DNA of 43,603 nucleotides, filler included, from Catajapyx aquilonaris (lineage: Eukaryota): NCBI GenBank assembly GCA_000934665.2. It is 2 parts of 2 records of this genome, joined end to end, with 100 filler letters (N's around TTAATTAATTAA, not from the genome) between each part and the next. Parts side by side here need not be neighbours in the genome. Positions count along the whole stretch, not along the records: positions 21,888 to 43,603 come from JYFJ02005995.1; 1 more part is not named here. One strand, 5' to 3'. Under the pieces are notes generated by a model that worked only from the letters and a program-made list of their open reading frames with translations, made no database searches and had not been told where the DNA came from. Below, piece after piece: positions 1-43,603 of the stretch (position 1 is the stretch's first letter; the number at the start of each line of letters is the position of its first letter). Both the position numbers and the translations under genes were made by a program.

Positions 1-761
1 GTAATGAGACGTGTGTGAAAACCTTTTATTGCAGTACTCACCAGCGTAAGTCTTTTCGCCCGTATGAATCCGCATATGTTCTCTAAAATCGTCCGCACCT
101 TTAAACTTTTTCTGGCAAACTTCACATGAAAACGGCCTTTCCGCCGTATGAATTTGCATGTGCCTTTTCAAACGACTGCCCTGGCTAAACGTTTTCTCGC
201 ACACTTGGCACGCAAACGGCATCATAATTTCTTTTTCACATGCTTGTACGTCACTGGTCTTCCCTACAGTGGAAGTCGTAGTGTGTCTCTGTGACACAAA
301 ATAAGACTCCTCTTGCAGCACCTGAAACAAGTTGATTATAACACTGCAGCGTGAAGAGTGTTTCATACTCTATTATCAAAGCGTAAAAGCAGGCACGTTT
401 AAACAGTGTGGTATTCCACCTGTATCCTCGTAAATATTAAATATTGCTCGGTACATACAGACTTCTCATTGGGATGCGCATTTACCTCAGGTGTATTTTC
501 ACAGGCATCTTCCAACGGATTGTCTTCATCGGTTAGCTCAGGAATGTTGGCCACCGACGCGACGCTTCCTCCTTCACTACCCTTGTAACATAACTGCTTT
601 CTTGTCCACCACCGGTGTCTAAGTACGACTCGTTCGCTTCATTCAAGGCTTGTGCCCACGCGTCCTCCCTGGTTACCCCTTGGCTCACCTCCTCTTCCTC
701 ACGGCCGTGCTCTTCCTCCTGCTTCACTTCCTGTTTAATAGTGAGCAACTGTGACACTGTC
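1..761 (-). pseudogene. C2H2 (Kruppel-type) zinc-finger gene, 3' end outside the window, apparently frameshifted
   Basis: Exon 321..1 (acceptor ttgtttcAG) translates VLQEES...FACQVCEKTFSQGSRLKRHMQIHTAERPFSCEVCQKKFKGADDFREHMRIHTGEKTYAGEYCNKRFSHTSHY. This is two canonical fingers with HTAERP/HTGEK linkers and a third finger with C>G. The upstream acidic exon 761..~486 (IKQEVKQEEE...) contains a 5-bp tandem duplication (cgacg x2, 555-564) that shifts frame. Removing it gives ...EEASVANIPELTDEDNPLEDACENTPE|GTAAAT, in phase with the finger exon. Confidence 0.75.
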
Positions 762-1399
762 CTGAAAACAAGACTAATTAGGTTAAGTCTCGGCGACTAT
801 AGTCTCGCAATGCTCGTTTCCACCTGCGCTACTCCTTTACCATTTATTTCCTCCTGCAGCTTCCAGTTCCAAGAGACTTGCCTCACCTCTGGGTAAAAAG
901 AAGGACAAGAAACTGACGCCTAACCTTCTTCCAGTTAGGCTTTCAAACCGAAAATGAATTTTCAGGAAAATTCCAGCCAGCAAAAGGCAGCATTTGTTCG
1001 GGTGCGTTCAGACATGTCACATGTGTCGAGTTAGAAGAGTTAGAACAAACCCAACCCGCTACTTTCAAAAATGCTCAAAGTCACCCAGTGATTTAATATT
1101 AGTTATTCACGATTTACATCACCGACCTTTATTGATGTTTTATGCCTAATTATCATCTGATTTACCGTAGCTTACATAGGTAATGTATGCTGGTGTTGAC
1201 AAGAGCACAAAGTTAATATTCACAATGCCAAGTTCAAGGTATGTTTACAAACAGTAAGGCACCAACTATATAAAATATAATCAATCAATTTTATTTACAA
1301 TTATGGATACATGCATACCCCCCCCCCCCTTTGACTCTCTGGATGATTTTGCAGCGCTATTAACAACAATGAATGTACATAAAATACCGTATACTCGGT

Positions 1400-3006
1400 T
1401 TAATACACAATAGGGTAGGATGCTTCAGTGGCGATTCCACATCGATTGTTTGCATTTCTGATTATTTTGATGTAACCTTCCTCTCCCCAGTCAGATCCCC
1501 ACGAATTCTTGGCCAGCCAGTAATCCACGCCATAATCGGATCCATAGCCAACCACCAGAAGACCGTGGTTCACCTGCTCGTTGTCGCACTCCTCATCATC
1601 GTATACGCCAGAACTGAAATTACCAATACTCATTAGAGTCATTACAGGACATACCAGTCGGATAATATGCACGAGAGTGAATCCGGGCCTCTGACTGTCC
1701 ATTTAGTACCATATTTCGCACATAGATGGCGCATCCTCCCTTTCAGCACACTACTACCACTTTTATGGGGAAGGTGGTACTACATGCACATACTGTAAGT
1801 GAGCGGAGGTGATGACTCGCTCCGGACAAACAGAGGCACAGACTCAAGCCAATAACAACTATATCCTTATGACGACGACGACGACGATGATGATGATGAA
1901 CATACCTGTAATACTGGAAGGAGCTTGCGGCGGCATTGACTACCACACTAATTGGCCCAATTGCAGCTGTCGATCTCTGCAACTCCGCTTCGCTACAAGT
2001 CTCGATTGCTGCATAACCAGAAATTGTGGCTACGATCTTTCTGGAATCGAATTGGCACTGATCCTCCGGCTGAATCAAAATGAGGTAAGATAAATCAGAA
2101 GCTAGACACAACAAAAAGTCAACCTATGAAAGGCAAAGATGTTACTCACATAATCATCATTAGGATAATCATCTGCAGACTCGAGTCCACCAGAGTTGAT
2201 TATGTAATCGTACGCATCCTTGGTTTGACCCCCATCGCAGCCATAATCACTTACAGTATTGCAATTCAGTACTTGCTGAGAACTACAAGCCGTACATTAA
2301 CATACAGTTTTGTTAGTATTGGTAATATATGAAATGTATACTTCACCTGAGAGTAACCAACTTTCCGCTGGACCTCGCATATTGTCCTTCAACTGCGCCA
2401 ACGACTGAGTAGATCCAAGCAGCGTCGCAATCACTTCCGTCCAGCACAGGTGTCACCAAATTTCTCTCGCGCCAGTCAATCTGTAAATTTATCCCATTTT
2501 AATAGCGGATATTCAAAATATTGTTGTCTGTACCGTACCGTTGGAGGAAGGTCCTGCCCGTCATCGCCAAACTTGACCGCTTCACCTCTGACTCTTGGTG
2601 TGTAGGAAGTCATGGTCTTACGGAACTCTTCATTCGTCTAAAAATTCACAGTAATTAATCTCGGTTTTCTCCATTACGTGTAATCAAACCACTCACCATG
2701 TCTGCAAATTTGTTTTCGCCCATCGTAAACTTGTGCTTTCCTTGGGCTGCTTCTTGGTTGTGTTTCTGTATGTGGGCCATGTTGTTCTCCCAAACAAGAC
2801 GCCTCACAGGCTCCTCTTGAAGGTTGTACTTCTTGTTGTAGGCTACCTGTAATATTAATCAGAGTTAGTGAAATGAACCAAACTTTTTCACTTACAAGTC
2901 TTACCTTGAAATGTTGCCATGCGCTGTCCAGTTCTGGATTACCAACAGAAATCCTACTGGCAGAGGCAACTGTGACCACAAACAGAGCTAGGATGAGGAA
3001 ACGCAT
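1400..3006 (-). CDS. Cathepsin-L-like (papain C1A) pseudo-protease A1, 331 aa, catalytic Cys>Ala
   Basis: Seven GT-AG exons: 3006-2905, 2846-2697, 2637-2539, 2480-2347, 2282-2150, 2069-1906, 1613-1400 (996 nt, open). Signal peptide MRFLILALFVVTVASA; ERFNIN-type motif EEPVRRLVWENNMAHIQKHN; GENKFADM. Mature region IDWRERNLVTPVLDGSDCDAAWIYS has Ala (2418-2420) at the CGSCW Cys position and Gly at the oxyanion Gln. [11 protein letters not shown] and KNSWG are retained. Confidence 0.95.
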
Positions 3007-3055
3007 TGTGATGTCTTGGGTTGAGGAACTGATGTGTTTTGGACTCACTGCTTGA

Positions 3056-3650
3056 TTTATATACTCTTTGGGGAGATGTCGATTTAAAGATGCCAAAGGA
3101 TAAAGGTGAAGAGGAGTATTTCCCGAAGTGGATGGGAATTTCCTACCATAGATTTGGAACAGATAAGTTTAGCATCACTTATTGTGTAATTTACACTGTT
3201 TGACCGAATAATGCGTAGTGAGCTGTCTATTGTGTGTGTCTCAAAAAGCTATTGTTTGCGTGAGATCCAACATGCTAGATAGTTCAATTCTGAGGCATGG
3301 GACGATTAACACACAAATTGATGCATAATAATATTAATATTATTGAAAAACTCAATTACGACTTTTGATCCTGTTGACATCAATCACGTAACGAACTGGA
3401 CGGATTTCATGTCTGGAAATTCCCTCGTTATCTCCATGTTTTGATTACACCACAATCAAGTTTTCAGATGATATTTATTAATTGCGGAATAAAATTTGTA
3501 ATGTGCCAGATTGCCCTTATCAAGCACTTCCATTGAGTGGTAGGAAAGACCCGGCTGTAAAGAGAAATGTTAACAACCAATAATCCAAGACCCCTTTATC
3601 ATCTCCATGTGACAGATTGAGAGATCGTCTAAGAAGGACGCGCTTATAAG
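3056..3650. promoter_or_regulatory. Divergent A1/B1 promoter with kappaB-like, GATA and TATA elements
   Basis: GGGAATTTCC at 3134-3143 and its reverse complement GGAAATTCCC at 3415-3424; variant TGGTAGGAAAGACCC at 3538-3552. GATA cores at 3098-3106, 3161-3167, 3428-3433, 3516-3521 and 3593-3600. TATATAAA on - at 3056-3063; CTTATAAG at 3643-3650. Confidence 0.7.
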
Positions 3651-3710
3651 TAATTGAAAGATCATAAGATATGTCAGTGACTCTATGTGCACCTAGTTAC
3701 AATCACCACA

Positions 3711-5404
<1,694 letters not shown>

Positions 5405-5911
5405 AAGTCAAACCGGTGAAAAAATGTGTGTATTTTATATATCTGTATAAAATTGTAATAAAATATTTTCTTGGTCAGTATGTGAGCTATTATGATTTCA
5501 TCCTGGAATGGCAGGCTTCTCAAACTTTGGAATGACTCCAAGAAGTCGATGATGCTACGATGAGTTTTACTAAAATAATTACCTTGCTCTGGCTGTTACA
5601 TCACCTGGAGTGCGACGTCACCTCAAGGTTAAAGAATAATTCTAACAGTAACTTATTCAGGATTTGGATATTCTGGATAATTATACTAATTAGTAATTAC
5701 AAAAGATTATGTAAAACATCAATACTGTAGTAGGAAATGTACATTATAATAAATAAAATATGATTCGTTGTATATAAAAATCCAGAAGATGCATTATTAT
5801 TTTATAATCTAGGTGCTTCATGACCTTGCTCACGTGGATGCCATGTGCGCACATTATACATGAATCCGATATCCAAACCGGTTCACACATAAAACTACAT
5901 CCTCCTCCGAG

Positions 5912-6760
5912 ATGCTGCTGTCCTTCTGCTTCCTGTCCTTTGCTCTTTGCCCCGTGTCCGCCCGCCCAGGGGCCAAATCATGCCAGATGATGGGCTTCGG
6001 CTCCGACTACAGGCTGGACACAAAGTCCGGCCAGTGTCACGAGACCTGGACAGTCGGACCATGCGGATACCTTCCTGACGTCATGACGTACGTACCAATT
6101 GACGACGTGTACGGAGAGTGCTCTTGCGCAGTGCCCAACATGAGAGTCTGGCCGGCGGACAACATGTGCTACTTTTTGAACTCACAGGTAAGGAGCTGTC
6201 CACACATTACAGAGTATCAAGAACTGGGAAATACTGAGAGTTAATCAGTATGTTTAAACAGACTATTAGTAGCAGGTCCGGGACCCTGTGGTCCTAATGA
6301 AAAATATATAGACTTTATAAAGAGGCGCATATTATCGCTATTTTCGATTCAGGGTCCGTGCAAACTAGGCTACAGATTCAAGTTCAACTCGAGTGGAGAT
6401 CCTCCTGAGTGTGAAGTGGACGCCAATTGTTACGACAGGATGATTCAGACTGGCAGTAGCAGCTGGGTGTCTAAAGATGGCGAGTGCTACGAGGAAGGGA
6501 AGAGAGGCCACCCATGCCCGGACCACGAGATACTGATGCTCCAAGGGTACGAGGAGACGAGGTGCGTGGATCTGCGGGTCGTCACAATCTTCGGGGTTCA
6601 ACCTGACACAGGGGGAGCAAGACAATGCAACAAGGCCCAACAGACAGTACCAAGCTACCTCGGAGGATGTCTTCCAGCTGTCCAGGTTCTTGATGGGACG
6701 GAATGTCCGGAAGGATTCGTGCACCACCCAGCCTACGATGAAGTGTGTGTCCAGGAATAG
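5912..6760 (+). CDS. Secreted cysteine-rich protein D1, 227 aa, DUF4789-like
   Basis: Exons 5912-6187 and 6353-6760, phase-0 GT-AG intron, open. Hydrophobic N-terminus MLLSFCFLSFALCPVSA. Three internal repeats of C(Y/H)x5G(H)PC type: GQCHETWTVGPC, WPADNMCYFLNSQGPC, KDGECYEEGKRGHPC. These resemble the arthropod DUF4789 motif (recalled, not searched). AATAAA near 6813. Confidence 0.85.
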
Positions 6761-7525
6761 AGTAACTTATATGTCACTAGTGAAGCAAATTTGTTGACCA
6801 CATGTTTATGCAAATAAAGTTATATAAATGTACATAAAGGAACGTTTACCATGACCACTTCAGAAGCACAAAATAAATAATATTATAGAACGAGTACCTG
6901 AAAAATTACGCGCACAACACACTTGAACTCAAAATATTACATTATTGGATATGGATCTTGCTGAATGTCCACTTGTCCCAAGGTCACGATGTTGATTGCC
7001 TGCATAGCGGCCAGCACTCACGTATTAATCCGTGCGGAAAGTCCAGCATTTTCACAAACCATCTTGACAATAACAACTCGTTATCGCATCGAAATCTTTA
7101 AAACACACTCATGCTACCCTTATCAGTTGAATTGTTATCTCTCCAATCGATGAAGTCAATGTGATTGCAGGACAACGTCTCGTGCTTATATAATGAAGAT
7201 AACAAGACAATGATCCTACTGAATAAACTAATACATTACTAGTATGCTTGCAACATTGCATTAAATACATTACGAATAACAATGAATTTTTAAATGTTAA
7301 ATTGAGATGCTAAATTCAGTCAAACCTCACAGACGAAGATGAAACCCAATTTAACGCAGAATATTATTTTTTAATTTAGTCCGCGATTTAGTCCATAAGT
7401 GATAGATCGCCGACTGTTTTCTTCTTCAAATCACTTTAATTCACTCAAATTGACAAAATGCGCCGATTCATTGTGACATTTACGATAAGTGAAGTTCAGT
7501 TGAGCCTATATTTCGCAATTCTGAT

Positions 7526-7663
7526 CTTATCACAAGTACTAGCAGGCTGAACAGTGGTAGGAAATCCCCAGTCGCGAAACGACACTTTCTCTCTCCATTA
7601 CCAACAGATTCCTTTATCCATTGATACTGATATACCGTATATCTCAAGTTGAAAGTATATAAA
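7526..7663 (+). promoter_or_regulatory. C1 promoter: GATA - kappaB-like - GATA - TATA
   Basis: CTTATC 7526-7531; TGGTAGGAAATCCCC 7555-7569 (reverse complement GGGGATTTCC); CCTTTATC 7611-7618; TATATAAA 7656-7663, 48 nt before the ATG. Confidence 0.7.
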
Positions 7664-7710
7664 CGGAGTTGCAGAAAACAAACGTGTCCATACCTCTCAG
7701 CAGCACAACG

Positions 7711-9171
7711 ATGAAAGTCATTCTTTTCATAACATTCGTAGCTTGTGCATATGCCAGCAGACTTTCTGCAGGCAACAACCATCAACTGGATGCGGCATGG
7801 AGGCAATTCAAGGTAAAGTTTTGAACATAACAATGGGTGGCAAATTTAAATAATGCATTGTTGTTTCAGATAAAGTACAACAAGGCGTACGATCAGTCGC
7901 ATGAGACTTCAAGACGTCTGGTTTGGGAGTCAAACATCGGCTTCATTCAGAAGCACAATCAAGAAGCTGCTCAAGGAAAACACACGTTCACACTGGCCGA
8001 GAATCAGTTCGCAGATATGGTCAGTTTCGCAACATTGTGGTGAAAATCAGCAAACTGACACTAATGTTATTTTCAGACCAATGATGAATTTCACCAGGCC
8101 ATGAATAAGTACAGACCCAGCAAGCCTACTAAGAATCACAATGAAAAAGTCACTTCCTTCTCAGATGAATACCTGCCTAACCTGGTAAATCGCTAAACTT
8201 CTATGCAATGGTTTTAATTTTTAAATACAATTTTTGACAACTTCGCAGATTGATTGGAGGGCCAAAAACATGGTGACTAGTGTGAAAAACCAGCAAAATT
8301 GCGAGGCCTCCTGGATATTCGCAGCAATTGGGGCCGTAGAAGGGGCGCATTCAAGAGCAACTGGAGAGCTGGTGTCTCTCAGGTGACATATCACAAATAA
8401 TGAAATATATTATTAGTAATGAACAATTACTCAAATCATAATAATAGGGAAAATTGAAATCTGCCTATTTTAACTGCAAATAATATTTGTTTTCCATTGC
8501 ATGGATTTCTGATTATTACAGCCCTCAGCAATTAATGGATTGCTTCAATATTGGAGCTTACCCCAAACCCTGCGAAGGCGGATCAACTGACGATGCGTTT
8601 AAGTACATCCTTAAAGCAGGAGGTGTCGTATCTCAAAAACATTACAATTATACCGCAGTTGTAAGTCATCTTTGGTGTAATGTAACATAAAGCTGAAGAC
8701 CACCATGAACTAATTTCTGCCACTTTTCAGCCGTCATACATATGCAGATTTGACAGCAGATATGTCAGAGCCTCTATCAGCGGATACGTTAAGGTGGAAT
8801 CTGGATCTGAAAAAGAGTTGCAACGCGCAACCGCTTCTATCGGACCAGTAGCAGTGGCCATAGACGCCAGCCAGAAATCCTTCCAATTTTATTCGTAAGT
8901 GTAAGCGCATCTTGTATCTTAATTACGCAGCTAACAATGTGGGATTGACTCTTTCAGCGGCGGCCTGTACCTAGATACCAAATGTTCATCTACGAATCTT
9001 AACCACGCAGCTTTAGTTGTCGGCTACGGAACATCCTCTGAACTGGACTATTGGCTGGTCAAGAACTCATGGGGACCAGGGTGGGGAGAGGGTGGGTACA
9101 TAAGGATGGTCAGAAATCACGACAATAACTGCGGAATAGCCACCAATGCTACGTATCCCATTGTTTATTAA
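7711..9171 (+). CDS. Cathepsin-L-like protein C1, 336 aa, catalytic Cys>Ser with oxyanion Gln retained
   Basis: Exons 7711-7812, 7870-8019, 8077-8184, 8249-8382, 8522-8660, 8731-8894, 8958-9171 (1011 nt, open). [26 protein letters not shown] has Ser (TCC, 8309-8311). [16 protein letters not shown] and KNSWG present. AATAAA at 9198-9203. Confidence 0.95.
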
Positions 9172-10529
9172 GTGAGGGAATTTGCTGTACTCATGTAAAT
9201 AAAACATGTAAAGTAAACAAAATTTCAGTTTTAACAATACCTGGTGATCTTAAACTTCTGTATTGCACTCCGTTCTCCTGTTTCCTAATAAAATCGAGTG
9301 AAAATATTTAGCAATTAGACTTATATGTACAACAAAAGTAATGAATGGTTATGAGAAAACTATTGCACACCAAAGATTTTGAAAAACACAACTTGCGCCG
9401 ACAAATCTCCGCGTTGAAATCAATTAGACATCAATGAAAAATCTTTTCTATACTTAAATATTGATTGCATGCAGTATGTTACGGTTCAATAATTTTTAGG
9501 TTCCAATCTATAGGTCTAAAAGAACTATATAGTTCTTTACAAAACAATGAGTATGCAATATGAAAAGAAGTGCCACTGGCAAGGGGTTAACCACTCGACT
9601 GTAATATGCTGTAATATGTACATTGGAGTACCAAATTCAAGGAGTACCTGGGAGTACCTAAGGAGTAGACCTATCCGAGAGCATCAATGAACGCCTTAGG
9701 GCTCTTTAAGTTAATATTATTTTAGCTATATACGTGTATATGCATTAGCCTACTGAATATCAGTAGGCCTACTGTATATTATAGGCTACAAGTTGCATAT
9801 TGTGGTGGTGAAAAGCTGCCGGCCAGAGGGAGCGCACTACCCACTTTGACCAAACTGACGGAAAAAACCTTGGAAAAAACCAATGAGCTTCTGACTCTCC
9901 ATCCAGCCAAGGGCATCCATTTTAAAACTAATTATTTCCAGGTAACTTAAAGGGGTACTAGGAAAATCCTCGCTCCGCTCGCCTTTTCCTAGGGCGCAGG
10001 CCTAGAAAACCGCTCGCTGTTTTCTCGGCCTGCGGCCTGCGGTGTAGGCCAATGATGTTCTTAATGATGCTCACCCAACAATTATCCTCATCATACTCCC
10101 CTCCCCCCTGCCTCCCCCCTCCTTATACTAAACCTTTGACGGCTAATACATCATAATATTACGATGTCCTGATGGTTTGTGAATTAGCCCTCGAGGATGT
10201 GCATAGAGAAGGCGAACTTGTCAGTGCCAAACCCGGTTCAATATGCTCCTGCCATCTCTTGGATTGTGACTCAAGTACCATGGCAACTCCAGATCCCCCC
10301 CCCCCCCNCCAAGTTGAGTCGTATATGCCAAGGTCACGCTGCCCCCACGTGATCGTTTATGTAAACATGTTCCCTCAGTACAGAGTGCCCCGTAGAGTAT
10401 GGACTCTTGGACTTGGGAGTTTTTTTTTTAAAGTTACCCCCTGATAAGGCGGAGCCTTTTTAGGGGGTGGAATACCACCATTTAACTCGATTTTTCTATA
10501 TTTCAACTTCAATATCCGGTCCAAGGAGT

Positions 10530-10775
10530 CACGGATGTAGGGTAGGGGTAGGGATTTTTGGGGAGGGAACATATAGGTGCAAGTGCAAGATCTGTAAAGG
10601 GGTCATGTGCTGTTCCCCAGGAGATTAGGTTGCCAGACACCTCCAATAAGGTACAGGTCAGAGACCCTCCTGACGCAGGTGAAAGGGAAAGTTCCCCTGG
10701 CAGGGATCGAACCAGGGGCCTTTCACTCAGCAAGCCGAAACGTTACCATCTCGGCCATCTACACCTCCCCGACCC
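10530..10775 (-). mobile_element. tRNA-derived SINE
   Basis: On -: A box TGGCCGAGATGG (10746-10757) and B box GGTTCGATCCC (10703-10713), followed by a non-tRNA body. Boundaries approximate. Confidence 0.75.
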
Positions 10776-11949
10776 TTGGGAGTTTATCACAGTACAGTGT
10801 TGTGGTAATGTTATGTAACCATAAGAACAATGTACCATAGTCACTGAGTAACCTTGTGAGGCCTATCGACTTTCTGAGAGCCGGACGATTCTAAAAAGGT
10901 TATTTTGCGGGACACCCTGTATATGAATTTTTCTCCGGCATTTTACAATCAAAAGGACCACCACGAATTTAAATGATTAATTTTGGCTCAAAGTTGTTAT
11001 TCATTAATATCACTCCTACATCGAATTTTGAACAAAAAGAAGGAAAGAGACGGCCCAAAAACCTGCCAAAAGCTTGTGAAAGGGTTAAGGGTGCGCAATT
11101 TGAAAATACAGTTGTTCCCATATGTGGTTCCAATGATGGCTGTGATTCAAGGTGGCGAACAGAGCTTACCCAGTGTTTATACAACAATATACAGCTGGGA
11201 GACCCTACAGTCTGCACACATAGGTACACTGTAGGCCTACTCCCGATTATTATCCAAGCTAATGACTGCACGGGTGTTGCCAGATAATTGGGAAACACGG
11301 ACAATCGGAAAATGGTCCTGGAAAGGGAGCTATTCACAGGTTGTTGATGTACTACTGTACAAAGAGCATGCTGCTTGCTTGGTTAATCCAAAAAATAAAA
11401 CTTACCATAGATTATTTTTTACTTTGACTTCTAGAGTAAGTATGGTATATATTTTTTTCGTTGGTGAGACATTGATATTGATATTGGGTGGAATTTCCAT
11501 ACCACTGGTAAGTTATCAGTAGCCCTATGCACTATCTAGCAGTGGGTCAAAAATTCGAGACATTTTTTCGGACGTAAATGTTTATATTATGGCGATGCAC
11601 GTATTATCCGCACCCTGATATAAATCGGGAGTACAGTGTAATTGGATTCTATTGTTGGTGGCCAGTTGTGCCAACTCAATGACCTTCACTGACTGTATAA
11701 ATAAACAACCTGCCAGTTGGCTGTCTGGAAATCCAACAATATAGTACGTTCCAGGCTAATAATTCGAACGCGTGAGATTTGCAACCCGGCTTCTTACGTT
11801 CGATTCTACGCATTCGACGGTAGTCAGTTTCCGACACTATACACTGAAAGAAGTGCCTCGAAGACAGTGTACTGTACTTCCCATCTGTGAAAGCACCGCG
11901 CATGGGTAGGCCTAAGCAGTTCCTAAGCAGCCCGATCAGCAATGGTAAA

Positions 11950-12333
11950 TTTCGAATTTAACTTACATTATTCTCCACCCGTCTCCACCAGTGCCTACGG
12001 CCATTTTTCAATAACCACCAGTGACCCGCGGCGAAGGGGGGACAGGTATGGTAGGCGGGGAAGGGAAAAGGGTCCGGCGTGACGATGACGGCGGCGGGAG
12101 AGACGAAAAAAAGCGACCTTCTCCTAAGGAGGTCAGCATGCAACTGGACGTGTTCCACCCCCATTGCGCATGCTCGGAACGGGGGCCAATCGGAGGCGTC
12201 GTGGTAACAATGCGTCATGGATACGACGCAGCAACAATGGACGGGGGCCAATGGGAAGAGGTGGCGGCAACAATACGGGGGCGGACCAATCAGAGGGCGA
12301 TCACATACAACGCAAGGATTTTGATATTATAGA
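11950..12333 (-). mobile_element. Possible non-autonomous Helitron 5' portion
   Basis: On -, begins A|TCTATAATATCAAAATCC followed by a GC-rich body, like Helitron 5' ends (TC after A). No 3' CTRR end identified. Confidence 0.35.
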
Positions 12334-12619
12334 TGTTGCACTAATTTAGGCAATGTCACCTGAATAATACATCCGGGTAAATGGCTTGTTTTTGTGGAGC
12401 TTTTGGGTTGTGCTGTCAGGAGAAAAACAGTAATATTTTTAAAATGGAGGGTTTCCACCAAACGTTGCAGTTTGTCTCAAATAAAATAAATTTTAATTGA
12501 CCTCTCTTCCGTCTTCACTATACTTTTATTTAACCCCGTGATAGAGACAGTGGCTCTCTTAGGGGGAAGGGGGTGGTTCCCTAGGGAGGGCGCCGTAATT
12601 TTTAGTCATTTTTGACTTG

Positions 12620-12788
12620 TGAAAAACACCAGGCCTTTTCTACTGGCCCCGGGCAGATAGGGAGTGCAATTCTGCCGGGTGAAAAGCGGAGAAAGACCCG
12701 GCCAAGCAGAGGTGACGGGGACGGGATTTGAATCTCGGCCTCCCGCTTGCTGGCCAGCGGCGTAACCGATAGACCACCATGCCGCCCT
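12620..12788 (-). mobile_element. tRNA-derived SINE
   Basis: On -: A-box-like TGGTCTATCGG (~12766-12776) and B-box-like GATTCAAATCC (12724-12734). Confidence 0.65.
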
Positions 12789-12919
12789 CTTCACTATACT
12801 TCCCACACAAATATGAACGCCGAACATGCAGAACGGCCAACATTTGACAGAGTTTGAGATACGAGTGTTTAAAATGTTTGACACCATTGCATTACTGTCA
12901 TACGTATTATACGTATACT

Positions 12920-13065
12920 GTCGACCACCAGTCGTAGTGTTGTCTAAGTACGACTCGTTCGCTTCATTCAACGCCTGCGCCCACGTCTCCTCCGTGGTTA
13001 TCTCTTCGTTTACCTCCTCTTCCTCCTTCACTTCCTGTTTAATCGTCAGCACTAGTGACATTGTC
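12920..13065 (-). pseudogene. Truncated duplicate of the acidic exon of the zinc-finger gene
   Basis: LTIKQEVKEEEEVNEEITTEETWAQALNEANESYLD matches the 761-615 exon, with the same acceptor. Similarity ends near 12920 and no finger exon follows. Confidence 0.85.
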
Positions 13066-13609
13066 CTGAAAACAAGACTAATTAGGTTAAATCTCAGCGA
13101 CTAGTCTTGCAATGCTCGTTACCACTTGCACTACTCCTTTTCCCTCAATTTATCCTGCAGCAGCTACCAGTTCTAGCAGTAAAACAGACCTCTGAAGTAA
13201 TAAAGAAACAGCCTAACCATCTTCCAATGCAGCTTTCAAATTTTTAAAAAAAATGAATATTGTATTATGCAACTTCCAAGTTCAACCATCAAGAGGCAAC
13301 CATGTTGGGGACCGTGCGTTCAGATGTGGCATATGGCAGACATGCGGGTAGAGTTAGAACAAACCTCAGCATAACCGCTGTTTTCAAAATAGCTGGATAT
13401 CACCAGTTATCAGATATAAATTATTCACCGTGTATGTTATCAATTTGGCTTTATTTGCATAATAATTTATGATGTGTAAGTTAGATTATGCAGCCGCACA
13501 CTAAGTACGGTATTGAGTACCGGTACCTGACGTTGAGAAGAGGACAAATTAAGTTCTGAACCGGTATGTTCAAAGTATATGTTACAAACAGAGTTTTACA
13601 CAATAATAC

Positions 13610-13610
<1 letters not shown>

Positions 13611-13678
<68 letters not shown>
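13611..13678. repeat. (AAT)n microsatellite
   Basis: Read directly. Confidence 0.98.
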
Positions 13679-13841
13679 TATATATAAATAATATAATAAT
13701 ATATAAAATTTACATAATAAGTTTTATTTACAATTATGGATACATGCATATCTCTGACTCTTTGGAGGATTTTGCAGTGCTGTTAACAATAATGAATGTA
13801 GACTACATAAAATACAATATGTGTTTAGTAGCCTACTCGGT

Positions 13842-15568
<1,727 letters not shown>

Positions 15569-15624
15569 CGTTGATGTTTTGATGATATGGTGAGTAACTG
15601 ATGTGTATTGTACTCGTTACTTGA

Positions 15625-16260
15625 TTTTATATACTCTTTGGGGAGATGTCGATTTAAAGTTGCCAAAGGATAAAAGTGAAGAGGAGTATTTTCCGAAGTG
15701 GATGGGAATTTCCTATCATAGAATTGGAACAGATAAGCATCGCTTATTGCGTAATTTGCCCTGTTTTACAGTACTACGTAGTCTGTCTTATGATAGGCGT
15801 TCTGCATAACTCAAAAATATTTACAATCCAATCCATTTGAACATGATACAACGTGCAGAATAGTTCAAACCTTAGATTTGAAAAGAACACACCAACCGAT
15901 GCATCATAATAATTAATTTCAAAATAATGTGCTATTAAAACCTAGCTTTACATGGTGTTCCCTTTAACATCATTCACTGAATTGATTGCACGTTTCATGT
16001 CTGGAAATTCCCTCGTTATCTCCATGTTTTGATTTTACCACAATCAAGTTTTCAGATAATATTTACTTATTGCAGAATTAAAAGTGTAATGTGCTAGACT
16101 ATTGCTCTTATCAAGCTCTTCTATTGAGTGGTAGAAAACACCTGGCTGTAAAGAGAAATGATTACAACCAATAATAATCCAAGATCCCTTTATCATCTCC
16201 ATGTGACAGATAGAGAGAGCCTCTAAGAAGGACGCTCATAAAAGTAATTGAAGGATCATA
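15625..16260. promoter_or_regulatory. Divergent A2/B2 promoter with conserved kappaB-like and GATA sites
   Basis: GGGAATTTCC 15704-15713, GGAAATTCCC 16003-16012, AGATAAG 15731-15737, CTTATC 16107-16112, CCTTTATC 16187-16194. These sites are conserved while the intervening DNA has diverged from unit 1. Confidence 0.7.
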
Positions 16261-16305
16261 AGATATGTCAGTGACTCTACGTAGTACCTAGTTACAAGCA
16301 CCACA

Positions 16306-17983
16306 ATGCGTTTATTTCTACTCTTCATGTTTGTGGCAGTTGCCGTTGCCAGTAGAATTACTGTTGGGAACCATGCTCTGGATAACGCTTGGACACAATT
16401 TAAGGTAATTATTGTTCGGTTATAAATTTATTACGCACTAATCTCCGTAATTATAAGCAGCAACTTTCCAAAAGCTACACGGCTTAGTCATATTAGAAAT
16501 ATTTTTAGTAATATTATATCAAAATTTGAAATTAATTCCTGGGTAATGCGCTGTAATTTATATTGTGACTATATTGCAGACAAAGTACAATAAGAAGTAT
16601 GATCTGAGCGAAGAAGCTTCAAGACGAATTGTATGGGAATCTAACAGTGCATTCATTGAGAAGCACAACCAGGAGGCGGCTCAAGGAAAGCACAAGTTCA
16701 CAATGGCAGTGAATAAGTTTGCAGACATGGTCAGTACCACAATCTAATTGCTCACAATTATTGCAATCACTAATTATTTATTGTACACTCCCATTGCAGA
16801 CCAACGAAGAATTCAGCCAGTCCATGTACCAGTACAAACCAAGCTCTGCGACCAAGAGTGGCGTACAAATAAAAGACGATGGAGACTTTCAGGATGTCCT
16901 GCCAGACAACGTACATAATCATAATAATGCAATTTTATTCCGGTTGTTCATACAGTATTTTGTTCTAAACAATAAACCGGTAATTATTGCAGATTGACTG
17001 GCGCGATAGAAACCTTGTGAGTTACGTGAGGGACTATGAATGGTGTGACACTTCATGGATTGTCTCAGCTCTCGGTTCACTGGAGGGTCAACATGCAAAA
17101 TCGACAGGAAATCTAGTGTCTCTCAGGTACAACGTTTCAAAAATTTTGTAATCGCAGTTGTGTTAATAAAATACACTTTTCAGTGCTCAGCAAGTTACGG
17201 ACTGCGATTCGGTAGGAGATGACTGCGAAGGAGGTAATATGATGGAAAGCACGTTTGAATATATCTTGAATTCCGATGGTGTCCAGGATGAAGACACTTA
17301 CAGATCCGACAACATTGGATATGTAAGTCCTAATTCTGTTGTTTTTAAACAAAATATAACAAGGATTTTATGTAATTAAAAACTTCTTTGAGTATACCTA
17401 AGCGCTAAATATAAAATATTTGTTTTTTAAAATATCTTGCTCTCTGGTGCACATTAACTCGTTCGCAATCATTGCGGAATATTTTGTAGAATCTCACCCC
17501 TTTCATGTAAATAATTTTATTTGTTTTGCTTGTTTACAGCCAGGTACGTGCAAATTTGACTCTAGACAAATAGTAGCTTCAATGAAAGGTTACGCGCAAT
17601 TGAAGTCTGGTAGTGAGAGAGAACTGCAGAGGGCAACAGCTGCTATCGGACCTATCTCTGTGGCGATAGATGGCAAAGGAGGATTCAGATACTATTAGTA
17701 CGTGTACTTAACTTCATAAATAACTGTCCATACGATGTTTAATATTAAATTATTTATTTTTTGCAGTGGTGGCCTATATGATGAGACCGACTGCTCTTCA
17801 ACTGATGTCAACCATGGACTTCTTGTTGTAGGATATGGAACCACCGATGATGGGACTGATTACTGGATAGTCAAAAACATGTGGGGAATGGATTGGGGAG
17901 AAAAGGGGTACGCCAGGATTGTAAGAAATGGCAACAACACCTGCGGAATAGCCACGAGAGCCTCATATCCAATCGTGTTTTAA
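16306..17983 (+). CDS. Cathepsin-L-like pseudo-protease B2, 335 aa, catalytic Cys>Ser
   Basis: Exons 16306-16404, 16580-16729, 16800-16910, 16993-17126, 17184-17322, 17540-17697, 17767-17983 (1008 nt, open). [25 protein letters not shown] has Ser at 17053-17055. [11 protein letters not shown] present; KNMWG replaces KNSWG. Confidence 0.93.
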
Positions 17984-18521
17984 AAGTCAAACAGGCGACA
18001 AAGTGTGTATTTTGTCAGTACAATATCATAATAAAATATTTCCTTGGTACGCTACGATGATTTCATCCAATGGCGATAAAATACTCTGAACACCTGAAAT
18101 GCATAATGCATGGCAGAATGCTCAAACTTTGGAATCACTCCAAGAAGTTGATGAGTTTTACCAAGAGGTTTTACTAAATAATTACCTTGATCTGTAGCTG
18201 TTATGTCACCATTGAGTGGGACGCCACAGACAATATGTATTGTCTGTGTGTGACGCCACATCAAGGTTAAAGAAATAATTCTCGCTGTATACCTACATGA
18301 TTTGGCTAATAGTCTAGGTAATATAAAAGAATGTATAGCCTACAACATTATGTAAAACGAAATATAAAATAATATGCAAATAATAAATAAAATGTGATTC
18401 GCATGTATAAAAATCAAGGAGTTACAATTATCAGAAAGTGCTCCACATGACCTTCATTGCGCACGGAGAGTACAAACGGTCTACACATAACAGGAATACA
18501 GGTAGGCTATACTCCTTCAAG

Positions 18522-19553
18522 ATGCTGCTGTCCTGCTTCCTGTCCCTTGCTCTTTGCCCCGTGTCCGCCCGCCCAGGGGCCAAATCTGGCCAGATGATGG
18601 GCTTCGGCTCCGACTACAGGCTGGACACATAGTGCGGCCAGTGTCACGAGACATGAGTCAGTCGGACCATCGGGCTACCTCCCAGAAGTCATGACGTACC
18701 TGACCGTTGACGACGTGTACGGAGAGTGCTCTTGCGCAGTGCCCAGCATGAGAGTCTGTCCCACGGACAATAGCAGGGGCCTATATGTGCTACTTTTTGA
18801 ACTCACAGTCAGTTAAGCAGCTGTCCACACATAAAAGAGAGACATTCACAAAGGACCCAAAACTGGGCAAAACTGATAATTAATCAGTAGGGCGTATGTT
18901 TACTTGTCCGGAGTGAGTCATCAGTCATCACCACAACTCAGTCCTACCCACAAACTGTCCACGTAGTATCACTGTCCCTGAATCGATGGCACGTCCTCCT
19001 TCTCAAGACACTCCTGGCACGGTGAGAGAGATTGTGTTACTACGTGGACCTTGATGAGTTCAGGCACGTTCAGGTGATGACTCATCCCGGCCAAACGTAC
19101 AACAACAATTGGTAGTAGTAGGTTCGGGACCCTGTGGCCCTAATGAAAAATCTATCGACCTTAAAGAGGCGCATGTTCTCGCCATTTTCGATTCAGGGTC
19201 CGTGCAAACTAGGCTACAGATTCACGTTCAACTCTGGTTCAGCCGGGCAACAGCTATGGGTGTCTAAAGATGGCGAGTGCTACGAGGAAGGGAAGAGAGG
19301 CCACCCATGGCCTGACCACAAGATACTGATGCTCCAAGGGTACGAGGAGACGAGGTGCGTGGATCTGCGGGTCGTCTCGGTGCACGAGGCTCAACCTGAC
19401 ACAGGGGGAGCAAGGCAATGCAACAAGGCTCAACAGACAGTACCAAACTACCTCGTAGGATGTCTTCCAGCTGTCCAGGTTCTTGATGGGACGGAGTGTC
19501 CGGAAGGATTCGTCCATGCACCATGCAGCCTACGATGGAGTGTGTGTCCAAGG
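18522..19553 (+). pseudogene. Pseudogene D2 of the secreted Cys-rich gene
   Basis: In-frame stops TAG 18630-18632 and TGA 18654-18656, small indels, a disrupted exon-1 donor, an internal deletion in exon 2 (from 19197) and a frameshift near the C-terminus, all relative to D1. Confidence 0.93.
18901..19099. mobile_element. MITE in the D2 intron
   Basis: Imperfect terminal inverted repeats tacttgtccggagtgagtcatca / tgatgactcatcccggccaaacgta, inner inverted pair gtccacgtagta / tactacgtggac, TA at both ends. Absent from the D1 intron. Confidence 0.8.
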
Positions 19554-20479
19554 GTAAATTACCACGTGACACTGCTAAAATAAATCAAATTAAACACCCT
19601 AGTTGACCACAAGAGTTGTTGCAGGTTTTTGTCAATAAATCTGTAAATGAAATACCTGTAACTGTAGGTATACCACCTTGGTCGAAATCTTTAACAACAC
19701 ATACTTAAGATGACGAAAAAATACAATAAAGCGTATAACACACATGTACTCAAAATATTGCAAACGCGTGCGTCAGACTTTGATATAATAAGTTATATCT
19801 GATTGGATATGGATCTTGGTGAATGTCCACTTGTCCTCAGATCACGATGTTGATTAAAACTGTAGCAGCCAGCACTCACGTATGAATCCGTGCGGAAAGT
19901 CCAGCTTTACAGCAATCTTGACAATAACAACATACTCATGATCGAATTGAATCTTTAAAACACACTCATGCTGCTCATATCAATTGAAATGTCATCTCTC
20001 AAAGTACCAAGTCAATAAAGTCAATGTGATTGTATTATGCATCTTCTAGTCACTTGCTTGTAATATACAGTAGCTAAGATAACAAGTAGCCTATTGAAAT
20101 ACCTAACGTACATTATTCTTGCAACACTGCGGTTAAATATAACTTATACATTACGAATAATAAATTAAATTTTAAAAATGTTAAATTGAGATGCAAAATC
20201 AGTCAAACATTACAGCTGCAGATAAAATACAAATGCTCAATATTATTTTTAATTAGTCCATAAGTGATACCTTGGTGATACTTCGTCGACTATTTTCTTC
20301 AAATCACTTTAATTCACTCAAATAGACAAAATTCGCCGAATCTCTCTGACATTTACAGTGCGAAACGACACTTTCTCTCTCCTTTACCAAGTGACTCCTT
20401 TATCCCTTGCTTGATACTGAAATATCTCAAGTTGAAAGCATATAAACAGAGTTGCAGAAAACCTCTCAGCACCACAACG

Positions 20480-21787
20480 ATGAAAGTCATTATTCTCCTA
20501 ACAATTGCGTATGCCAGCAGAATTTCTGCAGGCAACAACCATCAACTAGATGCGGCATGGAAGCAATTTAAGGTAGAGTATTGACCCTAACAATGGGTGG
20601 CCAATTTAAATGTTGCATTGTTGTTTTTAGATAATATACAAAAAGACTTACGATCAGTCTGAGGAGACTTCAAGACGTCTGGTTTGGGGGTCAAACATCG
20701 GCTTCATTCAGAATCACAATCAAGAAGCTGCTCAAGGAAAACACACGTTCACACTGGCCGAGAATCAGTTCGCAGATATGGTCAGTTTCGCAACATTGTG
20801 GTGAAAACCAGCAACTGACACTAATGTTATTTTCAGACCAATGCTGAATTTCACCAGGCCATGAACAAGTACAGGCCCAGCAAGCCTACCAAGTATCACA
20901 ATGAAAAAGTCAATTCCTTCTCGGATGAATACCTGCCTAACCTGGTAAATCGCTAAACTTCTATGCAATGGTTTTAATTTTTAAATACAATTTTTGACAA
21001 CTTCGCAGATTGATTGGAGGGCCAAAAACATGGTGACTAGTGTGAAAAACCAGCAAAATTGCGAGGCCTCCTGGATATTCGCAGCAATTGGGGCCGTAGA
21101 AGGGGCGCATTCAAGAGCAACTGGAGAGCTGGTGTCTCTCAGGTGACATATCACAAACAATTAAATATATTATTAAGTAATGAACAATTAATCAAATCAT
21201 AATAATAGGGAAAATTGAAATCTGCCTATTTTAATTGCCAATAATATATAAGTTTTCCATTGCATGGATTTCTGATTATTACAGCCCTCAGCAATTAATG
21301 GATTGCTTCAATATTGGAGGTTATCCCGAACCCTGCGAAGGCGGATCAACTGACGATGCGTATAAGTACATCCTTAAAGCAGGAGGTGTCGTATCTCAAA
21401 AACATTACAATTATACCGCAGTTGTAAGTCATCTTTGGTATAATGTAACATAAAGCTGAAGACCACCATGAACTAATTTCTGCCACTTTTCAGCCGTCAT
21501 ACATATGCAGATTTGACAGCAGATATGTCAGAGCCTCTATCAGCGGATATGTTAAGGCGGAATCTGGATCTGAAAAAGAGTTGCAACGCGCAACAGCTTC
21601 TATCGGACCAGTAGCAGTGGCCATAGATGCCAGCCAGAAATCCTTCCAATTTTATTCGTAAGTGTAAGCGCATCTTGTATCTTAATAGCGCAGCTAACAA
21701 TGGGATTGACTCTTTCAGCGGTGGCCTGTAACCAGATACCCAATGCTCATCTACGAATCTTAACCACGCAGCTTTAGTTGTCGTCTA
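20480..21787 (+). pseudogene. Cathepsin-L-like C2 (Cys>Ser), premature stop in exon 7, truncated by the gap
   Basis: Exons 20480-20572, 20631-20780, 20837-20944, 21009-21142, 21285-21423, 21494-21657, 21719-gap. TAC>TAA at 21729-21731 lies before the His codon; VVGY>VVVY; signal peptide 3 aa shorter than in C1. Confidence 0.8.
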
Positions 21788-21887
21788 NNNNNNNNNNNNN
21801 NNNNNNNNNNNNNNNNNNNNNNNNNNNNNNNTTAATTAATTAANNNNNNNNNNNNNNNNNNNNNNNNNNNNNNNNNNNNNNNNNNNN
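21788..21887. other. Assembly gap with artificial six-frame stop linker
   Basis: 44 N + TTAATTAATTAA (21832-21843) + 44 N = exactly 100 bp. Confidence 0.97.
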
Positions 21888-24800
21888 TCATAGTCTGTCA
21901 GGAACAAGCTTTCTGTAGATAGTCCTTCAGTTCCTGGACACTCAACACATTCCAGGTTCCAACATTCCTCCGTCGGTCATGGACTGAGGCAGAGATGGAA
22001 CAGGTCAGAGTTGGTCACTGTGAAACGTGGCCAGGTTACTGTGCAAAGAACAGCGCAACATTTGGTGTGACTTCTGGAAAAATGTGATAAGACATTGCAA
22101 TACCTCTATGCCTGATTTGACCTCACCGGACCTCACATAGCATTAACTAGTATCAGATATCAGTTTCAAGGTATCATACAATCACATGTAGCCTACACAT
22201 ACGAGAGAAGCTCTAATCAAATGTACCGTACATGATGCTATGAGTCGTGGGACTGGGTCGGTGGGCTCCATGGAGAGCGCCGGAAACGAGTAAGTAATAA
22301 AATTCAAATCGGGATCATAAGCCTCGGGGGGAGAGAAATTTTTGCACTGGTGTGTGGCTCAGATGTTCCTCTGCCCAGAAATAAATAGGCGTTCAATTAT
22401 TCGGTGGTGTTTTTGAGAAAATGATTTTCTTCCAAACCATGTTTTGCGAAGTTAACAATGTTTAACAATGGCTCCACTGTTAACCTTTGACTTCAAAGCT
22501 TAACAAAGCTGATAAGTAGAGAGGGTATGAGTTGTACTCAAAGTCTACATGTTTCATTTGGCCACAAATATTTTTTTTGCAAAGAAAAAAATTCGCGAAA
22601 ACTGCTAAAATGTCGTAAAACAGCATTTTTGCCAGTTTTTTCCGCGGTTGCTAATTATACATTCGCAATTATCTTATATCAAAAATTCAGACCTAGGTAG
22701 GCAATTGCTCCATTACAAATTTGGGTTTCCTGTAACGTATAGGAAAATTGGTACACGCGTCCAAAGTTGAGAAAAAATGAACTTTGAGAAATAGCAGATT
22801 TGGTACCCCTGCGGTTCTGAATTTTTTCAGGGCGAACAAAAAATGTCACTGAAAAATAGCCAGTGTCATTCGTCATCATTTCGACAGTGGTACTTCGTGT
22901 AATTTTTCCGTAATAATCGGAGACCAAGCCCTGACAACTTTTCTGGATCTGGCCTGATTTGAAATGGAACCACCCAGGATCATTTTCAGTAACACCTGGA
23001 AACATGGAATAGCAATCTTGGTCTAAATTTCATTCAGGAACACAGAATAGGCATTAAACCCTCCCCCACCCGCAGGATAGCTCAGGATAAGGAAAGTTAG
23101 CCCAGTTTAGACACTAAATGAAAGCAAAAAATACCACTTTTCCTCAATTTGCATCTCATTTATCAAGAATCTATATCAGGTTTTGATATTATTTTATCGC
23201 AGAACCTGTCTTTCCTGTATAAAGATAATATAAAAGCATATTGCATATTAAAAATGGCGTTTTCCAGATATTAATTTTTGAAATGTGCATGTTGTTGCAT
23301 AAAAACAAAAATCACCACTCAGTAAAAAATTCGTATCTCTCTGAATACAAATATATACCGAATTGTGATATAATTTAATAATAAAATGCATTCTACTTTG
23401 TTATAGAAAAAATAAAAATAAAATATTTAAAATGGCTTCTTTGAGAAAATATTTTTTTGAAGGGTACATATTGTAGGTTGTCACTTTACTAAATATTTAT
23501 TTCACATATAAGAAATATATACCGGGTTTTGAGACTACGTAATTTTATAACAAGTCTGTCCTTGTAAAATAAAAAATAAAAATAAAATATTAAAAATGGC
23601 CTTTTTGAGAAAATAATTTTTGAAATATGCATGTTTTCGTTTGTTGCCATATTTCCACCTCACATATCTCAACTACACGCCGAGCTAACAAAGGTTTTAT
23701 TTCATAACCTTTAGGGGGTCACCGAGTATATCACAAAATATAATCAGCACAGCCATCACTTTTACCATAACAGCGTAATAAATTGCGAAATATGAGCATT
23801 TTGACCAAAATATGCAAGATTGGAGATGTTTTTGACGGTGACTGTACCATTAAATAAGGTAAATTTATGCATTACATAACGGTGCATTATTCCAAAAGCA
23901 TGAGTTTAAAATTTCATACTGGTTTTCAGAACAGTTCCCGAAATATGTTCACTGAAAGCAATGGAAAAGGTGCATCTTCCCGTGATTGTGATTTTGGTAC
24001 CCCTTAAAAGAAATATTAATATCTCGATGACTAAATTAAATGTCGTAAAACTGATTGCTCCATAAGAGTTCAATTGGATGTGAGTTTCACATATATTTTT
24101 TTTCAAAAAAATCGATGACTATGACCTGACACCTTTTTTCACTCACTGCGGCTGATCTGAAATGGAACCACCCACATACATAAGTAGAAAGAAGATTATC
24201 CACTTGAATATTTTCTCCTTGGGAAATATTCTCAAAGTCCTTTCTATCAACAGTCTCATAGTGTGGTTTGGTATTTCAGTGTTGTAAACCACAAACATCT
24301 GGTATGCACCAGATTGCACAGCATGATACTTATGAAACTCAGAGCACCAGTAGGTCTCCAATGGTGCATGAGTGAATTATTGTTCTCACATATATCAGTA
24401 CTTTTATCATCTGAAAAGGAAAATAATGTCATGTTACACAAAGGGTTTCTGCCGAGACTAACATAACACAATTTCACAATGTACCTGAAGTCACGTCAGG
24501 AAAGATGGCCCCAATGACAGAGAGGTAGAATCTCCTCAATATGTCTAACTTGCAGGTCACACTAACTAAGTGTCCTTCCTTCCCTGGATTCACTGAGAAG
24601 GACACATGCTAGACAAGCAACGGTGTTTCTTGAGATTCACCAACAAAAACCTAGAAAAATTGTTCAAACATAACAGCTGCAACAGTTGAGGCATGCAGAA
24701 AGAACATTAGGTTTGATCTCGCATTCTGCAAATCAGGCAAATCATGAAAATTTATGGATAGTGAAATTTTACTGCATATCCACCTTAGATAATGCATAAT

Positions 24801-24974
24801 CATAATTTATGAGTTGCCATTTTCAAGGGCAATGTTTTTCTGGGAACAAATATCTCACAGAAGTCCTGCAGTTGGATTCACCCTTCATGAAACCACAATA
24901 TAAGAGAACCATTTACTCACCAAATAATACTGTGGTCTACCATTATGGAATGAGGGAATTTCTTGGGCACAGTA

Positions 24975-25223
24975 GAAGGGGTTGGTGCAATACTGCCCTA
25001 ACCCTCCCAAACCTGATTTTGAGAAAACTGCAGTTGAAAGTTTGAGAGGCCATATACATCCCATATACCGTGTGACTTATTTCATTTGATTTCTCAGTGA
25101 CCCATGGCAGAAACAGCACAATTTCAATGGATTTTATTAGATACATGAGTGTAGTGTGTAGAAGTGTGCTTAGCTCAATTTGTGTCATTTGGTGGGTTAG
25201 GGCGGTATTGCACCGACCCCTTC
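24975..25223. mobile_element. MITE with about 30-bp TIRs
   Basis: gaaggggttggtgcaatactgccctaaccc ... gggttagggcggtattgcaccgaccccttc. Confidence 0.85.
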
Positions 25224-25260
25224 ATTTTTTCAGAAATGATTTGCAGTATCAGCATAATTT

Positions 25261-25360
25261 TCAGGGGGAGTCAGGTCAGGAGAACGAGCAAGCTGGATTC
25301 CATGCCAGATTATGCTAAATTGCCAATATTTGCTTGTTCTCCTGACCTGACTCTCTCTGA
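25261..25360. repeat. Short inverted repeat / mini-MITE
   Basis: gagtcaggtcaggagaacgagcaa (from 25268) pairs with ttgcttgttctcctgacctgactc (to 25353). Confidence 0.8.
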
Positions 25361-26364
25361 ATATTTTCTATGGGGTGCACTCAAAGCATGAACATACATG
25401 TCTTCAGGCCCAGAGGGAACAGTTCCAACATTTGATTTAGGAAGAAATGCAATGTGGGACTTGGTATGGTACTTTAATGCACAGTAACTTCTGGGCCATG
25501 TAATAGTGTGCAATTACTTTGGAGACTCCCTGCAGATGAATGCATTGTACCAACCAATTTTTTTGACCTACAAATAACTATATGACAGGATGGATTGAGA
25601 ACAAAAGGTTTGGGTGGCATAATGTGAGTTCTCATTGCCTCCTGACTTTCAATGGCAAAGATAGGTCAGATAGAGCAAACATGCAGTGCACAAATTCCAG
25701 GTGGTCTGGAAGGAGGTGAATCTAACCCAGAAGCTGCAGTGAGAGAGTGGAGAAAGCTTGATGGTGAATGGAGTATAGGACCGACAAAAGGAAATGCAGC
25801 AGTGGAAGCAGCAGCAATAGGGGGTTTATCTAAGGCAGAACAAGCATAAAGAAGATTAGCAGAGGTGGAAGCATAAGAAGCTAATTGACAGTGATGGACA
25901 AAGAGGAGGCTGAAGAATCAGCAACATCAGGGCAGGAAGCAGCTTGGTGGTATCAGCAGAAGAAAGGTCAGAAAAGACAGGAGGTGAAGTAAGATTTGCA
26001 GAGGAGGAATCAAGAGAAGCAGTTGAAGCAGAGAAAGTAGGATGAGGAAATACCCCTGAGTAGGGACGTCTGCATGCAGACGTCCCTACTTTCAAAGAAT
26101 GACTTCCCCTAGCATTACAGACTCTAAGTCTAACATGACACAAACCCTCCCCATTCCCCCTCTTACCATCCGCAAGCACAGCAATTTCAGCTTATTCAAC
26201 ACAGACTCTTTCCAGAGTAGTATTCAGATTCTCCTGTTGGGGGCCTTTTCATGACACTAAATGTTGCACTGCAACACCTGCAATAAGCAATGAGGATTTG
26301 TTCCATCAATTTAGGGCTGGTTGCACACCACCAGTCCAAATACATTGTGCCATCTGTTATTATT

Positions 26365-26721
26365 GTCTGACCAGAAGTTAAAGAGAGTTGCTGGGTTTTT
26401 CCCATCAAGCCAAAATCCCCCACCGCCACCCCACCCCCTCGAAAATGCCCGACTTCCCGACAATCTTAATCTGCAAAAGGGTTCGGAAAGGTCAGACCGG
26501 AATAAGATGTTGCCCATCAGGGTACCTTATTACAATTTCTTATACGTATAATAACCAAAGATCCACAATTATGGCAACGTCTCCTTTTAAACTGATCTCT
26601 CCGAACCCTTTTGCGGATTAATATTGTTGGTAAGTGGGGCATTTTCGAGGGGGTGGGGTGGCGTGGGGGATTTTGGCTTGATGGGAAAAACCCACCAACT
26701 CTCTATAGCTTCTGGTCAGAC
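26365..26721. mobile_element. MITE with about 90-bp TIRs
   Basis: gtctgaccagaag...cccatcaagccaaaatccccca...cctcgaaaatgccc is mirrored by gggcattttcgagg...tgggggattttggcttgatggg...cttctggtcagac. Confidence 0.9.
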
Positions 26722-27355
26722 TTTTAATATAGCCCACCACTACTGGTTTACCAGAGGAAAGGTTCGAAGTCATAATTACCCTCAATATCTTGTTTTGTAT
26801 TGCCTCCTTTATCTACGGTACCTCTAATTCCAGCCAGAATCCAGACTTAAGACACCTGTGAAAACATTATGGTCAAATTAGTCGCAAGCTGTCATGGAAA
26901 AAATGTGAACAATATTAGCTTAAATCTGGCACAATGCATCTGTTCCATGAAATATTGGTTCAGTAAAATAGCTGGAAGCCTTACACCTGCCTTTATCAAG
27001 CATGTGGGAAAAAGTCCATTAGCAAGAGATGTTTGTTCCTTGCCAAAGTTTACACCTCAATTTTGCTCCTCTGTACCAGACCAATGCAAATGTATTGCAA
27101 GTTATATGGATAAAATGTATGCTCACAACTTTCCCTGGCCATCCTGACTATTATTATTATCGCACTCAGAAATTTGCCCTGCTCTGTTTCCCAGCCTAGG
27201 AATTCACTGCAAATCTTGTCTGCTTATTAGCACCCAGGTGCAGGATTTACCTATCAACTGTTGCTAGGATCCAGGGTAGATGGTGAACCTCAGTTGAGGT
27301 TTCTTTGATATCTTCACAAACTCCTGCACTAATGCAACAATGTCTTCAATCATGG

Positions 27356-27357
<2 letters not shown>

Positions 27358-27420
<63 letters not shown>
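27358..27420. repeat. (AAT)n microsatellite
   Basis: Read directly. Confidence 0.98.
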
Positions 27421-27423
<3 letters not shown>

Positions 27424-27574
27424 TTCATACAAATACTTGCCACCACCTCAAACCCCACATGGGATGCTTTGTGCGGTATGTATTAGTGTGTCCTTGCCAA
27501 TAAATCAGTTGCACAGATGTGGCGTTGTGTTGTTTGAGTTAGCTCTTGAAGGTAACCTTTGACAGAAGGTCACA

Positions 27575-28104
27575 AAATGTAACTGGCCATGACGGTGACC
27601 CCAGCGGGGCTCAGGTGTAGTCCGTCCCTGAAGAGAAGGTCCCTCAAGTCCTGAATTGGGGCCTGAGATTCACCAAGTGTATGTACTAAAACTGCATGGC
27701 AAGTTCAGCAAGGCCAGCATTGAGGTCCCAGGTGAATGCATTCATTGGCCAACTCTGTCAGAATTCTTTGCCTTCCTGTAAAAATTAATTCCCCTTGGTA
27801 TAACAGAGCTCATAAATAGGGAGAGCTGGGGTTTATCAGCTTCTAGTAGTACCGCAACTGATGACCTGCACCTCCCCCCCCCCACCCCCCATCAGCACAT
27901 TGTTGGGTCCCCAGGACCCAGGTTGAGAATAAACAGTCTCAGTTCAAGATACGAAGTCTGAAGTCACCCACCCCTTGAATCAGAATGTCATGAGCATGGT
28001 ACCCCAAATAAGACATACAGAACACAGCCAATCCAAGTGTTCCATGCTTCCATCTCTCACTGCAGTCCATGCACATGATGGTCACCAAGTACCAACAAGC
28101 TCAT
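27575..28104 (-). pseudogene. Degenerate SGNH/GDSL-esterase-like ORF (probably transposon-derived)
   Basis: On -, in the correct order but broken by stops and frameshifts: MSLLVLGDHHVHGL (block I-like, ATG at 28104), FILNLG, FMSSVIPR, LFRDGLHLSPAGVTVMASYIL (block V DxxH, 27612-27626). Confidence 0.6.
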
Positions 28105-29515
28105 GTCTATAGCTAGCTACTTCCTCTAACTTCCTTGCCGCAAACAGCCTGGAAGCAATGCCTACAAGAAGAAAAAAACGTATCTTTTACGTACTACGGC
28201 TGATGAGGAAAACGAATTCAATTGTCTGGAAAGCAAGAGATAAGAGGCGGCAAATGTGCGCGTAAATTTCCGAGGGCACTTTTACCCACATTCAAACCTA
28301 AAATGCCTACTTTTACCTGCAACTTCAAATTTCCCGCGAAAATTCCGTATTTTGGGTAATTAATTTGATAAATTAGTCAACAATGGAACGAGCACATAAA
28401 TTCAAATGAAAATGTATAAAAATCGATTTCAGTCCGAAGAGTCCTGACCAATCACAACCGAGTCCCTCCCCGATCCGCCAGATGGCTCTTCAGGGGTGAA
28501 TGACCTCTGACGTCACGTACCCCTTTTCGTTCCATTTACTTCATATTGTCAGGAGCAGTGACTGGACATCCACGGAGTAAAGGCAAGATCTTGGTACAGG
28601 TAAGATAAATAAGGTGATGCACTTCCTCCTATTACGTTGGGGGAGGGCGGGGGGCAGTAATTATTGTGCAGTGAAGATTAATAACAGTGCAATGAAATGT
28701 GGAACTGGGAGGGCGTTAAATTGAGGAAGGGGGAGGAAATGACGAACATTTCGGCATTGTTGCAGGGTTTTTTTTTCACGTGAGTGATAACATTTGCGCC
28801 CTTGCCAAAACCAAAGATATTGTGAATTTCATGGTAGATAAGTGGTTCTGGGTATTACAAGTTATAGGCTACTTATTCTGCAGTAGCAGAGCCGCAGAGG
28901 AGCACGTACTTCGTACGGCCTGTTTCCATGGCAATGTGATCAACAACAATCAATCATTGTTGATGCAATGGAAACCTGTTGCCATGATAACCCATTGCTC
29001 GAGTAATAAGGAAACAAATATTGATTCACTTGCGGCACTTAGTTTTACCCAGCAGAACTCTTTGGGTATGATGCATGACAAACCCTCTTTTTATTACTTA
29101 ATGATGCATCTGAGGCACCAAGTGTACTGGGGAAAAAAATGTTTCTTCGAGTCACTATATCATTCCGCAAAATATGCGCACTTCTTCCATTTACACGGTG
29201 TATATTAATTAAATAATTTTCTTCCTGACCAATATGTGACCAAAATTAGCCACATCTACCATTACCAGAAAAAAAAAAACACTTATGGAAAATTCCTATT
29301 TGCTGCTGTGGCCATTTCAAATGCGAAAAATTTGCAAATTCTCAACGTCTGGCTCAGGTTTTCACTACTCAGAGAACTGATACTGTATTTAAAAACCATG
29401 TTTCACTTTTTCATCTAATTTTATCAGGAACAACTTTCAATAAAAATTATTCAGGGTTCAGGGCCACTGCAAAATCGATCCTGGAAGCCATCCTTTAAAT
29501 TTGTAGAGATCTGGA

Positions 29516-29517
<2 letters not shown>

Positions 29518-29574
<57 letters not shown>

Positions 29575-30004
29575 GAATAATAATAATAAGAATAATAATA
29601 ATAATAAGAATAAGAATAATAATAATAAGAATAATAATAATAATAATAATAAGAATAATAATAGGTTGGGTAATCCTTTCACCCATCAGGGTTTATCGCA
29701 TGGACCTTTATTATTAGCTGTCGGTGTATACATAGTACATGGTACAGTACCTATTTAGCGTATGGCCCGGGCCCACTGGCTGGATGACAGGAGGGGATGT
29801 GCAAGATGCAGTGCATCTGACGCAGTGGTCATTTTGTGAACTCCCCCGGGTAGTTTGTCTTAACGGAAATACCACCCAAGACGAAGCCAGAGACGGCCAC
29901 TCAACTCTGCACGAGATGAAGGGGGTGTCCCCGGCCTGGGATCGAACCCGGGAACTTAACATCCGTGGGCGCATGCGTTACCGCAGCACCACTCTGCCTC
30001 CCCC
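29518..30004 (-). mobile_element. tRNA-derived SINE with long (TAT/TCT)n tail
   Basis: On -: A-box-like TGGTGCTGCGG (~29981-29991), B box GGTTCGATCCC (~29938-29948), about 270-bp body, then the microsatellite 29518-29662 as 3' tail. Confidence 0.8.
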
Positions 30005-30118
30005 TGAGATTTGGAATTACTCACCAAACACCAAAGCATTCCACTGTGTATTCACCAACGGACAACGGTATCAGCCTAACCACCTGATTGAATCAACAAG
30101 CAGTACGTCTTCACAAAA

Positions 30119-30992
30119 TATGAGGCGCATCCAGAAAGTAGATTCTGTTTTTTATTAGAAAAACTACAATGCACCCCCAGTTGTATATTACATACAGTAC
30201 CTCTAAAAGTTTCAACTGTCTACTTTTTTTCAACATAGGTTCCAACCAAATTGAGGCATTTGTCATAGAGTTGCAGAAGATTTTGTATGCTTATGTAATA
30301 GAAGTTTGCCACCAGCCATTTCCCCACTGGACTGCAATTCCCCGTCATCATTAGACCTCTCGTTTGCATACCATTCTTCTTCATTCCCATGGACAGGTGC
30401 CAGGTGGTAATCCCTAGGATCTAAATCCTGGTTCTATAAGGAAGGTGATCGAACAATTTTCACTTGCATTGTTGCGGCAGGGTTTCAGTACGCATGGCAG
30501 TAGGTGGGCGGGCATTGTCGCGCAATAAAAATACTCGGAAACTCCACATGCCGCGACATTTTTTCAAACCAAAGCAAAGATTTATTGTGAGACATTACAG
30601 AAGTTAAGAATGGCCATTCAAAAGAAACGTAGCAGTATGTTGAGTTCTGGGGTATTTTTCTTGCACAATTCTCACCCACCTACTGCCTTGCGTACTGGAA
30701 CCCTGCTGCAACAATTCAAGTTAGAATTGTTCGATCTCCCTCCTTAGGACCAGGATTTACAGCCTAGCAACGGATGGACATGGGCATGAAAAATGGTATG
30801 CGAAGGAGAGATCTGATGATGACGAGGAGTTGCAGTCCAGCGGGGAAATGGTTGGTGGCAAACTTCTATGACATAGGCATACAAAATCTTCTCTATGACA
30901 AATGCCTCAATTTGGTTGGAACCAATGTTGAAAAAATGTAGACAGTTGACGATTTCAGAGGTATGCAATACAACTTCCGGGGGTGCATTGTA
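30119..30992. mobile_element. Foldback mariner derivative made of two inverted transposase 3' ends
   Basis: Arms ~30165-30510 and ~30675-30992 are inverted copies. Each encodes a decayed mariner C-terminus (FDHLPY.., D(D)EELQ, NFY..SIQNLLQLYDKCLNLVGTYVEK). Mariner-like terminus tatgaggcgcatccagaaag at 30119. Confidence 0.85.
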
Positions 30993-31291
30993 TGAGGTCT
31001 AGTTGGAAAAAAAGTTTTGCGATGCTACAGTTTCGACGCCATGCAACGGACAGGGTAAAGATGATCATGGGCAGATACGTTGTTCTTGCAGCTTATGCGC
31101 GGGCAACCGTTGGACAAGACCGAGTGGTGAGCTGAGCATTCCCACCCACATTCTGCCAGGAAAAGTCATGCCAGACAGACAGTGTTGGTCACATGGACTA
31201 AGAAAGAAGTTAGGACACTTGAGAACACTGTCTGTAATTGCCATGGCTGGTAGTTCGGGTGTCTGGTTGTCCTTTACACTTGTGAGCTTAT

Positions 31292-31605
31292 ATAAGCGAA
31301 GCAGTGGTAGCGGAGGGGATATGGTATCCGACTGCTAATAATCGGGAGGTCCTGGGTTCGAATCCCGGGGGCCGCCGAACCTGACCGTGGTTTTCTGTGG
31401 TTTCCCATGGTCTCACCAGGAAAATTCCGGGGTCGTGTCTGTAATTATAGGCCACAGCCGCTTCCTTCCGTCCCTATCCCATCCCCATATAAGAGAAGTA
31501 AAAACGAAAGTAAGAGTTCCAGATATTTAAAAAATGGTGGTATCCCACCCCCCTAAGAGGGCCCATGGCTCTAGCACGGGGTACAAATTATTATAATTAT
31601 AATTA
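31292..31605 (+). mobile_element. tRNA-derived SINE with 18-bp target-site duplication
   Basis: A-box-like TAGCGGAGGGG, B box GGTTCGAATCC 31355-31365, AT-rich tail. TSD ttacacttgtgagcttat at 31274-31291 and 31606-31623. Same family as 41275-41648. Confidence 0.9.
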
Positions 31606-31641
31606 TTACACTTGTGAGCTTATTCTGAAATTGCTGGCACC

Positions 31642-33281
31642 CAGTGGTGGGCAGGGTTCTGCTAACCGCTAAATAGCGAAGCTAACTTTTTGGTTAGCTG
31701 ATTAGCTTGTCCGCTAACTTTGTAAACCATTAGTGAACCAATTTGCTTCCGCTAAATGTAAGTCTACTAACAAAATTCATACATGTTCCTGTCTCGCTGT
31801 CTGTCATTTTCTGAGCATGGTTGCCACCTGGTCCGCTTGCCAGTTCAGATGGGTGCGAGCAGGCAGAGCACCTTAACCCAAACTAATTTCGGATGCTAGA
31901 CTGCTACTGCGACTCTGCCAGTGCATAGTGTCACTGAACCAGCCAAGAGAGCCACCCTCTCAGATGACAACTTTGAGAGGCTGTTTTTTTAAGGTCAACC
32001 GCCATCACTTCAACATGATGGGAGTCGGAGATGGTCCAGCCAAAGTGAATTACATTTTCCGATTGTAAAATGTACTACAGGGTGTCCACAACGAACCGCC
32101 CTATGTTCAAAGAACGTTAAAAAATAGAAATGCAGTTGTTTAAACTGTCTGGAGACTCCATAAGTTTCATTCTGAATTTTTGGAACAGTCTGTGCCAGGG
32201 GTGGGCAACATTTTTTCTCTGTGGGCCGCACAGAGATTTTAAATAATTTGACGAGCGGCATCTAACAAAAGAAATTTCAACTTATTAAAAAGTTTACAAT
32301 TATATATCCATTGTTTTACATGAACTTCCACTAATTGCATAAATTATCATTAAATTCTCTGAAAATCGATAAAATTAGCTAAATATATCAATGAAAATGG
32401 CCTGTATAAATTTTTTAAAAAAACAATGTGTTTGTGGATTTAAAGGAATTAAAAAGAAAGGCACAGACATAAAATTTTGCAATTTTCATTTTTCAACATT
32501 TTCAGGAATTCCGAAATTTTTGGGCAGGCCGCACAAATTGTCTTCGCGGGCCGGATCCGGCCTGCAGGATGCAAATATGGTGTCTACGTAGGAAATAATG
32601 CGTGTTGTGTTGTGGTTATTCAAGCTTAAGTCAATCACAGTAGTGCTGGGCATGCTGGACATTATTTTCTCCTTTCTACAACTCCAAGACAGAATATAAG
32701 GCCGATAGCCGAGAGAACTTCAAATAATTCTGTGTCCTCCATCATCCCTGCTGTGCTGGAGGGCACCTCGGGGGAGGGAGATTATCGTCTAAACATTGTG
32801 CTTGCCACTAAACGAGCACAAATGGAAGGCTACTGATTATTTTTTTTACATACACTTGATAAGTGACCCTTATCATTTGTACAATTTCGACATGATGGTC
32901 CAGTAACTTACGTAGTACTAGCAAGTTGAAACTAGGGAGGTTCACTGTGGACCCCTGGTACTTTTGTTACAATTAAACTTTTTTGCTTTTTGGATTTGTT
33001 TATTTATTACTTTTTGTACGAAACAGTCAATAACTAAATAAGGCGTAGGTCTATGTGTAGCAGTGCTCTCTAGGGTCTAGCACTCTAGGTCTATATATAT
33101 ATTTTTTTTAAAGTGGTAGAGCCAAAAAAAAAAGGAGGCTAAATTCATATAATAAAAGTTTGGGTCAGTTTCCACTAATATTTCTAGCTGTTTAGCATTA
33201 GCGATTTGGTGAAGTCGAGTTTTTGGTCAGTAGACTAGCTGTTAGCGAAGCTAAACTTTCGGTTAGCTATGGCCGCCACTG
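31642..33281 (+). mobile_element. hAT-derived non-autonomous element with nested insertions
   Basis: Termini cagtggtgggca / tggccgccactg, subterminal tagcgaagctaa repeats, and AKRATLSDDNFERLFF (~31942-31990), like the hAT C-terminal dimerisation motif. Contains a Tc1-type element (cagggtgtccac 32078 ... gtggacccctg 32957), which itself contains a caggggtgggcaac MITE fragment (32196-~32565). Confidence 0.7.
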
Positions 33282-33616
33282 CTAATGCCATATCGCCACG
33301 CCATTTGCTCAGATATGACATCTCCTGATCATACACTCCACTAGCCAGTGATGAATGTCATATCTCAAATGTCGACCACTGGCAGCAAACATCACCAGCG
33401 ACCAGCACCAAAATTCCGGAATGGTGGAGACTCTTTAATTAAACTACCATATCGTAGGAGTAACAGGGGTCTGGGGTGCCCAATTATTCCCAGGTGTAGT
33501 CGAATATAGCAGCTGTTATGTAATTGGGCACCTTCCGGAACAAAAAGCTAGGCAAAAATAACAATGTAGGGCATTTGCGATAACCAAAAGGACCCAAATA
33601 CTTGGAACACATTGTA

Positions 33617-33864
33617 TACAGGATGTTCCAAGTTAGTGGGTCTTTTTAGTTATCACTAATATTGCCTGATGTAGTTATTTTTGTGTAGTGTAGCTTGTTG
33701 CCCTCCACCCCCTCCCCGATGCAGGTGCTCCACTACTCCCAGGTGGTCGAATGTAGACTCTGTTATGGCACCTGGTTAGAGGTGCAACAAGCAAAAAAAG
33801 ATAACAGCTTCAAGCAATATTTCCTATATAACTAAAAATGACCCACAAACTTGAACACCCTGTA
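33617..33864. mobile_element. Tc1/mariner-type MITE, abutting a partial related copy to its left
   Basis: TA-caggatgttccaagttagtgggtc ... gacccacaaacttgaacaccctg-TA. Sequence 33470-33616 repeats the right half, giving a palindrome centred on tgtataca 33613-33620. Confidence 0.8.
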
Positions 33865-33991
33865 TTTTGACTCCCCAACTTCTCTTTATATTATGCTCAT
33901 GATTCTGAAAATTGTAGAGATTTGTTTTTAAAAGGGCAAAAGGTGGGTGCAGCTCTTTTTGCAAGTTATACTACATTCAAACACACATACA

Positions 33992-34184
33992 CAGTGCCGG
34001 ATTTACCCCCCCGGCAACCCTTAGGCACTTGAGATACGCCCCCCTGCATGACGCTTAAAATTCAAATTTTTAATTGTATTCTCTCCTTCATTTCCTATTA
34101 TTGTCTTTGAGAAATATTATTTATTGCAACTCGCAGCCGCCCCTAGGCCAGTGCCTACTGTGCCTAATGGGAAATCCGGCGCTG
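33992..34184. mobile_element. hAT-type MITE
   Basis: TIRs cagtgccggattt / aaatccggcgctg; flanks cacataca / agcataca (imperfect 8-bp TSD). Confidence 0.8.
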
Positions 34185-34195
34185 AGCATACATAA

Positions 34196-35442
34196 TATGA
34201 GGGCGAATCAAATTAAACCTCTTCTTGGCCTAGAGAGGATACTGCTGAAGGCAGAGACTTGAAACTTCCACCATAGCAAGGTAGTACCAATACCTACTAA
34301 AAGCATAGGTCTTGGTCTGTGCATGCATACCGCACAATCCGTCGCACCCTATCCAAGATGGCATGCATCCTGTTGAGCGTGCCCAAGCATGATCAGTGCA
34401 TTGTTGTTCAATTTCTGATGGCCGAGGACAAATAGACCCATGGAAATCCACTGGAGGATGCTTACGGTGTATGGTGCCGGATGCGTGGCAAAGGCAATGG
34501 TCATGGAGTGGTGCTGGTAATTCTGAGACGAGACAATCCACAGCCGACCATCCCGACCAGGCCAGGCTCGGGTCGCAATCACACCTGCCATTATTGCACC
34601 AGCTGATAAGGGATGATCGTGGGTGAATAATTAGTTTTAGTTTTAGTTTAGTTTATTTGTCCCTGATAGGCTTCACGCCTTTACATGGGGAGGTCCCCTA
34701 AATGTTTACATTGATTGGACTCCATCACTTATTTACCTTACATGTGATATTATGATGTGCAATTGTAGTATGATTTACAGATTTATTGCATAAACATCAG
34801 ATGGATACTAAGTGGGGGGCGGGTCAACAGGTTTGTTATTAATTTTAGTGTGTAACGTTGCACTTTGAAGGGGCAATTGTGTAATAGGTGGTGCAGATTG
34901 AATTCTTCATTTCAGTTACATAATGAACAGTAATCATCCTTGGACCATTGGAGCTTGTATCCATTATAATGGGTGGGTGAATAATTATCTTACTTGGGAC
35001 ACAATTATAGTCAGCCTTAGTTATGCTACAGTGTTCACATTGCCCATTACCACCTGAAGTACAGCAAGATTAGAATACAGTGGGCACCCAACGCTCCTGA
35101 CTGTGGAGCAGAAGGAGCTGTGCATGGGATTGTCACCATAACTTCTTCAATGCCCTCCATTATGTTGACTTTGCCAGGCAGCTGGAACCGTACACCATAA
35201 GCATGTGGTTCTATTGCCCTAGGTCCCAGGACATCAGAAATCGAATAACAATGTGCTGATCCCGCTTGGGCATACTTGACATGGCCATCTTGGATTGGCT
35301 GCAGCAGATTGAATGGTATGCATGTGCAGACTCTTGCCTATGCATTTAGGTTTTAGGAGGTATTGGTACTATCTTGCTGTGGTGGAAGTTTCAGCAGTTT
35401 CCTCCCCAGACGCCACGAACGGGTTTCATTTGATTCACCCTA
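34196..35442. mobile_element. Foldback mariner derivative made of two inverted transposase 5' ends
   Basis: Termini tatgagggcgaatcaaattaaacc / ggtttcatttgattcacccta. Arms ~34200-34420 and ~35230-35440 are inverted copies. Decayed N-terminal HTH DQCIVVQFLMAE / EIHWRMLTVYGAGCVAKAMVMEWCW*F at ~34390-34525. Confidence 0.8.
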
Positions 35443-35971
35443 ACACATACATTCATCACGGTATTGTCCCATGATAGGGTAGGCAGCAATGGCCAGGTCA
35501 CACGACCTAGCCACCTCAATTGACCAATACATGAGAATCCTCTGCTGACTGGTCAGGCACAAGCAGAAGATATTATGAGTTTAGTGATGATGAAATCTAT
35601 GACATGAACAATGCAACATGATACACTACACACATGTACAAGTTGTACTATACAATAAAAAGGTTAAAATGTTACTGTGATTGGTACTGGTTGTATACAC
35701 AAGTGATGCGACATACTAAATAGCATCCCATCTCTTTTTAAAAGGCTGCTATTGCTAGAATAAGAATTTCCCAGCTACATGTAAAGGTCATACCTAATTT
35801 GAGTCTAATGATGGTGCTTGGAGGGAGCAAGAATGGTGGGATACATCAAGACAATCATTTGTCCAGTGAATGTAGTTGAGATCAATGTCAAACACGCAAC
35901 CCACCCTTACATTACAAGTATGTGTGACTTTAAAAAACTGTTTTCAGAGTTCTGCCAAGTTCCACTTAACC

Positions 35972-36174
35972 CAGTGGTTTCCAACCCGTCACCAACTGCG
36001 ACCCCCTAAACATGTTTACATAAATGTGCCGCCCCCGGCTCCTCCTACAACTGCCCCCTTTCCAGAAAACATACACTCAGTACGGCCGCAAAAATGGTTC
36101 AATTGACACAGTAATTGCAAAAAAACAAGTCGAACCAAAGCTCGCGACCCCCTGGCCCCAGTTGGAAACCACTG
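35972..36174. mobile_element. hAT-type MITE with perfect 8-bp TSD
   Basis: TIRs cagtggtttccaac / gttggaaaccactg; TSD acttaacc at 35964-35971 and 36175-36182. Confidence 0.92.
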
Positions 36175-36176
36175 AC

Positions 36177-36538
36177 TTAACCCCTTCAGCCATAGTCACC
36201 TACATGAGTAGGGGATGAGAACTCAATTGGTGGAATTTTCGTTGTACTACTAGTTACCTCGCTACCATTACTTCTAACTTAGCAGTACCAGTGTAGTGCA
36301 ATGGTACTGCTAAGTTAGCAGTAACTAGTCGTACAACAAAAATTCCACCCAATGGCAGAGTATATTGCCATAATTCCATTGGCAATAGGCTCACATAGGC
36401 TGGCGGGGAAAACACGCAGGGATATTGCTCTTGGCAAAACTGGACCATCTGGACCACTACAGTACAGTGGGGCAAAAAAAACATAGCTGGTATAGAGAGG
36501 ATGTTGGGTAAAAAGAGTCCTGGGGACGAAGGGGTTAA
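36177..36538. mobile_element. piggyBac-type MITE (TTAA-CCCCTTC...GAAGGGG-TTAA) with internal hairpin
   Basis: TTAA at 36177-36180 and 36535-36538; internal long imperfect palindrome ~36225-36355. Confidence 0.7.
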
Positions 36539-38627
36539 GTGTTCATGCAAGATATGGAAACCCAAGGATGTTGGTGTAAGCTTTTCCTGGCAGTGTTACA
36601 TCCCACAGGTGCAACATCATACCAACACGAAAACAGGCGACTTGTAGCCTAACTGGGAGCAAAGATGTTCAAAGTACTGTTAACTAATATCTGGCTTCAG
36701 ACTCAGTCCTTTGAAAATATTCACATTCTTTCTGCACAATGCTGCACACCTAGAGCAAAGTTTGGCAAGCTTGACACTTCCTGCTCTGCTCTAGGAACAC
36801 AATAATAAATGCTACCGGTACCACAATTCACAAGTTTTTGGGGGTTTTGGGGGCTGTTACAAGGAGGGGTTACCCACTGTTCCAGTACATGTCGATTCCA
36901 GTAGCATACATGGTCCCAGTCCCGTCAGGTGTACACTTTCATTGCTAGTGAGTGACCCTTCGAATCTTACTTGTCTGAGCATGTGCTTAGGCCTTCACAT
37001 TCCATACCGTTTCATACCTACGCTGCCACTGGTACTGATCCTTCCGGAGCAGCCTTCGGGCGTTGAGATGCTCGCAGATACCCTCCTCTCTGGTACCCGG
37101 AACTGAGGATCCGCTCAAGTCCAAGCACTCGTAGAAAATATCGTGATGACCTTGTGATGACCACACTTAATGAAAGGACAAGTGAAGACTGTCCCCATCG
37201 TGTGGGCATGTGGCATGTGCAATTGTGCATCGTGGGCAATGGGCATGTGCCTAGTGCCGGCAACACCCAAAGAAGCAGAGCTGCTTTCTTAACAATGCAC
37301 CACATTAGCTATAATCAATTTATTTATATATTAAATATTAGACACGGCTGCACAGTCCCAATGTGCCTAGATTTTATAAATTAGGCATAAATCTCAGATT
37401 GGTTTAAATTTCAATAATTTGGAGAATCATAACTAAAAAAAGGAGTTGAATGATATAACTGCTAAAGCTGCTCCTAATAACTCCCAAGCTCACGAGACGA
37501 GTATTATATTAGGAGCGGTAGTAGTGCGCTCTAGTGGGATAAAGCCAGATTTTGGTCGTTTTGCCGCGAAATAGGAGCGAACTATCAAAATGACTTGCAA
37601 AAGGCTCAACTCTCCGTGAGAAAGTGCTGACGCAATTTATTTGCTTCAGTTTACTCTAATAAGCTGGTACGTCCCCCCCCCCCCACACAAAAAAAACAGT
37701 AATAACAAGTCACTGCTTCCTTCGTACATGAGAACAAGACTGTGGCATCCTATTTGTATTAGGTGAAAGATGTTCAGAAATTGCCCCCCTTTGGTCTTAT
37801 TGACAATAAGTTGTCCCAAACAAAAGTGCCTTCATGCTTATTGCAAAGATGATGCCAGGTAATAATTCATTCAATGTTAGACCAAACTGACACATTTTTC
37901 ACATTTGAAAAGCATATTTTCTGAAAGAGTATACTGTATAGGTCTGTAGTAGTTTCTAGAATATCGCGGTTTCATTTATAACATGAACTCAATATCCCTT
38001 TCCTTGCACTCCAGTTGCCACACTTAATTTTATATCAACAGTCATATTCATTTCGAATCAACTCCATCTGAGGTTGTACAAATATCACAAGTGAAGATCC
38101 TGGAAAATAAAGAATTGCACATAGAGGGGCTAAAATTACAGTGCACCAAGCAAAATAAAGCTGAAGCAGCAAAAAAATACAGTATTTCAGGTAAATAAGC
38201 TATGCCAGAGGTATATCATGAATTATTTGATTCTCCCAATGAAAATACTGATAGTAGTGATAGATATGCTGATTCATGCCAATTGATAATGATTGCATTG
38301 CATTATGACTCAAAATATGACCCTTGTTGCTGCCAGTTACTATGATTTAGCAGTTGGACTGGCCGGACTGTCTGTAAATATATATTGTCTGTGTGGAAAA
38401 CGACACCTACATAATACTATAGGCCTACACTGTATATGTCATGTTCGTTCATATTGATTGAAAGGATGCCTTCAGCTCAGGAAGTAAATCTAATAAGTTA
38501 CCCGCGCGTTGTAGGCATAGCATATTCTTCATACACGTCAATTTTAATAGTAGGCTATACTGTAGCCTACTTGGAAACTGGAAATAACACAATAATGACA
38601 TTTCAAATTCCCACATATCCCCAGAAG

Positions 38628-41600
38628 ATGGCCACTCGCAGCAGTAACATGACCACCATTGTACAGCCTGAGGACGATGAAGTGCAAATAATTGCGGAAA
38701 TAAGGTGAGACAGAGCACTGGGAGCAAGACTGGGAGTCGGTTGGGACTTGGGAGTGATCAAAGCAGGCCCGTAATTAGACGGATAGGCTGATGAGAGTTG
38801 AGAAGGGCACTCGAAAATAATTAAAGTCTGACAAAAATGTAGGCCTAGCATTTTATTTCGATATACACTATGTACGCTTCAAGGATAGTAGACAACCACA
38901 ATGCATTTTTAATATGAAACTGTGACTAAAATATGGGAGGGGGGACCTGTGCGAAGAAGAGTGATCACGTGGTTTCGTTCAGTGCCCCCTATCCCCCTGT
39001 GGCTCTGTGGGATCTCAGTGATCCTCAAATAATAAATTATTGTATTTGTTGATTAGGGCCTACTATAAGATATGGGTGACTGAATGTCCTAAAATAGGCT
39101 CTCTCCACTCTCCACAGTAGCTTTTCATAAATAATTAATTCAAGTTCAAAAAAGAATTTTACAAAGTTGCCTGCCTCGAGTGAAAAATTATTTTATATGC
39201 TATTCCAATATTTACTCTTCCTCATATTTTATAGGCCTACTCCACTACTTCTTACTAACTCGGGCTACGCCTGACCTGCATGTACTGTACTGATAGAATG
39301 TTCCATTTTTAGGCTAGAGAAATTGGCCGTCATCGAGGAGGCGATTAGGAGAGAGGAGGAGATGATGGAAGATCTGGCGGCCGACCATCAGATGACAACG
39401 TACCTCGAAGAACCTATCACGTGAGGCATAGCGTTGGTAGTGGTCAAAACACGTTACTGATTCAGGGCCGTAATTCACTGGGCAACACACAAAAAGGCTT
39501 TGAAACGAAAATAGCTAATCTTTACTAATTTCGAGGTGCTGAACAGTTGAACACTAAAATGACAATAAAATTATTTTGTCGATTGGCTTAGGAGAGACAG
39601 AGATGATCATGACGTATGGCGATACATATGACGTATATAGGAACCTCGCGAATTTCTATGCGAAGTTCATGTTCAAATAGTGTTTTTCGGGTTCTTTATT
39701 AACGTATAGGAAGAAAACACCTTTCCAGAAAAAAAAACTTGATCTTAAGCGTTTTTGAAATACGGCTGTCAAAAGGTCAAAAATTGATCTATCATGCAAT
39801 TCTCTGAGGAAGCTATATACAGTATTCATCGCTATATACAGTATTATAACATTAATGATATCGGAGAGGTTTTTGGTACATAGAAGTTTCTTGGGGTGGG
39901 GAATACAATGGTAAAGCTGGAAGGTGATGTGGGGGGCGGGACGTCAAAAATGAGTTTAAAAAACAGTATTTTCTAGTGAATGAAAACAAAATGAGTTGTA
40001 GAAGTGACTTAGACACCTAAGGTGGGCAATTTTTATTAACTCACATGTAAATAGGAATTGCCAGTTGATTATTCCCACATTAGAGCGATTGTCTTTACAT
40101 TGACCTATATAGGCTACTCATTTTTTCCCCTCTACACCCTTGCTCTATACACATTGTCAGGGATGAAGCCATTACTGTGCAGATCTCATTCTAGTTAGTT
40201 TTATTTTTAGGAGTTGTCGTCCATTACGTCTTGTTCAGCTTGTGCTTACGAAATGGCCTCCCCTCCGAAATTATTCTGCCTACGTCCCTGTACAGGACAT
40301 CATAAAGGGCGAAAATGTCTTAATATGCCCTGTCTTGATAGGCCCTTCTACCCTTGCTGCACATGTTTATATTTTCGGATGTGAACCCTGTGGTACCATA
40401 TAAAATCTATATATCCCTCCCCCCCCCCNGGGGGGGGGGTCCGGACTTTCAATGGCCCAGGAAAGGTAAATACTGGACCTTGTCAGAAACTTAGTTGAAT
40501 TCCCCAGGCCCATACTCTTCCGCATATTTTATATGACTACTGTACTACTACTCTTACTAGCGCGGGCTACGCCTGACCTGGCTGTACTGATAGAAGGTTC
40601 CATTTTTAGAGCAGAGGAGGACCCCCTAACCGCGGAGTCCATGGAGCTGACGATCGGGCAGATTGATTGGAGGGATACTGCCAATTTGACCTGCCTGATG
40701 GTCGAGAGTGTCATCCCCTCTGAGCCGGCAGCGGACCTTCATAGCAACCAGGAAGTGGACATCATAGCCGAGTACACGTGAGGCATAGCGTTGGTCATGG
40801 CGTTAGCAGTTATTAGCTCTTGGTAGTGGTCAAAGCACGTTACTGATTCAGGGCCGAATTTCCCTGCATGGGCAGCACACAAAAAGGCTTTGAAACGAAG
40901 ATAGCTAATCTTTACTAATTTCGAAGTGCTGAACACGAAAATGAGCAACAATAAAATTTGTCGATTGACTCTAGTTAGGAGAGACAGAGATGATCATGAC
41001 GTATCGTCATGTAGGGAACCTCGCGAATTTCTAAGCGAAGTTCATGTTCAAATCGTGTTTTGCGGGTTCTTTATCTGCTAGGAAGAAAACACCTTTCCAG
41101 AAAAACCCTTCATCTTAAGAGTTTTTGAAGTACGGGTGTCCAAAGGTCAAAAATTGATCTATTATGCAATTTCTCTGAGGAAGCTATACTGTATACATCT
41201 CTATAACTTATTTTTTAAATAATTGGGTGATAGGCGATACCCTTACGGGTTTTCTGCCAGACCTTTATTGAAACCTTTATTTTTATTATTATTATTATTG
41301 TACAGTAGTTGGTGCAGGGACAGGGTAGGGAAGGAGGGAGGGACACTGGTGCATGTGCAATGTCTCAAGTTGGGGGTCGTGTGCAGTCCCTCAGGGGGTC
41401 CGTTCGCCATAGATGGCCCCCTAGATGCGGGTCAGAAACCCCCGACTGACCCGCATCTCCTCCAGGACAGGGAGAGGAGGGAAGCGGCTGTGGCCTATAT
41501 TATGGTACGATCCCGGAAATTATTCCTGGAGCGACCTTGGAAAACCACAGAAAACCAACCAAGGTCAGGATCGCCGGCCTCCGGGGTTCGAACCCAGGAC

Positions 41601-43304
41601 CTCCCGATTAGCAGTCGGATACCAAATCCCCTCCGCTACCACTGCTTCGGTTATACATCTCTATATACGTATACAGGATTATAAAATGAATGATATCGGC
41701 GAGGTTTTTGGTACATATAAGTTTCTTGGGGAACACAATGCAATGGTAAAGCTGGAAGAGGATGGGGGAGCGTCAAAAATGAGTGTATAAAACTACTTTC
41801 TAGTGAATGAAAGCAAAATGTGTTTTAGACTTGAGTGCCTTAGACACCTGAGATGGGCGATTTTTATTAACTCACATGTATATAGTAATTGCTGATTATT
41901 CCCACATTAGTGCGATAGTCTTTACATAGACCCATAGGCATAGACCTATTCATTTTTTCCCTCTACACATTGTCAGGGATGAAGCCATTACTGTGCAGAT
42001 CTTATTTAAGTTAGTTTTATTTTTAGGAGTTTTAAAAAAATGTAACTAGCAGATCGGCTTGTGGTCTCCTTTTCCTGACTGTGTTATTATCATTTTAAAG
42101 TTTTCTTATAGCTGGGCTTGTTTTGTTCTATGTGCTTTGGTGGCATTCATAAAGACAACTGATGCATGTACAGTACAGTACTGTCTTGGTAATTCCTATA
42201 TTTACATAAGAGTTAATAATATTCACTACTTTGGGTGTCCAAGTTACTGAATAAAAACTCATCTTGCTTTCAGGCGCTTCAAAATACCATTTAACTCGTT
42301 TTTAGCCCTTTAGTCTACTGGTGTAGACCCTATTACTACGTACAACTCTATGGCATAAGAAACTATTGCCGAGTTCTCAGAAATCATAGCAAATTTTGCA
42401 TTTTCGTTGTCATATTCATGTTCAGCACCTGGAATCATTAAGAATTAATTGGCTACTTTCATCTCAGATCCATGAATTTAATCATTTGTTGCCCAGTGTT
42501 ATTAGACGGATATAGGCTGGGAGGAACAGACGGAAAAACCAATCAAGTCTGACAAAAATGTTGCATTATACAGTATTTCGATATTTGTACGCTTCACATT
42601 TTCAATGTACAAATGTGACTAAGGTAAGTTGATTTGACCCAAAGCAACTAAAGCTATGTCTTTTACTCCGGTGGGGTTTTGATAGTGTGAGGAAACGGGA
42701 GAGCCCTGGGAAAACCCACACAAACACGGAGAGAACCCATCCAAACTCTTTCCACATAAGCATATACTATGCCCTACCCGGGGATCGAACTCGGGAACTC
42801 AGAGGTGGAAGGCTGTGGCGCTATTAAACCACTACACCACCCCTAATAATGTGACTATATATGGGAGGGGGGAACTGCGCGAAGAAGAGTGATCACTTGG
42901 TTTCGTTCAGTTCCCCCGCTCTCGCTGGGGCTCTGTGGGATCTCATCTCACTGTCAGTCATCCTCAGTTGTCTTTGTTGATTACTATAAGAGAGGGGGAA
43001 CTGAAATTCCTAAAGTAGCTTCACAAGATTTCCAAAAATGACCCTACTAATTCAAGTTCAAAGGAGCAAGAATTCGCCTCCAGTGAAAAATATTATTTCA
43101 TTTGTTATTACAATATATTCTACTCTCCTCCATATTTTATATTGTAAATGGGGGGGAGGGGGGGATTACAGCTCGGGCTATAAGTCCGACCTGCGTCCTC
43201 CTCTCCATCTACGGGCCTGTACTGACGGAATGTTCCAGTTTCAGACCGGCTACACCGGGGCCATGTGATGATGAAGATGTGTCGTGCATTGGGAGTCTCA
43301 TCAG
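38628..43304 (+). CDS. Putative multi-exon gene encoding an acidic protein with several SIM-like motifs; continues beyond the window
   Basis: Exons 38628-38704 (MATRSSNMTTIVQPEDDEVQIIAEI), 39313-39420 (LEKLAVIEEAIRREEEMMEDLAADHQMTTYLEEPI), 40610-40777 (AEEDPLTAESMELTIGQIDWRDTANLTCLMVESVIPSEPAADLHSNQEVDIIAEY), 43245-43304 (PATPGPCDDEDVSCIGSLI). All donors are GTGAG, all junctions are phase 2, and internal exon lengths are 108/168/60. Acceptors are TACTGAY...ttccaKtttYAG. The spliced frame is open. Confidence 0.7.
39476..42498. mobile_element. Transib-like non-autonomous TIR element, left part duplicated with the host exon
   Basis: Termini cactgggcaac (39476) / gttgcccagtg (42488-42498) with extended imperfect inverted subterminal arms. 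5-bp flanks taatt / ttatt. The empty site cccgtaattagacggat is visible at ~38768-38784. The left ~750 bp is present twice (39476-40210 and ~40862-42030). Confidence 0.6.
41275..41648 (-). mobile_element. tRNA-derived SINE, same family as 31292-31605
   Basis: On -: gaagcagtggtagcggagggga...ggttcgaacccc...ggttttctgtggttttcc...ggccacagccgcttcc, with an (AAT)n tail. Absent from the paralogous intron 2. Confidence 0.9.
42622..42847 (-). mobile_element. tRNA-derived SINE with V-domain-like core and 10-bp TSD
   Basis: On -: A box GGTGTAGTGG, B box GAGTTCGATCCCC (42780-42792), core gagtttggatgggttctctccgtgtttgtgtgggttttcccagggctctcccgtttcctcacac. TSD aatgtgacta at 42612-42621 and 42848-42857. Confidence 0.85.
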
Positions 43305-43603
43305 GTGAGGCTTAGCGTTGGTAGGGGTCAAAGCAGGTCAGTAATTATTAGATGGATAGACTGGGAGGGACAGAGGGAAAATGAAGTCGACCAACATTTT
43401 ATTTCGATATTTGCACGCTTCAAGGCTGTACCACAATGCATTTTCAATGTAAAAAATGTGACTAAAATAGAGGAGGGGAGAACTGTGCGAAGAAGAGTGA
43501 TCATTTGATTTCGTACAGTTCCCCAGCTCCCGCTGTGCTGTGGGATATCAGTCATCCTCAAATTGTCTTTGTTGATTACTAAGAGAGGGGGGTGGGGGGG
43601 GGG

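Follow-up and report, generated by a model that had tools for sequence, protein, structure and literature searches.

The + strand near the end of the window (the whole 43,603-nucleotide stretch of Catajapyx aquilonaris DNA analysed here) may carry the 5′ end of an orphan gene, in which an old array of symmetric mini-exons is divided by recently duplicated or homogenised introns. Judged from sequence features, we gave this explanation slightly less than an even chance. The gene would be lineage-specific and unannotated, with at least three small symmetric exons (phase 2-2) after its start exon. Its encoded N-terminus is predicted to be strongly acidic and partly helical, and the remainder is probably disordered.

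Candidate exons and the spliced reading frame

Candidate exon 1 (38628..38704, + strand, 77 nt) begins with an ATG in the context AAGATGG, encodes the motif DEVQIIAE immediately ahead of the donor, and ends in the split codon AG/G. Its true start is not fixed, because the frame is open upstream as far as 38415 and earlier ATGs are included. Candidate exon 2 (39313..39420, + strand, 108 nt) encodes an acidic peptide that is predicted to be helical. Candidate exon 3 (40610..40777, + strand, 168 nt) encodes a low-confidence coil with QEVDIIAE at its end, and candidate exon 4 (43245..43304, + strand, 60 nt) encodes DDEDVSCIG. The sequence-only reading gave no end for exon 4, which we placed at 43304. 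From the lengths of 77, 108, 168 and 60 nt, it follows that all introns are in phase 2 and that the three internal exons are symmetric. The phase-2 assignment made earlier thus applied to 4/4 introns.

The donors of exons 1–4 were AG/GTGAGA, AC/GTGAGG, AC/GTGAGG and AG/GTGAGG (exon/intron), all with the canonical GTGAG. The exon bases just before the donors were also alike (ATAAG, ATCAC, TACAC and ATCAG). The acceptors of exons 2, 3 and 4 were TTCCATTTTTAG, TTCCATTTTTAG and TTCCAGTTTCAG, respectively, with TACTGAY ahead of each. Splice signals were therefore present at each of the junctions proposed earlier, namely 38704/39313, 39420/40610 and 40777/43245.

Joining the four exons gave a frame of 137 codons with no stop, which contained all four peptides quoted in the sequence-only reading (EDDEVQIIAE, LAVIEE, QEVDIIAE and DDEDVSCIG). 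An open frame was obtained in 100 of 20000 trials with shuffled exons 2–4. Together with the divisibility by 3 of the three internal lengths (1 in 27), the joint chance was approximately 2 in 10000. The in-phase frame was the sole open + strand frame of exons 2 and 3. The GC content was 0.47–0.57 in the exons and 0.40–0.45 in the introns. The predicted 137-residue product was strongly acidic, with 33 acidic and 6 basic residues. From the splice signals, phase, open frame and GC contrast, a spliced + strand gene is a reasonable inference. The sequence-only reading described this gene as hidden and not recoverable from the ORF track, which was correct for exons 2 and 4. Stop-to-stop ORFs of 97 and 103 aa do contain exons 1 and 3, respectively.

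Homologue searches were blank. The exon 3 peptide had no scoring match among longer proteins, and its two matches among 1.84 billion representatives were both repeat artefacts and were rejected as relatives: one was a bacterial calcium-binding-repeat protein with 7 chance matches to the peptide, the other a junk repeat. No Pfam family was found for the peptides of exons 1, 2 and 3, and the ESM Atlas gave no match. For a conserved cathepsin exon of the same window, the nearest protein was only 50–63% identical, indicating that the species and its near kin are missing from the protein collection and that the blank searches carry little weight. Exon 3 also matched 8245-8261 and 21005-21021 exactly over 17 nt, but the match did not extend and was dismissed as a coincidence, IDWR also occurring by chance in a cathepsin exon. 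Rfam returned three sub-threshold miRNA-like matches, none at the exons, and a tRNA scan of 38000-43603 found none.

The repeated introns

The repeated intron framework described earlier occurs three times at the candidate exons and nowhere else in the window. The donor-side pattern GTGAGGCNTAGCGTTGGT matched the window 3 times (0.03 expected), and the acceptor-side pattern also did so 3 times (0.00 expected), all of them at candidate exons. Pattern search and BLAST found neither framework end in the other 38 kb of the window. A scan of two intron motifs against metagenomes gave 0 matches for each. The introns were 70–84% alike (BLAST).

In intron 1 (38705..39312, + strand, 608 nt, phase 2), a diverged head is followed by an interior that includes a conserved hairpin-like segment and by a tail carrying TACTGAT and TTTTTAG. 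The interior resembled intron 4 at 76% and intron 3 at 71%. Intron 2 (39421..40609, + strand) is 1189 nt as assembled. It comprises a head, an inserted repeat of about 0.8 kb (39434-40215) in common with intron 3, an unmatched stretch (40216-40512) interrupted at 40418-40440 by a polyC-N-polyG junction, and a tail (40513-40609). Exon–intron units may be missing here, because the assembly of intron 2 is imperfect (polyC-N-polyG at 40429).

Intron 3 (40778..43244, + strand, 2467 nt) consists of a head, an inserted repeat with inverted arms (~40820-42498), the family interior (from ~42499) with a second insert (~42650-42845), and a tail; the insert boundaries were set by eye. A SINE-like piece lies within the first insert (41465-41655), and a SINE-like piece occurs more than once in the window. 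A further intron copy had been claimed to run off the window end, and this was the case: the start of intron 4 (43305..43603, + strand) ends the window in a G run, lacks the 0.8-kb insert, and belongs to the same family, with matches of 76% to intron 1 and 79% to intron 3 (BLAST).

Because of these nested inserts, the intron interiors are mosaic. The relations of intron 2 are also mosaic: its head groups with intron 3, with which it has the 0.8-kb insert in common, and its tail groups with intron 1 (31/38 vs 26/38). Exchange between introns fits this arrangement better than whole-intron copying. Pairing between intron heads and tails as an aid to splicing was rejected, as the duplex energies of introns 1–3 were no better than those of shuffles (z 0.2 to 1.1). 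Nor did any inverted pair that was found link a head to a tail.

SUMO-interacting motif candidates

By the loose definition in PMC12751080, a SUMO-interacting motif (SIM) combines an acidic stretch with a four-residue core in which three or more residues are V/L/I/C, and SIMs bind as extended strands. The predicted product has the SIM-like cores VQII, LAVI and VDII and, when Cys is allowed, also VSCI, LTCL and CLMV. Such cores were no commoner than composition predicts, with a similar outcome in two separate counts. Three V/I/L cores were found against 1.94 expected, a count reached by 1424 of 5000 shuffles. With Cys allowed the count was 5 against 2.44 (171/5000 shuffles), and with an acidic/Ser flank required it was 2 against 0.90 (1096/5000 shuffles). 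At least 3 D/E/S within 5 residues accompany 2 of the 6 cores, those of exon 1 and exon 4, in which 4 of the 5 preceding residues are acidic/Ser; the exon 2 and exon 3 cores have 2 each.

The peptides of exons 2 and 3 were modelled with single-sequence AlphaFold2, those of exons 1 and 4 being too short to fold. LAVIEE lies inside a predicted helix (residues 2–31 of the exon 2 peptide, pLDDT 79), and the exon 3 peptide was predicted as coil with low confidence (pLDDT 61). The candidate SIMs are at residues 19, 30, 111 and 130 of 137, with spacings of 11 to 80 residues.

The sequence-only reading inferred a poly-SIM protein from these SIM-like peptides. The loose core pattern is present in them, and the poly-SIM reading was not supported beyond it. 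That the product is a poly-SUMO reader of the STUbL type, with a SIM valency grown by exon duplication and tuned by skipping, is quite improbable in our estimate. DEVQIIAE, QEVDIIAE and DDEDVSCIG do fit the loose definition (PMC12751080), the two cores richest in preceding acidic/Ser residues are among them, and the low-confidence coil of exon 3 and the symmetry of the internal exons are compatible with such a reader. Against it stand core counts within the compositional expectation, the helical placement of LAVIEE, and the wide spacing, compared with four SIMs in a short stretch of RNF4 (PMC12751080). No RING or other effector domain is visible, as the sequence stops within intron 4. The likeness to the clustered SIMs of the RNF4/Arkadia type described in that source lies in repeats of an acidic stretch and a following four-residue core rich in V/I, within an N-terminus that is probably disordered. 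The motifs here differ in being candidates only, widely spaced, one of them helical and not above composition, in a product with no sequence relationship to RNF4 or Arkadia.

History of the exons and introns

All six pairwise alignments of exon DNA scored at z −0.1 to 2.1 against shuffles. Exons 2 and 3 were 43% identical (MAFFT), and 127 of 200 codon-shuffled controls were equal or better, whereas their flanks were approximately 90% identical right up to the AG and GT (86/95 upstream, between the tails of introns 1 and 2, and 349/389 downstream). At their 3′ ends, exons 1 and 3 have 6 of 8 residues in common, equally far from the donor. Of 5000 shuffles, 67 equalled this likeness at some position, and none did so (0 of 5000) once the comparison was fixed to the exon ends. 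In the final 12 codons, these two exons have 7, 9 and 4 identical bases at codon positions 1, 2 and 3, which is the pattern of protein-level conservation. Exons 2 and 4 have no convincing copy of the motif, the form in exon 4 being looser.

The exons had earlier been called tandemly duplicated. Their phase, symmetry, flanks and the exon 1/exon 3 motif agree with this, but the exon pairs themselves stand at shuffle level. Growth of the array by exon duplication is only faintly suggested, because it is the intron whose repetition can be demonstrated. We rejected the idea that a simple, recent tandem duplication of an exon with its flanks fully explains the locus, since exons 2 and 3 cannot be aligned while both of their flanks are so alike.

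It is unlikely that the locus is a TE-rich local tandem repeat with splice-like signals, in which variable segments, GA-rich and poor in stops, happen to leave the frame open. No homologue or domain emerged from the protein, Pfam and ESM Atlas searches, repeats and SINE-like inserts crowd the region, and the assembly is of modest quality, with N runs at 10308, 21788-21887 and 40429. Such a repeat would, however, have to produce the exon lengths and the open frame by a coincidence of the small joint probability given above. It would also leave aside the precise edges of the variable segments, set by consensus AG and GTGAG sites together with a TACTGAY that resembles a branch site, the GC content of the exons above that of their flanks, and the exon 1/exon 3 motif, whose differences fall mostly at third codon positions. 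We consider it similarly doubtful that one intron-generating element with its own GT, branch site and AG split a continuous short acidic ORF four to five times in the same orientation, leaving the exons as unrelated pieces of one old exon. This would account for intron likeness that begins and ends exactly at GT and AG around exons at shuffle level, and a target preference would give the alike bases ahead of the donors. Introners, as treated by Gozashti et al. 2022 in the available text of PMC9860276, have the same signature, an intron similarity that is bounded by splice sites and surrounded by unrelated exon sequence. They were reported in 175 of 3325 genomes, and copepods, an arthropod group, are among the carriers (PMC9860276).

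The locus departs from introners in several respects. Within the window it is a single locus, and neither intron end is copied in the other 38 kb. No terminal inverted repeat (TIR) was found, in line with the head-tail duplex energies of the three complete introns and the lack of an inverted pair, and no consistent target-site duplication (TSD) was seen by eye; TIRs and/or TSDs occur in many introner families but not in all. All four introns are in a single phase (chance approximately 1 in 27), the nearest relatives differ for the head and the tail of intron 2, and the exon 1/exon 3 motif keeps a fixed distance from the donor. The same source states that rapid exon evolution in paralogous regions can mimic introners (PMC9860276). 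More broadly, the sequence could record an arthropod gene in recent intron gain, by local duplication or in an introner-like way with 4–5 copies entering a short acidic ORF in one orientation and phase, or intron-restricted concerted evolution inside one gene with mini-exons kept different, and we think neither probable. If recent gain were true, near-identical sister introns would lie between unrelated exon pieces, and the exon array would be a by-product.

For the orphan gene with an old exon array, we infer the following history. The exon–intron units probably arose by old tandem duplication, which would account for the single phase and for the acidic-then-V-x-I-I motif that exons 1 and 3 both carry equally far from the donor. 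The introns would be much younger copies than the exons, re-duplicated or homogenised through unequal exchange or gene conversion between neighbours. Flanks of about 90% identity beside unalignable exons mean that this explanation needs conversion limited to the introns, with tracts that would end where exon homology ends. The repeated acidic-hydrophobic peptide may serve as a short linear docking motif, for which SUMO is one candidate partner, and the number of its copies could vary through skipping of the frame-neutral exons.

Intron homogenisation with divergent exons is known in MHC genes, and accelerated exon evolution is known in venom genes. In both, as here, likeness between introns exceeds that between the exons beside them; those cases are paralogous genes under balancing or positive selection, whereas the present units would lie within one gene. 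A narrowly worded literature search for introns more conserved than exons together with gene conversion gave no match. Arrays of tandem exon duplication (reviewed in PMC9013439) resemble the locus in their small, one-phase, symmetric and potentially skippable exons with similar splice-site flanks. The exons of those arrays are recognisably homologous, whereas the exon pairs here compare no better than shuffles outside one 8-residue motif.

If transcribed, the locus would be an orphan gene with an N-terminus built of frame-neutral mini-exons, and it would offer a small natural example of splicing-varied repeat valency in a disordered protein. Introns of about 90% identity beside unalignable exons are the signature used for introner calls, while at this locus the phase and the mosaic relations suggest that adjacent introns exchanged sequence. 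At present a gene model read from the DNA, the locus is a potential clean test case of intron gain versus intron homogenisation.

Candidate exons and their repeated introns

The final 5 kb of the window is animal-type DNA with a GC content of approximately 40% and contains four exon candidates on the + strand: exon 1 (38628–38704, 77 nt, with an ATG start in the context AAGATGG), exon 2 (39313–39420, 108 nt), exon 3 (40610–40777, 168 nt), and exon 4 (43245–43304, 60 nt). GTGAG is the donor at all candidates, and each acceptor ends in YAG after a short pyrimidine run, with TACTGAY approximately 20 nt upstream. All introns of the locus lie in phase 2, between the second and third bases of a codon, and the three internal exons (exons 2–4) have lengths divisible by three. 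The joined exons give 137 codons without a stop, and the four peptides that the sequence-only reading had placed in one spliced frame were all found there. The in-phase frame is the sole open + strand frame of exons 2 and 3, and GC is 0.47–0.57 in the exons versus 0.40–0.45 in the introns. After shuffling of exons 2–4, the frame was still open in 100 of 20,000 trials. Combined with the 1-in-27 probability that three internal exons would all be symmetric, this is far past coincidence. The original observation holds up; the gene model itself is a plausible, unproven candidate.

The repeated intron framework described around the exons is real and local. Its donor-side and acceptor-side consensus patterns had three matches each in the window (0.03 and 0.00 expected), all at candidate exons. 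When the region was compared by BLAST with the entire window, the intron family (the mutually similar introns 1–4) was likewise confined to the locus. Identity was 76% between introns 1 and 4, 71% between introns 1 and 3, 79% between introns 3 and 4, 81–82% between the first 0.8 kb of intron 2 and intron 3, and 84% between the tails (acceptor-side parts) of introns 1 and 2. A further copy had been claimed at the window end, and the stretch after exon 4 is indeed a fifth intron-family copy, running off the window. Introns 1, 3, and 4 keep in their interiors a hairpin-like segment of ~50 nt (42868–42917, 25-nt arms, 76% complementary; copies at ~38937–38986 and ~43475–43524). Its core GCGAAGAAGAGTGATCA is invariant in 3/3 copies, and no copy had an Rfam match.

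Neighbouring genes and repeats

The neighbours include papain-family cathepsin exons (Peptidase_C1, E = 2.3e-28; I29 propeptide, E = 1.9e-15), a C2H2 zinc-finger coding exon on the − strand (1–369, running off the window start; zf-H2C2_2, E = 2.8e-15), and two weak sub-threshold matches to DUF4789, all of which fit animal-type DNA at the locus. Within positions 1–21100, a gene pair (the cathepsin exons and a Cys-rich protein with the weak DUF4789 matches) is segmentally duplicated; for example, 8217–8297 is identical to 20977–21057 (spacing ~12.76 kb), and the ORF at 6245–6760 is similar to that at 19122–19583.

Outside the locus, BLAST matched only AT-rich microsatellites and a SINE-like piece (41465–41655 versus 31291–31479 on the opposite strand, 84%). 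These two inserts and a third at ~42650–42845 have tRNA-like ends; ARAGORN called no tRNA in 38000–43603. A nested repeat with inverted arms (40920–40944 with 42410–42434 and 41794–41826 with 42254–42286, among others) occupies 40820–42498 in intron 3, with a partial copy at 39434–40215 in intron 2, and is probably a non-autonomous DNA transposon. The palindromic stretch at 36226–36353 scored 32 and 28 bits on the two strands against the MIR7526 model (gathering score 110) and is probably a MITE-like hairpin.

Exon comparison and history of the array

The alignment of exon 2, with the intron 1 tail and the intron 2 head (donor-side part), to exon 3, with the intron 2 tail and the intron 3 head, is near-identical on both sides of the exon, as far as the AG and from the GT onward (86/95 and 349/389 identical). 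Between these flanks, exons 2 and 3 share 46/108 positions (43%), and 127 of 200 codon-shuffled controls did equally well or better. The six pairwise exon alignments gave z = −0.1 to 2.1 against shuffles. One exon likeness is clear: exon 1 has DEVQIIAE and exon 3 has QEVDIIAE, each ending one codon before the split codon, and the two agree at 6/8 residues (reached anywhere in 67/5000 shuffles, and anchored at exon ends in 0/5000). Over the last 12 codons of these exons, 7, 9, and 4 bases match at codon positions 1, 2, and 3, respectively, indicating that the peptide is conserved and the synonymous sites are not. DDEDVSCIG in exon 4 is a looser version, and the end of exon 2 has none. What is copied here is the introns; apart from the exon 1/exon 3 motif, the exons stay at shuffle level. 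The 'duplicated exons' should rather read as repeated introns around mostly unrelated exons.

A 0.8-kb insert, ~50 nt into the intron, is common to the intron 2 head and intron 3; introns 1 and 4 are without it. The intron 2 tail is nearest the intron 1 tail (31/38, versus 26/38 for intron 3). On both sides, therefore, exon 2 has flanks whose closest relatives are those of exon 3, yet the two exons are themselves unrelated. A simple recent duplication of an exon together with its flanks cannot produce this. Whole-intron copying does not easily yield such a head/tail mosaic. Our best reading, offered tentatively, is that an older exon array has exchanged sequence among its long, homologous introns by unequal crossing-over or gene conversion. 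Such exchange would account for the mosaic, for similarity that stops sharply at the exon edges, for the one phase common to all introns, and for the old motif in exons 1 and 3. Spread of introner-like introns at the locus appears unlikely. Such elements are known from copepods, according to PMC9860276, which adds that they can be mimicked where the exons of paralogous regions evolve fast. Against them here, all introns have one phase, no inverted termini were found (head–tail duplex z of 0.2–1.1 for the three complete introns tested, with no head–tail inverted pair), no target duplication is consistent around the introns, and the other 38 kb of the window hold no copy of the family.

A caveat for this whole history is that the assembly may lack some sequence, possibly entire units: the polyC-N-polyG junction in intron 2 (40418–40440) resembles an assembly join, and the G run at the window end (43590–43603) a join or end. 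The single N at 10308, unlike that junction, lies inside a plain C run.

Predicted protein and the SUMO reading

The predicted protein has 33 acidic and 6 basic residues among 137. The exon 1–3 peptides matched no Pfam family, and the exon 3 peptide had no relatives among the protein sequences searched and no Atlas neighbour. These blanks say little: a cathepsin exon of the same window drew 56 matches, none above 50–63% identity, so neither the species nor its close relatives are represented in the protein collection. Because the sequence stops in intron 4, no RING or other domain is visible.

The SUMO-interacting motif (SIM) is loose: PMC12751080 describes a four-residue core in which three or more positions are V/L/I/C, which is aided by a run of acidic or phosphorylatable residues and binds as an added strand. 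Enrichment of SIM-like cores over composition was not found in the predicted protein: 3 cores versus 1.94 expected (1424/5000 shuffles reach 3), 5 versus 2.44 with Cys allowed (171/5000), and 2 versus 0.90 with at least three D/E/S in the flank (1096/5000). A separate count gave a similar outcome. The LAVIEE candidate lies inside a helix predicted for residues 2–31 of the exon 2 peptide (single-sequence model, mean pLDDT 79); the exon 3 peptide was modelled as low-confidence coil (pLDDT 61). RNF4 has four clustered SIMs, whereas the candidates here (residues 19, 30, 111, and 130) are not clustered. The SUMO reading is unsupported. For the motif repeated in exons 1 and 3, a conserved short linear motif is the probable reading; SUMO recognition is just one of several guesses at its role, and a rather improbable one.
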